DNA from: Candidatus Latescibacterota bacterium
GTDB lineage: Bacteria > Latescibacterota > UBA2968 > GCA-2709665
Length of the DNA stretch: 64,000 nucleotides
NCBI GenBank assembly: GCA_965248435.1
Contig: OZ252100.1
Location: 384,001 to 448,000, forward strand
Direction of reading: 5' to 3'
Shown here: in pieces, positions 1 through 64,000 of the stretch
Numbering within the stretch: position 1 is the stretch's first letter
Layout of the letters: each line of letters begins with the position of its first letter
Translations under genes and position numbers: made by a program
The notes under the pieces: generated by a model
Database searches by the model: none
What the model was told of the DNA's origin: nothing
The model's input: the letters and a program-made list of their open reading frames with translations, nothing else

Positions 1-444
1 CCACCCTCCGACGCTGCCGGCCGCAGCGTCAGTTCCGCTGATGATTTCGGCATCCCCTGGCTGTATACCGAGACACCCGGCGGGAACCGGTCCACCCGAG
101 ACGACCTGGCTTGCTACATTCAGGGCGTGCTCAACGTCATGATACATCTCGGGATGGTGGTGGGTCAGCCCCAGCCCCGCCCGATGACCCATCACCTCAT
201 CGGAGATGGCGATCTGGACACGGTGACCTCCGCTCAGGAGGCCGGTTTCTTCAGGCCAGATGTCGAGCCACTAGACGACGTACGTGAAGGCCAGCGCGTC
301 GGCACGATTCGGGATTTCTTCGGAGAGATCGCGGCCGAAGTCCTGGCCGACCGGGACGGCGTCGTGATCTACATGCGTCGAACACCCCGGGTTCGTGTCG
401 GAGACGCCCTGCTTTCGATTACGGGACTGCTCGAAAAAGGATGA
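1..444 (+). CDS. Succinylglutamate desuccinylase/aspartoacylase (M14) family protein, 5'-truncated by window edge
   Basis: Frame 1 is open from base 1 (..GIPWLYTETPGG..YIQGVLNVMIHLGM..). C-terminal biotinyl-like barrel (GFFRPDVEPLDDVREGQRVGTIRDFFGE..DGVV) is typical of AstE/AspA. Confidence 0.7.
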   Translation, partial: PPSDAAGRSVSSADDFGIPWLYTETPGGNRSTRDDLACYIQGVLNVMIHLGMVVGQPQPRPMTHHLIGDGDLDTVTSAQEAGFFRPDVEPLDDVREGQRVGTIRDFFGEIAAEVLADRDGVVIYMRRTPRVRVGDALLSITGLLEKG

Positions 445-469
445 ACCCACTCGAATCAGGGGAAAGACC

Positions 470-1453
470 ATGTTATTAGGCCTGGAAACGTTCAGCTATC
501 ATCTGGCCTTCGGCTACGGCAAGATGGACATCTTCGATTTTATCCGAAAGACGGTCGAATTCGGCCTGGACGGCGTCGAGATCAATGTCGAGGGCGATGA
601 CCTGGCCCATCTCGGGAGCGAAGACCCGGGATTTCTGGCCGAAGTCCGCGCCCTGACCGAGGCACACAACCTCTACGTCGAGCTCGACACCCGCGACACG
701 AACCCGCAGAACCTGACCCGCGTTCTCAAGATCTGCAGCGCCCTTGGTGCCGATCGAATGCGGGTTTTCTCCAGTATGGGCGGCGATGTGCAGGGGGAGC
801 TTGAACAAGCGGTGGAGGACTTTCGGGAGGTCCTCCCCCTCTGTGCGGACTACGGCATCAAGATCGGCTACGAGAACCACGAATTCGAAACCTCTCACGA
901 TGTCCTGAAGGTCGTGCGCGAGGTGGACAGCGAATATGTCGGCACGCACGTCGACACCGGAAACTCCATGATGGTGTGGGAAGACCCGATCGAAGCGATC
1001 ACGAACATGGCCCCCTACGCCGTAAGCACACACTTCAAGGATCACATCGTGATCGTGCTCAAGGAACAGCCGATGGTCGTGGGCGTCCCGCTGGGCACGG
1101 GCAGCACGAATTGCGCGGAATGTTTCCGGATCCTGTCCGAACAGTCCCCGCTCGAGCGCATCAGCATCGAGGTCTGCTACGGCTACATCGCCCCCTTCCG
1201 CCTGCCCGAAGCGGAGGGCTACGGTGGAAAGCTGGGCGAGGGTGCCTTCCGTGTCTATCCGCCTCCGTATGACCCCGCCGTGGTTGCCCCCTACGTGTTG
1301 CGAACCCTGGAAGACGATCTCGGGCTGGAGTCCTTCGAGTGGGAAAGGCTGGCGGAGAGGGCCCGGTCCGAAGCCGAGCGCGAAGAGCTCGTTGCCTTAC
1401 AGGAAAAGGCGGTCGTTGACAGCGTCAGCTACGTCAAGAAGCTGAATGGCTGA
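470..1453 (+). CDS. Sugar phosphate isomerase/epimerase (xylose isomerase-like TIM barrel)
   Basis: Motifs GYENH, DTGNS, HFKD, ISIE. ATG at 470 follows the purine-rich AGGGGAAAG. Confidence 0.8.
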   Translation: MLLGLETFSYHLAFGYGKMDIFDFIRKTVEFGLDGVEINVEGDDLAHLGSEDPGFLAEVRALTEAHNLYVELDTRDTNPQNLTRVLKICSALGADRMRVFSSMGGDVQGELEQAVEDFREVLPLCADYGIKIGYENHEFETSHDVLKVVREVDSEYVGTHVDTGNSMMVWEDPIEAITNMAPYAVSTHFKDHIVIVLKEQPMVVGVPLGTGSTNCAECFRILSEQSPLERISIEVCYGYIAPFRLPEAEGYGGKLGEGAFRVYPPPYDPAVVAPYVLRTLEDDLGLESFEWERLAERARSEAEREELVALQEKAVVDSVSYVKKLNG

Positions 1454-1518
1454 CAATTCGCGGATCGCAACCTTCCGCTGTCCGCCCTCTTTTGATCGCC
1501 CTTACAAGAACGGATACC

Positions 1519-2388
1519 GTGGGCAATATCCATCTCAGATGGTGGGGATGCGGCGCGTTCGACATCCTCTTCGGTGACGTCAACATCGCGGTCGATCCCT
1601 ACCTGTTCGGTGAGAACCTCGAGAGCGTACAGCCGATCTACGACTACATCCTCATAAGCCACGAACACTTCGACCACTGCCATCCCAAATCGCTTCGGCA
1701 GCTCTGCCGGGGCGACCGCTTCAAGAAGCTGTTCGTCAGCATCGGCTGCCTCACCCCCAACGAACCGGTTGATGAGAAATACGGCGATGCCGCCTTTTCA
1801 CGCGACCTGCCGATCGACAAGCATGTCCCGTCTGACAAGATCCAGGTCGCCTATCCCAAATACCTGACCGACGACGCTCCCAGTTTCCCAGGGCCGTCCG
1901 AGTTCGATCTGGGCCCGATTCACGTAGAGGCCGTGGAGAGCGGCGAAAACGCCAGACCCGATCTCCCGACCTGCGGCTATTTGATCACACATACGCAAAA
2001 GCAGGTTTCATTCTATCATACGGGAGACCTCCAGAAAACCTTTCCGGCGCTGGAGAGTCTCAGGGGACGCGTGGACTTTCTGATCCACATGAAAACGGGC
2101 TTCAAAAAGGGTTCGAAGAAATACGAGGAGTTCACCGATCTGCTCGATCTCGTCCGACCCAGGTTCCTCATCCCCACCCATTACCGCACAGACCGGGTGT
2201 CGGACCCGGTCCCCGAAGGCCACTGGCCGTTGAATCTGACGGATGTGAACGCCTACATCGAGGACCTGCGGACACACGCTGCGGGAAAGACGGAGATTCT
2301 TCCCTTTACGGCCGGCGTGTTGTACGAGGTCGAAATGCCGGAAAAGAGGGTCGTATGGGATTGGGACTGGTACGAGTCGTGGACCTAA
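1519..2388 (+). CDS. MBL-fold metallo-hydrolase (UlaG-like)
   Basis: VDPY, ISHEHFDH, YHTGD, IPTHY motifs. GTG at 1519 is the likely start (TTG at 1492 is the alternative). Confidence 0.8.
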   Translation: MGNIHLRWWGCGAFDILFGDVNIAVDPYLFGENLESVQPIYDYILISHEHFDHCHPKSLRQLCRGDRFKKLFVSIGCLTPNEPVDEKYGDAAFSRDLPIDKHVPSDKIQVAYPKYLTDDAPSFPGPSEFDLGPIHVEAVESGENARPDLPTCGYLITHTQKQVSFYHTGDLQKTFPALESLRGRVDFLIHMKTGFKKGSKKYEEFTDLLDLVRPRFLIPTHYRTDRVSDPVPEGHWPLNLTDVNAYIEDLRTHAAGKTEILPFTAGVLYEVEMPEKRVVWDWDWYESWT

Positions 2389-2397
2389 CCCCCCTAG

Positions 2398-2423
2398 CCC
2401 CCCTTCCCTAAAGGGAAGGGGGG
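2398..2423 (+). repeat. Left palindrome CCCCCCTTCCCT-AA-AGGGAAGGGGGG
   Basis: Perfect 12-bp inverted repeat, preceded by a C-rich tract. Confidence 0.85.
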
Positions 2424-2468
2424 AACGGGTAAAGCTCCATTCGGTGCTCCAATTCTGGGAAGAACGGG

Positions 2469-2837
2469 ATGCCTGAAAGACAGATCGTCACCGGGCAGAA
2501 GGTCGACAAAGAAAAAGGTCAACGCGCTAAAGACCTTCGACGTGAGATGACAGAAGAAGAGCGACTGCTTTGGGAACACCTTCGTGCCAATCGGCTAAAG
2601 GGCTTCCACTTCCGACGTCAACAAATCATCGATGGATTCATCGTCGACTTCTATTGCCATAAGGCGAGGCTGGTCGTGGAAGTCGATGGCCCGATTCACG
2701 AAGGACAAGCCGACTACGATAAGGAGAGGGATCGCGTCCTTTCCTTTCGCGGTTTGCACATCTTGCGAATCCAGAACGAGGACATTCGTGAGGAGCCGTC
2801 AAAAGTCGTATCGCTAATAGTTAAATTCCTGACCTAG
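2469..2837 (+). CDS. DUF559 / Vsr-like endonuclease domain protein
   Basis: RAKDLRREMTEEERLLWEHLR..FRRQQII..FIVDFYC..LVVEVDGPIH..DKERD..GLHILRIQNEDI matches the family pattern. Confidence 0.9.
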   Translation: MPERQIVTGQKVDKEKGQRAKDLRREMTEEERLLWEHLRANRLKGFHFRRQQIIDGFIVDFYCHKARLVVEVDGPIHEGQADYDKERDRVLSFRGLHILRIQNEDIREEPSKVVSLIVKFLT

Positions 2838-2889
2838 TTCAGCTAGATGAACAGTTGTTATCTATTTCCAAACCTGATCAAGGAGGTCT

Positions 2890-2923
2890 CCCCTCCCCTT
2901 TAGGGGAGGGGCCGGGGGAGGGG
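2890..2923 (-). repeat. Right palindrome CCCCTCCCCT-TT-AGGGGAGGGG plus G-rich tail (inverted relative of the left one)
   Basis: Perfect 10-bp inverted repeat. Its centre TTTA is the reverse complement of the left centre TAAA. Confidence 0.85.
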
Positions 2924-2992
2924 TCGTGCCGACGCGTCGTGGACCTAACCTGGATCTCTACCCGCGCATGAGATCGAGCTAAGGGAAGAGAC

Positions 2993-3748
2993 ATGAAGCC
3001 CGAGAATGCTGATCGCGACGGCTATTCCAAAATCGCGGACCGCTACGATAGGTTTTACGAAGAGGATCCGAAGATTCTCGCCTTCTTCAAGTACCTGGTC
3101 GATCGGCATCAGATCCGGAGCGTGCTCGATTGCGCCTGCGGCACCGGACGGGAGCTTCTGATCTTTCACTCCCTTGGCTGTGACGTTACAGGTTCGGACA
3201 TCTCGCCATCCATGCTCGCGTTGGCCAGGAAACACCTCGCAGAGGCCGACGTGGGGGTCCCGCTTCATCAAACCGATTACCGGGAACTGCACGAAAAGTT
3301 CACCGAGTCGTTCGACGCCGTTCTCGTCTGGTCGGGTGCCATCTTTCACGTCTCAGATGATGCAGACGCCCTACAGGCCTTTCGCAGCATGCGGAAAGTA
3401 CTCTCACCCGACGGGATCCTCGTGATGGATCAAGGCATGACGGACAGGAGATTGCTCGAAAAAAAACGATTTGTCCTGAATCGATCAACTCCTGAGGCCT
3501 CTCGCGTCTATGTCATCGACTTCCTGAGTGACCGAGATTGGCGCTACAACACGTTGGATGTCACCCACGACGGTGGCAAACACAGGATGGAGGTCTGGAG
3601 CACGGATGCTCACTTTCTGCTCGAGGAAGATCAGAAGCGCCTTCTGGGTGAGGCGGGGTTTTCCAGAGTTGACTTCTACGGAACATATGACTTCGACCCG
3701 TACGACAGAGACTCCAGTTTGAGGCTGATCACCGTCGCACATAAATGA
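2993..3748 (+). CDS. Class I SAM-dependent methyltransferase (glycine/sarcosine N-methyltransferase-like)
   Basis: VLDCACGTG motif I, GSDISPSML, FDAVL, VLSPDGIL. Confidence 0.85.
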   Translation: MKPENADRDGYSKIADRYDRFYEEDPKILAFFKYLVDRHQIRSVLDCACGTGRELLIFHSLGCDVTGSDISPSMLALARKHLAEADVGVPLHQTDYRELHEKFTESFDAVLVWSGAIFHVSDDADALQAFRSMRKVLSPDGILVMDQGMTDRRLLEKKRFVLNRSTPEASRVYVIDFLSDRDWRYNTLDVTHDGGKHRMEVWSTDAHFLLEEDQKRLLGEAGFSRVDFYGTYDFDPYDRDSSLRLITVAHK

Positions 3749-3771
3749 GCGGGGAAAAGTTGGGAGACAGG

Positions 3772-4161
3772 ATGCCCGTCAAGATGACTTCTGACAAAAC
3801 GATCACGCCGATTCTGTCCATTTTTGCGACAATCCTTTGCCTGGGGTGCTCCGAGGGAGATTCGACGACGATCATAAGCAGTAATGACGAGCCGTCCGTG
3901 ACACTCACGCCCGGCGCTACACTGACGATAGGCACCACGTCGGGGATCGGAAGCAGCGGCACCTACAACATCCCGCAGGGCGCGAGTCGAATCCGTTGGA
4001 CGTGTACGGGGACGGTTACTGTCGATATTCAATCACAAAGCGGCTCGTCTTCGCAGCAGTGTTCGAACGGGTCGCAATCCGTTTCCGTCACGGGGCCGGG
4101 AACGATGGCAGTGCAGTTCGGGAACAGTGGCACACTGGTCGTCACCGCGACGGGAAGTTGA
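3772..4161 (+). CDS. Hypothetical Ser/Thr/Gly-rich lipoprotein
   Basis: Lipobox-like LCLGC, beta-rich body with a Cys pair. Start is uncertain (3745, 3772 or 3784). Confidence 0.55.
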   Translation: MPVKMTSDKTITPILSIFATILCLGCSEGDSTTIISSNDEPSVTLTPGATLTIGTTSGIGSSGTYNIPQGASRIRWTCTGTVTVDIQSQSGSSSQQCSNGSQSVSVTGPGTMAVQFGNSGTLVVTATGS

Positions 4162-4170
4162 GCGCTAAGA

Positions 4171-5040
4171 ATGATCAGAAGTGAAGTGGCCAATCAGGCA
4201 CCCAGCTCAAGGATGACCGAGCGGTTCGAATCCAGCTGTTCACTCGATCCTGCACAGATCCAGGAATGGGTGGAGAGGTTCAACCGCGAGGGATTCCTGC
4301 TCCTTGAGAATGTGCTGACCCGAGCCCACGTCGACCTGCTCAAGGCCGACCTGGACTGGTCGCTCGGAAATTTCACTTCACTCGATAAAGACCCCGACGG
4401 CAAGCTCCTCGGCCGGAAATCGAAGTCCTCTATCCAGCTCTGCCACCGGATGTTCGAGCACAGCCCCGCGAACCTGAACCTGTTCGACCTGGAGCCGATC
4501 GTCAGTCTCGCCGAAGCCCTGGTCGCCCCAAATTGCCACGTGATCCACAACAACTCATTCATCTCGCCGCCCGGAGGCGGCATCACAGGCTGGCACCAGG
4601 ACGACCCGCCTCACCTCCAGATTACCGAAGGCGAGCTTCCAAAAAATATCGTCCTCCCCGTCCTGTTCTTCACATGCAACTACTACCTGACCGATGTAAC
4701 GAAGATCGAGCAAGGCGCTACCGAGGTCATCCCCCGCTCACACCTCTTCGGCGCCAACGCGCGCGAGGCCGACATCGAAAGAGACTTTGTGGACAAGGTC
4801 CACTACAACCTGGGTAAGGCCGGAAGCGTAATCATGTTCAACAACCAGGTCTGGCACCGCGGTGGGCCCAATCAGACGGAGCAACCTCGATACATTACTC
4901 AAATCACCTACGGCCGCCGAATCATCGGTCACAAGTACTGGCCCTTTATGAACTACACCATGCCGGAGCACGTCTACAAGGATGCGAATCCAAGGCTGAA
5001 AAGGCTCCTTGGCTTCCTGGAGCACGGGGCTTATGGCTAG
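4171..5040 (+). CDS. Phytanoyl-CoA dioxygenase (PhyH) family Fe(II)/2OG dioxygenase
   Basis: FNREGFL, WHQD, GATEVIPRSH, WHRGGPN..R. Confidence 0.85.
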   Translation: MIRSEVANQAPSSRMTERFESSCSLDPAQIQEWVERFNREGFLLLENVLTRAHVDLLKADLDWSLGNFTSLDKDPDGKLLGRKSKSSIQLCHRMFEHSPANLNLFDLEPIVSLAEALVAPNCHVIHNNSFISPPGGGITGWHQDDPPHLQITEGELPKNIVLPVLFFTCNYYLTDVTKIEQGATEVIPRSHLFGANAREADIERDFVDKVHYNLGKAGSVIMFNNQVWHRGGPNQTEQPRYITQITYGRRIIGHKYWPFMNYTMPEHVYKDANPRLKRLLGFLEHGAYG

Positions 5041-5063
5041 TGGACACAAGCGCTGCGATTGGA

Positions 5064-5230
5064 TTGTTCGCCGTCGGGAGCCTGCCCCGGGCCGAGAAAC
5101 GGGATATGTGGCCGCTCTCAATTCACCAATCTAATCAAGTTGTATGAGTGGTAGGACCCAACCCCTGTTGGCGACGAAATGATTCACGGTGTTGGCAACA
5201 AATTATCGTGATCAGCTCCCGTTGGCGAAT
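5064..5230. repeat. Degenerate GTAG-type REP cluster, same family as 7090-7218
   Basis: TTGTTCGCCGTCGGGAG (5064), GTAGGACCCAACCCCTGTTGGCGA (5151), CAGCTCCCGTTGGCGAA (~5213). Confidence 0.5.
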
Positions 5231-5257
5231 CGCGATCAAACCATCGGAGAAAAACTC

Positions 5258-5525
5258 GTGAGCCTCACCTTTTCAGCAGAGCCCTACGGCGCCTCAGTTC
5301 GCGATTTCGGTGCGGTTGGTAACGGACTTTCCGATGACAGTGGACCGATTCAAAAGGCCCTGGACTCGCCTCGCTGCCGACTCCACGCTTCCCGAGGGCG
5401 TTGTTCGGCCGTTGGAGATACCCGATAAGGATATCCTGCATCAGGCCGATCTGCGGATGTCGCCCGATCACAAGCTCCTCCTGGCCCGGGGTGGGTTCGA
5501 TCGGCTTGAACTGAACCCCGAATAA
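5258..5525 (+). pseudogene. Remnant of a Pectate_lyase_3/GH28-like beta-helix gene
   Basis: SVRDFGAVGNGLSDDSGPIQKALD is the typical N-terminal motif. GGAGA RBS precedes GTG 5258. The frame stops at 5428 and a second short frame runs to 5525. Confidence 0.6.
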
Positions 5526-5561
5526 TAAGCCATTAGAGTCTCTGCGAGAGGTGGTTAGATC

Positions 5562-7070
5562 ATGCGGAAAAACACGGATCCAGACGGACCGTTCGTACTG
5601 GGAATGGACCTGGGGACCGGTGGCTGCAAGGTCTGCGCGGTCGGACGAGATGGCCGTCTTTTGGCTGGATACTCCGCTCACTACCCGACGCACACGCCCG
5701 AGCCCGGCTGGGCGGAACAGAATCCGGATGACTGGATGCCGGCCATTTCTCAAGCCACTGCCGAACTGCTTGACGAGACCGGGATCCGCGGCGAAGATGT
5801 GGCCGGTGTCGCGCTGTCGTGCGCGTCCCATATCGGCGTCCTGGTCGACAAGCAAGGCCGACCGACGCGAAACGCCATCCTCTGGAGCGATCAGCGCTCG
5901 CAGGAAGAGGTGGAGGCGCTCGAGGTTTCATCAGGCGACGAGATCTTCGAACGAACTTCCAATCCCGTCTCCACGACCTGGACGCTGCCGCACCTGGCCT
6001 GGATCCAGCGCCACGATGCGGAGGCGTGGTCCCGAACCGAGCGAATCCTTCTGTCAAAGGACTTCCTTGCCTACCGGCTTGCAGGTTGTCTGACGACTGA
6101 TCCTGCGACGGCGCTCTCTTCCCTGCTTTATGACACCGCCTACGACGGCTGGTCCGAGTCACTATGCGAACTCGTCGACCTCACCCCCGATATGCTGTGT
6201 GAGGTCCACCCCGTAACCGCCGTCGTGGGTGAGTTGACCAAAGAGGCGGCGAGTATGCTCCAACTCCGGGCCGGAACGCCGCTGATCAACGGGACGCTCG
6301 ACAATGCGTCGGAGACCTTCGGCGCGGGGGTCGCCAGCCCGGGCAGGGCGCTCCTGCGTCTCGCGAGCGCAGGGGGTATCCACCTCGTGTTCGATCAAGT
6401 ACAGCCTCATCCCAGGCTGATCACCTACCCCCACGCCGTCGCCCCACTCTGGTTCTCTCAGGCCGGCACGAGCACCTGCGCCACATCAGTCACGTGGGCA
6501 ATCCGGACGTTTACATCAGATAGGGGCGTGTCTTTCGGGGATTGGGACGGGGAGGCCGAGAAAGTAGCTGTGGGATCGGAAGGGCTCTTCTTCCACCCCT
6601 ACCTTTCAGGCGAACGGTGTCCCCACTGGGACCCCCGGCTCCGCGCGAGCTTCGTCGGCGCGTCTCTTCGCCACGGAACCGCACATTTTGCCAGGGCGGT
6701 CTACGAAGGGACCGCGCTTTCGGTCCGTGACGCGCTTGGCGTCCTGGAAGAGGTCGGGCCGTCACCCACAGAACTCACAGCCGTAGGTGGCGGCACCGAA
6801 AGCGAGCTCTGGCTCAGGATCGTCTGCGACTGTCTCGGAAAGCCGCTCAAGATCGCGGCTCACGCCGACTCGTCCTACGGCGCTGCCCTGCTCGGCCTGG
6901 TGGGACTCGGTTTCTTCAAGGAAACAAAAGACGCTTTGGCTAACGTCGGGCAATCCCACAGGGAAATGCAGCCGGACAAAGAAAATCATGCGATCTATAA
7001 CGGGCTCCTCGAGAAGTATCGCGACATTCACGCGAGGCTGGCGCCGGTTTACCACGGTGATGGGTCGTGA
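5562..7070 (+). CDS. xylB: FGGY carbohydrate kinase (xylulokinase-like)
   Basis: LGMDLGTGGCK, PGWAEQNP, AILWSDQRS, PYLSGERCP, RAVYEG, VGGG. Substrate is uncertain. Confidence 0.8.
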   Translation: MRKNTDPDGPFVLGMDLGTGGCKVCAVGRDGRLLAGYSAHYPTHTPEPGWAEQNPDDWMPAISQATAELLDETGIRGEDVAGVALSCASHIGVLVDKQGRPTRNAILWSDQRSQEEVEALEVSSGDEIFERTSNPVSTTWTLPHLAWIQRHDAEAWSRTERILLSKDFLAYRLAGCLTTDPATALSSLLYDTAYDGWSESLCELVDLTPDMLCEVHPVTAVVGELTKEAASMLQLRAGTPLINGTLDNASETFGAGVASPGRALLRLASAGGIHLVFDQVQPHPRLITYPHAVAPLWFSQAGTSTCATSVTWAIRTFTSDRGVSFGDWDGEAEKVAVGSEGLFFHPYLSGERCPHWDPRLRASFVGASLRHGTAHFARAVYEGTALSVRDALGVLEEVGPSPTELTAVGGGTESELWLRIVCDCLGKPLKIAAHADSSYGAALLGLVGLGFFKETKDALANVGQSHREMQPDKENHAIYNGLLEKYRDIHARLAPVYHGDGS

Positions 7071-7089
7071 GAATCACGAAAATCGTTAG

Positions 7090-7218
7090 GTAGGAGCCAG
7101 CTCCTGCTGGCGAAGGCGAGCATCGGGGTGACCTTTTCGCCGCCAGGAGGCGGCTCACAGGGTTGGGCGTAGACTAACAGCGCGATCAACTTGTTCGCCG
7201 CCGGGAGGCGGCTCCTAC
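7090..7218. repeat. GTAG-type REP doublet/triplet (REPIN-like)
   Basis: GTAGGAGCCAGCTCCTGCTGGCGAA (7090-7114), with inverted copies at 7136-7159 and 7194-7218 (TTCGCCGCCGGGAGGCGGCTCCTAC). Confidence 0.75.
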
Positions 7219-7272
7219 CAGATTTTACCGTTTGAAGTCAGGTCGAACAACGCGACAAAGGAGGATGCTGAA

Positions 7273-9705
7273 ATGCAGCTGGTCGTTGACACGGAGCTGT
7301 CCAAACCGGCCAAATGGGCATTGGACCGACTGAACCAGGTCTTTCTTTCAAGGAGTGAATCCGTTCAGGAAAGGTCCGCTCCCGAGTCAGGCCACGCTAT
7401 ACTGATCGGTGTCGCCGACCGTTCTCCCCTCGTTGACCAGGCGCTCGACACGGCCGGATTGCAGTGCCCGGAGGCATCCGAATCCCTCGTCATCCATCGC
7501 GTGGATGAAGATCGGCTCCTCGTCGCGGGACGGGATAAACGCGGCCTGGTTTACGCGCTGCTGGAGGTGGCCAGGACGATCGAACTGTCGGACCGTGATA
7601 GCTCTCCACTGGACGGCGTTCAGCCGGCCGTCGAGTCGCCCGCACTCGACTGGCGCAGCATGCAGCTCTTTCTCTGCAACCGAAAGCTCGAACAGGAATG
7701 GTTTTACCGCGAAGACTTCTGGGAGGCGTACCTGACGCAGCTTGTGCGAGATCGCTTCAACAATCTGAGCCTCACCTTTGCGCACCAGACGAACTACCTG
7801 GCGCCTCCCTATCCCTTCTTTGTCGAGATGCCGGAGTTCCCACAGGTGGTTCCCGTCGATTTTTCTACTGAGGAGCGCGAGCAAAACCTCGACATGCTCA
7901 GGAAGATTTCGGAGATGGCCCGAGACCGGGCGCTTCATTTCACCTTTGCCGTCTGGACCCAGAACGCGGATAGCTACGGCGAACCTACGGTCATGGGGCT
8001 CGATGAGGAGAATCTCGTAGATTTCAACGCCGTCGGCCTCAGGAGAGTGCTCGAAGCCTGTCCGAGAATAGATGGCGTCCAGTTCCGTATGAATTCGGAA
8101 TCCGGAATTCCAGAGGACCGCCAGATAGAATTCTATGAAAAACAGTTCCGTGCTGTCGCTGATTGCGGCCGTCCCCTCCGTCTCGACCTGCGCGCCAAAG
8201 GGCTTGCCGACGAGACCATTCAGCTTTCCAGAGAAATCGTCCCTTCTACTGTAATCTCCACCAAGCACTGGTGTGAGCATCAGGGTCTACCCTACCCCAT
8301 GCCTGCCATCCAGAAGAGAGACATCAACAGTTACAGACGCTACGGGATGTGGGACCTGCTGCAGAAACCCCGGGCCTACCCGCTTGTCTACCGCCTCTGG
8401 AGCGCCGGTTCCCAGCGCGTGCTGCTTTGGGGGGATCCGGAGTGGGTGAAGCGGTTCGCCACCTCCTGCCGCTTCGGGGGGATCGGGTTCGAGGTGATGG
8501 CCCCGCTGACAAACAAAGGTTTTCGCGCTGACACCGAGCCCTGGCAGACCATCGACAACCCCGAATACCAGCCCTACCCCGACGAGATCCAGCGCTACTG
8601 GATGTTCAACCTGCTCTTCGGCCGCCTGGGATATAATCCCGAGACTTCGGCCGAGATCTGGGAACGCGAGCTGAGGGCCCGATTCGGTGAGGCGGCAGAG
8701 GCTGTCGGTGAGCTCTATCGCGGCGGCGGCAAGATCCTGCCGCTGATCACGACCGTCCTGCAGTTCTCCGCCAGTATGTGGGGGTTCTGGCCCGAAATGT
8801 TTGCCGGCAGGAGCCTCGAAGAGGACATTTTGATCGAACCGAGTGACCCGACACAGTTTTACCGCGTCGATGAGTATGTCGAGGACGCCGTGAACGGCCG
8901 GCTTTGCGGCAAGTGGACGCCCCCCCATACCGCTGCCCACTTCCGCAAGCTCGCAGCGGAAACTCGCGATGCCCTGAGCGCGCTCGGAACGGAGTCAACG
9001 TCCGATGATGCGGAACTTCGGGGAACACGGCTCGACTTCGCGATCGCCGCTGACCTCGCCGACTACCACGCCTGTCGTCTCCTGGCCACGACGCACCTGG
9101 CTTTCTATCACCAGACCCAGAACGCAGCCCATCTGCAGGCGGCGCGCGAAGCCCTGCAACAGGCTGAGCCGCACTGGGCGTCGCTGTCTGACGCAGCCGA
9201 CGGAGTCTATCATCCCTACCTGATCTTCGGTCGTGAGCAGCACCGCGGGCACTGGAAAGACAGGTTGAAAGTCGTGGCGGCGGATCTGGAGGCCATCGAT
9301 CAGCTTATGGAGAAGTCTGACGCCGCACCGGCTCCGAATCCCTTCGCCGGAGGCGACATCCATCCAGATCCGCCGGGCATAACCTTCACGCCGCCGTCTG
9401 AGGCCACACCTGACCATGATCTTGTGCTCCGCATCCAGGCGAAATCAGACGCCAGCCTGGAAACGGTTCGCTGTTACTACAAGATCGTGAATCAGGTCCT
9501 TCCTTTCGACTGTCTCGATATGTCGAACCAGGGAGATGATGGCTACACTGTGACGATCCCGGGCACCTCTATCGATGCGCGGTGGGACATGATGGTCTTC
9601 TTCGAGTTCGTGTATGCGGACGACAGCGCCTGTCGCTGGCCGGACTGGCGTCAACACACGCCATATGTCGTCATCCCGGTGGCTACAGGGCATCAAAACC
9701 CATAG
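7273..9705 (+). CDS. Large uncharacterised glycoside hydrolase-like protein (GH20/GH67-like N-terminal domain plus TIM-barrel-like core)
   Basis: 810-aa ORF with GGAGG RBS. LLVAGRDKRGLVYALLE motif of GH20b/GH67N-type domains. C-terminal beta-sandwich. Confidence 0.6.
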   Translation: MQLVVDTELSKPAKWALDRLNQVFLSRSESVQERSAPESGHAILIGVADRSPLVDQALDTAGLQCPEASESLVIHRVDEDRLLVAGRDKRGLVYALLEVARTIELSDRDSSPLDGVQPAVESPALDWRSMQLFLCNRKLEQEWFYREDFWEAYLTQLVRDRFNNLSLTFAHQTNYLAPPYPFFVEMPEFPQVVPVDFSTEEREQNLDMLRKISEMARDRALHFTFAVWTQNADSYGEPTVMGLDEENLVDFNAVGLRRVLEACPRIDGVQFRMNSESGIPEDRQIEFYEKQFRAVADCGRPLRLDLRAKGLADETIQLSREIVPSTVISTKHWCEHQGLPYPMPAIQKRDINSYRRYGMWDLLQKPRAYPLVYRLWSAGSQRVLLWGDPEWVKRFATSCRFGGIGFEVMAPLTNKGFRADTEPWQTIDNPEYQPYPDEIQRYWMFNLLFGRLGYNPETSAEIWERELRARFGEAAEAVGELYRGGGKILPLITTVLQFSASMWGFWPEMFAGRSLEEDILIEPSDPTQFYRVDEYVEDAVNGRLCGKWTPPHTAAHFRKLAAETRDALSALGTESTSDDAELRGTRLDFAIAADLADYHACRLLATTHLAFYHQTQNAAHLQAAREALQQAEPHWASLSDAADGVYHPYLIFGREQHRGHWKDRLKVVAADLEAIDQLMEKSDAAPAPNPFAGGDIHPDPPGITFTPPSEATPDHDLVLRIQAKSDASLETVRCYYKIVNQVLPFDCLDMSNQGDDGYTVTIPGTSIDARWDMMVFFEFVYADDSACRWPDWRQHTPYVVIPVATGHQNP

Positions 9706-9713
9706 GAGGATGA

Positions 9714-10544
9714 ATGGAACGCCAGAAACTCCACCTGCTTGCCGTGGTCGCCCACCCTCACGACTTCGTGCACTGCTGCGGCACGTTCGGGGTTCACACC
9801 GCCATGGGCGACACGGCGACGGTCGTTTCGCTGATGAGCGGCGCGTCTACCCCCCACAACGATAAGCTCTCAGTCGAGCTGGCCAAACCGCCTGAGGATC
9901 GGGACCCCGAGGTTATGGGACAAACCTGGGAGCAGTTCGCCGAAATCAAGAAACAGGAGCTTCGCGACGTCGCCGCGATCTTCGGCATAACCGACGTCAG
10001 GGTCTTCGACTATCCGGACCACCCCTTCTACCTGCGCGACCATCCGAAGGCGATCGAACAGCTGGTAGACGTCATGCTGGAAGTGCGTCCCCACGTGCTC
10101 GTTACGCAGTCCCCGTACACGTCCAGTGCATTCAGGCACTCCGGTCAAAGCTCCGGTGCACACAATGACCACAACGAAACAGCGTATGCCGCCCTGGCGG
10201 CCCGCGCCCAGGCCGGGGCTCCCCAATTCGGCGAAACCCAGCGCCCGCACAAGATCGCCGCCGTCTATTACCTGGGACTCTATTTCGATCGGAGCAGGTG
10301 GGACTTCTGCGTGGACATCTCCGATTTCTTCGAGAAGAAGGTCCAGGCCGAGGCCTCGTTCCTGAGTCAAGGCCACACACCGGAGCGGGCCCGCCGATCC
10401 GTCGAGTTGAATGCCGGGCATACGGGCCGCTACGGCGGCGGTGTCAAATACGCGGAGTCGTTCGTCAGGGACAGCCACGAACTCTTGCCGCATTTCATCG
10501 TTCCCGAGGCGGCGCTCAAGCGCGCGGAGAATCCGGTTGTATAG
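9714..10544 (+). CDS. PIG-L/LmbE family deacetylase
   Basis: LAVVAHPHD, HNDH, VDISDFFEKK, YAESF. Confidence 0.8.
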   Translation: MERQKLHLLAVVAHPHDFVHCCGTFGVHTAMGDTATVVSLMSGASTPHNDKLSVELAKPPEDRDPEVMGQTWEQFAEIKKQELRDVAAIFGITDVRVFDYPDHPFYLRDHPKAIEQLVDVMLEVRPHVLVTQSPYTSSAFRHSGQSSGAHNDHNETAYAALAARAQAGAPQFGETQRPHKIAAVYYLGLYFDRSRWDFCVDISDFFEKKVQAEASFLSQGHTPERARRSVELNAGHTGRYGGGVKYAESFVRDSHELLPHFIVPEAALKRAENPVV

Positions 10545-10570
10545 CCGTGAATTCTAGTGCCGCGATTATA

Positions 10571-10653
10571 AGACCGCAGACCGCAGACGGCAGACCGCCA
10601 AAGGCATACAACTGTTTCTTGATTTGGCCGTCCGCGGTCCGTGGTCTGTCGTC
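10571..10653. repeat. Inverted pair of 7-bp tandem arrays (AGACCGC-type / GCCGTCC-type)
   Basis: Four units at 10571-10598 and four reverse-complement-like units at 10627-10653. Confidence 0.8.
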
Positions 10654-10664
10654 AGGTTTTTCAT

Positions 10665-11594
10665 ATGTTTGAACTCAAAGACCAAGTGATCGGCGATTCC
10701 TGGTATTTTGTTTCCGAGGACACGGCCCACATGTTCTTCCTGACCAAGCCCGTCGATCGCGAAGAGGCCGGGTGGGAGATTGGCCACGCAGTCAGCGGGA
10801 ACCTGATCGATTGGGACTACCTCGGCTTGGCCCTCACGCGCGGACCCGAAGGGGCCTGGGACGGCCAGGGTCTCGCGACCGGCAGCGTGATCGAACGAGA
10901 TGGCAAATACTGGATGGCCTTCACCGCGTTTCAGGAGAACGGTCGAGTGCAGCTGACCGGGATTGCGGTTTCAGACGATCTGATCACCTGGCGAAAACTA
11001 CCTGAGAACCCCGTGACCCAACCCGAGCCCCCTTACTATGAGCAGTTGTCGTCAGGGCAGCGACCAAGCTCTCACTGGCGCGATCCCTTCCTGCTGGACG
11101 ATGGCGATGCCGTCTACCAGCTCATCTGTGCAAGCCGAAGCGAGGGCGACGTGAAGACGCGCGGGACGGTGGCGCTGGCGCGCAGTACGGACATGGTCGA
11201 GTGGGAAATCCTGCCCCCTCTCGAGCACGACTGGATCGCCGAGGAGATGGAGGTCCCTCAGGTCTACCAGATCGAGGGTCGTTGGTACCTGGTCTTCTGC
11301 ACACAAAGCCCTCTGCTCTCGCCGAGCTTTGCCGAACGATTCGAGAACGGGGCTCCCAGACGAAGCAACTTCGCCATGGTCGGCAGCTCCCCCCTCGGGC
11401 CGTATCACATTCACGGGACAGGCCAGATCGTGCACCACCCGAATGACGTCTATTTTTATGCCGCTCAACTCGTAAATCTACGCGGAAAATGGTACCTGAT
11501 GGCAACGACACACGGCGAGGCGTCTAACGTGATTGCCGATCCGGTTCCCGTCTATGCCGATGAGACGGGCGTCCACGCGATCACTGATTCTTGA
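10665..11594 (+). CDS. Five-bladed beta-propeller glycosidase (GH32/GH68 clan-like)
   Basis: IGDSW, IGHAVS.NLIDW, ATGSVI, WRDP and EMEVP catalytic-type motifs. Confidence 0.75.
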   Translation: MFELKDQVIGDSWYFVSEDTAHMFFLTKPVDREEAGWEIGHAVSGNLIDWDYLGLALTRGPEGAWDGQGLATGSVIERDGKYWMAFTAFQENGRVQLTGIAVSDDLITWRKLPENPVTQPEPPYYEQLSSGQRPSSHWRDPFLLDDGDAVYQLICASRSEGDVKTRGTVALARSTDMVEWEILPPLEHDWIAEEMEVPQVYQIEGRWYLVFCTQSPLLSPSFAERFENGAPRRSNFAMVGSSPLGPYHIHGTGQIVHHPNDVYFYAAQLVNLRGKWYLMATTHGEASNVIADPVPVYADETGVHAITDS

Positions 11595-11606
11595 GAGGGT
11601 CGTAAG

Positions 11607-12371
11607 ATGGCTGACGATATGAACGGAAAGGTCGCCCTCATCACCGGCGGTGCTTCGGGAATCGGCCGCGCGACCGCGCTGAGGTTTGCCGCCGATAAAG
11701 CCAGCGTCGTCATCGCCGATGTGGATACCGATGGAGGCGAAGAGACGATGCGCACGATCGAAGGGAATGGCGGCGATGCACGCTTCGTGAAGACGGACGT
11801 GGTGCGAGAATCAGAGGTGAAGGCGTTGGTCCGGAAGTCGGTCGACGCGTATGGACGCCTGGACTACGCCTTCAACAACGCCGGAATCTCGTCTCCGCGC
11901 AGTGTAGACCTTGTGGAACACACCGAGGAAGAGTGGGACCGTGTCATCGACATCGACTTGAAAGGCGTCTGGCTGTGCATGAAGCATGAAATTCTGCAGA
12001 TGCTGGAGCAGGGCTCAGGCGCGATCGTGAACACGTCGTCGATCTACGGTCTGGTAGGTATTCCCACTGGCCCGGCCTATGCGGCCGCTAAACACGGCGT
12101 CATCGGACTCACGAAGTCGGCCGCCCTGACCTATGCCCAGAAGGGCATACGGGTCAACGCCGTATGTCCTGGCGCGACCCGGTCGCCCATGGTGCAGCGA
12201 ATCATCGACCAAAACCCCGCGCGAGAAGAGTGGTACGTCTCTCAACATCCAATCGGACGAATGGGCGTGCCCGAGGAGATCGCCGAGGCGGTCGTCTGGC
12301 TCTGCTCCGACAAGACCTCGTTTATCACGGGACACGCAATGGCAGTAGATGGCGGCTACGTGGCGCAGTAG
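11607..12371 (+). CDS. Classical short-chain dehydrogenase/reductase
   Basis: TGGASGIG, NNAG, YAAAK. Confidence 0.95.
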   Translation: MADDMNGKVALITGGASGIGRATALRFAADKASVVIADVDTDGGEETMRTIEGNGGDARFVKTDVVRESEVKALVRKSVDAYGRLDYAFNNAGISSPRSVDLVEHTEEEWDRVIDIDLKGVWLCMKHEILQMLEQGSGAIVNTSSIYGLVGIPTGPAYAAAKHGVIGLTKSAALTYAQKGIRVNAVCPGATRSPMVQRIIDQNPAREEWYVSQHPIGRMGVPEEIAEAVVWLCSDKTSFITGHAMAVDGGYVAQ

Positions 12372-12459
12372 ATTTGGCTTTGCTTCTCCTATCTGCAACC
12401 CGTATGATTGTTTACATTTGATATGGCTAGGAATGACAACTGCTCGGAGAAATCACTAG

Positions 12460-13695
12460 ATGGTTACAACCCTGACTCAGGACGCTGATTACGATCTCTT
12501 CTGCAACCAGCGGCTGAACAACCCCTACCCCCTCTTCGCCCGTATGCGCGCCGAAGATCCCGTGCACTGGTCCGAGCTGATGCAGTGCTGGCTGATCACG
12601 CGCTATGATGACACGATGCTCGCACTCAAAGACGACCTGCCCCTGTTGTCCAGCCGCGAAGGGATCTACACCGGTCCGCTCCTGCCGGAGAATCGCGAAC
12701 GGGCCCAGCCACTCATCGATCACCTCACCCTCTGGATGCTCAGCATGGACCCACCGAACCACACTCGGCTTCGCAAGCTCGTGGGGCTCGCCTTCACCCC
12801 TCGTATGGTCAAATCACTCGAGCCGATGATCGAACGAATCGTAAACGAGCTCCTCGACCAGATTTCCGGGGACAAGCAGACGGATTTCATCCAGTCGTTC
12901 TGTCTGCCGCTCCCTGCGACCGTGATCTGCGAAATGCTCGGCATCCCGACCGAGCACCGGGATCAGTACCGCGATTGTGTGGACAGGATGATTCGGTTCG
13001 TCTCAGGCGGCGGCCCGGTCATCAACGATCACATCGACGAGGCCCGAGAGAGTCTGGATACGCTGATCGGGTTCTTCGATTCGCTGATCGACGAGCGCCG
13101 CGCCGACCCACAGGACGACCTGCTCAGCGCAATGGCCACCGCGGAAGAAGACGGCGATCGACTGACGAAGGACGAGCTCTTCGCCCTGTGCGTCTTCCTG
13201 TTCGTGGCGGGGCACGAGACCACCATGGGCCTCCTCGCCAACGGGACGCTGGCGCTGCTGCAGCACCCGGATCAGCACGAAAAGATGAAAGCAGATCCGG
13301 AAGGCCTCGTCGCACCGGCGATCGAAGAATTCCTGCGGTATGAATCGCCGGTAACCCGCGCGGTGCGGCGCGCGGCCGAGGACTTCGAGTGGCGCGGCAA
13401 GAAGATCCGCAAGGGCGAGACCACCATGTCGCTGCTCGGCGCCGCGAATCGCGACCCGGAGCAGTTCCCGGACCCCGACCGGCTGGACATCGAAAGAGAC
13501 CCCAATAAGCATCTCGGGTTCGGGTTCGGGATCCACTTCTGCATCGGCGCTCCCCTGGCACGCCTGGAGGGCAAGGTCGCCTTCCCTGCCATCCTCCGGC
13601 GCTTCCCGAACATGCGGCTTGCGACAGACCGGATCGAATACGTGCCGGCCTTCGGTATTCGATCGATCGAGGCGCTGCCGCTCGAACTGACGTAG
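12460..13695 (+). CDS. Cytochrome P450
   Basis: AGHETT I-helix, EEFLR, FGFGIHFCIGAPLAR heme-Cys motif. Confidence 0.95.
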   Translation: MVTTLTQDADYDLFCNQRLNNPYPLFARMRAEDPVHWSELMQCWLITRYDDTMLALKDDLPLLSSREGIYTGPLLPENRERAQPLIDHLTLWMLSMDPPNHTRLRKLVGLAFTPRMVKSLEPMIERIVNELLDQISGDKQTDFIQSFCLPLPATVICEMLGIPTEHRDQYRDCVDRMIRFVSGGGPVINDHIDEARESLDTLIGFFDSLIDERRADPQDDLLSAMATAEEDGDRLTKDELFALCVFLFVAGHETTMGLLANGTLALLQHPDQHEKMKADPEGLVAPAIEEFLRYESPVTRAVRRAAEDFEWRGKKIRKGETTMSLLGAANRDPEQFPDPDRLDIERDPNKHLGFGFGIHFCIGAPLARLEGKVAFPAILRRFPNMRLATDRIEYVPAFGIRSIEALPLELT

Positions 13696-13725
13696 TAGAA
13701 GCCAGAAAAGCCCTGATGGCTGGAC

Positions 13726-13755
13726 AAAGGAAAGCCTCTTTGGCTTTCCTTTTTT
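13726..13755 (+). terminator. Intrinsic terminator after P450
   Basis: AAAGGAAAGCC-TCTTT-GGCTTTCCTTT followed by a T-run. Confidence 0.75.
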
Positions 13756-13804
13756 GTTTCTCTATATTGAGCCCTCTTGAAATTCTGACAATGAGGATCC
13801 GTTA

Positions 13805-14398
13805 ATGGCTGATAAACCGGAAGAACGAAAACAGGTTTTCGCTGCGGCACTTGACGAATTTGCCGAGACCGGATTCACTCAGTCCAGTCTGGATTCGATC
13901 GCGCAAAGGGCGAATCTCGAAGTAGCCGTTGTACGAGCGCTCTTTGTGAGCAAGGAGACGCTTCTCCGCGAACTTCTGCAAGAAGAGTGCGAGATCATGA
14001 GCGCGATCGCCGTCGCGGTGGATGAAATTGATGATCCGAAGGAATTCGTCAGAGAGTCGCTTAAGGTTTTCGATCGATGGATGCTGGATAACCCTAAGGC
14101 CACGAGAGCCTGGGTGCAGTGTTCTCTCGAAGCACCTGGAGCCTTACGGTCCCACTACGAGCGTTCCCTCATGCCTTCGGAGTTCTATGACAGGCTGGGT
14201 CAGATCATCGACAGTGGACAAATTCGATGCGACGATCCGTTCATATTGAACATGCTCTTTGAATCTCTCATCGTATTCCCTCACATAATGCGCCAGACAC
14301 TCGAGCTCATAGACCCCGGTCAATCTGAGGAAGAAATCTTTGATCGCAGGTTCGAGGCCATGATGGACCTTTTTGAACACGGGTTGTTCACGAACTGA
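13805..14398 (+). CDS. TetR/AcrR family transcriptional regulator
   Basis: AALDEFAETGFTQSSLDSIAQRANL..FVSKETLL N-terminal HTH. Confidence 0.8.
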   Translation: MADKPEERKQVFAAALDEFAETGFTQSSLDSIAQRANLEVAVVRALFVSKETLLRELLQEECEIMSAIAVAVDEIDDPKEFVRESLKVFDRWMLDNPKATRAWVQCSLEAPGALRSHYERSLMPSEFYDRLGQIIDSGQIRCDDPFILNMLFESLIVFPHIMRQTLELIDPGQSEEEIFDRRFEAMMDLFEHGLFTN

Positions 14399-14466
14399 GT
14401 TTCCAGTCCAATAAAGTCTCGCTAGTGCATTCCGCTTTGCGGCGTTGGAGATAAGGAAAAAGATCC

Positions 14467-17400
14467 ATGGATAAACGAGACCGAGTCTGGGTCATCGTGT
14501 TTCTAGTTTTGGGAGCGATTGGACTCGCATCGTACCTTCGCCTCTACGAAGAGGCATCTCCGGTTGCCTCTCTGGATTTCAAGCTCGATCGGGAAGAGGC
14601 CTTCGAGAAGGCCAGGGACTACACAGAACGGCTGGGTTACAGCACGGGGGATTACGAGAGCGCCCAGATCTTTTCCTGGGACTATGAGCACCAAGTCTTT
14701 CTGGAACGCACCCTCGGATTGCCAGAGGCCAATCGCCTCGCTCGAGAATGGGTCTCCATCTGGGCATGGCAGGTTCGCTGGTACAAACCGCTAGTAAAGG
14801 AGGAATTCAGGATCCACCTCGACCCGGGAGGTCGGATCGTCAATTTTGTTCACCGGATCCTGGAGACCGATCCAGGCGCCAGCCTGACGCAGACGGATGC
14901 CCTTCCGATTGCAGAAACATTCCTCACGGTGACCCAGGGGTTCGACCTGGCCGATTACGAGCTCATCGAAGAGTCGAGCGTGGAACGGCCGGCACGAATG
15001 GACCACACCTTCACTTACCGGAAACGCGATTTCACCGTCGGAGACGATGGGCATTACAGGCTGAAAGTGATCGTCCTCGGCGATCGTGTGGGTGAGTTCT
15101 CCGAATTCTTGAAGGTACCGGAGTCCTTCAGCCGGAACTATCGGGAGATCCGTTCCAGGGCAGGATTACTCACTTCTTTTTTCCGTGTATTCCACATCGC
15201 CCTAATGGTGGCGATACTGTTCGTGCTGGTGCAGAGACACCGCCAGGGCACGCTCAGATGGCGCGGCCCCCTCTTGATCGGGATTGTTGTTGCCGTGGCG
15301 TCGATCATCGCGGGGGTCAATGCCCTGCCCCTCGCCTATTTCGGTTTCGAGACAACGGAGTCTCAGTCCTTCTTCGTTCTCGAGTTTCTAGCTGTGGCGC
15401 TCCTTGCTTCCATATACTCTGGTGGAGTCATCTGTCTTACTGGTGTCTCAGGAGGGTCGCTCGCCCGACAGGTTCTCTACTCGAACCGGCGCAACCCCCT
15501 CCAAGGGATTTCGATTCGACGCGTCTTTTCGCCCGGGTTTGCACGGTCAACAATCGTCGGCTACGGCCTGGCGTTCTCCAGTCTTGGTTATGTCACCCTC
15601 TTTTACATTTTCGGTATCCGATATCTGGGGGTGTGGGTACCCGCCGATCTTACGGAATACAATAATTCTTTTAGTACCCTATTGCCATGGATTGAACCTC
15701 TGCTGGTTGGTCTAAGGGCCTCCACGGGTGAAGAATTCCTTTACCGGCTTTTTGCCATTCCCCTTCTCATTCGCTGGCTCAAAAGGCCGTGGCTCGCTGT
15801 GCTGCTCCAGGCGATCATATGGGCATTTCTCCATTCCAACTACCCGCAAGAGCCGATCTACATTCGGGGGCTGGAGATCACAGTGGTAGGTGTAGTCTAC
15901 GGCGCCATATTCCTGCGCTTTGGTATCTGGGCCACTGTCATCTCCCACTACGCCTTCAACGCCTTCGTGGGCGCCTTTCCCATGCTGATTTCTTCCAGCC
16001 TATACTTCCAGGTCTCAGGAGGCCTGGTTGTCGGTATACTTTTTCTTCCAGTGCTGCCTGCGATCTATGGTATGATCACCGGCCGCTACCGCTACATCGA
16101 GGAGGAAGAGGAGGAAATGGCAGTCGCGGAATCCGTCCAGGAGCCACCTCCCGAGGAAACACCACAAATCAGAAGAGAATGGACTCACTATAGACCGGAC
16201 AAGCGGGCCTGGCAGATCGCAGTTCTCTTAGCGATTGCCAGCGCTTCAATCCTGATCGGACTCGAAAAGACCCCTTGGTTCGGAAGACGCACCCTCACCC
16301 TGGCCGTCACCCGCTCCGACGCCGTCACTGAGGCGGAGTCCTTCCTGCGAGACGCGGGTCTTCAGCTGGCGGGGGGTCACCAAACAACCTGGTTCGAGTC
16401 TGTTTTGGGATCCGATGACTATGTCCACCTGGTCCGAAAGGCCGGCGTAGCCCGCGCAGACAGTCTGGCGTCCGCCCTGACCACGCCCTGGCAGTGGCGC
16501 GTTCGCAGGTTCAGGCCTTTGGAGAAAGAGGAAGTGCAGATCGGCGTAGATCCAGACGGAAGGGTGACGCGTTTTGAGCACCTGATCCCTGAAAACCAAC
16601 CCGGTGACGCCCTCGAAATCGAGGATGCCCGGAGCATCGCCGAAACTTTCGTGGTGACAAAATTCAATCGGACCGTCACGGACTCGGTGCGCTACAAATT
16701 GCTCGAGGCCGAATCAGAAAAACGCGAAGCGCGGGTCGATCACCGGTTTGTATGGGAACGAATCGACAGAAAAGTGGAAGAGGGTCAGTTTCGTACGGAA
16801 GTAATCGTGCAGGGGAACACGATTGGCCTGGTTTCGGCCCATTACAAGGCGCCCGAGGCCTTTCTACGGGGCTTGCAGGAGAAGAAAGCCAAGGACTTCG
16901 TTTCGGAGGTCCTGCCGATCATTCTCATCGTCGTGACGATCGTTCTGGCCGGCCGAAGCCTGATGAGAGGGCACAAAGAGGGAGCGCTCACGTGGGGGTT
17001 TCCTATCAGGATCGGCGCTGTTGTCGTCCTCCTGAGGCTGCTTGATTACCTGAACGACTTGCCGATCTTCTACCGCGGTTATGATACCAGACTGGCCATG
17101 GGAACATTCGTAGGCCATCAGCTCATAGGCCTCTTCATCAGCCTCGCATTCACAGGCCTGGCTGTGACCTTGATGGTCGCGCTTGCCCAGGCCCTTTACC
17201 ATAGGACCTGGCCAGGTCAAATGCCCCCTGACAGGTGGCTCAATCTGCTCAGATTGCGGCCTGGCAGCGCCCGATTGCTGCGAGACGGTCTCTTCCTGGG
17301 CCTCATCCTCTACGTGGTAAAAAGCTGTCTGGGCAGATTGGACAACTTTGTCACCTATCACTGGCTGGCCGACTACCTGAAACCGGATAGTATACAGCCT

Positions 17401-17871
17401 CTTGAAATAGACACATTCATCCCTGCCTTGGGTCTGACCCTGGATGCTGTCTCCAGTCTCCTGTTGATCGTCTTCGCCACCTTGATGGTAGTCCTGCTTT
17501 GGCGCGATTTCTTAAGGAGACTCTGGCTGTTCCTGGCTCTGTTTATGGTCGTCGTCCTTGTAGTTGGCGCGATAAGCTCGGCTGAAGACCTCAGCCATTT
17601 CGCGGTCCTGGCCGGTCTCAGCCTGATCCGATGGGCAGCACTCCTCTTTCTGATCCTCAGAGTCGTCAAGTGGAACCTTCTTGCTTATGCGATTGCGTTC
17701 TGGCTCAATGCCCTGATCCCCCACGGACTTTCCCTTCTGGACGAAGCGAACAGCTTTTACCAGGGTAACGGAATCGCCGTGCTTGTGGTCGGCGTGATAC
17801 CGATGATCATGACAGTGATCGCACACCTCAAAGACCGGCGAGTAGCGCCGTCGGTAGGAACGACTCAATAA
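14467..17871 (+). CDS. Large CPBP (Abi/CAAX type II) intramembrane glutamic endopeptidase with internally duplicated extracytoplasmic module
   Basis: GEEFLYR, WAFLH, ISHYAFN motifs. Repeated WxVRx(Y/F)xPLxKEE..DPxGR(I/V)xxF.H modules. Confidence 0.8.
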   Translation: MDKRDRVWVIVFLVLGAIGLASYLRLYEEASPVASLDFKLDREEAFEKARDYTERLGYSTGDYESAQIFSWDYEHQVFLERTLGLPEANRLAREWVSIWAWQVRWYKPLVKEEFRIHLDPGGRIVNFVHRILETDPGASLTQTDALPIAETFLTVTQGFDLADYELIEESSVERPARMDHTFTYRKRDFTVGDDGHYRLKVIVLGDRVGEFSEFLKVPESFSRNYREIRSRAGLLTSFFRVFHIALMVAILFVLVQRHRQGTLRWRGPLLIGIVVAVASIIAGVNALPLAYFGFETTESQSFFVLEFLAVALLASIYSGGVICLTGVSGGSLARQVLYSNRRNPLQGISIRRVFSPGFARSTIVGYGLAFSSLGYVTLFYIFGIRYLGVWVPADLTEYNNSFSTLLPWIEPLLVGLRASTGEEFLYRLFAIPLLIRWLKRPWLAVLLQAIIWAFLHSNYPQEPIYIRGLEITVVGVVYGAIFLRFGIWATVISHYAFNAFVGAFPMLISSSLYFQVSGGLVVGILFLPVLPAIYGMITGRYRYIEEEEEEMAVAESVQEPPPEETPQIRREWTHYRPDKRAWQIAVLLAIASASILIGLEKTPWFGRRTLTLAVTRSDAVTEAESFLRDAGLQLAGGHQTTWFESVLGSDDYVHLVRKAGVARADSLASALTTPWQWRVRRFRPLEKEEVQIGVDPDGRVTRFEHLIPENQPGDALEIEDARSIAETFVVTKFNRTVTDSVRYKLLEAESEKREARVDHRFVWERIDRKVEEGQFRTEVIVQGNTIGLVSAHYKAPEAFLRGLQEKKAKDFVSEVLPIILIVVTIVLAGRSLMRGHKEGALTWGFPIRIGAVVVLLRLLDYLNDLPIFYRGYDTRLAMGTFVGHQLIGLFISLAFTGLAVTLMVALAQALYHRTWPGQMPPDRWLNLLRLRPGSARLLRDGLFLGLILYVVKSCLGRLDNFVTYHWLADYLKPDSIQPLEIDTFIPALGLTLDAVSSLLLIVFATLMVVLLWRDFLRRLWLFLALFMVVVLVVGAISSAEDLSHFAVLAGLSLIRWAALLFLILRVVKWNLLAYAIAFWLNALIPHGLSLLDEANSFYQGNGIAVLVVGVIPMIMTVIAHLKDRRVAPSVGTTQ

Positions 17872-17887
17872 GGACGAGTATACGTTT

Positions 17888-18337
17888 ATGGGGGCTAGGA
17901 AAAGGGTAACGATCCGATCTCGCCTCGGAGAGCACGAAGGCGTTACGGATGGGATCGTTGCTTATTTTGACAGTCTGAACCAAAAGACGGGTGGTAAGAC
18001 CCGACACTTTGTAATTCTTGATCAGAATGTCGATCTGCAGCACGAGCCCTGGGATTGGAAGGACAGACGGTACGTCGATCTGGTGCAAGTCAAGAGCGTG
18101 GATGAATACCTCATCGAGCTGAAGGATCTTTATGTCGACATTATTATCGAGGGAAACGGCCCGACCTACCGCGTGATCGACCTGGAAGAGCTTGGAGACG
18201 CCCTTGAATCCGGTCAGATTCAGCTTTCGGAAATTGCAGGACCGCTTCGCAATCTTCAGCAGTTCCTGGATGGGCATGTCCACGGCGCGAAGGAGTTTCC
18301 TCCCGAGTGTATTCGACCTTTCATGACTTCGGTGTGA
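17888..18337 (+). CDS. DUF402-like protein
   Basis: YVDL..KDLYVDII..RVIDLEELGDALESGQI resembles the DUF402 pattern. Confidence 0.55.
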   Translation: MGARKRVTIRSRLGEHEGVTDGIVAYFDSLNQKTGGKTRHFVILDQNVDLQHEPWDWKDRRYVDLVQVKSVDEYLIELKDLYVDIIIEGNGPTYRVIDLEELGDALESGQIQLSEIAGPLRNLQQFLDGHVHGAKEFPPECIRPFMTSV

Positions 18338-18343
18338 CTAAAG

Positions 18344-19414
18344 ATGTCTGTGCGGATCGAGCCCATGTCTGAAGCGCACGTGGACAGTTTTCGCGAGGCC
18401 CTGGACTCCGTAGCCCGGGAACGCAAATACCTCGCCATGGTCCAGGCCCCTCCAATCGATCGAATGCGGGGCTGGATCGGAGGCAACATCGAGAAGGGAA
18501 ACCCTCAATTTGTCGCGGTCGATGGTGAAAGCGTAGTAGGCTGGTGTGACATCACGCCCAAAACACGAAAAGGGTTTGAGCATTCCGGCTCATTGGGTAT
18601 GGGTGTCCTGGCGGAATATCGACGCCAGGGCCTCGGAACGGCGCTCCTTTCAGCGGCGATGGGCAAAGCGAGGGAAGTCGGCCTTGAGCGAATCGAGCTC
18701 GAAGTCTTCGCCTCGAACACAGAAGCGATCAGCCTCTACGAGCGATTTGGATTCATTCGTGAAGGCTTGAAGGAGAAGAGCCGCAAGCTGGATGGAAAGT
18801 ACGAGGACCTTGTATTGATGGCGTGCTTTCTTGGTGGCGCGATCCCGGAGCGACAGGGCCCCAACTTCGCGGGACACGACCTTAACCTGGAGACAGAACG
18901 CCTCCTGCTTCGCCCGTTCGAGGACACCGACTTCGACATCGCGCTGCCGTTTTACCAGGATCGGGAATTTCGAGACCTTATGGAGGGCGATCCGGACGCA
19001 CAGATCACGCGCTCCTACCTCCAGCGTGCAGGAGACTCCATGTCCCGCGCCGGGTATTACTTTGCGATCGTAGACAGGTCGACCGGAATGCCGATCGGAG
19101 AGCTGTGCCTGCAGTGGATGAACCTGCCCAGGGCTAATGTTCGCACCGGTGAAAAAGTGATGCGAACACCGATTGGAATTTGGGACAAGTCACTCTGGAG
19201 GAAAGGATATGGCCGGGAGGCACTGAATTGCATCGTTGACTATGCTTTCAACACGATCGGTATCGACCGCCTCTGCGCGATGGACGTGAAACCAGAAAAC
19301 TTCCGATCCAGAGGCCTTTTCCAGGGCTGCGGGTTTAAGATCGTCCGAGAAATGGAGGACGGGACGCTTGACTTCGAGATCACGCGGGAAGAATACGAAA
19401 AGAGCGCGGAATAG
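18344..19414 (+). CDS. Tandem GNAT acetyltransferase fusion (YhhY-like plus RimJ/RimL-like)
   Basis: GMGVLAEYRRQGLG..N..AISLYERFGF, then LETERLLLRPF..LWRKGYGREAL..ENFRS. Confidence 0.85.
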   Translation: MSVRIEPMSEAHVDSFREALDSVARERKYLAMVQAPPIDRMRGWIGGNIEKGNPQFVAVDGESVVGWCDITPKTRKGFEHSGSLGMGVLAEYRRQGLGTALLSAAMGKAREVGLERIELEVFASNTEAISLYERFGFIREGLKEKSRKLDGKYEDLVLMACFLGGAIPERQGPNFAGHDLNLETERLLLRPFEDTDFDIALPFYQDREFRDLMEGDPDAQITRSYLQRAGDSMSRAGYYFAIVDRSTGMPIGELCLQWMNLPRANVRTGEKVMRTPIGIWDKSLWRKGYGREALNCIVDYAFNTIGIDRLCAMDVKPENFRSRGLFQGCGFKIVREMEDGTLDFEITREEYEKSAE

Positions 19415-19447
19415 ATTCATCTATCCTTTTACTGTAGCTATCAAAAC

Positions 19448-19484
19448 AAAACCTCGCGAGCAAAGTCAGCCTCGCAAGGTTTTT
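19448..19484. terminator. Bidirectional intrinsic terminator between convergent genes
   Basis: AAAACCTCGCGAG...CTCGCAAGGTTTTT. Confidence 0.6.
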
Positions 19485-19512
19485 CCTTTGGTCAATCCGT
19501 CAGGGATTTGAC

Positions 19513-20250
19513 TCAGGATGGTCGGTCCGCGATTTCGCGGACCCAGATATTGCGGTAACGCACGTTGTCCTTGTGGTCCTGGAGCCGAATCGGTCCCTTC
19601 GGAGGATGAAGCACGTAGGACGGCATCATCTTGTGGCCGGTCTTTCCAAGCAGCTCGGTGTGATGGTGTGCAACAACGCCGTTGTGAATCAGGGTCAAGT
19701 ATGCGGGAACGATAACTTTCTCACCCTCGAACGTCGGTGCAACGAAAATGATATCGTAGGTCTGCCACTCGCCCGGTTTGCGGCAGGCGTTTACCATCGG
19801 CGGATGCTGGCCGTAGATTGCCGCGGCGTGGCCGTCTGCATACGTCGGGTTGTCATAGCAGTCCAGCACCTGGATCTCATACTTGCTCATCATAAAGATG
19901 CCGCTGTTTCCACGGCCCTGGCTGTCTCCACTGACCTCCCGGGGTGAACACCACTCGATATGAAGCTGGCAGCTGCTGAAGTGCGCCCGGCTTTCTATGT
20001 CACCAGTCCGCGTCACCTCCATCACCCCGTCCACGAGTTTCCACCCGACATCCCCATCACGCCCGACCCAGTTCGAAAAATCGGTCCCGTCGAACAGCAC
20101 GGTCGCGTCAGAGGGAGCGTGACTGGCGATTTCCTCGGAGCTCAGAGGGCCCGGCGTGACGACGCCTGGATAAGGCCGATTCGGGTCGTGGACCTTCCAG
20201 GTCGTATCAGGAAGGATCGGTGTATCCTCATAGCCAAGGGGTGCTGACAT
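19513..20250 (-). CDS. DUF1080 (3-keto-disaccharide hydrolase-like) protein
   Basis: APSDATVLFDG, GRGNSGI, YEIQVLD, GEWQTYDI, LQDH..VRYRNIW. Confidence 0.9.
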   Translation of the reverse strand: MSAPLGYEDTPILPDTTWKVHDPNRPYPGVVTPGPLSSEEIASHAPSDATVLFDGTDFSNWVGRDGDVGWKLVDGVMEVTRTGDIESRAHFSSCQLHIEWCSPREVSGDSQGRGNSGIFMMSKYEIQVLDCYDNPTYADGHAAAIYGQHPPMVNACRKPGEWQTYDIIFVAPTFEGEKVIVPAYLTLIHNGVVAHHHTELLGKTGHKMMPSYVLHPPKGPIRLQDHKDNVRYRNIWVREIADRPS

Positions 20251-20402
20251 CCGATATCTCCTCGCGAAATAATTGTGTATGCCTGTACCCCGCAAGGTAG
20301 CCGGGCTTCCCTCGGTGTGTCAAGTGGTCTGTTGAAGGGAGGAACGAAAAAGTTCGTCTAAACCTGTGGAGACGCTCGTCCCGCTATCAGTTCGCGTAAA
20401 TC

Positions 20403-20500
20403 TGGAGTAATGCAGGACTGGAGTAATGGAGTATTTGGAAAGACTAAAATCCAGGCCCCCTATATCCAATACTCCAATACCCCATTACTCCAAGACTCCA
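20403..20500. repeat. Inverted pair of 8-bp tandem arrays (TGGAGTAA / TACTCCAA)
   Basis: TGGAGTAA..TGGAGTAATGGAGTAT, then ATCCAATACTCCAATACCCCATTACTCCAAGACTCCA. Confidence 0.75.
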
Positions 20501-20526
20501 GCGACCCCGTTCCTGTTTGTTTCGTC

Positions 20527-20555
20527 TTGACTCGCTTATTCAACCCGTCTATATT
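20527..20555 (+). promoter_or_regulatory. Sigma70-like promoter for the RND permease
   Basis: TTGACT-17 bp-TATATT. Confidence 0.6.
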
Positions 20556-20596
20556 TTCACAAGTAAGCAACTGCTATCATCACGGTGGGGTGAAAC

Positions 20597-23500
20597 GTGA
20601 AGCTTTCCGAGTTTTCCATCCAGCGCCCGATTACGACCCTCATGGTCACACTCAGCGTTCTCGTGCTGGGCGCGATCTCCCTCCAGCGCCTCCCCCTCGA
20701 GTACCTCCCCAACTTCACCTGGCCCGCAATGTATATCAACGTGAACTACCCCTCCTCCTCTCCCGAAGAGGTGGAGCAGGAGATCACGCGTCCGATCGAG
20801 GAAGTGATGGGGACGCTTCCACACGTCAAATCGATCAGCGCGAGTTCCTACGACAACCGCTCCTCGATTCGTCTGGAGTTCGAGTTCGCGACCGACATGG
20901 ACCTGATGGCTGTCCACGTCCGGGACAGGCTGGATCAGGTGCGCGGAGACCTCCCGGACGACGTGGAACAGATTCAGATCCGAAGGTGGAACACCGAGGA
21001 CTTTCCGATTCTTTACTACTCCATGGCCTGGCTCGAGTCCGATCAGGAGGAACTTAGTCAGGTATTCGATCACGTAATCCTTCCTCGACTCCAGAGACTG
21101 GAAGGCGTAGGCAGCGTCGAGCTGAGAGGCCTGGAGGAGAAGGCGCTTCTGGTCGAAGTAAATCAGAACCTCCTGAGCACCCACAAGCTGGATATTCGAT
21201 CCCTGAACCGTGCGATCAGCTCGAACAATGTCAATGTGTCGGCCGGATATATCGAGGAAGCGGATAAACGTTTTGCGGTGAGGGCAGTCGGGGAGTTCGA
21301 CCAGGTGTCACAGATCCGGGAATTGCCGCTCAGGAATGACCTGACGATCGATGATGTCGCAGATGTCAATTACGATTACCCCGAAAGAACCAGTTTCGAA
21401 CGACTCGGCGGGCGAGAAGCCATCTCCCTGAGCGTCCGGAAATCGTCCACCGCCAATCTGGTCGCCACGGCAGACCGGGTCAAGCGGGAAATGGAAAAGA
21501 TCGTAGACGAAATCGGTCGGACCAAACTCAGGGCCCAGATCGTCAGAGATCGCTCCCTGGATGTCACGACCGGCGTCCGAAACCTGATCCAGTCTGCCGC
21601 GTTGGGAGGCATTTTGGCCATCTCGGTCATCTTTCTTTTCCTCCGCAATTTCCGGAGTACGGTAATCATCGGATCGGCGATCCCGATCTCCGCCCTCTGC
21701 GTCTTCATGATCATGTATCTGCTTCGCCAGCTGTTTGATGCCTCGATCACGCTCAATCTGATCTCGATGATGGGGTTGATGGTCGCCGTGGGCATGCTCG
21801 TGGATCCGGCGGTTGTCACCCTGGAGAACATCTTCCGTAAACGCTTCGACGAAGGGCAGGACGCCTGGACCGCAGCTATGGAAGGCAGCAGGGAGATCGG
21901 CATGCCCGTCCTGGCAGCCTCGATGACGACCATCTGTGTGTTCGTCCCGATCGTGTTCGTGACCGACTCCCGCACGTCGCTCATCATGAGGGATTTCGCG
22001 CTCACGGTCTGCATATCCGTCGTGGCCTCTTTTTGCGTCGCGATGACCCTGATTCCCCTCGCGGGCTCACGAATCTTCAAGGATGGAACAGGGAATCTCG
22101 ATCGCCGGCTCAAGGTCTGGGCGGGACTCGCAGCTATGAGCCTGCTGGTGCTGGTAGCGCTCTGGGTGGGACCTCGGGAGCTGGCGGCCTGGGGATACCA
22201 AAACTTCACTCGCCTCCTGGTGGGACTTGCAGTCATCGAATTACGTATCTGGATCATACTAGGTATCGCTGCCGCCGCCGTCTTTGGACTGTACTACCCC
22301 ATCCGGCACGTCGGAATCAGACGGGTCTACACCCACATGATCAACGCCACGCTTACCTACCGGTGGACGACCATCGCCGCAGCCTCTATTCTGCTGGCCT
22401 TCGCGATTCACCTATTCGGGCAGATCGAAAAACAGCCATATCGATGGCAGCCCACGCGTCGGGTGACCTTCACCGTGGAGATGCCGAGAAACTATGCGCT
22501 GGAGGACGCCGTTTCCCTCTTCGAGGGCATCGAAAACCTGTTGATGCCTAAGAAGGCCGAACTCGACATCGACGCAATCAGCACCACCTTCAGCGACAGA
22601 AGAAGCAACCGGATTTCGCTTTACCTCGTACCCGCCGATAAGAGCATGTTAACGACCGACGAAGTCAAGCGAAAGGTTGCCGCACTGCTCCCGAAGGACA
22701 TCCCCGGTGTCCGGTTCAAGACCGGACGGACCCGAGGAAGCAATTCCACGGGAGTCGGTTTGGACATCAAAGGGCGGGACATCGCGGTGTTGGAAATGCT
22801 CGCTGAAGATATCGAGATTCAGATGCAGGGCATGCAGGGTGTCCACGACATCGAGACGAGTCTGGAAAGCGGGAAGGAGGAGATCCGTGTAACGGTCAAC
22901 CGCCAGCGAGCGCTCCGGTACGGCCTCTCCCCCAGACAGATTGCAACCACCGTCGCAACGGCCCTGGGTACTCGAGGGAGCAGCAAGTTCAAGACGGACG
23001 AAAGGGAGATCGATATCACCGTGCAACTGAGGGAAGAGGACCGGACGTCACTCGAGCAGCTCAAGAACGCCCAGTTCGAGAGTGACGCGGGGAGCCTCGT
23101 CTCCTTCGCCACCCTGGCCGATTTCCAGCTTCGAAAGGGCCCGAAGGCGATCACCCGCGAGGACCGGATGGCCACCGTCACGGTCTTTGCGAATACGGAA
23201 CAGTCGGCAATCTACCGGGTGGGCAGGGAGATGATGGGGCGCATGGAGAGCATCCCCTTGCCGAACGGATACAGCTGGAAAATGGGACGGTCGTTCCGCC
23301 GGATGTCCCAGGAACAGGGTGAAACCAACTTCACGATCTTCTTTGCGATCATTCTGATCTACCTCATTATGGCCTCGCTCTTCGAATCCTATGCCCACCC
23401 GTCCACCATCCTGTTCTCCATCGGGTTCGGGTTCATTGGGGTCGTTTTTGGACTCTACATATTCAACATCCCGATGGACAGCAACGCCTCATACGGCCTC

Positions 23501-23860
23501 CTCATTCTCTTCGGCATCGTCGTGAACAACGGCATCGTGCTCATCGATCACGTCAATCGGTATCGCCAAATGGGTCTGGCCCGAAGAGATGCGATCATCC
23601 GGGGCGGGCAGGACCGGTTGCGACCCATCCTAATGACCGCTACGACTACAATTCTCGGACTGACGCCTCTCGTCGTCCCGATGATTTACGGGATGGCTGA
23701 AGGCACCGCCCGACGCTTTGGCCCTATCGGGCTCGTCGTCATTTCCGGTCTTGCCGTGTCCACAATCCTCACTCTGGTCATTCTGCCCACCATCTACTCC
23801 CTGATCGACGACCTGGCAAACCGCACGAAACGCGTCGTTGCTCTGGCACTCGCCCGGTGA
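20597..23860 (+). CDS. RND efflux permease (AcrB/AcrD/AcrF family)
   Basis: FSIQRPITT, GMLVDPAVVTLENI, GIVVNNGIVL, RLRPILMT. 1087 aa. Confidence 0.95.
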   Translation: MKLSEFSIQRPITTLMVTLSVLVLGAISLQRLPLEYLPNFTWPAMYINVNYPSSSPEEVEQEITRPIEEVMGTLPHVKSISASSYDNRSSIRLEFEFATDMDLMAVHVRDRLDQVRGDLPDDVEQIQIRRWNTEDFPILYYSMAWLESDQEELSQVFDHVILPRLQRLEGVGSVELRGLEEKALLVEVNQNLLSTHKLDIRSLNRAISSNNVNVSAGYIEEADKRFAVRAVGEFDQVSQIRELPLRNDLTIDDVADVNYDYPERTSFERLGGREAISLSVRKSSTANLVATADRVKREMEKIVDEIGRTKLRAQIVRDRSLDVTTGVRNLIQSAALGGILAISVIFLFLRNFRSTVIIGSAIPISALCVFMIMYLLRQLFDASITLNLISMMGLMVAVGMLVDPAVVTLENIFRKRFDEGQDAWTAAMEGSREIGMPVLAASMTTICVFVPIVFVTDSRTSLIMRDFALTVCISVVASFCVAMTLIPLAGSRIFKDGTGNLDRRLKVWAGLAAMSLLVLVALWVGPRELAAWGYQNFTRLLVGLAVIELRIWIILGIAAAAVFGLYYPIRHVGIRRVYTHMINATLTYRWTTIAAASILLAFAIHLFGQIEKQPYRWQPTRRVTFTVEMPRNYALEDAVSLFEGIENLLMPKKAELDIDAISTTFSDRRSNRISLYLVPADKSMLTTDEVKRKVAALLPKDIPGVRFKTGRTRGSNSTGVGLDIKGRDIAVLEMLAEDIEIQMQGMQGVHDIETSLESGKEEIRVTVNRQRALRYGLSPRQIATTVATALGTRGSSKFKTDEREIDITVQLREEDRTSLEQLKNAQFESDAGSLVSFATLADFQLRKGPKAITREDRMATVTVFANTEQSAIYRVGREMMGRMESIPLPNGYSWKMGRSFRRMSQEQGETNFTIFFAIILIYLIMASLFESYAHPSTILFSIGFGFIGVVFGLYIFNIPMDSNASYGLLILFGIVVNNGIVLIDHVNRYRQMGLARRDAIIRGGQDRLRPILMTATTTILGLTPLVVPMIYGMAEGTARRFGPIGLVVISGLAVSTILTLVILPTIYSLIDDLANRTKRVVALALAR

Positions 23861-24537
23861 AACCACCCGCCGTCGTCCTCTTGAGCGGCGGGTTGGATAG
23901 CTGTGTCACCGCTGCGATCGCCGCCCAATCTCACGACCTCGCACTGCTCCATCTCGACTACGCCCATCGCACCCACGATAGAGAGCGCAAGGCCTTCTGC
24001 GACATCGCCGACTTCTTTGGCGTGCCTCCCGAAAGTCGGATGATCGTGGAGTCAAACTATCTCTCCCGGATCGGGGGGTCCGCACTCACCGATCCAGCCA
24101 TTCCCATTCCACAGACTGAGCCCCGGTCCTCCGGTAGACTACCCGCAACCTATGTCCCCTTCCGTAATGCGCACCTCCTTTCCCTGGGCGTCTCCTGGGC
24201 GGAGACGATCGGGGCGGGCGCAGTATACATCGGCGTCGTAGAAGAAGACAGTTCCGGATACCCTGACTGCACGAAGGCCTTCTGTTCGGCCTTCGGAGCG
24301 GCCGCCGCCGCGGGGACCCGCGACCGTATCGAAATCCTCACGCCCGTGATCGACCATACGAAGTCTGAAATCGTGCGGCTCGGAGACCGGCTGTGTGCTC
24401 CCCTGGAGCTCACCTGGTCCTGCTATGGGCTCGAAGGGCCAGCCTGCGGTAGATGTGAAAGCTGCCGCCTCCGGAAAAATGCATTCCGGGAGGCAGGCAT
24501 ACCTGACCTGATACCCTACGCCGACCTCACGTCCTAG
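23857..24537 (+). CDS. queC: 7-cyano-7-deazaguanine synthase
   Basis: SGGLDS, TYVPFRN, GYPDC, TWSCY..CGRCESC. Confidence 0.95.
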   Translation: MKPPAVVLLSGGLDSCVTAAIAAQSHDLALLHLDYAHRTHDRERKAFCDIADFFGVPPESRMIVESNYLSRIGGSALTDPAIPIPQTEPRSSGRLPATYVPFRNAHLLSLGVSWAETIGAGAVYIGVVEEDSSGYPDCTKAFCSAFGAAAAAGTRDRIEILTPVIDHTKSEIVRLGDRLCAPLELTWSCYGLEGPACGRCESCRLRKNAFREAGIPDLIPYADLTS

Positions 24538-24559
24538 AATCCTGGCCCACCACCACAAC

Positions 24560-24596
24560 AAAAAACGGGGGACGCGAATGCTACGCGCCCCCCGTT
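24560..24596 (-). terminator. Intrinsic terminator between convergent genes
   Basis: AACGGGGG..CGCG / CGCG..CCCCCGTT stem, with the T-run on the minus strand. Confidence 0.65.
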
Positions 24597-24614
24597 CCTC
24601 CCTCCCCACCCCAG

Positions 24615-24944
24615 CTACGCCTCATCCTCCTCAAGATCCATCGGTCCTTTCGTCCGGGTCAGTTCTTGAAGGACCTCTTCGTTGGATGTCTTGAGACCGT
24701 CTATCTCCTTCTCCATCCGACCGACTTCCCCCTCCAGCGAAATCTGCTGGCGGGTCAATGAGGTCTCTTCGCGTTCCGCCAGACGCCTTTCATTACGGAA
24801 TTGCTTCAGCCGTTCCTCCACACGCTTGCATTTGGCCTCTGCGTCCCGAAGGCGCTGGTTCAGTTTCACCATTCGGGTGACCGTACCGTATTTCAAGGCC
24901 AGGACCAGGATCAACATAATGAATGTCAGGATTTCCAGAAACAT
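24615..24944 (-). CDS. Small N-terminal TM plus coiled-coil protein
   Basis: MFLEILTFIMLILVLALKY followed by heptad-rich E/K/R sequence. AGGAG RBS. Confidence 0.7.
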   Translation of the reverse strand: MFLEILTFIMLILVLALKYGTVTRMVKLNQRLRDAEAKCKRVEERLKQFRNERRLAEREETSLTRQQISLEGEVGRMEKEIDGLKTSNEEVLQELTRTKGPMDLEEDEA

Positions 24945-24990
24945 GAACTGTCTCCTATTCTGGGTCTGGAGACACATCGGCTGAGTGCAT

Positions 24991-25326
24991 CTAAGCGGCG
25001 ACGGAACGCCACTTCCCCTTCAGCCGCTCCTTGAAGACTTCAATCTCAATTTTTTGTTTCTTCGTGCTCTCAGACTCGATTGACCTTCGCAGGGCCACGA
25101 TTCTGCGACTCATGTCCGAGACGTTCGACCTCAGCCACGAGATCCTCTCGTGGACCTCACCACTCTGGACCTCCTCGGAGTCCAGCTCACACACGAGGTC
25201 CACAGCCTCTATCTGCAGATGCTCGATACGCGGGCGAATCTGAATCGAGTAGTTCGTGTAGTCCAAGAAGATCGTTCCCGCGTAGATCATCGCGCCGATA
25301 ATCAAGACGACAAATACCCATTCCAT
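24991..25326 (-). CDS. Small N-terminal TM plus coiled-coil protein
   Basis: MEWVFVVLIIGAMIYAGTIFL followed by coiled coil. Lies downstream of a sigma54 promoter. Confidence 0.7.
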   Translation of the reverse strand: MEWVFVVLIIGAMIYAGTIFLDYTNYSIQIRPRIEHLQIEAVDLVCELDSEEVQSGEVHERISWLRSNVSDMSRRIVALRRSIESESTKKQKIEIEVFKERLKGKWRSVAA

Positions 25327-25415
25327 TCTTGCTTGCCCCTTTCCGACGACTGGCCTTCGTCCCAAACGGTGTGTGTGTCGGCAACAGAGGGGAACTGCAA
25401 CCAGACGAGTTAGAA

Positions 25416-25431
25416 TGCAATTCAGGTGCCA
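25416..25431 (-). promoter_or_regulatory. Sigma54 (-24/-12) promoter
   Basis: Minus strand reads TGGCAC-CTGAA-TTGCA, a consensus match. IHF-like TAACAA-N4-TTA at ~25462-25474. Confidence 0.8.
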
Positions 25432-25580
25432 AAACTTTGAATGTACACATACATCGTGCAATAACAATGAGTTATGTTAATAATCGGAGCCCGTTCAACA
25501 TGGGGTAATCGGTCGAATTTGTAACGTTTCGTTACTTATCGAACGGGGGTCCCACGCCCTCCGGAGAGACGATGGATGAC

Positions 25581-25613
25581 AAAAAAATAGGAGGCGATTG
25601 CCTATCGCCTCCT
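25581..25613 (-). terminator. Intrinsic terminator
   Basis: AGGAGGCGAT/ATCGCCTCCT perfect 10-bp stem, with T7 on the minus strand. Confidence 0.7.
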
Positions 25614-25651
25614 TCTTCGCTTCACTGTGCCGGGCCCAAAAAACGGGTCTT

Positions 25652-25942
25652 CTATCGCCAACTTTTCTCGATCCGCTCCTCCAGCTCGGTGTTTCTTTGT
25701 TCCTGCTCTGTGATATCCGTTTTCAGCGTGTCGAGCTTTTGCTCAAGCAAGTCGATTCCACGCTGTGCCGATTTCTCCTCGCTCTCCAGCTCTTCCCGCG
25801 CTCGGCACAGGTTATTATGTTTCGTTTCCAGGCGCAGAGATCGCTCATCTTGGTGGCTGTAATCCACCAGTGAGCGTTCCCCAATTAAGGGACACACGAT
25901 CTCGTAAGACCCCACCTTTGCCCCAGAAAGGAGCATAGCCAA
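25652..25942 (-). CDS. Short coiled-coil protein (start uncertain, possibly degenerate)
   Basis: C-terminal half is a clear coiled coil, followed by a terminator. Confidence 0.4.
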   Translation of the reverse strand: MAMLLSGAKVGSYEIVCPLIGERSLVDYSHQDERSLRLETKHNNLCRAREELESEEKSAQRGIDLLEQKLDTLKTDITEQEQRNTELEERIEKSWR

Positions 25943-26075
25943 GCCATGTTTGGTTCACCACAACCATCAGTGCTCGATCAGCCGATAATTCCCTTAACAA
26001 ACCCCTACAGACTCAGTAATATGCGGAAAATTAGCCCTCCTTGGATATCATTGACGCAGAGGGAGGTAAATTCCC

Positions 26076-26624
26076 TTGGAACCCTTAACGATCATTTTAG
26101 CCCTGCTGGGACTGGTCCTCTTCATCCTGAACGTATACCAGTATCTCACCCAGCGTTCGGTGCTTCGCATCGCAGAAATTCTCTACATCATGAGTCGAAA
26201 CGTTCGAGAGAAGGCGGCCGAGGTCCGTCGGGATCGCAAAGATGTCGAGATCGTGGAAGCGCACCTATTTGATATTTCCACGTCGGCGCGCAGTATTCTT
26301 CGAACCCTGGGCAGGAGCAACGATTCTCTCGGCCCGGATCCTTCTGTTGAACTCTCGCCCAACCCGAATCGGTTGGATTCGGACAGCCTCCTTAGGCTGG
26401 CCGATAACATACTGTATGCGGTGTTGGAAGACGCCCCCGAAGCCAAAGGGGATGAGGTCGTCGACAGGGCGCTGGATCGGTTCATGCAGAAGGTGCCCAC
26501 ACTCGACCGAGATGCCGCGAAGAAGATCGTAACAGCAGTGGCAAGGCAGTCCGAACGCGGGACCAACGGGCCGCTTACCTTTTCTGTATCCGAACACCAG
26601 AGGCAATATCCAAACAGCCGGTAG
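26076..26624 (+). CDS. Hypothetical membrane-anchored helical protein
   Basis: TTG start after GGGAGG RBS. N-terminal TM helix. Confidence 0.7.
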   Translation: MEPLTIILALLGLVLFILNVYQYLTQRSVLRIAEILYIMSRNVREKAAEVRRDRKDVEIVEAHLFDISTSARSILRTLGRSNDSLGPDPSVELSPNPNRLDSDSLLRLADNILYAVLEDAPEAKGDEVVDRALDRFMQKVPTLDRDAAKKIVTAVARQSERGTNGPLTFSVSEHQRQYPNSR

Positions 26625-26705
26625 CTGACCGCCACCGGCTGTTTCTTCTCGTTCCAAATACCGCGCCTTCGCAACCACTCCCGGTCCACCTCCCTCAGCG
26701 CTTCA

Positions 26706-27149
26706 TCAACCCGACTGATTTTCTACGTATTCTTCGCTAAAGGCCGTGGAGAAATCTTTTTTCGAGGCCTCGGAAAGCCTGATATCTCCGCCCGCTTCGC
26801 ACTCGGCTTTGAAGGTTGCCCCTTCCTCTACGATCAGCACTTTGGTCTTTATCTTTCCCACAAAGGCCGCTTGAGATTGGAGGTGCACCTTCTCCTCCGC
26901 TATCAGAGTGCCGACCATCCTGCCGCTCACGAGTGCATCTCTCACCCGCACATCGGCTTCAATGACGCCCGTTTCACCGACGATCAGGGTCCCCGAGGAG
27001 ATAAGCTCTCCCCTCAGCACACCATCGACCCGGACCCCGGTCTCGATCTGAAACCTTCCTTCAGACTCAGACTCGCGCCCGATTACCGTGTTAATTGCCT
27101 TCCCGTTGGACGCAAACTTGACCTTTTTGAATTTCCCGTTGCCATCCAT
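26706..27149 (-). CDS. Bactofilin (polymer-forming cytoskeletal protein)
   Basis: NTVIG..GVRVDG..G.LIVGETGVIEADV..GKIKTKVLIVEEGATF. Confidence 0.9.
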   Translation of the reverse strand: MDGNGKFKKVKFASNGKAINTVIGRESESEGRFQIETGVRVDGVLRGELISSGTLIVGETGVIEADVRVRDALVSGRMVGTLIAEEKVHLQSQAAFVGKIKTKVLIVEEGATFKAECEAGGDIRLSEASKKDFSTAFSEEYVENQSG

Positions 27150-27273
27150 GATCATTTCCTTCTCTGTAGACTCAAAATGGACCCCCCCTAGAACCTCACA
27201 ACCCGCACAATATACAAAACTTAAGGAAAGGGAGTCAACGATTTAATTTCCACGCTTTTCGCCCCGTTGGGTC

Positions 27274-27302
27274 TTGACATACTGTCCCCAAGGCCTTATT
27301 TT
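27274..27302 (+). promoter_or_regulatory. Sigma70-like promoter of the ABC operon (a divergent one at 27209-27238 serves bactofilin)
   Basis: TTGACA-17-TATTTT. Minus strand has TTGACT-18-TATATT. Confidence 0.55.
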
Positions 27303-27397
27303 GCAACAAGTTCCACACAATCACAGCGAACGGTCATTCCAACGGGAACACGACCATCTCACCTACGCAACCAGACCCATCTCATAAACCGTCCACG

Positions 27398-28189
27398 GTG
27401 AATCGGTCCGGTAGACTCCGGCTCCTACTCCACCAGTACGCCCTTTCCCCGATCTTTGTTCTGTTCCTGGTCGGGATTTGGGAATATCTCGTACGCATCC
27501 TGAATGTTGCTGACTACATCCTCCCCCCTCCCTCGCAGATCCTCGACCGGCTCATCACCTCTCGCCATATGCTCATTAACCACGCGGTCGTGACCCTGCA
27601 GGAAGCGATCCTGGGTTTTGTCCTGGGCGCATTCTCTGGCATGACGTGCGCCGCCGCGATGGCCAGGTCCAGGGCCGTTGAGCGGATGCTCTATCCCCTG
27701 GTTATTTCCTCACAAACTTTTCCAAAGGAGGCCCTCGCTCCGATTTTCGTCGTCTGGTTCGGTTTCGGTATCCTCCCGAAAGTTATCATCGCCGGTCTCA
27801 TCTCTTTCTTTCCGGTCGTCATCAATACGACGAGAGGGCTCCTGTCCGTCGATCCGCTCATCCTGGACTTGATGCGCTCCCTTTCGGCCAGACCACATCA
27901 GGTATTTCTAAAGGTCCAGCTGCCCAACGCGATTCCGTATCTTTTCGCAGCCCTCAAGATCTGCGTCACTCTGAGCGTGATCGGCGCGGTCGTCGGTGAA
28001 TTCGTCGGTGCGAGCGCGGGGCTCGGACACTTGATTCGCCTGGCCAACTCCGAACTGGCCACAGACCTCACGTTTGCGACGTTGATCGTCCTGGGCGCGA
28101 TGGGTACTTCCCTTTTCCTGCTCGTGGAAGGTCTCGAAAAGGGCTTGATGCGTCGGTGGCGCGGGACTTCCCCCGCCTTGATGAGATAA
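27398..28189 (+). CDS. NitT/TauT family ABC permease
   Basis: ILPPPS, WFGFG, FFPVVINT, GAVVGEF. Confidence 0.9.
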   Translation: MNRSGRLRLLLHQYALSPIFVLFLVGIWEYLVRILNVADYILPPPSQILDRLITSRHMLINHAVVTLQEAILGFVLGAFSGMTCAAAMARSRAVERMLYPLVISSQTFPKEALAPIFVVWFGFGILPKVIIAGLISFFPVVINTTRGLLSVDPLILDLMRSLSARPHQVFLKVQLPNAIPYLFAALKICVTLSVIGAVVGEFVGASAGLGHLIRLANSELATDLTFATLIVLGAMGTSLFLLVEGLEKGLMRRWRGTSPALMR

Positions 28190-28201
28190 GAGGCCCTTAA
28201 G

Positions 28202-29185
28202 GTGAAACGATACTTTCTGTTGGCTGCTGCTGTGGGTTCCTTACTACTCCTTCGTTGCTCCCAGGGTGTCCCCGAAGGCAATCATATCCAGCTTTTGCTC
28301 GACTGGAAGGCGCAGATGGAGCACGCCGGCTTCTTCCTGGCGGACCAAGCCGGGTATTACGAGAAGGAGGGTCTAACGGTGGAGATCCTGGAAGGGAACG
28401 GGGCTCCGACCACGGCTCAACTCGTTGGAAACGGGACCTACAAGCTGGGCGTGTCGAGTGGCTCCGCCACAGTTATGGCGCGCGCGAAAGGGATCGGGGT
28501 TGTTTCCTTGGCCGTCATCAACCAGCATTCGCCCGTCGTCGTCTATTCTCTTACCAAGAGCGGCATCCGCGAGCCTGCCGACCTCCGTGGCAGACGCATT
28601 GGGGTTAACCTTGGAGGCACCAAACACCGGGAGTTCCAGGCATTCTTGAAGAAGGTCGGCATCAAAGAAACGGATGTTCGCCTGATGGGGATGACCGAGT
28701 CCAGCCCGGCACCCCTTTTGGCGGGAAAGGTCGACGCGATGCTGGGTTATACCGAAGACCAGCCGGTCAGCGTCGAACTCCGGGGAGAGGAGGTGAATCG
28801 CATTACCCTGTCGGACCACGGGATAGATCTCTACAGCACAAATATCATCGTGAATCAGCAATTTCTCGCCGAAAACCCTGGCCTCGTCCGCCGCTTCCTG
28901 AGCGCCACGCTGGATGGGTGGCGCACCGCTGTTGCACATCCCGAAAAGGCCCTATCAGCCTACATGTCTGCTCGACCCGAAAGCAATTCCCGATTCAACA
29001 GGGCAAACTTCGAGCAGCTCATCCCACTTCTCGAGAGTGAGGACACGGAGATAAAGGGTTTGGGTGCACAGAGCGCACATCGCTGGGAGGCGACTCAGGA
29101 GATTCTGTTCGACCTTGGAATGATCGATCATAAGCTGGATGTGACGGAACTCTACACAGACCTTCTCCACCCCGCTCAACCATAG
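28202..29185 (+). CDS. NMT1/THI5-like ABC substrate-binding protein
   Basis: LLDWK..HAGFFLA..GYYEKEGL, PADLRGRRIG. Signal peptide with Cys. Confidence 0.9.
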   Translation: MKRYFLLAAAVGSLLLLRCSQGVPEGNHIQLLLDWKAQMEHAGFFLADQAGYYEKEGLTVEILEGNGAPTTAQLVGNGTYKLGVSSGSATVMARAKGIGVVSLAVINQHSPVVVYSLTKSGIREPADLRGRRIGVNLGGTKHREFQAFLKKVGIKETDVRLMGMTESSPAPLLAGKVDAMLGYTEDQPVSVELRGEEVNRITLSDHGIDLYSTNIIVNQQFLAENPGLVRRFLSATLDGWRTAVAHPEKALSAYMSARPESNSRFNRANFEQLIPLLESEDTEIKGLGAQSAHRWEATQEILFDLGMIDHKLDVTELYTDLLHPAQP

Positions 29186-29193
29186 CTCTCTGT

Positions 29194-29988
29194 TTACCCA
29201 TCGAGCATACCGCGCAGGCGCTCCTCCAGCTTTACGAACCGAGGGTCCGATCGAAGTCGAGATGTTCTGGGCCTGGGGAAGTCCACGCTTAAATCGCCGA
29301 GGATCCGACCCGGGCGCTCGGACATGACGATCACCCGGTCACCAAGCAGAATAGCCTCCGGAATGCTGTGTGTGACGAAGAATACCGTGGGCTCCGCATC
29401 CCTCCAGATCCTCAGCAATTCCACCTGCATTCGCTCACGGGTGATTTCGTCCAGCGCCCCGAATGGCTCATCCATCAAAAGCAGGGAAGGCCGATAGGTC
29501 AGCGCCCTGGCGATGGCCACCCTGGACTGCATGCCTCCTGAAAGCTCCCTGGGATAGGCCTGCTCGAACCCCTCCAACCCGACGGACCGGATCATCGGAC
29601 CGGACCGATCCACGACCGTCTCATCCTTCAATATTTCTCCGGGAAGCGCGACATTTTCTTCCACGGTACGCCAGTCCAACAGGGCCGGGCTCTGAAAGAC
29701 AACGCCTACGTCTTTCGCCTTCCTGGCCGTCTCCGGGTGCCTGCCATTTACCAGAACCTGTCCCTGGGTGGGCGCCTCGAGGTCTCCAAGCATGCGAAGC
29801 AGTGTGGTCTTTCCGCATCCCGACGGCCCGATGACACACACGAACTCGCCCACACGCACGCTCAGACTGATCCCCTGAACAGCGGTCACCCGATTCGAGC
29901 CCAGCTCGAAGACCTTGTGCACGTCCCGGAACTCCACCGCCGCGTGAACGGTATTGCTGTCGCTCATCTTCGAATTTTGTTTAAGCAT
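29194..29988 (-). CDS. NitT/TauT family ABC ATP-binding protein
   Basis: GPSGCGKT, LSGGMQSR, LLMDEPFGALD, VTHS. Confidence 0.95.
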   Translation of the reverse strand: MLKQNSKMSDSNTVHAAVEFRDVHKVFELGSNRVTAVQGISLSVRVGEFVCVIGPSGCGKTTLLRMLGDLEAPTQGQVLVNGRHPETARKAKDVGVVFQSPALLDWRTVEENVALPGEILKDETVVDRSGPMIRSVGLEGFEQAYPRELSGGMQSRVAIARALTYRPSLLLMDEPFGALDEITRERMQVELLRIWRDAEPTVFFVTHSIPEAILLGDRVIVMSERPGRILGDLSVDFPRPRTSRLRSDPRFVKLEERLRGMLDG

Positions 29989-30008
29989 CGGAGGTGATCA
30001 GAACAAAT

Positions 30009-30033
30009 GGCCGCCTCCGCAAGGGAAGCGGCC
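30009..30033. terminator. Hairpin between the Kelch gene and the ABC ATPase
   Basis: GGCCGCCTCC-GCAAG-GGAAGCGGCC. Confidence 0.45.
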
Positions 30034-30082
30034 AAGGATAAAGACTCGGCTGAAACGTAAATCTGACCAGCTGGCTTCAAGA

Positions 30083-31192
30083 TCAGGGTTTGAACAGCGC
30101 GGCACGCTCTCGGGGGATGAAGTTCTCCCCATAACCGCCAACGATCAATACGTTCCCGTCGGGAAGAAGCGTGGTGGATGATCCGCTTCGAACTCGTCCC
30201 AGGTCGCTGTTCAGCGCACGGAATTGTCCCGAGGTCGGGTCGTAGATCTCTGCATCCCCTTCAAAACCGCCGATCATCAGGACACTGCCGTCAGCCAATA
30301 GGATGGCCGAGTGAGCAAAACGCGGTGAAACCATGTTTCCGGTCGGCGTGAAGCTCCCATCGTCAGGAAGGAAAAGCTCGGCTGTCCGGGTCGGTGAGAA
30401 CGTCCCGAAGACCCGGTTCTCAACGGTCGTGCTTCCGCCGGCGATCAGCACCCTCCCGTCACGCAGGAGCGTGGCCGTATGTCCGAATCTCAGACCGAAC
30501 AGATGGAATTGAATATCCTCTAACCCGAAATCGAATATCTCTGCGTATCCCCTTATGCCTGCACCGCCAAGAATCGTCCCGACCACCAGGACCCTGTCAT
30601 CTGAAAGCAGTGTGGCTGTCGGACCAATCCTGCGAGACGGGCGAAACTGACTCTGAAAGCGATATGGAGAGAAGGATTCGAATTCCCCGGTAGAAGGGTT
30701 ATAGAGCTCGTAGAATCTCTCATCTTCCCCCGTAACGAGGACGTCTCCACTCCGCACGCGAACAGCCGACCGAACCCTGTCGAGGATGTTGAGCTGCCCG
30801 GTCGTCGTGAACCTGTCGGTCGCCGGATCGTAAATCTCGGCCGTCGCCTCGCCCCCCCCGACGATCAGGACCCTCCCATCCTGGAGGAGCACCGCGTGAT
30901 GTTCCGAACGCCGGAAGGCCATCGTATCTTCAGTCAGAGTGAACAACCCGGTCGCAGGGTCGTATGTTTCAGCGGTCGTCAGGTTGCCCTCATCGAAGTC
31001 GATCGATGCCCCTCCGATTACCATGACCTTTCCATCAGAAAGGAGCGTGGCAGAGTGGTTCACACGCGCGTGATGAAGACCCCCTGTTGACGAAAAGTCG
31101 CCTGACCCGCCTGTGCTGATCTTGTCAATTTGACAACCATTCAGCACGAGCAACAGCGCCAACGTAGCCCGGAACCCTGTGATATTTCGCAT
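30083..31192 (-). CDS. Kelch/galactose-oxidase-type beta-propeller lipoprotein
   Basis: Repeated HxATLLxDGRVLIxGG..AEIYDP. Lipobox LNGC. Confidence 0.85.
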   Translation of the reverse strand: MRNITGFRATLALLLVLNGCQIDKISTGGSGDFSSTGGLHHARVNHSATLLSDGKVMVIGGASIDFDEGNLTTAETYDPATGLFTLTEDTMAFRRSEHHAVLLQDGRVLIVGGGEATAEIYDPATDRFTTTGQLNILDRVRSAVRVRSGDVLVTGEDERFYELYNPSTGEFESFSPYRFQSQFRPSRRIGPTATLLSDDRVLVVGTILGGAGIRGYAEIFDFGLEDIQFHLFGLRFGHTATLLRDGRVLIAGGSTTVENRVFGTFSPTRTAELFLPDDGSFTPTGNMVSPRFAHSAILLADGSVLMIGGFEGDAEIYDPTSGQFRALNSDLGRVRSGSSTTLLPDGNVLIVGGYGENFIPRERAALFKP

Positions 31193-31295
31193 TTGAACAC
31201 CTTCTTTTTGTACCGGATGGTAAGTCACGTTCAAGCAAATCTAACCAAATCCCGGGCGGGGGCCAACCCCCTTTTGCCGTGTTTCTTACGACACG

Positions 31296-32030
31296 TCACG
31301 GAGCCTGCAATCTCTTCGATCCCGCGGAGGCCCGGGCCATCGGCCCCCATAGACGGTAGAGGCCAGCTAAGGTTCCAACGACGTTTCGGGCACGGAAGAA
31401 CTGAGAACGGCCATATTGGCGGGGATAATGGCTCACCGGCGCCTCGGAAAATCTCACTCCGGCAAGATCCAGTTTCTTCACGAGCTCCAGACAGACGGCC
31501 CCGCCCGTTTCCCTCAAACCCATCTGCTGCAGCTCCCGTCGGCGAATCAATCTGAAATCGCAGTTCAGATCCCGGATCGGGACCCGAAACAGCCGCCCAA
31601 TCAACCATCGATAAAAGAGACCGATCCAGATACGATGTTTGGGATCGTGCCGAGCGACCTTATATCCATTCGCGGCACCGGCCTCTTCTCCAAGGACGGC
31701 CAGGAGACTTCTGATCTCCCTGACGTCATACTGCCCGTCTCCGTCCGTGTAGAAGACCCACGCCTTGGTCGCGCTTTGGAACCCGGATCGGAGCGCCCCG
31801 CCATAACCTCTGTTTGCTTCGTGAAGAATGAGCTTGAGTCTCGGGTACCGACTCTGAAGTCTCGACAGTAGATCCTGACTCCCATCCGAACTCGCGTCAT
31901 CGACCACAATCATCTCATAGTCGTCGGCAACCTCTCTTGCAACCCGGTCGGCCCTTGAGATCAATCCCCCGATTGTACCCACGTCGTTGTAACAGGGGAA
32001 AAAGATCGTCAGCGATGAAACTCGCTCCAT
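31296..32030 (-). CDS. Glycosyltransferase family 2 (DPM/ArnC-like)
   Basis: FFPCYND, VVDDASSD, NRGYGGAL, YTDGDGQY. Confidence 0.9.
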   Translation of the reverse strand: MERVSSLTIFFPCYNDVGTIGGLISRADRVAREVADDYEMIVVDDASSDGSQDLLSRLQSRYPRLKLILHEANRGYGGALRSGFQSATKAWVFYTDGDGQYDVREIRSLLAVLGEEAGAANGYKVARHDPKHRIWIGLFYRWLIGRLFRVPIRDLNCDFRLIRRRELQQMGLRETGGAVCLELVKKLDLAGVRFSEAPVSHYPRQYGRSQFFRARNVVGTLAGLYRLWGPMARASAGSKRLQAP

Positions 32031-32049
32031 GCGACCTGCCGGAATCGGG

Positions 32050-33201
32050 CTACGCGCCCTTGTCTTTGGATGTGACCTGCCCAAACGCCAGAACAGCCTT
32101 CGAGACGATTTCAGCTTGCGTATCGGATAGCTCCGGATAGATCGGCAGACAGAGAATCTCTTTGGATACACGCTCAGTGTGGGCAAGCCCACCCTGCCCG
32201 ACCCGGCAGCCTGCGAAGCCGGGCTGCAGGTGTATAGGAACGGGATAGAGCACCGCTGCATCCACGTTGAGTTCGTCCAGGGAATTCTTGAGGGCGTCTC
32301 GGCGGGGGCTCCGTAGAACGTACTGGTGATAGACGTGAAATGCCCGCGGGGGTTCGGCCGGCAACAGGAAATCCAAACCGCTCAGGCGACTTGTATAGAA
32401 TTTGGCCAGTTCGCGGCGGCGGCGGTTTGCCTCATCCAGGAACTTGAGCTTGACTCTAAGCACGGCTGCCTGCAGCTCGTCCAGGCGGCTGTTCGTACCT
32501 GCCGTTTCACTCACGTACCGCCTTCTCCACCCATACTCCCGCAATAAGGCCAGTCGCTCTCCAAGCTCCGGGTCATCTGTCGCCACGAGTCCCCCATCTC
32601 CGATCGCACCCAGATTCTTCGTGGGGTAGAAGCTGAAGGCCGATACATCGCCCCAGGCCCCCGTCATTCGATCGCCTATGGCAGCCCCGTGCGACTGCGC
32701 GCAGTCTTCCACGACCGAGAGGCCATAGCGATGGGCGACCTCCAGAATCCCTTCCATTTCCGCAGGACAGCCGTAGAGATGGACGGGGACGATGCACCGG
32801 GTGCGTGTTGTTATCGCCGATTCGATTCGTTCGGGATCCAGAGTAAAACGCTCCGGATCAATCTCAACAAGGACAGGGGAGGCCCCACAAAGCTGAATGG
32901 CCGCTGCCGTCGCACCCGATGTAAAAGAGGCTGTGATCACTTCCCTCCCCGGACCTGCCCCACACGCCAGCAGCGCGAGTTGCAGCGCGTCCGTCCCACT
33001 CGCCACCCCGACCGCGTGCTCGAGTCCCAGATATGAAGCGAACTCAGACTCGAAGGCTTCGGTTTCAGATCCCAGAATGTAGCGCCCGCTCTCCAGGACC
33101 TTTTGAATCGCAGCCTCGATCTCCTGGCGGTGGGACAGGAAACTCGCCTTGGGATCGGCCGACGGTATTCGGCCTGGTTTCGTCACACTTTCCACTGACA
33201 C
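32050..33201 (-). CDS. DegT/DnrJ/EryC1/StrS PLP-dependent aminotransferase
   Basis: PVHLYG, EDCAQSHG, FSFYPTKNLGAIGDGG, NSRLDELQA. Confidence 0.95.
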   Translation of the reverse strand: MSVESVTKPGRIPSADPKASFLSHRQEIEAAIQKVLESGRYILGSETEAFESEFASYLGLEHAVGVASGTDALQLALLACGAGPGREVITASFTSGATAAAIQLCGASPVLVEIDPERFTLDPERIESAITTRTRCIVPVHLYGCPAEMEGILEVAHRYGLSVVEDCAQSHGAAIGDRMTGAWGDVSAFSFYPTKNLGAIGDGGLVATDDPELGERLALLREYGWRRRYVSETAGTNSRLDELQAAVLRVKLKFLDEANRRRRELAKFYTSRLSGLDFLLPAEPPRAFHVYHQYVLRSPRRDALKNSLDELNVDAAVLYPVPIHLQPGFAGCRVGQGGLAHTERVSKEILCLPIYPELSDTQAEIVSKAVLAFGQVTSKDKGA

Positions 33202-33273
33202 GACGTGATCCTTTCACTCCGATCCACCGTATTGCCTCTTGACTCTCCCCTCTCAGGCTCTATCTTGGGCGAC

Positions 33274-33708
33274 ATGCTCGGCAGAAAGTTTATCGATGTT
33301 TTGTGTCGGACGGCTGTCTGTCTAGCGTGCCTGCTGGCCATTGAGATGGTTGCGTGCGGCGACGGCGGAAAGCTCAGTCAGACGATCATCGGGACCTGGT
33401 CCATCGACATCGGTGGGTCAAGACTTGCCATGAACGTCTCGATTCAGGATCTGTCCGGGTCCCTGATACAACGCCTTTCGGAACAGGGACACGCCGGCCG
33501 GTTTCGGTCGGCAGCCTATCGAATTGACGCTGAGAATGCGGACACACTCAGCATTTCGGTTGCGGCTCTGGGAGAATTCACCGTTGTCCGTTCTGGTGTC
33601 ACGTCGGTCGCCGAGCTCTTTTTCGTGAGCACCCACGACGGGTTCATGGGGGCCCATCCAGAACACCTGGGCCTGCTACGAAAAGAGGCCGGTTCATCGA
33701 ATCCCTGA
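33274..33708 (+). CDS. Hypothetical lipoprotein-like ORF (possibly degenerate)
   Basis: ..EMVACGDGG..IIGTW N-terminus, with TTGACT-16-TATCTT upstream. Confidence 0.35.
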   Translation: MLGRKFIDVLCRTAVCLACLLAIEMVACGDGGKLSQTIIGTWSIDIGGSRLAMNVSIQDLSGSLIQRLSEQGHAGRFRSAAYRIDAENADTLSISVAALGEFTVVRSGVTSVAELFFVSTHDGFMGAHPEHLGLLRKEAGSSNP

Positions 33709-33766
33709 ATCGGCCTTGCACATCCTTCGGAGACGCGTTGCGCGCAGGTCCGCAGCGGAGTCTGTC

Positions 33767-34117
33767 CTACGCCTCTTCGACAGACCCGAATTCCTCTGCG
33801 AGTTGTCGCAGATAATCAAAGGTGTAGATTCCTGTGTCGTGGCCGTCTGCCCACGTCACCTTGATGGCATATCTGCCCACGGCAGCAACATTGAGCACCT
33901 TATCCGTAGCGGCCGCCTCTCCGCTCGTGATAACGTGTAGCCCATCCTTTGCAACCTGCTTCTCCCTCTGATCCACGCATACCGCGCAGGGACAGTACCT
34001 TCGCAGATCAGCCAGGGAAAACCTGGCTTTCGTGCCGTCTTTCCATTGGGTCTTGATTTGACCTGCATCTCGATCGATGTCGATCTGCTGAAGTGTGTTT
34101 GCTTTCGGATTTTCCAG
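33767..34117 (-). CDS. DUF971 (GBBH-like N-terminal, CxCxxC) protein, probable CTG start
   Basis: Frame is open upstream of the listed 69-aa ORF: WKDG..LADLRRYCPCAVC..VGRYAIKVTWADGHDTGIYTFDYLR. Confidence 0.8.
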   Translation of the reverse strand: MENPKANTLQQIDIDRDAGQIKTQWKDGTKARFSLADLRRYCPCAVCVDQREKQVAKDGLHVITSGEAAATDKVLNVAAVGRYAIKVTWADGHDTGIYTFDYLRQLAEEFGSVEEA

Positions 34118-34289
34118 ATCAGATCCTGACTACTTGAGAAGTGTCGATCAATACGACATTAGGCTAACTTCATTTCTCTTCCACACACAAGGTGCCGCCA
34201 AAGGAACTTTTCGGTCCGACGGGGGTCTACTTCATAAGAATGCATAATGCAGAATCATATCCCGGTCCAGGGCCCGCGGGTCGTTACAG

Positions 34290-35045
34290 ATGAACTTCAT
34301 CCATCATCGATTCTCAGACAGCCTGCTTTCGATCCTTGCCCGGAGTCGCGAGAGGCAGAAGCGATTCACCCGTCTGCTTGCCGACCGACCGACGGGCGTC
34401 AGGATAAAAGTCCGCGAAAAAGCTGCCGACGCGGACCTGAAACGGGCCTACACCCAGTTGATGGCCAGGTCTTCTGCCATTTCCTCCCTGTTCTTGGCAG
34501 CCCTTTTCCTTCTCTTCTCCGAGTTTGAGCCGTCGGTTTACCTGGGCACAGCCCGAACACCGTTTATCCAGATACAGGACATCCCTGAAACCGTGCAGCG
34601 CTTTCAGCCTGAAACGCCACGTCCCGCGGAACCCCTGGCCGTTGAAGGTGAGGAGATCCCCGAGGACGTGACGATCGAATCTACCGAACTGGATCTGGAC
34701 AACGTCCCGGTCGACTTGCGTATGACGGGTCCGATGGCCATGGGGCCGCCGGTGGATGAAGCCTTGGACATTTCAGAGATCGAAGACAAACCCAAGTTCG
34801 TCTTCTGGCCGCTTCCGGAATACCCCGAAGCCGCCTTGAAAGATAAACTGGAGGGTGTCGTAAATGTGCGTGTCTTGGTTGGCAAGGACGGCAGGGTTGA
34901 GCAGGTGGAAGTGATCGGCGGCACAAAACTCTTCTTTGAGGCAGCGGTCGCGACGGCACGCAGATATCGTTTTCGGCCGGGTAAGCACGAAGGCGAAATC
35001 AGGAAGGTCTGGATGCCGATGCCGATTCGCTTTTCCCTGAAATAG
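34290..35045 (+). CDS. tonB: Energy transducer TonB
   Basis: TM anchor, Pro/Glu-rich spacer, PEYPEAA..EGVVNVRVLVGKDGRV..RFRPG..PIRFSL. Confidence 0.85.
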   Translation: MNFIHHRFSDSLLSILARSRERQKRFTRLLADRPTGVRIKVREKAADADLKRAYTQLMARSSAISSLFLAALFLLFSEFEPSVYLGTARTPFIQIQDIPETVQRFQPETPRPAEPLAVEGEEIPEDVTIESTELDLDNVPVDLRMTGPMAMGPPVDEALDISEIEDKPKFVFWPLPEYPEAALKDKLEGVVNVRVLVGKDGRVEQVEVIGGTKLFFEAAVATARRYRFRPGKHEGEIRKVWMPMPIRFSLK

Positions 35046-35152
35046 CTCGGATCCGCCTTTCAGGGGAGGTAATCTCCTAATCCGCCTCACGTAGCCGCCT
35101 TGAAAACACGTGGACAATGTTGAACGGGACGCAGGGTCATTCCCTGGGCAGG

Positions 35153-35863
35153 CTACCTTTCCAAATTGTGTCTAAACGTCAATTCCTGCAACAAAATCCC
35201 GAAACGCTCCCGAAGTGCCGGCTTCAAACGAAACGCCCTCCGATAGGCCACCGCGGCGTCGTCATAGAATCCCTGTGCCGTCAAGACTCGCCCCATCAGC
35301 ACATAGCTGGGGGCGTAGTTTGGTGCACGTTCTGTGGTTTTGGACGCCATCGCCAGTGCCTCCTCCAGGTTCCTTCGCCGCAGATAGATCCAGCCCAGCC
35401 CTTGATAGGCCTGGATGACACCGGGATCCTGGCGCAAAGCCAGCTTGTAGTGCTGCTCCGCTACTTCCAGGTCCCCCTGCTTTTGATGAAAGTATCCAAG
35501 AGCAACGCTGACGCCTGCATCCACCGAATCCAGAAGGGCGATCCGCCTGCAGACCTGGATGGCCTGAAAATAGGCATCCAGATTGGCATAGGCGCTGGCC
35601 AGGAGCCGGAGTGCCTGGAAGTCTGACGAGTCTCGACGAACGATTTCATTCAGTTCGGCAGCGGCAGCCGCAAACTCCCCCGCTTCCATGGCCTCCACGG
35701 GCGCCCGCAGATTTGGTGGAACGGAGGAGACGAGCGTATCCTGCAGCACGTCCCAAAAGGGATCGTCCACTTCCTGTGCCCGGGCTTGGCCGGAGTACAG
35801 ACTCAGACCTGCCCACACCCAAACGATCGGGATTATTACGAATCGAGCCAATTCCTGTTTCAC
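35153..35863 (-). CDS. Exported tetratricopeptide repeat protein
   Basis: Signal peptide and several TPR units (AYQGLGWIY, A..AYRRAFRLKP). Confidence 0.8.
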   Translation of the reverse strand: MKQELARFVIIPIVWVWAGLSLYSGQARAQEVDDPFWDVLQDTLVSSVPPNLRAPVEAMEAGEFAAAAAELNEIVRRDSSDFQALRLLASAYANLDAYFQAIQVCRRIALLDSVDAGVSVALGYFHQKQGDLEVAEQHYKLALRQDPGVIQAYQGLGWIYLRRRNLEEALAMASKTTERAPNYAPSYVLMGRVLTAQGFYDDAAVAYRRAFRLKPALRERFGILLQELTFRHNLER

Positions 35864-36519
35864 CCCCTGCGGGCCCGCCTCCGTCGTCTGCGCATCACAA
35901 GAGAATAGACGATAATCAACCCCGCGAACGCACCGACAACAGCACCGATGGTCTTGTTCGACAACTTCCCGAGTTCACCCTTGATCCGACCGTGTTGGTT
36001 TACGAAAGCCGTGTTGTCCGGCTCCAGATCCATGGCCTTTTCGATCAGGAGCAGGGCCTTTTCTGCATCCCCCTGCGCGAAGTGGAGTCTCGACAGATTG
36101 TAGTAGGCCGTCCCGATTTCCGGATCGATAGAGATCGTTTTTTCGTAAAGCCTTTTCGCACGCTCGGCTTTGCCCTGTTTTTCATACACGGATCCCAGGT
36201 TGTTATAGGCGTGGCCTTCTCTGGGTCGGAGTTTGATGACCTCCAGGTAGTACTTGCCGGCCAAGTCGTAACGTTTCTGATTGAAGCAAAGACCCGCGAG
36301 ATTATAGAGGGCGTCCGCGTGTCCGGGATCCAGTTTGATGATCTCATAATAAAGTTTGACCGCCCTCCTTGGGTTGATCGGGCGGTCTATCCCCAAATGA
36401 TATCGTTGTGCCTCCTCGAACAACTGCTGCACTTCCCCAGCGGGAGGCCTCTGCCCCTGGGCGCCCGACGCCGTCACAAAAATCAGCAGCCCCGGGAGAA
36501 TCCTCCAGATCCTGTTCAC
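35860..36519 (-). CDS. Exported Sel1/TPR protein with C-terminal TM and poly-Arg tail
   Basis: ALYNLA, AYNNLGSVY, AYYNLS. GTGA overlaps on both sides. Confidence 0.85.
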   Translation of the reverse strand: MNRIWRILPGLLIFVTASGAQGQRPPAGEVQQLFEEAQRYHLGIDRPINPRRAVKLYYEIIKLDPGHADALYNLAGLCFNQKRYDLAGKYYLEVIKLRPREGHAYNNLGSVYEKQGKAERAKRLYEKTISIDPEIGTAYYNLSRLHFAQGDAEKALLLIEKAMDLEPDNTAFVNQHGRIKGELGKLSNKTIGAVVGAFAGLIIVYSLVMRRRRRRARRG

Positions 36520-37769
36520 GTTTCCTCACAGTCGCCGGATCCGTCGGAGCCTCCGACGATGATGAATGAGGTATTGTCCCTGCCCGAAACCGCAAAATCC
36601 TGTGAAGTGCGATAAGCGATTTGGCCTAAATCTGTGTCGGCGTCCATTCTCCCCATGAGGGACTGAACGTTGAGCTCGGGATGTTTGATGATCCCGTCGG
36701 TTCCCAACAGAAAGAGACCGGGGCCGATGACCACAGAGCCGCAGTCAATAAAGTCTTTGTTAAATCGCTTGTCTCCCAACCAGATACTGAGTTTTCTTCC
36801 AGTGATTCCATACCCTAAATCCCGGTTGAGCTGGTGGACCTGCCCCCCGTTGGCCTGGTATAGAAACGCATCGCTCACAGACGCCCAGTGGAGTTTGGCA
36901 CCCTCCCTGACCGCAGCGACAAGGCTGGACCGACTCCGTTGTACCGTAATGTCGGAGAGGACTGAACGGTGACACCGCGTGATCGTATTGATCAAAAACT
37001 GTCTAATGTCTTCGTCCGCCATCGCCCCATCGGTCTCGAACCCGAGCCGGAAGAGCTCGAGCATCTTGCTGACGACCAGCTCGCTGCTGCGAGCCCCGTG
37101 GTGGGCGTCCGCAACAACGAAAATCTCTTTTCCAGCCGCGCGGTGAAATCCGAGGGCGTCTTCGTTCGGCTCCCGAGACATTGGGTCCGCTCGGCCCCCG
37201 GGCGTAAACCCGAATGCGGCCTGGTCCGCACCCCTCAGGCCCCCTCCCAGGAAATCCCCTCGGCGGCGATGGAATCGTCCCAGAATCAGCAAATCGTGAT
37301 GAAATCCTGCCGCTTTCTGAGCGTCGATCTGAGCCTTGGTTCGGTCGATCACTTCCAGGCGGTGCGGTTTCTCATCATTACCATCCTCCCGGCGCTCGGA
37401 TAAATCCCCTTCCAATTCCCTCAAAAACCCTTCAAGCACCTGACGCGGCGCATCACCCGGCTTGGAGGACCCGTTACTTTCTCTAGAGGAAAACCGGTCA
37501 GTGTAGAATTGCTTCAGTGAGCGATGGAAATCTCGAATCGATACCAGGGGAGGATCGATTTGGACACCGCCCGCTTCTGTGCGGAATACGAGCACTGTTG
37601 CTTCCTGGAATCCCCCTCTGCTGAGGTCGAAGTGCAACAGATGGGCCTCGAGCTTGTCCACCCGGTCCGAACCTGTTAAGGGCCCCACACGAAGGTCCAC
37701 GACTCGGGGCGCGAAGACCGCAGAAAAGACGGGGTTTGAAGCCCCGGTGCTTGAGTGAGATAGATTCAT
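36516..37769 (-). CDS. PP2C-family phosphatase with unknown N-terminal region
   Basis: REPNEDA, FVVADAH.G, SVSD, LGTDGI, RDNTS. Start uncertain. Confidence 0.7.
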   Translation of the reverse strand: MNLSHSSTGASNPVFSAVFAPRVVDLRVGPLTGSDRVDKLEAHLLHFDLSRGGFQEATVLVFRTEAGGVQIDPPLVSIRDFHRSLKQFYTDRFSSRESNGSSKPGDAPRQVLEGFLRELEGDLSERREDGNDEKPHRLEVIDRTKAQIDAQKAAGFHHDLLILGRFHRRRGDFLGGGLRGADQAAFGFTPGGRADPMSREPNEDALGFHRAAGKEIFVVADAHHGARSSELVVSKMLELFRLGFETDGAMADEDIRQFLINTITRCHRSVLSDITVQRSRSSLVAAVREGAKLHWASVSDAFLYQANGGQVHQLNRDLGYGITGRKLSIWLGDKRFNKDFIDCGSVVIGPGLFLLGTDGIIKHPELNVQSLMGRMDADTDLGQIAYRTSQDFAVSGRDNTSFIIVGGSDGSGDCEET

Positions 37770-38220
37770 TATCGACCCAATCTTAAGGGTCGGGAGAACA
37801 CAAGGTGCTCCCCGATAGGTTCCGGATCACAGTAGCAGACCTGCGATCTTATGACGCGAGATATTCACCGTACGGGCACGTCGAACAGTGCCTCCGTCCG
37901 CTATTCCGATACTCGATGCAGCGAGCCCGATACATCCTGCGATCCACGAACGACGATCACCGCAATTTAGAAAGGATACATCACATTCAGTCGCTGGACC
38001 AAGCCGTCGCGCCTCGAGTCAGGGTCTTCCAGAATCACCTCAATCGCGGGACGACTCTGCCAGAGCCTCAGACTGAGGGCCCAGTCGATGTCCAGGCTGC
38101 GAAGGGCAAGGCGGGCAACCAGAAACATAGGAGTCAGAATTTTGATCGCAAACAAACCTGTTCAACTCCGTCTGGGGGTTGTGAACCACACCCGGAAACA
38201 GGCCGCCTGCCGGGCTTAAT

Positions 38221-38250
38221 AGCATACAACAATACCCTTCCGCCAGTCAA
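38221..38250 (-). promoter_or_regulatory. Sigma70-like promoter
   Basis: Minus strand TTGACT-18-TATGCT. Confidence 0.5.
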
Positions 38251-38296
38251 GGCCTTACGCTTCTGACCGCAGAAGAAGGAAGCGATACTCGAAGAT

Positions 38297-39385
38297 TCAC
38301 TCGTCGATATTGGCCAACTGTTCGATCCAGAGTCGAAATCGGCCGATTTGGGCGGGCGTAAGGAAGGGTCCCCCCTGAGGCATTCGGTCGCCAAGGATCC
38401 CTTCGTTCTCCTCTAGCTTCAGGATGATGTAGCTCTCGTCAGGGGCGCCGGGTTTAACCCGGCTCAGAGATGCGGATTGCCGGCTCGGCACCTCCAGGAG
38501 ATTTTCCAGTGAGAGCCCGGCCTCCAGGACAAGCCCCTCCCCGGGAGGGAACTGCTCGCTGGCAGCGTGGCAGCCGACAAATGCACAGGTGGTGTCGAAA
38601 ACGGGCTGGATCTGTGTCGCGAAAGAGACCACCGGCGAAAACCTGAAGGAAAAGCGATCTCCTTTCCCCTCGGCGATTTCCTGACCCGAGAGGTCTTTTA
38701 CTGCCCTCACGACCAGGGTGTAAGCGACCCCCGGAGATTGAGGCGCAGTCGTCAACAGGACGCGATCCTCGCCTGCCGTACGAGCATCTATCACGGCGAG
38801 GGATGTTCCCTCACTCGATATAGCATAGTTTTCCGGAAGGCCTGCAGTCGCAGGATCGACCGGCTCACTGAAGGTGACCTCCAGACTGATGCTGTCTGCC
38901 GAAACGACGGCCAGGACCGACGGCGGGGCTGGAGGCGCCGTGGACAGGAGTGCTCCCTCATCTATCCAGCGCTTAATGGCATCGATCTCGGCCGCGGTCA
39001 AGGGTGTGCGGCCGAGCGGCATCTGGTCCCCGAAAATGGGACGACCTGCCGGGTCCTGGCCCTCCAGCTTCCAGACGAGCAGACTGTTGTCAGGATCCCC
39101 CGGAATAACCTGCGGCCCGTTTTTGCTGAGAGTCGGGTCCAGAAGTTCCACGAAGGAAACCTCAGACGTCAGGAGTAGTCCTGCTTGTTGATTGCCTGTA
39201 CCGCCCGGTTCGTGACAGCCTCCTGTGCAGGTCCGATTGAACACGGCCTGGACGTCGCGGTCGTAGAAAGCCGTGGCCCCTTCGGGTGCCTCCACGGATC
39301 GCGCCGTCGGAAACGGAATGGGGTCCCGCACGGCACTGCACCCGGCCACTAGAATGTACGCTATTGTGAAAAGCGATCGATTCAT
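38297..39385 (-). CDS. Lipoprotein with two planctomycete-cytochrome-c-like domains flanking an Ig-like domain
   Basis: Lipobox VAGC. CTGGCH..PGDPDNS..QMP..IKRWIDEGA, central FSEPVD domain, CAFVGCH..PGAPDES..RMP..WIEQ. Confidence 0.8.
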   Translation of the reverse strand: MNRSLFTIAYILVAGCSAVRDPIPFPTARSVEAPEGATAFYDRDVQAVFNRTCTGGCHEPGGTGNQQAGLLLTSEVSFVELLDPTLSKNGPQVIPGDPDNSLLVWKLEGQDPAGRPIFGDQMPLGRTPLTAAEIDAIKRWIDEGALLSTAPPAPPSVLAVVSADSISLEVTFSEPVDPATAGLPENYAISSEGTSLAVIDARTAGEDRVLLTTAPQSPGVAYTLVVRAVKDLSGQEIAEGKGDRFSFRFSPVVSFATQIQPVFDTTCAFVGCHAASEQFPPGEGLVLEAGLSLENLLEVPSRQSASLSRVKPGAPDESYIILKLEENEGILGDRMPQGGPFLTPAQIGRFRLWIEQLANIDE

Positions 39386-39392
39386 TCCGAAC

Positions 39393-40583
39393 CTACTGGT
39401 GGCAATATCCGCAGAAGCCGACTCCCGAAATTCGGGTTTCCAGGTGACACGCGTAGCAAAGGGAGTGCGGGTCTGAATGAAATTCCCCGTTGCCAGCTTG
39501 ATCTGCAAACCGGGTCCCGTGGGTTTTGGGATCCGTCCCTCGGACACCGTCAAAATCGACGTGGCACTGGATGCAGCTCGGGTCCTCCCCGTCCACGTCG
39601 TGACAGCTCACGCAGGTCTCGATATCCCGACGCGCCCACGAACCGTGCCGTCCCCCACCTGAACCGACGCCGGCCAGGACCCATGGCCTTGGATCGTCCG
39701 GTAGTGGGCCGTGCCAGACCGGCTTGAACCGGCGTTCGTCCCCTTCGATCCTGTGACATTCAACGCAGAAGTCCGTGGCGTGGCAGGTCGCGCACTGCCG
39801 TTCTTTGCCCGCCGCATCCAACGGGTGCGTAAACCTGTAGTTCAGCTCGTGCTGCCTTTGCAGGATCTGTCCGACCCTGCAACGGTTTTGAGGTGCGCCA
39901 GACACAGACCGCTCCGGCGGTGCCTCCAGGTCCACCAAAAGGGCACCGGCGTGGCAGTCTTCGCACCAGGTGTCCTGGTGACACTGTGCACAAGGCATTT
40001 CGCCCGCACGGGAATGCTGTTTATGCTCGTGTATCCAGTCCGCCCTGTGGCTCTGCGGTCGAATCACCTCGACTTTGGGATGGCAGGTCTCGCAATCGTA
40101 TGGCGCATCAGCGTCCTGGTGACACGTGAGGCACTCGGGCATGGTAGGCCAATTCTTCCTGCTCGCGTAGTCGGTCTCCGGCATCCCGCGATGGCAGTCC
40201 TGGCAGTCCAGTTCAAGTTTCTCGATATGGAAGTTGTGGGGGAAGTCGATCACGCGTTCGGGGTTCTCGAACGCCACAGGTTGGGCAGGATCCTGATGGC
40301 ACTTCTCACACTGTGCCGGATCTTTTACCTCTTCTTTGTGGCAGTCCGCGCAGGTCTCTTCCAACGGAAGCAGATTTTCCCCGGCGAGACTGCTGGATTG
40401 AGCCTTCACGTGGCAATCCCTGCAGAAAAGCCCCATGTCCATCAAGTGGTAGCGATGAGAGAACAGGATGATGGCGCTTCGATTCTGCTCCGGGATCGTG
40501 ATGGGGATATCGGACTCCTCCGCGGATGCATCCCACGGAAGGCACGAAAATGCCAGAGCGATCGCCAGGTGCGTCAGCTTCAC
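39393..40583 (-). CDS. 14-heme c-type cytochrome (c7/c3-like modules)
   Basis: Signal peptide. 14 CxxCH motifs counted in 396 aa, with FSHxxH/FPHxxH distal His motifs. Confidence 0.95.
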   Translation of the reverse strand: MKLTHLAIALAFSCLPWDASAEESDIPITIPEQNRSAIILFSHRYHLMDMGLFCRDCHVKAQSSSLAGENLLPLEETCADCHKEEVKDPAQCEKCHQDPAQPVAFENPERVIDFPHNFHIEKLELDCQDCHRGMPETDYASRKNWPTMPECLTCHQDADAPYDCETCHPKVEVIRPQSHRADWIHEHKQHSRAGEMPCAQCHQDTWCEDCHAGALLVDLEAPPERSVSGAPQNRCRVGQILQRQHELNYRFTHPLDAAGKERQCATCHATDFCVECHRIEGDERRFKPVWHGPLPDDPRPWVLAGVGSGGGRHGSWARRDIETCVSCHDVDGEDPSCIQCHVDFDGVRGTDPKTHGTRFADQAGNGEFHSDPHSLCYACHLETRISGVGFCGYCHQ

Positions 40584-41908
40584 TGGGACGCGCTCCTCGT
40601 TGGGCCTGGGCCGCGGAAGAACCAGGTGGTCGCCCTGAAAAAGAAACGAAGATCGTGGGAACTGCCAGGAAAGGGGTTGGCTCGTGACGCGAGCTTCAGG
40701 TCCTGCACCAGATCCTGCCCCTGTACGCTGATCGTAAGGTGACGGCTGGGTCGGTAGCTGAGACCGAGCGTGGACGTCAGCACTGTGCTGCGCGCTCCCT
40801 CGCCATCATAGGTTCTGAACTTCGAGAAATGAAAGCCCCCGTCGACCCAGATTTCAGGATTCAGGCGAAATCGGAGATTCGCCGTCGCACCGTCCCCGAT
40901 ACCGCCATATCCGCGCCTCCGAATGTAGCCCACGTAGCCATTCAACAGGTTTGCTCCCAAGTTGGCCCTGTATCCCTGGTCTGCTTCATAATCCACCGAG
41001 GAAAATTCGCCGAAGAGGCTAAAATGTCGATTGAACCGGTAGCTGCTCCGGAAGGAGAGTTCCTGATTGCTGCTCTGATTGAACAGGGCAAAGATGCTGT
41101 TCTGATCCACATACGGCGTCCGGTAAAGGTATTCCCCCGAGATCGTGAACCCGCCCTGATGATAACGCAATACCCCCTCCATCCGGCGCGTGCGCAGCTC
41201 GCCAGGGATGCTCAGATCCCATCGAAGCGTGAGGTTCGTGCGTTGGCCCAGGTCTCTACCGACGTCGAACCCGACCATCTCCTGCTCCACCTCTCCGGGG
41301 CGCACCTCCAGATCACTCAGTCCGGCCGCAATGCGAGCGTCTGACAGGTAGGTCTCGGTACGGCGGCTTCGACGGTAGAAACTGATCCCCAGTCGGGTAT
41401 CCTGGATCCGTGAGGAAACGAGATGAATCCCGAACATGTGTCCATCTCCCCACGAACTTACGCCTTCACGGTCAAGGGAGGGAAGCGAGCCCGCATAGGC
41501 GTCCAGGCGGGCGAGTCCGCCGATGTCCAGATCTGCCCTTACGCCGTCGATCCGGCCTACGCCCACGCCCGCGAAGACCAGCTGTCGCCCCCAGGTCACC
41601 ACGAACCGGTCCTGTGTATCCTTCCATCTGAAATAACCGTGATAAAAACGATGCTCGGGCTGGTTCCCAGCCCTGTTGAATAGATCCAACGAGGTTCGCA
41701 CGTAGGTCTGAAAAGAAAACTCCGGACGAGCCAGTCGCATCACCCTGAGGCGTGCGGACTGGTAGGCCCGGAGGTCGGCCCGGCTGACCGTATCTGGATA
41801 CGATCGCTCGAACGTGTAAAGGGCGGTCGTAAAACGCCCCGTCACTCCAGTGGCAGACGCACTGCCGGCCAGGAGCGACAGGGCGACTGTCGCTGCGAGA
41901 AGACGCAA
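40580..41908 (-). CDS. Outer-membrane beta-barrel (porin partner of the multiheme cytochrome)
   Basis: Signal peptide, alternating amphipathic strands, GRQ..GRIDG, aromatic last strand. GTGA overlap with the cytochrome gene. Confidence 0.7.
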   Translation of the reverse strand: MRLLAATVALSLLAGSASATGVTGRFTTALYTFERSYPDTVSRADLRAYQSARLRVMRLARPEFSFQTYVRTSLDLFNRAGNQPEHRFYHGYFRWKDTQDRFVVTWGRQLVFAGVGVGRIDGVRADLDIGGLARLDAYAGSLPSLDREGVSSWGDGHMFGIHLVSSRIQDTRLGISFYRRSRRTETYLSDARIAAGLSDLEVRPGEVEQEMVGFDVGRDLGQRTNLTLRWDLSIPGELRTRRMEGVLRYHQGGFTISGEYLYRTPYVDQNSIFALFNQSSNQELSFRSSYRFNRHFSLFGEFSSVDYEADQGYRANLGANLLNGYVGYIRRRGYGGIGDGATANLRFRLNPEIWVDGGFHFSKFRTYDGEGARSTVLTSTLGLSYRPSRHLTISVQGQDLVQDLKLASRANPFPGSSHDLRFFFRATTWFFRGPGPTRSASQ

Positions 41909-41935
41909 ATCCCCTCCCCTTCAAAAAGCGTCTTG

Positions 41936-43024
41936 CTATACGCTCAAATCGAAAAACCTGATGAAGACCAGGAAATCGAAGAAATCGATCCTGTCATCCG
42001 GGCTCAGATCAAACTTCGGGTCGTATTCAGCGTCTCCAAGAACCTTGTTAAAGACCACCGTGAATTCGATGAAGTCAAAGAAGTTTACCGTGTTGTCCCC
42101 GGTAAAATCCCCCAACAACATCTTGGCGACCGACCACTGCATCTGTGCCACAGAATTCTCCCCACTCGACGCCGTCACCAAAACTTCGTCATCAGCCTCA
42201 CCGGTCGTCACGGCCAAGATGAAAGAGGAGCCGGTCTCAGCCTGCTCAATGCCGTTTGCGATCCAGACATAGGTCACGGCCTCGCCATCGGGATCTTCGG
42301 CAACTATAGAAAACGTAATTGTCTCTTCGGGCATACCCAGGACGGTCGTCCTGCCCGGGTCGGCACTCGTAATCTCTACCTCGCGATCGACGTTTTCGAC
42401 GACGATCTGAACCGCCTGGGAGACCTCCTCCTCTCCGTCGCTAGCGGTAAAAGTAATGTCGAACGTGTTTCCACCCTGTTCGAAATCAGGCACCCAGGAA
42501 AAGCTGTTGTCTGAGAGGCTGCCGCCAGAAGGCAGTCCACTCGCTGCGTATACAATCTGATCGTTGTCCTCGTCGGTGGCTTCCACGAGGAAAGTCAGCG
42601 TTTCGCCCTCCTTCACGGTCGCGTTCGGAATGGACGCAAGAACGGGCGCACGATTCTGGACTACCTCAGGCTTGCTGTTCGCATCTCCAGGGTTCGTGAC
42701 CTGGGCTCCCGAGATGGGAGAACCCGTGCCGTTCGGATCACCGAGCTCCTCACCATTCGTGAAGCCGTCGCCGTCAGAATCCATAGACGCGATCGAGGAA
42801 TTCCAGACCACATTGCCGGCGTTTCCTGAGGCTGTCAGAAATCCACCGTTGATTGCGTTACCGAACGAATTTCTCGCACCGCCTCCACTCGCACTAACGT
42901 GGCAGTTCGCACATCGATTCACGCTGCCATTCGGGATCTGATTGACCCGCTTGCTTCTGGCACTGACGGACGAAGCTGAGGTGAGAACCAGGACCAGACT
43001 GAGAAACAGGTAGCTGTAGGCCAT
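41936..43024 (-). CDS. Secreted protein: temptin-like CxxCH domain, cadherin/Ig-like repeats and EF-hand/dockerin-like C-terminus
   Basis: IPNG..CANCH..GGGARNSFG..W..DSDGDGFTNGEELGDP; NRAPVL..ATDEDND; GDFTGDNTVNFFDF..FDLSPDDRIDFFDF. Confidence 0.8.
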   Translation of the reverse strand: MAYSYLFLSLVLVLTSASSVSARSKRVNQIPNGSVNRCANCHVSASGGGARNSFGNAINGGFLTASGNAGNVVWNSSIASMDSDGDGFTNGEELGDPNGTGSPISGAQVTNPGDANSKPEVVQNRAPVLASIPNATVKEGETLTFLVEATDEDNDQIVYAASGLPSGGSLSDNSFSWVPDFEQGGNTFDITFTASDGEEEVSQAVQIVVENVDREVEITSADPGRTTVLGMPEETITFSIVAEDPDGEAVTYVWIANGIEQAETGSSFILAVTTGEADDEVLVTASSGENSVAQMQWSVAKMLLGDFTGDNTVNFFDFIEFTVVFNKVLGDAEYDPKFDLSPDDRIDFFDFLVFIRFFDLSV

Positions 43025-43193
43025 ACACGCCCTCCCACGGATGATGAAGTTGTAAAATCTGGGGAACTCCCAGTAGAAACATATGGCTGACCTCCGAGCT
43101 GCCCGGGTATGGCTTTCCGGGCAACTCATTGCTACCTTATACGCTTTCGTGGGTAGATGGATGCAGGAAAATTCGCGTGGGGACGCAGAAAAG

Positions 43194-43311
43194 AAAAAAC
43201 CCCGGCCCGCTCGATCGCCTGTTATTGAGATTCGCTCACTCAACGGCGTGGAGAGGTCCGTCACGTGAGGTCATAACGGCGGGGGAGAACTGAGCAGGCC
43301 GGGCAACTTCC
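43194..43311 (-). ncRNA. Candidate structured small RNA of unknown family
   Basis: Closing stem 43201-43212/43292-43303, nested stems, U-run at the minus-strand 3' end, AT-rich promoter-like segment at 43319-43345. Confidence 0.45.
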
Positions 43312-43384
43312 ACTGATCAAGATAGTTATACAGAAAACATAACAAACCCGACGAAGGGACGCAAGGATCAGGACGGCGGAAATC

Positions 43385-44464
43385 CTATCGTGCAGGACGC
43401 CAAACGATTCCGGATTCATCCATGCCGAAGGTCCCGTCGCTCATCTGCCCGATCTGATCGACCCGCTTTTCCCCGTTCAGATCGGTTATCTCCATCGCGA
43501 TCGATGCCTCGGCCTGAAAGGTCCTCGCGGCCGTCCAGGACTCATCCGTTTCCACATTACCTGAAGACGATATCTTAAATCCCTGCAGCTGAAGCAATTG
43601 TACCCGAACATCCTCTCCGACCTCGCCCTCGACTCGCAACGTCGCGCGCGCAGGACGATTGAGGACCATCACCAGCTCATCCCTTCTTTTGGAAACCTCC
43701 TCCAGATCTTCTTTGAGCTTATCCAGATTCCGAACAGACAGCAGGTGCTTTCTGATCTCCTCGATCAACCTGAGAAAGACCTTGTGTCGGCTGGGATTTC
43801 GGCTGATGTAATGTTTGTTGTTACGGGTCAGACCGCCGACCAAAACCCGCAGAATGAACTCTTCAAGCGCTTTGTCTACCTCTTCGAACGGTTTCCCCTT
43901 CACCGCCTTGTAAAACGTCGTGAGATCGACCACCAGTTCCCGCTTCCCTGGCTTCAGGATGCCTCCGAAGGACATGTCGACCTGGCGATAGGTCTTGATG
44001 AACTTTCGAGCGGCGAGGCTATTGGTCTGGGAGAGTGCCTCTATTTCCTCCTTCACATTTTGCTGGTCAGCTCGGAATCTTCGCAGCCTCGCCAGATCGG
44101 CAGAATGGGTGCCGAGGCAGACCTCTGATTCGAGAAGGCTCCCTTTTACGGTCGCACCCAGATCTAACCTGAGACTGCTCTTATCCACATCTCCCGACGC
44201 GACGACTTCGCGCGCCTTGATCTTCGCGTGGCAGACGGATCTTTCCAAAATGGCCTGTCCTGCCACCTCGATCAGGCAAGGATGGTTGGGTGCGCCCGTG
44301 ACTTCCCCGCAGATCAGGAGGTTTCCGTCACCCCGTATGACGCCCCCCTGCGTAACGTCCCCAGACACAACACCGTCGTGGTCGTGAAAGTCGACCTCTT
44401 TCGTAACGGTCACTTCTTCGACCTTGTGAACCTTTCGTTTCGGCTCCCGCCCAAGCTCCGTCAT
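43385..44464 (-). CDS. FapA/DUF342-like beta-solenoid plus coiled-coil protein
   Basis: V.GDV..G..I..DGNLLI.GEV repeats followed by a long helical insert. Confidence 0.5.
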   Translation of the reverse strand: MTELGREPKRKVHKVEEVTVTKEVDFHDHDGVVSGDVTQGGVIRGDGNLLICGEVTGAPNHPCLIEVAGQAILERSVCHAKIKAREVVASGDVDKSSLRLDLGATVKGSLLESEVCLGTHSADLARLRRFRADQQNVKEEIEALSQTNSLAARKFIKTYRQVDMSFGGILKPGKRELVVDLTTFYKAVKGKPFEEVDKALEEFILRVLVGGLTRNNKHYISRNPSRHKVFLRLIEEIRKHLLSVRNLDKLKEDLEEVSKRRDELVMVLNRPARATLRVEGEVGEDVRVQLLQLQGFKISSSGNVETDESWTAARTFQAEASIAMEITDLNGEKRVDQIGQMSDGTFGMDESGIVWRPAR

Positions 44465-44485
44465 TTCGCTAATCCCGCGCTGGAC

Positions 44486-44881
44486 CTACGCGTCCGCTCC
44501 TAATTCCCGAATCGTTCCCCGCTTGTCGACAAGCTCCCTCGTTAACCCGAACAGATCCTGTAACAGGTTGACGCGCACCGGCTTGGAGAGGACCAGATCG
44601 GCATACTCCCTCACTGTCTCCGGGACATCGTGCGTGTAGCCTGAGATGATTGCAATGACGGACCAGGGCATCATACCGCGGATCACGGAAAGGATATCCA
44701 GTCCGCTCACACCAGCCATCTTGATATCCAGAGTCACGAGGTCATAGGCCCCCTGCACAGCCTTCGCCAGGGCTTCCTCGCCACTCTCGGCGGTATCCAG
44801 CTTCTCGCATTCCAGGGTCTTCATACAGCTCACCATGAAGTCCCGGACATCCGCATCATCGTCTACTATGAGTACTTTCAT
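44486..44881 (-). CDS. Single-domain response regulator
   Basis: VLIVDDD, LDIKM, ISGY, KP. Confidence 0.9.
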   Translation of the reverse strand: MKVLIVDDDADVRDFMVSCMKTLECEKLDTAESGEEALAKAVQGAYDLVTLDIKMAGVSGLDILSVIRGMMPWSVIAIISGYTHDVPETVREYADLVLSKPVRVNLLQDLFGLTRELVDKRGTIRELGADA

Positions 44882-44913
44882 ATGACCTCCAAAACCAGGC
44901 TTAGCCGCCCAAA

Positions 44914-45654
44914 TCAGGCAACTCTTCCAAACTGTCGAGCGAAATCCAGAAAGTCCAGAAAGTCCACCGCTTCGTTGTGGTTGAGATCGAACCTCTCGTC
45001 ATAGTGGATCTCTCCCAACCGGGTTCCGAATCGAAGGACGAATCCAAGGAAGTCGATGAAGTCGACCTTCCCACTATCGTCGAAATCGGCAGTTATCGTG
45101 TCCTTTTCCTCACCTCCTTGTCGCGTCATTCTGAGAATTCCCTGGGGGGGGGCCGTTTCTGCAACCAGGTCGGAGACCAGATCCTCGAACTCCCCCAGGG
45201 GGACGGTCTGGATCAGCCTGAGTGTATCCTCTCCGGCCGAATAAGAGAAGGTGTCCCGAACCCCGGGCGTCGGAATATTCTCAAGGATCAAAAGAGGTTC
45301 CTCCAGCCGGTATGTCCCTGCCGACCTTGCTGTATCCTCGTAGTCGGTCTGGATCGGAATCCCAAACAAGGAAAAAGACAGGCTTACGCTCAGGATGTAG
45401 CCTGCCTCGTAGCTTCCGTCCGGGCTGAGGGTGACGCGACCCGACACCCTCCCCGAAAAGGAGAGTCCAGAAATGGCTGAGAGCAGATCTGGCGATGCAT
45501 AAGCCTGCAAGGCAACCCTATCCGCTTCCCAGGTCCCAAGAGGGTCTCCTCCGGTGACGGCAGGCGCCTCGCTGAGTATCTCAGCATCTGCCCGAAATGC
45601 TGAGATCGCCAAAAAGCACAATACTGGAAGCACGGCCCTACACGACGCGCGCAC
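44914..45654 (-). CDS. Secreted protein with C-terminal EF-hand/dockerin-like domain
   Basis: Signal peptide, LGTW lipocalin-like start, ADFDDSGKVDFIDF..FDLNHNEAVDFLDF. Confidence 0.75.
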   Translation of the reverse strand: MRASCRAVLPVLCFLAISAFRADAEILSEAPAVTGGDPLGTWEADRVALQAYASPDLLSAISGLSFSGRVSGRVTLSPDGSYEAGYILSVSLSFSLFGIPIQTDYEDTARSAGTYRLEEPLLILENIPTPGVRDTFSYSAGEDTLRLIQTVPLGEFEDLVSDLVAETAPPQGILRMTRQGGEEKDTITADFDDSGKVDFIDFLGFVLRFGTRLGEIHYDERFDLNHNEAVDFLDFLDFARQFGRVA

Positions 45655-45899
45655 GACTCAGGGTTCGCCCAGAGTCATCGTGTCTCCGAACATCATAACA
45701 TCAATATAAATAAATGACATTACCCAAAAAAGCGGAACGTTGGGAATTCGTGGATAAACAGACTGGCGGAAATCCCTCACCCGCCATGGAGGATTTCCAC
45801 CATTTAACGCGAAGCTGCCGTGGAGAACATCCCGGATCAAAGGTTATAAACTAATTTAAAATAATGTATTATGAGGTATTTTCCGCTCTTTCTCCGTTT

Positions 45900-45915
45900 C
45901 GGTACGGAAAATGCA
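45900..45915 (+). promoter_or_regulatory. Possible sigma54 promoter of the hybrid kinase
   Basis: CGGTACGGAAAATGCA has GG-N10-GC spacing, with an AT-rich tract upstream. Confidence 0.45.
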
Positions 45916-45960
45916 AGCACATGATTGGAGATTGAATCATCTCAACTATTCGCCAGAACC

Positions 45961-47244
45961 ATGTTTTCGACCGCTATGGCTCCAATATACCTCATTTGGC
46001 TGATTCCTGCCGCCGGGCTACTTGTCATCCTGGTTTACGGGTCGTTTACCCTTGGCCGCAGAAAGGCACGTCGGGAGGAACGCCGACGCCTGGAAGCGCA
46101 AGTCAGGCACTCTCAGGAGTTGGAGACACTTGGAAAGTTGACTGCCGGCATCGCCCACGACTTCAACAACACCCTGGCGATCATCCTGGGCTACGCGGAA
46201 ATGGGACGCGACGAGGTCCCGAAGCAGGGCAGCGCCCGAGAGAACATCGAGGAAGCGCTCAAAGCAGGCTACCGCGCACGCGATCTGGCGAAACAGCTCC
46301 TGGTAATCAGCCGCGGGAGCTCACCCGAGCGCGGCCCGATCGCCATGGCCCAGCTGATTGAGGAATCCCTCCAGATGCTGCGTGCCTCTTTTCCAAGGAC
46401 TGTGAAAATTCAGAGGGAGATCGATCCCGATGCCGGCTTCATATCGGGCCACCTATCCCAAATCTACCAGGTGATCATCAACCTCTGCTTGAACGCCCGA
46501 GACGCGATGCAGGAAGGGACTGTAACGGTGGGGCTTTCCAGTGTCGTGCTCGATTCAGAATTCGTCGGGCGTCACGGTGTAGTGGCAGGAAACTACGTGA
46601 AACTCACCGTCTCAGATACAGGAGAGGGGATCACTCCCGAGGTGCGGTCAAGAATCTTCGAGCCCTTCTTCACGACGAAGATCGCTGGAGAGGGAACTGG
46701 GATGGGCCTCCCCGTGGTCAGGAGCATCATCGAAAATCACGATGGCGTGATCGAAGTGTCCAGTCGCCCCGGGGAAGGCGCAACGTTTGAGGTCTACCTC
46801 CCCAGAACAGAGGGACAGAGGGAGTCCGTGGAGTCCAAGGACCCGGACATTGCGGCTGAGGACACCCCTATCCGATCTAGGGCCCGCGTCCTGTTCGTAG
46901 ACGACGACGAGCCCATTGCCACAATGGGGCAGAGGATGCTCGAGCGGTTCGGATATGAGGTGACCGCGAAATTGGACAGCCGGGAGGCCTTTGAGACCTT
47001 TCGCAGCCAACCAGATAGGTTCGACGTCGTCGTAACGGACTACTACATGCCCCACCTGGTCGGCACGGATCTGGCCCGGAAACTGAAGACGATCCGGCCC
47101 GACATCCCGCTGATCCTGATCACCGGCTTCAGTCACATGGTAAGCCCGGAACAGGCGCGAGAAGCAGGCTTTCGAGAGTTTCTCCTGAAACCCATGGCTG
47201 CCCGGGAACTGGGAAGGGCAGTACGGCAGGCACTAACCCACTGA
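45961..47244 (+). CDS. Hybrid sensor histidine kinase/response regulator (CckA-like)
   Basis: GIAHDFNN, NARDAM, DTGEG, FEPFFTTK, GTGMGL, C-terminal receiver. Single TM. Start uncertain (45925, 45961 or 45976). Confidence 0.9.
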   Translation: MFSTAMAPIYLIWLIPAAGLLVILVYGSFTLGRRKARREERRRLEAQVRHSQELETLGKLTAGIAHDFNNTLAIILGYAEMGRDEVPKQGSARENIEEALKAGYRARDLAKQLLVISRGSSPERGPIAMAQLIEESLQMLRASFPRTVKIQREIDPDAGFISGHLSQIYQVIINLCLNARDAMQEGTVTVGLSSVVLDSEFVGRHGVVAGNYVKLTVSDTGEGITPEVRSRIFEPFFTTKIAGEGTGMGLPVVRSIIENHDGVIEVSSRPGEGATFEVYLPRTEGQRESVESKDPDIAAEDTPIRSRARVLFVDDDEPIATMGQRMLERFGYEVTAKLDSREAFETFRSQPDRFDVVVTDYYMPHLVGTDLARKLKTIRPDIPLILITGFSHMVSPEQAREAGFREFLLKPMAARELGRAVRQALTH

Positions 47245-47269
47245 TGCACTATCCAGGGAGTCTGAATCC

Positions 47270-47680
47270 ATGATTCGTCCGACGCTCGCTGACAGTATCG
47301 TACAAGCCGCTCTGGTGACTCGAATCCTCATCGTAGATGATGATGACCAGATGCGGTCCCTGCTCGGAAAAATGCTCGACGGCACAGGACACGATGTAGT
47401 GGTTTCTCCAGATGGAAAGGCCGGGCTGGATCTAATCAGCGAGCAACCTCCGGACGTAGTCGTTACCGATATCCTGATGCCGGAGACGGACGGGCTGGAA
47501 CTTATCTATACACTGCGGCGCGACTTCCCGGACGTCAAGATTATCGCGATCTCGGGGTGTGGGGAAACGGGATATCTGAATTTTCTCTCCGAAGCCGAGG
47601 AGTTCGGCGCCGATGAAACCTTGCGAAAACCGTTTACTCGCGCCCAATTATTGGAAACTATAGAACGCGTCCTTTTCTAG
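47270..47680 (+). CDS. Single-domain response regulator
   Basis: ILIVDDD, TDILMPETDG, ISG, KPF. Confidence 0.9.
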   Translation: MIRPTLADSIVQAALVTRILIVDDDDQMRSLLGKMLDGTGHDVVVSPDGKAGLDLISEQPPDVVVTDILMPETDGLELIYTLRRDFPDVKIIAISGCGETGYLNFLSEAEEFGADETLRKPFTRAQLLETIERVLF

Positions 47681-47730
47681 ATGACCTCCGGGGTGATTGT
47701 TGTTTCTCCCCCTCTCCCCCATTTTATCGC

Positions 47731-47761
47731 CGTAGAGACGCCCCACCGGGGCGTCTCTACG
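47731..47761. repeat. GTAG-type REP palindrome between convergent genes
   Basis: CGTAGAGACGCCCC-ACC-GGGGCGTCTCTACG, perfect 14-bp stem. Confidence 0.8.
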
Positions 47762-47772
47762 ATTATCCGGAT

Positions 47773-50295
47773 TCAAATCCCGACCTGGTAGGCGATCTTC
47801 ATCAAGACGGCCCGGTTTCGCTGAGCGATCCCGCTTTCAGTGCCGAACGCCTGATCGAACACAAAAAAGAGGTTGCTTCCGGGTCGAAATCGATAGTTTA
47901 CGAGAAAGTTGGTACTTACCAGCTCCTTGTCGTTATTCCACTGGGCAAACAGCTTGAAAAAGAAATCGGTCGTCAAGGAGTAGATCACCCTGGCGCCAAG
48001 GGTGTTCAAACTCAGCTTCCCCTGGGGCAGCCGAATCCAATTGCTCACGTGGCGAATCCCCACTGAAAAACGGCCCGTCGGCCGAGCCTCGCCTTCCAGC
48101 AATGTGGCAAACCTGTGCCCCGTGAAATACCCCCCTGCTTGAAGCCTGATACGGACGTAGGCCTTTCTTGAGCGATCCGTCCACGGCCCAGTTGTAAACG
48201 TGGTGAAAGTATACGACCCCGCCGGGATCTCGACCTCTTCCCGCCGATCGGAGGGCGCAAACGGTTCATCGACCTCTTCGTGCTGAGTCGTAACCGCGAT
48301 CTGGTAATTGTGCCCGGAGTTGAAAATCGTCCACCACGAGAGTTCACTCTCCAGAGACTTCACCCGGTTCTCCCGGTCAGTGATCATATTGAATTCAGGT
48401 CCGATCGAAAAGTAGCGGATCCCGCCCAGGCCGGGCCTTGGTCTCGCCTTCATCCGGCCAAAATATCTGCGAAAACCCTCGAGGCCTTCCCTTCGGTTCA
48501 CGAATCCCACAGCCGGTTCGAATTCCGGATCTACATTCAGGAATCCGAGCTTTCCCGACAAGCGGTTTCCACAATAGATCAACCTCCCGAACTGCGCGTT
48601 GCCCCGAGTTCCGGTTTCAGAATCCCAGGTGCGCGCAACGAACCCCTGCAGGCTTAGCGACGCCGCGGGAGAATAGCTGAAATCGACGCCGCCTGCACGA
48701 TTGTAGTGACCCCATCCTGAATCGGACAGCTTCGACTGCTTGTTGACGAAGATGAACCCGACGTTAGACCGGGCGAGCAGGTCTCGCTTCACCCTGATTG
48801 CAGAAAAGTTGCTGCGTGGGATGAACAGGCTGTCGCCATCTTCCGTAAAGGACCGACTGTCCGTGAGCACGTTGAGCGCGCCCACACTCGTTCGATTCGC
48901 CTTCCCTACGATTTTTGTCGCGAGCCGCACGGGCACCGGCCTGTCTTCCTCCAATCCGATTCGCCGGCTGTAAAACAGGAGCGTCGGCGGCAGGGTTCCC
49001 CCGCTCCGATCCTCCGCGGCCTCGCCGAAATCGAACAGGTTGGCCCCCTCTAAGAAGAATCCCCGCTTTTCGGGGAAAAAGAGCGAAAACTGGGACAGGT
49101 TGACCTGCTCCTGGTCCCCTTCCACCTGGGCAAAATCAGTATTGTAGGAGAGGTCTGCCGTTAAGTTGGGTGTGAGTCCGTATCGCAGATCCACTCCGGA
49201 CTCAAAGCTCGGGTTCTCCTCGGGATTATCACCCTCTCGATCGATTGAGGTACCTGGAAGCATATAGGGCGTCACGTTGAGCAGCCTCCTGGAGCGGAGT
49301 CCTTCGAGACCGCGCAGTTCTCCAATGTCCGAGGTCCAGTAGCGCGCCCTGCTCGAGGATGCCCGGCCGCCGCCAACGACGAGACGCACCTCTTCGTTCT
49401 TGTAGGAGATGTTGCGTCCAAGATTGATTCCCCACACGATCGGTTCTCCAAGCCTGAATCGGAGTTGATTCAAGGGGATAGCAATCTCTGCCGTCCACCC
49501 CGTTGCGTGTTGCCTGGTACGGACCTCCCAGATACAGTCCCAGTCACCGTTAGAGGTCCGCCCTCCCTCCGAGAGTATGATATCCCGTTGAGCCCCAAGC
49601 GGATTTACGAAGAAGAAGAAACCGGTTTGTCTGTCGTTGTAAGTGTCGAGTAGGATCTGCACATTGTCGTCGTGCCGCAGGCTCGAATCCCTGCGCATAT
49701 TGTTCGCGACGACCCGGCCCGAATCGGAGAGGAAACACTCGAAGCCGAAATAGATCTTCTCCTCGTCATAGAGGATCCGAACGACCGTTCGCTCTGTACT
49801 CGGCATCCAGTAGTCCGGGTCCCGCTGGACGAAGCCTTCAATGGCCCTGGCCTCGAGCCAGACCGGGTCGTCCAATCGGCCATCCAGGCGAGGACCCTTT
49901 GGCACGTTTTCTGCATAGACGATGCGGCGCGCGCGGTGTCCGGGAGGGGGTGAACCTTCAATCGGCATCACGCGGCTGTGAACCTTGAACTGCTCGCCAC
50001 TGTCTGAGAGAACTCGTGCTACAAGCATCTCACCCAGATCCTTGATCACCTCCAGCGTTCCCACCTCGTTTCGACCGTTACCGGGAAGCACTCTCAACTG
50101 GCTCCAGACCGGAGCCGACCCGGAGAGTCCCTGCACGTAGACCAGGTCTCCAGATACGTGACGTATCTCCCCCACCTTTTGATCTATCCGCGGAGCCAAG
50201 CGTCCTGCTGACCCCAAACTGGAGTCAGCCCACAGGCCGGGCACCCCGATCGCGAGGGTCGCCATAAGTAAGACAGGTATGCCAAATTTGCTCAA
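47773..50295 (-). CDS. CBM9-like plus DUF5916 outer-membrane protein
   Basis: PRLDGRLDDPVW, GWTAEIAIP, NTDFAQVE.D..VNL..F.LFFPEKR.FFLEG, LFYSRRIG. Confidence 0.85.
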   Translation of the reverse strand: MSKFGIPVLLMATLAIGVPGLWADSSLGSAGRLAPRIDQKVGEIRHVSGDLVYVQGLSGSAPVWSQLRVLPGNGRNEVGTLEVIKDLGEMLVARVLSDSGEQFKVHSRVMPIEGSPPPGHRARRIVYAENVPKGPRLDGRLDDPVWLEARAIEGFVQRDPDYWMPSTERTVVRILYDEEKIYFGFECFLSDSGRVVANNMRRDSSLRHDDNVQILLDTYNDRQTGFFFFVNPLGAQRDIILSEGGRTSNGDWDCIWEVRTRQHATGWTAEIAIPLNQLRFRLGEPIVWGINLGRNISYKNEEVRLVVGGGRASSSRARYWTSDIGELRGLEGLRSRRLLNVTPYMLPGTSIDREGDNPEENPSFESGVDLRYGLTPNLTADLSYNTDFAQVEGDQEQVNLSQFSLFFPEKRGFFLEGANLFDFGEAAEDRSGGTLPPTLLFYSRRIGLEEDRPVPVRLATKIVGKANRTSVGALNVLTDSRSFTEDGDSLFIPRSNFSAIRVKRDLLARSNVGFIFVNKQSKLSDSGWGHYNRAGGVDFSYSPAASLSLQGFVARTWDSETGTRGNAQFGRLIYCGNRLSGKLGFLNVDPEFEPAVGFVNRREGLEGFRRYFGRMKARPRPGLGGIRYFSIGPEFNMITDRENRVKSLESELSWWTIFNSGHNYQIAVTTQHEEVDEPFAPSDRREEVEIPAGSYTFTTFTTGPWTDRSRKAYVRIRLQAGGYFTGHRFATLLEGEARPTGRFSVGIRHVSNWIRLPQGKLSLNTLGARVIYSLTTDFFFKLFAQWNNDKELVSTNFLVNYRFRPGSNLFFVFDQAFGTESGIAQRNRAVLMKIAYQVGI

Positions 50296-50424
50296 ACGAA
50301 AATCCTGCTATCTGGGACCGCAGACAATGGACGACCAAAACCTAAAGGTTGTTCTTCTTACGGACGGCGGTCATTTGATCACGGCTCAATATAAACCTTA
50401 CCGGCCCAATCGGCCTGCTTTTCC

Positions 50425-50454
50425 TTGACACGAACAGGTCGAGTTGTCTATCTT
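50425..50454 (+). promoter_or_regulatory. Sigma70-like promoter upstream of the riboswitch
   Basis: TTGACA-18-TATCTT. Confidence 0.6.
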
Positions 50455-50465
50455 TTCATCGTTGC

Positions 50466-50642
50466 AAGGGTAGAGGCGCGGTCTTTCATCAGTAGCCGGC
50501 GCAGGAAGGCGAAACCGAACCGTCGGACGAAAGGGAAAGGCTGCCGAAGTCTGTTGTCCTTTTCGCCTGGGCAGCGGGCTGGGCCAGTGGTTAAGATCCG
50601 CTGGACTGTCACAGGGCACGGCCCCGTGGAGCGCTCTCTTGC
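50466..50642 (+). ncRNA. Lysine riboswitch (L-box)
   Basis: Conserved blocks in order: TAGAGGCGCG, AGTA, GAAAGGG, GCCGAAG, CTGGGCC, ACTGTC, GGAGCGCT. Directly upstream of asd. Confidence 0.9.
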
Positions 50643-50667
50643 CGGTACGACCGCGCTGACAAGATTC

Positions 50668-50708
50668 GGCCGGCGATGCCGCACTCCTGGCACGCTGGCC
50701 TTTTTATA
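50668..50708 (+). terminator. Riboswitch expression-platform terminator
   Basis: GGCCGGCG.TGCC..GGCA.CGCTGGCC followed by TTTTT, before the asd RBS. Confidence 0.7.
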
Positions 50709-50726
50709 TCCCTGAAGGAGAAGCCG

Positions 50727-51809
50727 ATGGAGAAGCTCAGAGTGGGCATTTTGGGCGCCACGGGAATGGTTGGGCAGAGATTTGTTACGCTGCTCGCCGA
50801 CCATCCCTGGTTCGATGTGGTGTCGTTGGGTGCAAGCCCGCGCTCGGCCGGAAAGCCCTATCTTGAGGCCGTTGAAGGGCGCTGGACGATGCAGGAAGAT
50901 ATTCCTCCTGCCCTTTCACACGTCATCGTGAAAAACGCGACGGATGTTGATACCCTCTGTGAGGAGGTAGACTTCGTCTTTTCCGCTGTAGACATGCCCA
51001 GGGAAGCGATCCTCGACCTTGAAGAAGCGTTTGCCAGACACGAAACGCCCGTCGTTTCGAACAATTCTGCGCACCGCTGGACACCTGACGTCCCGATGCT
51101 GATCCCCGAAATCAACGCCGAACATACCGAGGTCATTCCGGCACAGCGAAAGCGACTCGGGACGACATCGGGGTTTATCTGTGTCAAGCCCAACTGTTCG
51201 ATACAGCCCTACGTGCCTGCGCTCCACGCACTTGCCGACTTCGAGCCGGAAAGGGCCGTGGTCTGCACCTATCAAGCCCTGTCCGGGGCCGGAAAGACCC
51301 TCGACAGCTGGCCCGAGATGGCGGACAATGTCATTCCGTTTATCGGTGGAGAAGAAGAAAAGAGCGAACGGGAACCACACAAGATTTGGGGCAAAGTAGA
51401 CCAGGGACGCATCGTAAGCGCGGACGGTCCTGTGATCTCCGCCCAATGTGTCAGGGTGCCGGTATCGGACGGACATATGGCCGCGGTATCGGTCGCTTTC
51501 AACCGGAAGCCTGCGATCGAGCAGATTCGAGAACGATGGGAAGCGTTCGTGGGAAGCCCGCGCGCTGTCAACCTCCCTTCTTCGGCCGATCCGTTCCTCG
51601 CCTACTCCGACGAGGATGATCGTCCGCAGACCCGAATCGACCGGGATGCCAGCCGGGGCATGGGGGTGACGCTGGGCCGCCTCAGGGAGGATGCAGTCCT
51701 GGACTACAAGTTCGTCGCCCTCAGCCACAACACGATTCGTGGAGCGGCCGGTGGTGGCATCCTGATGGCGGAGCTCCTCAAGGCCGAAGGCTATCTGAAT
51801 GCCAAGTGA
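50727..51809 (+). CDS. asd: Aspartate-semialdehyde dehydrogenase
   Basis: GATGMVGQ, KPNCS, YQALSGAG, RVPVSDGH, HNTIRGAAG. GAAGGAG RBS. Confidence 0.95.
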   Translation: MEKLRVGILGATGMVGQRFVTLLADHPWFDVVSLGASPRSAGKPYLEAVEGRWTMQEDIPPALSHVIVKNATDVDTLCEEVDFVFSAVDMPREAILDLEEAFARHETPVVSNNSAHRWTPDVPMLIPEINAEHTEVIPAQRKRLGTTSGFICVKPNCSIQPYVPALHALADFEPERAVVCTYQALSGAGKTLDSWPEMADNVIPFIGGEEEKSEREPHKIWGKVDQGRIVSADGPVISAQCVRVPVSDGHMAAVSVAFNRKPAIEQIRERWEAFVGSPRAVNLPSSADPFLAYSDEDDRPQTRIDRDASRGMGVTLGRLREDAVLDYKFVALSHNTIRGAAGGGILMAELLKAEGYLNAK

Positions 51810-52749
51810 GTCGGGTGAGAAGGAGCGATATCCGGCCGATCACGAGCATCGCACGACCCTGGCCCTCCTGTCCCTCGACGGGCTCTCCGTCGGCGACGCC
51901 CTCGGACAACGCTTCTTCGGTCCGCCGGCGATCGTCTCTGGAATGATCGAGAATCGACAGATCCCACCCGCACCCTGGTACTTCACAGACGACACGGCCA
52001 TGGCCATCTCCATCGTGGAGACCCTTTCACGACACGGTCGAATCCATCAGGATGAACTTGCATTGGCCTTTGCGCGGCGTTACCGACAGGAGCCAGACAG
52101 AGGGTATGGCCCCTTCGCCCGCAAGATTCTGGCGAACATCGACCGCGGTGGGTCCTGGCGGGAACTCGCGCCGCAGGCCTTCGGCGGCTCTGGCTCGATG
52201 GGCAACGGCGGAGCGATGCGAGTGGCCCCGGTCGGCGCCTACTTTTACGATGACCTCGATTGCGCTGCAGAACAGGCAGAGGCGTCCGCGGAAATCACAC
52301 ACGCGCACGCGGAGGGAAGGGCGGGCGCGGTCGCAATCGCTGCAGCTGCGGCCACGGCCGCCAGGGCGCAGGCAGGCGGCGACGCCATAACGCCTGATCA
52401 CTTCTTTTCTGAGATCCTGTCCGTCACGCCTCCCTCGGCGACGAGAGACGCGATCGAATCCGCTCGAGATCTCTCGCCCGCTTCCCCTCCCGAGTTGGCC
52501 GCCCAGAAACTGGGCTCGGGCAATCGAATCACAGCGCCAGACACGGTCCCCTTTACGCTCTGGTGCGCCGTCAGGCATCTCGCCAGCTACCCGGAGGCCA
52601 TCTGGACCACGATTTCCGGCCTGGGTGATCGGGACACGACCTCCGCGATCGTCGGTGGAATCGTCGCGCTTTCGGCCGGACGCTTTTCCATTCCTCCCAC
52701 GTGGCTTTCTTCCCGAGAACCGCTCCCCGTTATTGTCCCCGAAAACTAG
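51799..52749 (+). CDS. ADP-ribosylglycohydrolase family protein
   Basis: GDALG, FTDDT, GNGGAMR.AP, GDRDT. Confidence 0.9.
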   Translation: MPSESGEKERYPADHEHRTTLALLSLDGLSVGDALGQRFFGPPAIVSGMIENRQIPPAPWYFTDDTAMAISIVETLSRHGRIHQDELALAFARRYRQEPDRGYGPFARKILANIDRGGSWRELAPQAFGGSGSMGNGGAMRVAPVGAYFYDDLDCAAEQAEASAEITHAHAEGRAGAVAIAAAAATAARAQAGGDAITPDHFFSEILSVTPPSATRDAIESARDLSPASPPELAAQKLGSGNRITAPDTVPFTLWCAVRHLASYPEAIWTTISGLGDRDTTSAIVGGIVALSAGRFSIPPTWLSSREPLPVIVPEN

Positions 52750-52803
52750 CCTTCCCTCCCTCACGCTTCACTCAAGTCCGCTTCACTTTCAAAGGAGATC
52801 GGC

Positions 52804-53856
52804 ATGGATACATCGATAACCACCCTGCTGGGGATCGTCTTTCTGGGACTGGCAGGGGCGTCTGTTTCGCTCATGTTCAAGCTGTGGGGCTATCCCTACG
52901 ACGAAGAGACTCACACCAGCACCGCACCCGAGTCCCTGGTTACGCTTCACAGGGTAATCGGCATTGCCTACGTGGTGATTTACATCGTCATGATGTGGCA
53001 AATGGTGCCGCGGATGTGGAACTACCAGATCGAGCTGCCGCCTCGCACCGTCGCCCACCTGATGCTCGGGATCTCCATCGGCGTGCTGCTGCTGATAAAG
53101 ATCTCCATTGTGCGTTTCTTCAGGCACTTCAGCAGTGCCCTCCCCTTTCTGGGTAGCGCGATTCTGCTCTTCACGGTTCTGCTCATCGGCCTCTCTGTGC
53201 CGTTCACGCTGCGCGAACATTACCTGCGCGCGGGGGCACAGCTTATGAGCGATGAGAGCCTTCAGCGGGTGCGGACCCAGTTGAAGACAGCCGACATGCA
53301 AGGAGATGTTCAGCTGGATCAACTGGCTTCCCGACGAAAGCTTCGAGAAGGGCGTCAAGTGCTGTTGTCCAAATGCGTCAAGTGTCACGATTTGCGAACG
53401 ATCCTGCTCAGACCTCGAACGCCCAAAAACTGGGTGCGAACGGTCGAACGGATGGCGCGAATGCCCACCATCGGGGAACCGATCACAGAAGCGGATGAGT
53501 GGACGGTGTCGGCATACCTCATCGCAATTACACCCGACCTGCAGAATTCGGCCAAGATCCGTCGGAAACGGAACCTGGAGGCGCGCGTGGTCCAGACGGC
53601 CATGCAGACCGCGTTCGTCCCGCACGACCAGGCCCGTGACGAGATGGCCTATGACCCGCAGATCGCCAGAGTCCTGTTTGAAGAGACCTGCTCTCAGTGC
53701 CACGAACTTTCGGAGGTCGACAACGCGCCCCCAACCACAGTGACGGAAACTCAGGGCCTCATCGCCCGCATGATCGAGAACGGGCTCTACCTGGAGGAGC
53801 CGGAGATCGAGGTCATTGTTCGATATCTGAATGAGATGTATGTCTCGAATGAGTGA
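52804..53856 (+). CDS. Membrane cytochrome: 4-TM His-containing N-domain plus two c-type heme domains
   Basis: LHRVIG, AHLMLG TM histidines. CVKCH..W..TVERM and CSQCH..IARM. Confidence 0.8.
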   Translation: MDTSITTLLGIVFLGLAGASVSLMFKLWGYPYDEETHTSTAPESLVTLHRVIGIAYVVIYIVMMWQMVPRMWNYQIELPPRTVAHLMLGISIGVLLLIKISIVRFFRHFSSALPFLGSAILLFTVLLIGLSVPFTLREHYLRAGAQLMSDESLQRVRTQLKTADMQGDVQLDQLASRRKLREGRQVLLSKCVKCHDLRTILLRPRTPKNWVRTVERMARMPTIGEPITEADEWTVSAYLIAITPDLQNSAKIRRKRNLEARVVQTAMQTAFVPHDQARDEMAYDPQIARVLFEETCSQCHELSEVDNAPPTTVTETQGLIARMIENGLYLEEPEIEVIVRYLNEMYVSNE

Positions 53857-53976
53857 GGGGAATTCTACGACATCTATTCGTCCAGTGGAATCCTGAACTG
53901 CTTGTCGCCGGAGCAGGCCTCCGTGCCTGCCTGGACTTTCGGTCATCATTCGACAACGACCCGGTTTACTTCTTCC

Positions 53977-54020
53977 AAAAAAAAAACGGCGCCAGCGAAT
54001 TCGCATTCGCCGGCGCCGTC
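53977..54020 (-). terminator. Intrinsic terminator of the flgC unit
   Basis: ACGGCGCCAGCGAAT/ATTCGCCGGCGCCGT stem, with a long T-run on the minus strand. Confidence 0.75.
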
Positions 54021-54046
54021 TCCTTGGGGACCGCAATCGCGGGGGG

Positions 54047-54220
54047 CTATAGCTTGGAGAAGTAGAGCGCTCTGACCTTGAAGAGGATCTGGCCCTTGGA
54101 TGTCATCGTCAGGATCGGAAAGGGTCGTGGGCCGACCCTTCCGAGGGTTCGCATGAGCTGAGATTCCTCATCGTTTCGATCTTCGTAGTGCCAGGTCAGT
54201 AATTTCTTAGACAGAGACAT
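54047..54220 (-). CDS. 57-aa hypothetical protein downstream of flgC
   Basis: MSLSKKLLTWHYEDRNDEESQLMRTLGRVGPRPFPILTMTSKGQILFKVRALYFSKL*. Starts 13 nt after the flgC stop and ends before the terminator. Confidence 0.45.
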   Translation of the reverse strand: MSLSKKLLTWHYEDRNDEESQLMRTLGRVGPRPFPILTMTSKGQILFKVRALYFSKL

Positions 54221-54233
54221 ATTTATCGTTCGA

Positions 54234-54785
54234 TTAGATTTCGAGGGCCCGGTGGACCATATCTTTGGAGGCGTTCATGGCCGTGACGCTGGCTTCATAA
54301 GCCCTTGAGGCGGCGATCATGTCCACCATCTCCGTGATCACATTGATGTCCGGGTAGACCACGTAGCCATCCTCGCGGGCATCCGGGTGGGCCGGATCGT
54401 AAACAAGCTTCGGTTCGATCGGCTCTTCGCGAATCTCTACCGACTCGACGCCCGCGCCGAGCAGCTGATCTATCGTAGGCCTGGGAATTCCCGGAAGATG
54501 ACCTGGATGACTTCCCCGGAGATTGTCCTGCTGCCGCATCAGGAGGTTCGAAAACCGCCCGACTGTCGGCGACTCGATCATCACAACCCGTTTACGCTTG
54601 TATGGGCCGCCCTCTTCGGTCCGCGTCGTGTCAACGTTCGCGATATTGCTCGCAATCGCGTTCAGTTTCCGGCGCTGCGCCGAAAGTCCGGCGGCGCTGA
54701 TGTCGATGGAGTCGAAGATGCCGGCCTTGTTCGGGGCATAGCCCGTGGAGGATCTGGCCAGCGTTACGCTCTGGGATAAAGACAT
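54234..54785 (-). CDS. flgC: Flagellar basal-body rod protein FlgC
   Basis: SAAGLSAQR..NIANVDTT..GPYKRK..YDPAHPDA..GYV..EMVDMIAASRAYEA. Confidence 0.95.
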   Translation of the reverse strand: MSLSQSVTLARSSTGYAPNKAGIFDSIDISAAGLSAQRRKLNAIASNIANVDTTRTEEGGPYKRKRVVMIESPTVGRFSNLLMRQQDNLRGSHPGHLPGIPRPTIDQLLGAGVESVEIREEPIEPKLVYDPAHPDAREDGYVVYPDINVITEMVDMIAASRAYEASVTAMNASKDMVHRALEI

Positions 54786-54842
54786 GACAGTCCTTCCTCA
54801 AACAACCCGGTGAAGTGGGATGAAAATCCACTCCCCTCTCTC

Positions 54843-54857
54843 GCAAACCTCGTGCCG
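54843..54857 (-). promoter_or_regulatory. Sigma54 promoter of flgC
   Basis: Minus strand CGGCAC-GAGGT-TTGC. Confidence 0.8.
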
Positions 54858-54971
54858 AACCAATAGGATCCTCGTAAGTCTCTAATTATCAAAAAAATAA
54901 GGGAGATCGACGCCGTCGAAGCCGATCTCCCGTTAGTCCATTTGCTCCCCCGAAGAGGAAATTTCCTCTCT

Positions 54972-56159
54972 TCAGACCCCCTTTATCACGATGACGCTTA
55001 CTTCTGAAGGCGCGAGATAGCGCACAGGGGCCAGTGTATGGCCCAACCCGTTGTTCACACTCAGAAGCATCCTGCTCACTTCATAGAACCCCGACAGGTA
55101 GGGCGTCTCGGCCAGCACTGGCGTAAAGTTCCACCCGAACCAGCGCATCACGACCTGTCCCCCGTGGGTATGCCCGGCGACCATCACACGGTAGCCCGCC
55201 TCCTCGGCGAAGTCCACGACCTCCTGAGTGGGTTGATGGGTCAGCAAGATGGAGAACGCATTTCCGGGCTTTCCAGTCTTGAAGGCCCCGAGGTCTGGCC
55301 GATCGCTGTAGGCGTTCGTGAGAACAGAAAGTCCGACGGTTCCTCCCGGCATTCGAATCTGCTCGTGAACATTTTCGAGGAGTTTGACGCCCTCAGCTTC
55401 AAGCCGTTCTGAAATCATCCCGCTGTCCGACCAGATATCGTGATCCCCAAGACAGGCATACACGCCGTAGCGGGACTGGATCTTTCCGAGGGCCGCTGCA
55501 CCAGCCGGAATAAACGCGTCTCCCCGCGTGACCAGGTCCCCCGAAAACAGGACGATGTCGGCCTCCTGTCGATTCACTACATCGATGTAAGCCTCCAGAC
55601 GTGTTTGATCGGTTCTGGCGTCTGCCTGGACGTCGCTGATGTGGACGATCCGTAGACCTTCCAGGCCCTCCGGGAGTCCTGCAACCCGATGCTCTTTTAC
55701 CTGTGCTCGTACTCCGAACGTGTCTTGATAGACTCTGGCGACGACAAACAGGACCACCAGGACGAGACCTGTAGAAACCAGCCAGGGCTCCACGCCGAGC
55801 CACGCGAGCCAGGATTGTCTGAAAAAGATCCTTGCACCCAGTCGGACAACTTCCAGCGTAAGCAGATAGGGGGCGACCTGCGCGACGAAGATCACTGAAA
55901 TCCAATAGGGGTAGGTCAGGAACCAGTCGAGGAGGCCACCCTCAAGTTGGAGTCGCGAGATTCGAAACGTATGTCCAAGGAAGAGGAGGAGAGGGTAGGC
56001 CGTGATCCAGATCCCGACGCCGAGCAGCGTCCAGGCGAGCACCGGTTTGAGCTCCGGCAAGAGCCGCAGGACTGCGCCGGACCCCCTCCAGCCCACGTAA
56101 AGGAACAGAGGGATTTCAATGACAAAGATGACCAGAGTCATCCGGGTAGGCCAGGGCAT
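54972..56159 (-). CDS. Membrane-anchored metallophosphoesterase (YkuE-like)
   Basis: HISD, SGDLV, LGDHD, LLTHQP, AGHTHGGQ. N-terminal TMs. Confidence 0.9.
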   Translation of the reverse strand: MPWPTRMTLVIFVIEIPLFLYVGWRGSGAVLRLLPELKPVLAWTLLGVGIWITAYPLLLFLGHTFRISRLQLEGGLLDWFLTYPYWISVIFVAQVAPYLLTLEVVRLGARIFFRQSWLAWLGVEPWLVSTGLVLVVLFVVARVYQDTFGVRAQVKEHRVAGLPEGLEGLRIVHISDVQADARTDQTRLEAYIDVVNRQEADIVLFSGDLVTRGDAFIPAGAAALGKIQSRYGVYACLGDHDIWSDSGMISERLEAEGVKLLENVHEQIRMPGGTVGLSVLTNAYSDRPDLGAFKTGKPGNAFSILLTHQPTQEVVDFAEEAGYRVMVAGHTHGGQVVMRWFGWNFTPVLAETPYLSGFYEVSRMLLSVNNGLGHTLAPVRYLAPSEVSVIVIKGV

Positions 56160-56184
56160 CTGTTCTCCAAGGAATCGCCATCTA

Positions 56185-56263
56185 AGACCGCAGACCACGG
56201 ACCGCCAAAACCAGAAAAGATCACCCATTCATTTCGCCGTCCGTCGTCCGCCGTCTGTGGTCC
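56185..56263. repeat. Inverted pair of 7-bp tandem arrays (same family as 10571)
   Basis: AGACCGC AGACCAC GGACCGC ... GCCGTCC GTCGTCC GCCGTCT GTGGTCC. Confidence 0.8.
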
Positions 56264-56302
56264 ACGGGTGATGAGTCAGTAAATGACGCTCTTGTACCTC
56301 AC

Positions 56303-58807
56303 TTAATGAGGAATCCCGTACTGATGCATCCGCTTGTGAATCGCCTCACGAGCCTCGACGAACGGCCGCTCCAGGTAGGCCAGGTGGTCTTCTTCGCCGT
56401 GGTGGTGCGTCACCTCTCCGGGCCTGTGCTGACGGCTGGTGTGTTGGATGTAAGAGATACATCCACCCACGAGGGTGAGCATATACTCCGCGCCTTCTTT
56501 ATTGAACATCCACCACTCGCCGCCGCACGCGATATAAACCGGCGACGTGTGGGCCATCACCCCGCGGCCCCATCCATCTAGATGAGGAACCGACTCCGCG
56601 TAGCCCGGCCCCCCACATCTTGCAGCCAGCCAGGAGTGGCCTTCCACCCTGACCTTGGCCTTCAAGCTCAGCCTTCGGGCCCCCGCAGATTCGTTCGAAG
56701 CGGCCACAACACGCCCCTCCTGCACGACCTCCAGTGAGTGGATGGGCAGGATCGACTCGGCCTCCGCCGTAACCTCCACGGTGCCGCCGTTGCCCGGCAG
56801 GGTCACGGTGTCCCCGACCGCGTGGCCGTCGACGCTGAACTTGAGGATCGGACCGCCGCTGTGAAAGGTCCTGCCGGCGGCCATATTCCTGCACCAGTTT
56901 TCATACGAGAACGGTTCGTCGGGTGGGATGTAGACGTAGGTCCGGTAGATCCCCACCGGCACGTCGCTCGTCATCTTATCGGTGCCGCCGACGAGCGGAA
57001 GTTTGTAGCCGGTGTTCAGATAGCGATAGTACTCCTGATGATTGTACATCCCGTGCCAAAGCATCTCAACCGCGTCGGCCCTGCCCGTAGCGATCAATGC
57101 GGCGGGCTCCCCGTTCGGCTCCGGCAGATGTGGAATGACCACCGTGCCGCCCTGTGCGTGACACCGGTCCGCCCAGTCCGACATCGTCACTTCCAGCGTC
57201 CCCCCCAGTTCGGCCTCGCTCGGGCCGTCGGAGCACCAGGGCATCACGACGTCCTTCAGGCCCATCAGAATCAGATGCCCGAGGAAGTGCTGCCGGTTCT
57301 CGGAACCGACATAGACGATACTGCTGCCGTCGGGGGAGACACTCGCCCTACCGGTGAATTCCTCCGTGCCCGTGAACAGGCTGCCCCACTGAGAAGGCAA
57401 GAGGTTGACCACGTTCAGGTCTTCGCCCTGCGCCTCGGTGTGGCTGCCCTGAGTCGAGAGGAAGTGGACGTGCGAATCTCCGCTGAACCATCTCTCCTGG
57501 TTCATGTGACACCAGCGCTTCAGTCGCAGCTCGAGCTCCCGCTGGCCCGGCTTCAGCTCCACCCTCGCGCGCAGCGGCTCGTACTCGTAGCCCCGGGCGA
57601 CATCAACGATCACTCTCCCTCTGGGCAGCCATCCCTGGCAGGTCCCGTCGATGTAGGCGTAGCTGATCTGCTCGAGTCTCACGTCCCCACCCACGTCGAT
57701 ATGCCAGCTCCCCAGGTTCGAATTGACGTGGGCGTGGTGGCCGTGCGGGGCGTACGGGATGCCCTCCGGGGAACGGAAGTGGACGCGGCAGGGAACCGGC
57801 TTGCCCGTCTCGTCGTCCACGACGCGGGTGTGCACCCAGTTCCGGCCCCGATCTACGATGCGAACGTTCAGTCTCTCTGTGGGGTCGAGCTGGCCCTCAC
57901 TCTCCAATTCGCCCCACGCCACCTCGCCGAGGACTTCTCCGCCCTGTTTCACTTTGACCGTTGCGGAGGGGATCGCCGCCACCTCCACGTAGGCGGGGCT
58001 GCTCTTTTCGTTCTGTGGTTCCCCCCATCCCTTCTTGTCGTCCTTCAGAAAATCCTCCGCCGACTGTTCCGGCAGCGGTTGTGGATAGGTCGCGATGCCC
58101 CGGTCTACATCCACTTCCAGATCGAACGGCTTCTCCGCATCCTCCTGCAGGGGCAGGGTGATAATGACTTCCCTTTTCGCCTCCCTGGAAATGGGAGGTT
58201 CATCTCTGAAGCCCAGGGTAATGCCCCCGATTAGGAAGCCCGGACCGGCGGGTACCACCTCCAGGGCCTCCAGGCCCAGGTCCGGGCTGGGATTCTCCCA
58301 GACCCAGAGGACATAGTTCTTTACCGAGGCCGGTATCGATTCTTTCTGTCTTAGGCCCATCTGGTCCCAGGGCCCCTCGGAACGCGGCATGAGACGGTCC
58401 TGCTGGTCGTCAAACGCGATAAAGGGCCGCCCTTCGCCCCCGGAAGAGCCGGGAGGCACGACCGTGATCTCGAAGCGCTCCCGAATGGACACCCGCTCTG
58501 TCTCGCCCCCGTTCAGGTGAAAGAGGTATTCGGCCACGGGTTCGCCGATCGGACCCCCTTCGCTGATCCTGGACTTCAAGAGCCGGTGGGCAACGATCAC
58601 CCGCCGTGCCGGTCGGTTGATGGGAATCGTCAATGGACCTTCGTTTGTCTCCTTGCCAAAGGCGACAAAACAGCGCTCGCCCGTCCCGACCTGAAAGGGA
58701 AGGCCGTGGTAGATCAGGTCACCCGTTTCGGGCGTTCTTTCCTCTTCCACCAACTCTGATCCCGCGTTACAGAATTCAGACAGGTCCAGAGGTTCATAGT
58801 CATCCAT
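56303..58807 (-). CDS. CehA/McbA-family (PHP-like) metallohydrolase, intact copy
   Basis: WFSGDSHVH, GSENRQHFLGH, IPH, GGTD. GGAGG RBS. Confidence 0.8.
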   Translation of the reverse strand: MDDYEPLDLSEFCNAGSELVEEERTPETGDLIYHGLPFQVGTGERCFVAFGKETNEGPLTIPINRPARRVIVAHRLLKSRISEGGPIGEPVAEYLFHLNGGETERVSIRERFEITVVPPGSSGGEGRPFIAFDDQQDRLMPRSEGPWDQMGLRQKESIPASVKNYVLWVWENPSPDLGLEALEVVPAGPGFLIGGITLGFRDEPPISREAKREVIITLPLQEDAEKPFDLEVDVDRGIATYPQPLPEQSAEDFLKDDKKGWGEPQNEKSSPAYVEVAAIPSATVKVKQGGEVLGEVAWGELESEGQLDPTERLNVRIVDRGRNWVHTRVVDDETGKPVPCRVHFRSPEGIPYAPHGHHAHVNSNLGSWHIDVGGDVRLEQISYAYIDGTCQGWLPRGRVIVDVARGYEYEPLRARVELKPGQRELELRLKRWCHMNQERWFSGDSHVHFLSTQGSHTEAQGEDLNVVNLLPSQWGSLFTGTEEFTGRASVSPDGSSIVYVGSENRQHFLGHLILMGLKDVVMPWCSDGPSEAELGGTLEVTMSDWADRCHAQGGTVVIPHLPEPNGEPAALIATGRADAVEMLWHGMYNHQEYYRYLNTGYKLPLVGGTDKMTSDVPVGIYRTYVYIPPDEPFSYENWCRNMAAGRTFHSGGPILKFSVDGHAVGDTVTLPGNGGTVEVTAEAESILPIHSLEVVQEGRVVAASNESAGARRLSLKAKVRVEGHSWLAARCGGPGYAESVPHLDGWGRGVMAHTSPVYIACGGEWWMFNKEGAEYMLTLVGGCISYIQHTSRQHRPGEVTHHHGEEDHLAYLERPFVEAREAIHKRMHQYGIPH

Positions 58808-59015
58808 GTCTGTCCTCCAAATCGAATAAGAAATTCCCACCAGATTTGATCCGGCAGGAATGAGGAATGGCTCCGCGCCTATTTAATGCCTTCGGTCTAT
58901 ACTGTCAATACGATTCTCCTGATGCGTGATTATGTAACGACTTTCTGGGACCTGCCCTCCAGGAAGCGATCACATTCTCTACCGCCCCACTTGAAGATCG
59001 AGCGGATTCTATCTA

Positions 59016-59057
59016 GCCGTCTGCCGTCCGTCGTCTGCCGTCTGCCGTCTGCCGTCT
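59016..59057. repeat. Six-unit 7-bp tandem array (GCCGTCT)
   Basis: GCCGTCT GCCGTCC GTCGTCT GCCGTCT GCCGTCT GCCGTCT. Confidence 0.85.
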
Positions 59058-59095
59058 GCGGGTGATAAGACAACAAATTGGGCTTTGTGCCTCAC

Positions 59096-61599
59096 TCAAT
59101 GAGGAATCCCGTACTGATGCATCCGCCGGTGGATCGCCTCTCGAGCCTCGACGAACGGCCGCTCCAGGTACGCCATGTGGTCTTCCTCTCCATGATGATG
59201 TGTGACTTCGCCGGATCGATGCTGGCGGCTCGTGTGTCGAACGTAGGAGATGCACCCATCCACGAGGGTGAGCATATACTCCGCACCCTCTCGATTGAAC
59301 ATCCACCATTCGCCGCCGCACGCGATATAGACGGGCGACGTGTGGGCCATCACGCCCCGCCCCCATCCATCCAGGTGGGGAACCGACTCCGCGTAGCCCG
59401 GCCCCCCACATCGCGCCGCCAGCCAGGAGTGACCCTCCACTTTGACCTTGGCGTTCAGGCTCAGCCTTCGGGCCCCCGCAGATTCGTTCGAAGAAGCCAC
59501 GACACGCCCCTCCTGGACGATCTCCAGTGAGTGAATGGGCAGGATCGACTCTGCCTCCACCGTAACCTCTACGGTTCCCCCGTTGCCCGGCAGAGTGACC
59601 GTATCCCCCACACGGTGGCCGTCCACACTGAACTTGAGGATCGGCCCGCCGCTGTGGAAGGTCCGACCGGCGGTCATATTCCTGCACCAGTTTTCATATG
59701 TGAACGGCTCGTCCGGAGGGATGTAGACGTAGGTCCGATAGATCCCGACCGGCGTGTCGCTCGTCATCTTGTCCGTACCACCTACGAGAGGAAGCTTGTA
59801 GCCAGTGTTCAGATACCGATAGTATTCCCGATGGTTGTACATCCCGTGTCGTAGCATTTCGACCGCGTCTGCACGTCCCGTCGCGATCAATGTGGCGGGC
59901 TCCCCATTTGGGCTCGGCAGATGAGGGATGACCACCGTGCCACCCTGGGCGTGACACCGGTCCGCCCAGTCCGACATCGTCACTTCCAGCGTTCCCCCCA
60001 ACTCGGCCTCGTTCGGACCGTCAGAGCACCACGGCATCACGACGTCCTTCAGCCCGAGCAGGATAAGGTGCCCCAGAAAGTGCTGCCTGTTCTCGGAGCC
60101 GACATAGACGATACTGCTGCCGTCGGGTGACACGCTCGCCCTTCCTGTAAACTCCTCGGTGTTCGTGAACAGGCTGCCCCACTGAGAAGGAAGGAGATTG
60201 ACGACGTTCAGATCTTCACCCTGGGCTTCAGCATGGCTGCCCTGAGTCGAGAGAAAGTGGACGTGTGAGTCTCCGCTGAACCATCTGTCGCGATTCATGT
60301 CGCACCAGCGTTTCAGGCGAAGCTCCAGCTCCTGCTGTCCCGGCTTTACTTCCACCCTGTCGCGCAATGGTTCGTACTCGAACCCCCTGGCGACATCCAC
60401 GATCACCTCACCCCTCGGCAGCCAACCCTGACAGGACCCGTCGATATAGGCATAGGTGATCTGTCCCATCCGCAGATCTCCGCCCACGTCGTTATGCCAC
60501 GTGCCCAGGTTGGAATTGACGTGCGCGTGATGGCCGTGTGGGGCGTACGGTATGCCCTCGGGGACCGGAAATGGACGCGACAGGGAACCGGCTTGCCTGT
60601 CTCGTCGTCCACGACGCGGGTGTGCACCCAATTCCGGCCGTTGTCCACGACGCGGACGTTCAGCCTTTCCGTGGGGTCGAGTTGGCCTTTGCTCTCCAAT
60701 TCGCTCCATGGCACCTCCCCGAGCACTTCACCACCCTGTTTCACCTTGACAGTCGCTGATGGAATGGCCGCAATCTCCACGTAAGCGGGGCTGCTTTTCT
60801 CGTTCTGCGGCTCACCCCATCCCTTTGTCGAATCCTGCAGGAAGTCTTCCGCCGACTGCTCCGGAAGCGCGTAGGGATAGGTCGCGATACCTCGATCCAC
60901 ATCTACTTCTAGGTCGAACGGCTTCTCTGCGTCTTCCTCCTGCGGCAGGGTGATGATGACTTCCCGGGTCGCCTCTCGTGAAATCGGATGCTCGTCTCTA
61001 TGCCCAAGTGTGATCCCCCCGATGAGGAAGCCCGGGCCGGCCGGAATCACCTCCATCGCCTCTATCGTCCTGTCCGGTTTCGGGTTCTCCCAGACCCAGA
61101 GAACATACTCTAGCGCTGCGCCTGGGATCGACTCCATCTGCCTCCGTCCCGCCTGCTCCCACGGTCCCTCGTAGCGTGGCATGAGGCTGTCCTTTTGGTC
61201 GTCCACCGCGAGAAAGGGCTTGCCCTCACCCCCAAAAGACTTCGGGGGCACGACCGAGATTTCAAAGCGTTCCCGAATGGGCACCCGCTCCGTCTCGTCC
61301 CCCTCCAGGCGAAAGAGGTATTCGGCCACGGGGTCGCCGATCGGCCCCCCCTCCTTGATCGCGGACCTGAGGAGCCGGTGGGCTACGATCACCCGCCGTG
61401 CCGGTCGATCGATGGGGATCGTCAGTGGACCCTCGTCTATCCCTTCGCCAAAAGCCACAAAACATCGCTCACCCATCCCGGTCTGAAAAGGGAGGCCGTG
61501 GAAGGTCAAAGCACCCGTTTGTGGCGCTTGCCTCTCTGCTATCAACTCAACTCCTGCATTGCAGAATGCAGACAGGTCCAGCGGTTCATAGTCTTCCAT
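59096..61599 (-). pseudogene. CehA/McbA-family metallohydrolase, second copy, 1-bp frameshift at ~60560-60563
   Basis: Two overlapping ORFs (60403-61599 and 59096-60709) are each collinear with the intact copy. One extra C on the coding strand restores VHFRSPEGIPY. Could be a sequencing error. Confidence 0.8.
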
Positions 61600-61623
61600 G
61601 TCTGTCCTCCACTTGATGCCTTG

Positions 61624-62592
61624 TTATGTCACGACGTTTTGGGGCCTGTCCTCCAGAAAGGCGATCACGTTCTCTACCGCGCCACTGTTCAGCAGGTCGA
61701 CCCCTTCGGGCGTCATATCCGCGCAGTGCGGCGTGAGGACAACCTGCTCGCAAGAGAGCAGCGGATGGTCCGGCGCGACCGGTTCCTCATCGTAGACGTC
61801 GATGCTTGCCCCCCCCAGGTGTCCTGACCGAAGCGCTTCCACCAGCGCCCCGGTGTCTACGACGCCTCCTCTGGCACCGTTGATCAGGATCGCACCTTGC
61901 TTCATCAGCTCCAGCTCCCGTGCGCCGATCAGCCCCTTGCTCTGTTCGGTCAGTTTCACGTGAAGGCTAACTATGTCTGCCGTCTGCAGGAGTTCTTCAA
62001 GTTCGACGTACCGCAGCCCCAGATTCCCGCCGCGATCTTCCGAGGGGTGATAGGTCCACGCGATCACCTCCATTCCGATCGCGTTTCCCAGTCTCGCCAT
62101 CTCGGCTCCGATATTCCCCGTTCCGACGATCCCCAGGACCTTGCCCTGAAGCATCACGTTATCCATTCTGGGCCAGTGCCCTGCCTTCATTTCAGCGGTC
62201 ATATATGCCGCCCGCTTGGCCACGGCGAACATCAACCCGAACAAATGTTCAGCCACAACCGGCGCCGTCCGGCCCGGTTGATTGCAGATCACAATCCCTC
62301 TGGCCTTTGCCGCCTCCAGGTCGAACATATCGGTGCCGATCGAGCAGCTCGTGATCATTCTGAGTTTCGGGAGCTGCTCGAATTCCTCCATGCCCCAGGT
62401 CACCGCGCCTCGCGTGTTCATAAGAATGTCCGCACCTTTCGCCCGGGAGACCTTTTCCTCCAGCGTCTCCGGCCGATCCGAGTAAAGCACGACCTCTCCA
62501 TAGGTGTCCAAACGGGCAAGATGGGGGGACCCTGCGATCTGTACGGGGTGATCGCCGGGGATGACGATTTTGACGTTGGATTGCGTGGACAT
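61624..62592 (-). CDS. D-isomer-specific 2-hydroxyacid dehydrogenase (SerA/LdhA family)
   Basis: GTGNIG, SLHV, INGARG, DVYDEEP, TPHCA. Confidence 0.9.
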   Translation of the reverse strand: MSTQSNVKIVIPGDHPVQIAGSPHLARLDTYGEVVLYSDRPETLEEKVSRAKGADILMNTRGAVTWGMEEFEQLPKLRMITSCSIGTDMFDLEAAKARGIVICNQPGRTAPVVAEHLFGLMFAVAKRAAYMTAEMKAGHWPRMDNVMLQGKVLGIVGTGNIGAEMARLGNAIGMEVIAWTYHPSEDRGGNLGLRYVELEELLQTADIVSLHVKLTEQSKGLIGARELELMKQGAILINGARGGVVDTGALVEALRSGHLGGASIDVYDEEPVAPDHPLLSCEQVVLTPHCADMTPEGVDLLNSGAVENVIAFLEDRPQNVVT

Positions 62593-62842
62593 TTGGATCT
62601 TGCTCGAATAATCGAAAACTACAATATCTGCCAATCTCGCATGAACTGTTTGTTTGCCCAAGAAATATTTCACACCAAATTAGATCAAGAGAGCGGGACT
62701 TGAGATAAAGCCCTCGGGGACGATCGTCTTTCTGCTCGTGTTCCGTATTCCAAAAAGAAGGCCCCGGGAATCATCCAAATCCCAGGGCTCATTACCAATG
62801 GTAAGGATTTCTATATCAGCGTCGGATCAGCTGTCGAAACCG

Positions 62843-63205
62843 CTATACCAACATCTTATCGATTGTACTCAACATTTCCTCTACATCCAGAGGCTTGGAT
62901 AAAGATCGAGCAGCCCCCAAATCTCTGACGGAGTTCATCAAGTCCGGTTTGCTTTCAAACGCACCCGACATGGCGATGATTTTGGCAGTCGGGAAATCTC
63001 GCCTCAATTCTCGAATCACTTCCAGCCCGTCCTTCTTTGGCATTTGGATGTCTGTGATTACGAGGTCGGTCTGTTGTTCGCGGTATGCGGTAACGCCGCT
63101 CTCTCCGTCGCAAGCTTCCAGCACGTTGTGACCCGCGAGCTCAAGGGTCCGCCGGAGTAAACGTCTTACCAGGTTTTCATCTTCAATAATCAAGATCTTT
63201 GCCAA
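62843..63205 (-). CDS. Single-domain response regulator
   Basis: ILIIEDE, TDIQMPKKDG, MSG, KPL. TTG start after GGGAGGGAG. Confidence 0.9.
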   Translation of the reverse strand: MAKILIIEDENLVRRLLRRTLELAGHNVLEACDGESGVTAYREQQTDLVITDIQMPKKDGLEVIRELRRDFPTAKIIAMSGAFESKPDLMNSVRDLGAARSLSKPLDVEEMLSTIDKMLV

Positions 63206-63369
63206 TGGATCTCCCTCCCGACTGTTTGTGGAGTAAGCCCTCTCCACCGAGAATCACGTAAAGAAGCTCCAACATCCTATGTTTTTTGACGTTAGATATT
63301 GCCAACCGGGGATTCTTTTGCTATCATGTACGTACCAAAGCGGTCAGGTTTTCCTGTTCGCTTGGTAGG

Positions 63370-63411
63370 CGCCGGAGGGTGAGCTGGCCAAGCTAATGCC
63401 CTCCGGCTTTT
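63370..63411. terminator. Hairpin downstream of the pentapeptide gene
   Basis: GCCGGAGGG...CCCTCCGGC followed by TTTT. Confidence 0.55.
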
Positions 63412-63426
63412 ATATGTTCCAAGGTG

Positions 63427-64000
63427 CTAGTTCAAGTTCGTTTTTCGCGCGATTTTGATTTTGATTTCTATTTCGTCACCGAACAGTTGATAATACCGGG
63501 ATTCGCGCAGCGCTAGAAGGTCTTCGAAACTCTCGTGATGATAAATTTCTTTAGCCAATTCCCATCGATCCAATAAATGCCATGTATCATTGTACTTCCT
63601 GAACGTGGCATCCACATCCTCCATCCTATGCGGATGAACTCTCTCAATCCTTTCTACACCACCCTCCCAACACGGAAACGATCTAGACAGTATGAATTCG
63701 GCAAACTGCCGCATTTCAAGATCGTCTGAATATTCATACAGAATCATACGGGCAATGATATCGTGGCAATGGCAACCATAAAAGAGTTTCCCCGGAAAAT
63801 GGTGCTGAGGTCTAAGGCGGGAAAGAACCGCAGGATCAAAGTCTGGCAGCTTAATCCCTATTGTTCTGGCCCCGTTGGTATTCCAGCAAATGTTCTCGAG
63901 CGTAGCGTCCGAAAGATCAGCACAGCGCAGATCCGCGATTTCTATCCAAACATTGCGAATCTCTGCCCCTTTCATACTGGTCATAGAGAGATCTGTCCGT
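63427..64000 (-). CDS. Pentapeptide-repeat protein, 5'-truncated by window edge
   Basis: TDLSM TSMKG AEIRN..ADLRC ADLSD ATLEN. Frame is open to the window end. Confidence 0.7.
   Translation of the reverse strand, partial: RTDLSMTSMKGAEIRNVWIEIADLRCADLSDATLENICWNTNGARTIGIKLPDFDPAVLSRLRPQHHFPGKLFYGCHCHDIIARMILYEYSDDLEMRQFAEFILSRSFPCWEGGVERIERVHPHRMEDVDATFRKYNDTWHLLDRWELAKEIYHHESFEDLLALRESRYYQLFGDEIEIKIKIARKTNLN

Follow-up and report, generated by a model that had tools for sequence, protein, structure and literature searches.

Known since the 1990s, BoxC/PIT/TM repeats are present in hundreds of genomes and sit at unstable regions. To our knowledge, neither an enzyme nor an origin has been assigned to them. 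In the part of Holder et al. (2015, PMC4666352) available to us, the triplex motifs consist of a pyrimidine stem, a 3-6-nt loop, a purine stem, a 3-nt loop, a second purine stem and (G)TC. They are dispersed, mostly intergenic and tied to local variability, and in E. coli TM motifs serve as markers of variable regions. The same part reports no mobility genes near the motifs, and the words 'nuclease' and 'endonuclease' are absent from it. Here, we analysed a locus in a 64,000-nucleotide stretch of contig OZ252100.1 (the window) from a marine bacterium, Candidatus Latescibacterota bacterium. It belongs to a similarly dispersed repeat family and, unlike the motifs described in that part, contains a nuclease gene inside the repeat.

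The REP/REPIN-RAYT system, as outlined in the available part of Bertels and Rainey (2011, PMC3116915), combines a single-copy enzyme gene with flanking repeats dispersed in the same genome; gene-less copies far outnumber the gene, and target duplications are absent. The locus shares these properties, and the proposal of the initial annotation that it has a REP/RAYT-like layout but a different enzyme agrees with one gene of this type and hairpin repeats genome-wide. The enzyme here is a PD-(D/E)XK Vsr-like nuclease rather than an HUH Y1 (IS200/IS605-like) transposase, and the repeats are homopyrimidine/homopurine three-block motifs. RAYTs are described in the same part as long-lived and vertically inherited, whereas the DUF559 gene shows presence, absence and decay among close relatives.

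The EDxHD homing endonucleases, with I-Bth0305I as the prototype, share the Vsr-like catalytic fold according to the available part of Taylor et al. (2011, PMC3239194). Selfish nuclease genes of this kind insert copies of themselves at a defined site through break repair, and their cycle of invasion, decay and loss agrees with the pseudogenes and the same-site presence and absence in the sister genus g6 reported below. EDxHD enzymes have two domains and are found in phage genes, within group I introns or inteins, in contrast to the 122-aa single-domain protein with structured repeats in bacterial intergenic DNA found here. Presence and absence at a precise site without duplication, as for these endonucleases, is seen for the g6 homolog and not for the window locus. 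The element also resembles MITEs and IS-derived cassettes in its short inverted termini (GACC...GGTC), its gene-less miniatures and an internal-deletion derivative (in genome G030). It differs from them in that it has neither a target-site duplication nor a transposase and only the ends are common to the copies.

Structure of the window locus

On the basis of its conserved limits, positions 2381-2925 are classed as a 545-bp member of the dispersed repeat family; in metagenome contigs from other loci, matching begins at 2381 and stops at 2925. All features described here lie on the + strand. The A-end module (2381..2424) comprises the outer arm GGACCTAACCCCCC, TAG and a hairpin at 2398-2423, CCCCCCTTCCC-TAAA-GGGAAGGGGGG. 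The B-end module (2887..2925) reads CCCCTCCCC-TTTA-GGGGAGGGG-CCG-GGGGAGGGG-TC and is of the three-block triplex type, with a 9-4-9-3-9 + TC arrangement like that of the published motifs. The third arm of the B-end mirrors the purine arm perfectly (0 mismatches), and that of the A-end has 3/9 mismatches. Folding with ViennaRNA, which covers the hairpins only, gave -13.6 kcal/mol as DNA for 2398-2423, with 1/200 shuffles folding as well. For the hairpin at 2890-2911 (CCCCTCCCC-TTTA-GGGGAGGGG) it gave -10.7 kcal/mol, an energy that alone is unexceptional for its base composition, since 51/200 shuffles fold as well. The two hairpins had been annotated as related pyrimidine/purine structures in opposite orientation, and they indeed form a 25-nt inverted repeat of 88% complementarity. 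By architecture, the element ends are motifs of the BoxC/PIT/TM kind, for which triplex folding is predicted. No Rfam family reached its gathering score in a 25-kb scan that included the locus, and a promoter and terminator scan revealed no sigma-70-like promoter and hairpins without a T-run.

Between the hairpins lies a single real ORF, as annotated: an intact gene for a 122-aa DUF559 nuclease (Vsr-like PD-(D/E)XK; 2469..2837). The protein matches Pfam DUF559 (PF04480) over positions 3-108 of 109 (E 1.5e-37; 128.2 bits, cut-off 20.6) and PDB 3hrl (E 2.7e-20). Its Pfam matches are DUF559 and MTES_1575 only; it is a single domain, and the locus has no intron or intein. DUF559 is included in the Vsr clan, which also holds proven homing endonucleases; at E up to 1, neither a Vsr chain nor the I-Bth0305I structure was matched to the protein. 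The protein retains all 20 positions conserved in the family, D60, E71, D73, H77 and D84 among them. Among 36 sequences, conservation is 94% or higher at D60, E71, D73, G74, H77 and D84, all of which this protein has. We take these conserved acidic and histidine residues to be the catalytic residues predicted in the family literature. This is the only DUF559 gene of its type in the genome; a second DUF559 gene, 39% identical, lies 45 nt downstream of a hairpin from another family.

Upstream, the element overlaps the end of an MBL-fold (Lactamase_B_3) hydrolase gene (1492..2388; Pfam E 4.8e-16). The MBL protein ends in WYESWT followed by TAA and lacks the final 7-11 codons of orthologs from other genera, whose tails after WT read VPPWREG (another family) and EPSWRDDRSNE (sister genus), each followed by a stop. 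Comparison with these orthologs shows that the element replaced the last 7-11 codons and provides the stop codon; the native C-terminal tail of the MBL protein was lost to it. Measured against the ancestral gene, the cassette represents an insertion, as had been proposed; orthologs in two other lineages run 7-11 codons past WT. A-ends are not frequent suppliers of stop codons: 3/39 close a frame of at least 100 codons, level with the 3 and 5 seen in the remaining two frames.

A 15-mer, GTCGTGGACCTAACC, is found twice in the window, at 2376-2390 and 2936-2950, and exactly twice in the whole 5.67-Mb genome. Allowing up to 2 mismatches, it has 3 matches in the window versus a mean of 0.17 in 100 shuffles, none of which reached 3. 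Both copies and the extended 18/19 match (2372-2390 and 2932-2950) are as annotated, and the left copy covers the last MBL codons and the stop (TAA, 2386-2388). The left 19-mer (2372..2390) joins 9 nt of MBL coding sequence to the opening 10 nt of the repeat, GGACCTAACC, where the TAA is located; its first 14 nt equal native MBL coding sequence. The right 19-mer, ACGCGTCGTGGACCTAACC (2932..2950), repeats the left junction outside the element, 6 nt beyond the right end, in a duplication specific to this locus. The intervening 6-nt linker, GTGCCG (2926..2931), may represent the beginning of the displaced MBL tail (orthologs read GTGCC...). Further downstream and outside the element, 155 nt from the DUF559 gene, is a gene for a class I SAM methyltransferase of the small-molecule type (Methyltransf_25/11; 2993..3748).

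The repeat family in this genome and in relatives

Genome-wide, 27 A-type hairpins and 22 terminus pairs were counted. The 21 oriented A-ends have GACCTAACCCCCC-nnG-CCCCCCTTCCC-TAAA-GGGAAGGGGGG in common, and their flanks outside GACC differ. The dispersed family with short gene-less copies that had been anticipated was thus found: about 20 other copies have only a 40-100-nt spacer between their ends. Gene-bearing and gene-less copies share the ends (44 and 39 nt) and not the internal sequence. Two other long members (602 and 570 bp) contain no DUF559 remnants (best tblastn E 15 and 33). A third arm accompanies 73/126 pyrimidine-first hairpins in the genome versus 14/126 in an offset control, and a generic three-block triplex pattern has 22 matches versus 3 for the reversed block order. 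The strict TMECO consensus, CCCTCNCCC-N3-6-GGGNGAGGG-N3-GGGNGAGGG, has 0 matches in the genome, where the arms are CCCCTCCCC and CCCCCCTTCCC.

The annotation had interpreted the 15-mer as a target-site duplication and suggested a search for flanking direct repeats at other copies. All 21 other pairs have flank repeats of at most 6 nt; only the pair at this locus has a long one (15 nt). A flanking repeat of this kind is present at 1/22 pairs in this genome and is absent from the g6 filled site. Moreover, GGACCTAACC, which makes up the last 10 of the 15 bases, is the conserved outer end of the family with limits at 2381-2925. Because the family terminus lies inside the 15-mer, the other copies lack a long flank repeat and the g6 cassette has no duplication, reading the 15-mer as a target duplication is not supported, and it is unsuitable as evidence of transposition. 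Contigs from four seawater metagenome runs, in which rare forms would be invisible, bridge MBL-DUF559 and B-end-methyltransferase and include neither an MBL-methyltransferase contig nor a circle junction, the products that had been sought. Joints of 2419-2424 to 2887-2891 were considered as excision products; since all carry 37-40 other letters in between, they represent short family members from other loci.

A same-genus genome lacks the cassette and still has the MBL and methyltransferase genes adjacent. The predicted empty site was borne out in part: the two genes have a single 19-mer between them, but another 14 repeat-end bases come directly after it, so that 24 nt of the repeat end are kept. 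The 19-mer there runs into element interior and not into the sequence right of the second copy. As repeat-end bases remain, this is not a clean empty site; with two genomes compared and polarity not readable, it is best described as a remnant or deletion product. The retained bases show that at least the A-end presumably predates the split from this relative. At three syntenic intergenic sites, elements are absent in the same relative, in DNA too diverged to read the junctions. Among the 6 relatives in which both genes were located, none has DUF559 near the MBL ortholog, and in other genera homologous cassettes are found at other loci. The A-DUF559-B architecture is kept between two families with 56-64% protein identity. 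Genome G002 contains a tandem array of 564-bp units in which the repeated unit takes in some flanking host sequence: each unit ends in CGGACTGAGT directly before GACC, an echo of the left flank of the array, CGGTATGAGT before GACC.

The nuclease gene is decayed in wild relatives. One copy carries premature stops at Q80 and E108 together with D84N and F48S, with 6 synonymous and 10 non-synonymous changes, versus 11:3 in the adjacent MBL gene; two further wild copies have a +1 frameshift near codon 7. These patterns show a broken nuclease gene beside an MBL gene under purifying selection.

The g6 series covers 22 loci from 21 genomes. Of these, 2 are filled, 1 (G030) has lost the gene and kept both ends, 12 are empty, 2 are short and diverged, and 5 hold other occupants, among them a ParE toxin gene and an IS110 transposase. 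Against the 12 clean empty sites, the filled junctions read TGAA followed by GACC and, on the other side, GGTC followed by CACTTT, with no duplication. The empty site (...TGGTCTTAGAGGTCCAC...) already reads AGAGGTC, like the element end. The filled genomes do not form one clade in a weak flank tree (380 columns, support of 80-91 at the key forks). Site alignments thereby show a cassette that is present, absent or internally deleted at one exact site in what appear to be non-sister genomes, without target duplication; interspecies recombination could give the same pattern.

Linkage of DUF559 genes to hairpins across the phylum

A perfect pyrimidine-first hairpin lies within 200 bp of DUF559 in 12/20 loci across the phylum. 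Near DUF559 there are 21 hairpins per 14,206 bp, versus 4 per 78,642 bp further off. In these 12 loci the hairpins are 4-140 nt from the gene, on one or both sides, and are about 29-fold denser there than in the surrounding 2.5 kb. These counts support a linkage between DUF559 and such hairpins far beyond chance. The orientation of the hairpin modules varies: outward here, in G002 and in G027, inward in genus g3 and as direct repeats in many other lineages, which speaks against a selfish cassette. So do the triplex-type pattern matches in genomes without a detected DUF559 of the same type (39 in G004, 21 in G030 and 17 in G026). Among g6 genomes, which are related and not independent, 3/4 with the gene have at least 20 pattern matches and 10/12 without it have at most 2.

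Explanations for the cassette

We give about an even chance to a selfish cassette of nuclease and repeats that is copied by break repair without target duplication. The nuclease would nick or cut DNA that resembles the repeat ends or folds like them, and recombinational repair would then insert a copy of the cassette, in the manner of homing. Once the cassette is fixed, its gene would decay and be deleted, leaving gene-less hairpin elements. The 15/19-mer would be a locus-specific duplication of the left junction and not a transposition footprint; the simplest origin of its second copy may be the stub of a second tandem unit, by analogy with the 564-bp units of G002. Transposition of an element at 2391-2931 with a 15-19-bp target duplication, the 19-mer being the duplicated target, is highly improbable. 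Its attractions are a real 19-mer duplication that is unique in the genome, the native MBL origin of its first 14 nt and the finding of only one 19-mer between the MBL and methyltransferase genes of the same-genus genome. That model expects the 19-mer followed by TGGATCTC at a genus-level empty site, whereas the same-genus 19-mer runs into the element interior. It is also contradicted by the supposed target ending in the family's 10-nt terminus, found just before CCCC-nnG-CCCCCC in 21 other copies, by flank repeats of more than 6 nt at 0/21 other pairs and by the clean g6 comparison. In addition, we know of no strand-transfer chemistry for a PD-(D/E)XK nuclease alone. Integron cassettes with attC and Campbell-type site-specific integration were set aside since there is no integrase and other copies have no duplicated core.

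The gene might instead be immobile and retained by the host as in RAYT systems, with a single-copy DUF559 spreading or maintaining gene-less hairpin elements in trans. One gene of its type alongside some 20 gene-less copies that share its ends, a second DUF559 gene beside a different hairpin family and the g6 motif counts that track the gene in non-independent genomes are what such a system would give. We consider it unlikely in view of the pseudogenes beside a conserved neighbour, the presence and absence at one site, the different loci in different genera and the many motifs kept without the gene in G004, G026 and G030. That there is no partnership, with triplex-type repeats being unstable DNA that accumulates at variable spots and DUF559 an unrelated small accessory or defence gene that often lands there, appears quite improbable: hairpins bracket the gene at short distance in 12/20 loci, well above the surrounding density, and two families share the complete A-DUF559-B architecture. 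This account draws on the variable regions marked by TM motifs in E. coli in the available part of Holder et al. (2015, PMC4666352), on the g6 hot spot that also hosts ParE and IS110 genes and on weak PADLOC matches to DpdF and a PD-DEXK protein. A Vsr-type mismatch repair enzyme partnered with the neighbouring methyltransferase is barely conceivable. Despite the clan membership and the 155-nt distance, the methyltransferase is of the small-molecule class and not a DNA cytosine methylase (best NCBIfam matches RiPP, glycine/sarcosine and UbiE types; no DNA methylase model), no Vsr chain was matched at E up to 1, and the MBL-methyltransferase adjacency persists without DUF559 in the same-genus genome.

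Returning to the selfish cassette, we tentatively suggest, at somewhat less than even chance, that DUF559 is the missing partner enzyme of BoxC/PIT/TM repeats: a Vsr-like nuclease that would recognise folded three-block DNA or its sequence, nick it and drive the copying of itself and of gene-less repeats. If true, this would be a structure-targeted selfish system distinct from transposons, REP/RAYT and classical homing genes, and the partnership would explain the reported genome instability around TM motifs. No description of the pairing was found in the literature on DUF559 and bacterial intrastrand-triplex repeats, with DUF559 papers judged mostly by title and the gene-context supplementary tables of Holder 2015, which could mention ycjD, outside the search. 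E. coli O157 was considered as an empty site for the DUF559 gene ycjD and rejected, as its whole neighbourhood differs. In E. coli K-12, which has 23 TM sites, the published TM pattern is located 168 nt downstream of ycjD; a nuclease gene nested in repeats here and beside a canonical motif there is a candidate enzyme for repeats without an assigned one.

The DUF559 cassette and its border repeat

The 15-mer GTCGTGGACCTAACC occurs at 2376-2390 and again at 2936-2950, and the match around the two copies extends to 18 of 19 positions. These are its only copies in the whole 5.67-Mb genome; when up to 2 mismatches are allowed, the window holds 3 matches, where 100 shuffles average 0.17. The gene at 1492-2388, an MBL-fold gene (Lactamase_B_3, E 4.8e-16), has its final codons and TAA within the left copy. 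The sole ORF between the copies (2469-2837) encodes a full-length DUF559 domain (E 1.5e-37; PDB 3hrl, E 2.7e-20) and is intact: of the positions conserved at 90% or more among 36 homologs, it keeps all 20. Hairpins lie at 2398-2423 (-13.6 kcal/mol as single-stranded DNA) and 2890-2911 (-10.7 kcal/mol), the latter energy being ordinary for such C/G-rich sequence, as 51 of 200 shuffles fold equally well. The two repeat copies, their extension, both hairpins and the intervening ORF are all present as the initial annotation described.

Perfect homopyrimidine/homopurine hairpins whose arms span at least 8 nt total 137 genome-wide and divide into at least 5 sequence families. They are strongly polar, with the pyrimidine arm first in 126 and the purine arm first in 11. 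Hairpins of the left (A) type number 27, with an identical outer arm in 21, and follow the consensus (G)GACCTAACCCCCC-nnG-CCCCCCTTCCC-TAAA-GGGAAGGGGGG; the sequence outside GACC varies between copies. For the right (B) type, the sequence is CCCTCCCC-TTTA-GGGGAGGG-aCCGa-GGGAGGGGTC. The genome contains 22 GACC...GGTC terminus pairs, mostly 117-185 bp long and without an ORF. On contigs from four seawater metagenome runs that represent other loci, the match to the window starts at 2381 and ends at 2925. Taken together, the family termini and these match limits place the element at 2381-2925. Within the 15-mer, the last 10 nt are the element's own terminus, and the second copy sits 6 nt outside the element's right end. 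Two other hairpin families, tccctctccca/cccctctccca (in pairs) and cttttcttgt, lack a neighbouring DUF559 gene in the source genome. A 602-bp A..B element includes a repeat of about 155 nt (locus L057, 12042-12199; C1 about 3815040-3815200), which is also present in another long A..B element; the same-genus genome carries over 25 copies of it (77-86% identity), and Rfam has no match for it.

The 15-mer had been taken as the footprint of a target-site duplication, a reading that fails on several counts. Its last 10 nt are the element's own terminus, and a long repeat (15 nt) between left junction and right flank exists at the window locus only, 1 of the 22 terminus pairs, with no flank repeat above 6 nt at the remaining 21. 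No duplication was seen between filled and empty junctions in g6, a genus of the neighbouring family. In the relative G002, tandem 564-bp units each close with CGGACTGAGT ahead of the next GACC, and this unit end echoes the flank on the left of the array, CGGTATGAGT, where a gene ends. Flank and terminus are duplicated there as in the 19-mer of the window; unlike in the window, whole extra units then follow. Because the G002 arrays show the same duplication, the second 19-mer may, by analogy, be the stub of a tandem unit. Several such DUF559-unit arrays lie within one 17-kb stretch in G002 (L011, C1:3757000-3776000, and L012), together with truncated units keeping only the first 42-44 codons of DUF559, and hairpin-only arrays are found near them.

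Filled, empty and decayed sites in relatives

DUF559 of the window type (E 1e-26 or better) is present in 13 of 41 relatives and is never near the MBL ortholog in the 6 genomes where both genes were located. In g6, the genome G027 carries an A-DUF559-B cassette (56-59% protein identity) directly after a gene's stop codon. We compared this site across 22 loci in 21 genomes. It is filled in 2 (G027 and G023), and 1 (G030) keeps both ends with 421 nt missing, including nearly all of the gene. A further 12 sites are empty and 2 short and diverged; other DNA occupies 4, including one that encodes a ParE toxin, and 1 shows a 1.6-kb gap with an IS110 transposase. Filled junctions read ...CATGAA/GACC...GAGAGGTC/CACTTT... 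(slashes mark the borders) and empty sites ...CTTAGAGGTCCACTTT...; the target carries AGAGGTC beforehand, resembling the element's right end. In a flank tree of 380 columns, G027 pairs with the empty G035 (support 80/71), a weak indication that the filled genomes do not form a single clade. This intergenic site (L062-L081, L030, L032) is an insertion hot spot: depending on the species, its occupant is the DUF559 cassette, an IS110 element, a ParE-toxin pair or another insert.

The MBL protein ends WT* in the source genome and in G001, the other genome of the genus, with its TAA stop within GGACCTAACC. Orthologs end WT-EPSWRDDRSNE* in a sister genus of the same family and WT-VPPWREG* in another family. 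The gap between the MBL and methyltransferase genes of G001 is 32 nt and has neither hairpin nor DUF559, nor a second copy of the 15-mer. An empty site with one repeat copy had been proposed as a check, and G001 bears it out in having a single 19-mer. This is followed by CCCCTGGCCCC, of which the 24 nt from GGACC onward match the A-end, ruling out a clean empty site. Since these 24 nt are retained, at least the A-end was present already in the common ancestor of the two genomes; the G001 site is a remnant or deletion product, an order of events that two genomes do not polarise. The type I restriction-modification locus of G001 (L018 123-2513, L027 1748-3730) has in-frame DUF559 domains in both hsdM and hsdS. 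In the 796-aa hsdM, N6_Mtase is split in two, with DUF559 at residues 445-550 and an in-frame GIY-YIG at 670-739; in the 660-aa hsdS, DUF559 occupies residues 281-384. Peptides encoded by C/G-rich hairpin sequence flank these DUF559 domains.

Metagenome contig L025 and contigs of three runs cover either the order MBL gene, A-end, DUF559 or the order B-end, methyltransferase gene. The DUF559 gene of these wild relatives is broken in the contigs examined. One contig carries Q80*, E108*, D84N and F48S; its DUF559 has 6 synonymous changes to 10 non-synonymous ones, the adjacent MBL gene 11 to 3. A +1 frameshift near codon 7 is found in L025 and one further run, and L025 lacks two pairs of the A hairpin.

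Mode of spread

PD-(D/E)XK Vsr-like nucleases cut or nick DNA, which argues against transposition as the cassette's mode of spread. The Vsr-like clan is described as also including EDxHD homing endonucleases (PMC3239194). The observations fit a homing-like life cycle, in which a break is followed by copying through recombination, fixation, decay and deletion. Four features agree with it: no target duplication; target sites that resemble the element ends (GGAC at the window locus, AGAGGTC in g6); one identical site that is found filled, empty or internally deleted; and a DUF559 pseudogene in wild relatives. The structured repeats might be recognised by the nuclease, provide homology for repair, or do both. 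The main rival to the homing-like cycle is a RAYT-like action of DUF559 in trans on the repeats. The selfish cassette suggested initially is supported in part; the target-duplication footprint is not supported.

DUF559 genes and triplex-type repeats

PF04480 matches were found in 18 of 61 genomes sampled across the phylum. Among the best 20 loci, excluding those of the source genome and those already compared, a perfect pyrimidine-first hairpin lies no more than 200 bp from DUF559 in 12. Near DUF559 there are 21 hairpins in 14,206 bp, and the remainder of these loci has 4 in 78,642 bp. At 34 loci with both flanks, many DUF559 genes are bracketed by whole hairpin modules (23-157 nt) in direct repeat; module orientation varies between loci. 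The second DUF559 gene of the source genome (L013, C1:2453538-2453843; 39% identical to that of the window) has a TCCCCCTTT-GGA-AAAGGGGGA hairpin with a G/T-rich third arm 45 nt upstream, belonging to another family with about 45 dispersed members.

Holder et al. 2015 (PMC4666352) describe the purine-motif pattern of BoxC, PIT and TM repeats as a three-block intrastrand triplex: one C-rich and then two G-rich stems, each of 9 nt, separated by a first loop of 3-6 nt and a second of 3 nt, with GTC optional at the end. The B-end matches this arrangement exactly, with 9-4-9-3-9 then TC. An adjacent mirror third arm accompanies 73 of the 126 pyrimidine-first hairpins versus 14 of 126 in an offset control, and the generic three-block pattern gives 22 genomic matches versus 3 with block order reversed. 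The strict TM consensus of E. coli differs from these motifs, with 0 matches in the source genome. PMC4666352 states that its authors saw no remnants of transposases or integrases close to the motifs, and the words 'nuclease' and 'endonuclease' do not occur in it. A search of the literature on DUF559 and on bacterial intrastrand-triplex repeats found no description of their pairing.

In E. coli K-12 MG1655, the published TM pattern matches once in 10 kb around ycjD, an annotated DUF559 gene. This canonical TMECO motif lies in the ycjD-fabI spacer (L082 5206-5761), 168 nt downstream of the ycjD stop (0 of 200 shuffles match), with a partial second copy of the ycjD 3' end in between. Of 5426 complete E. 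coli genomes, 3375 contain the ycjD-TM segment at a coverage of at least 80%; the entire ycjD neighbourhood is different in an O157:H7 strain.
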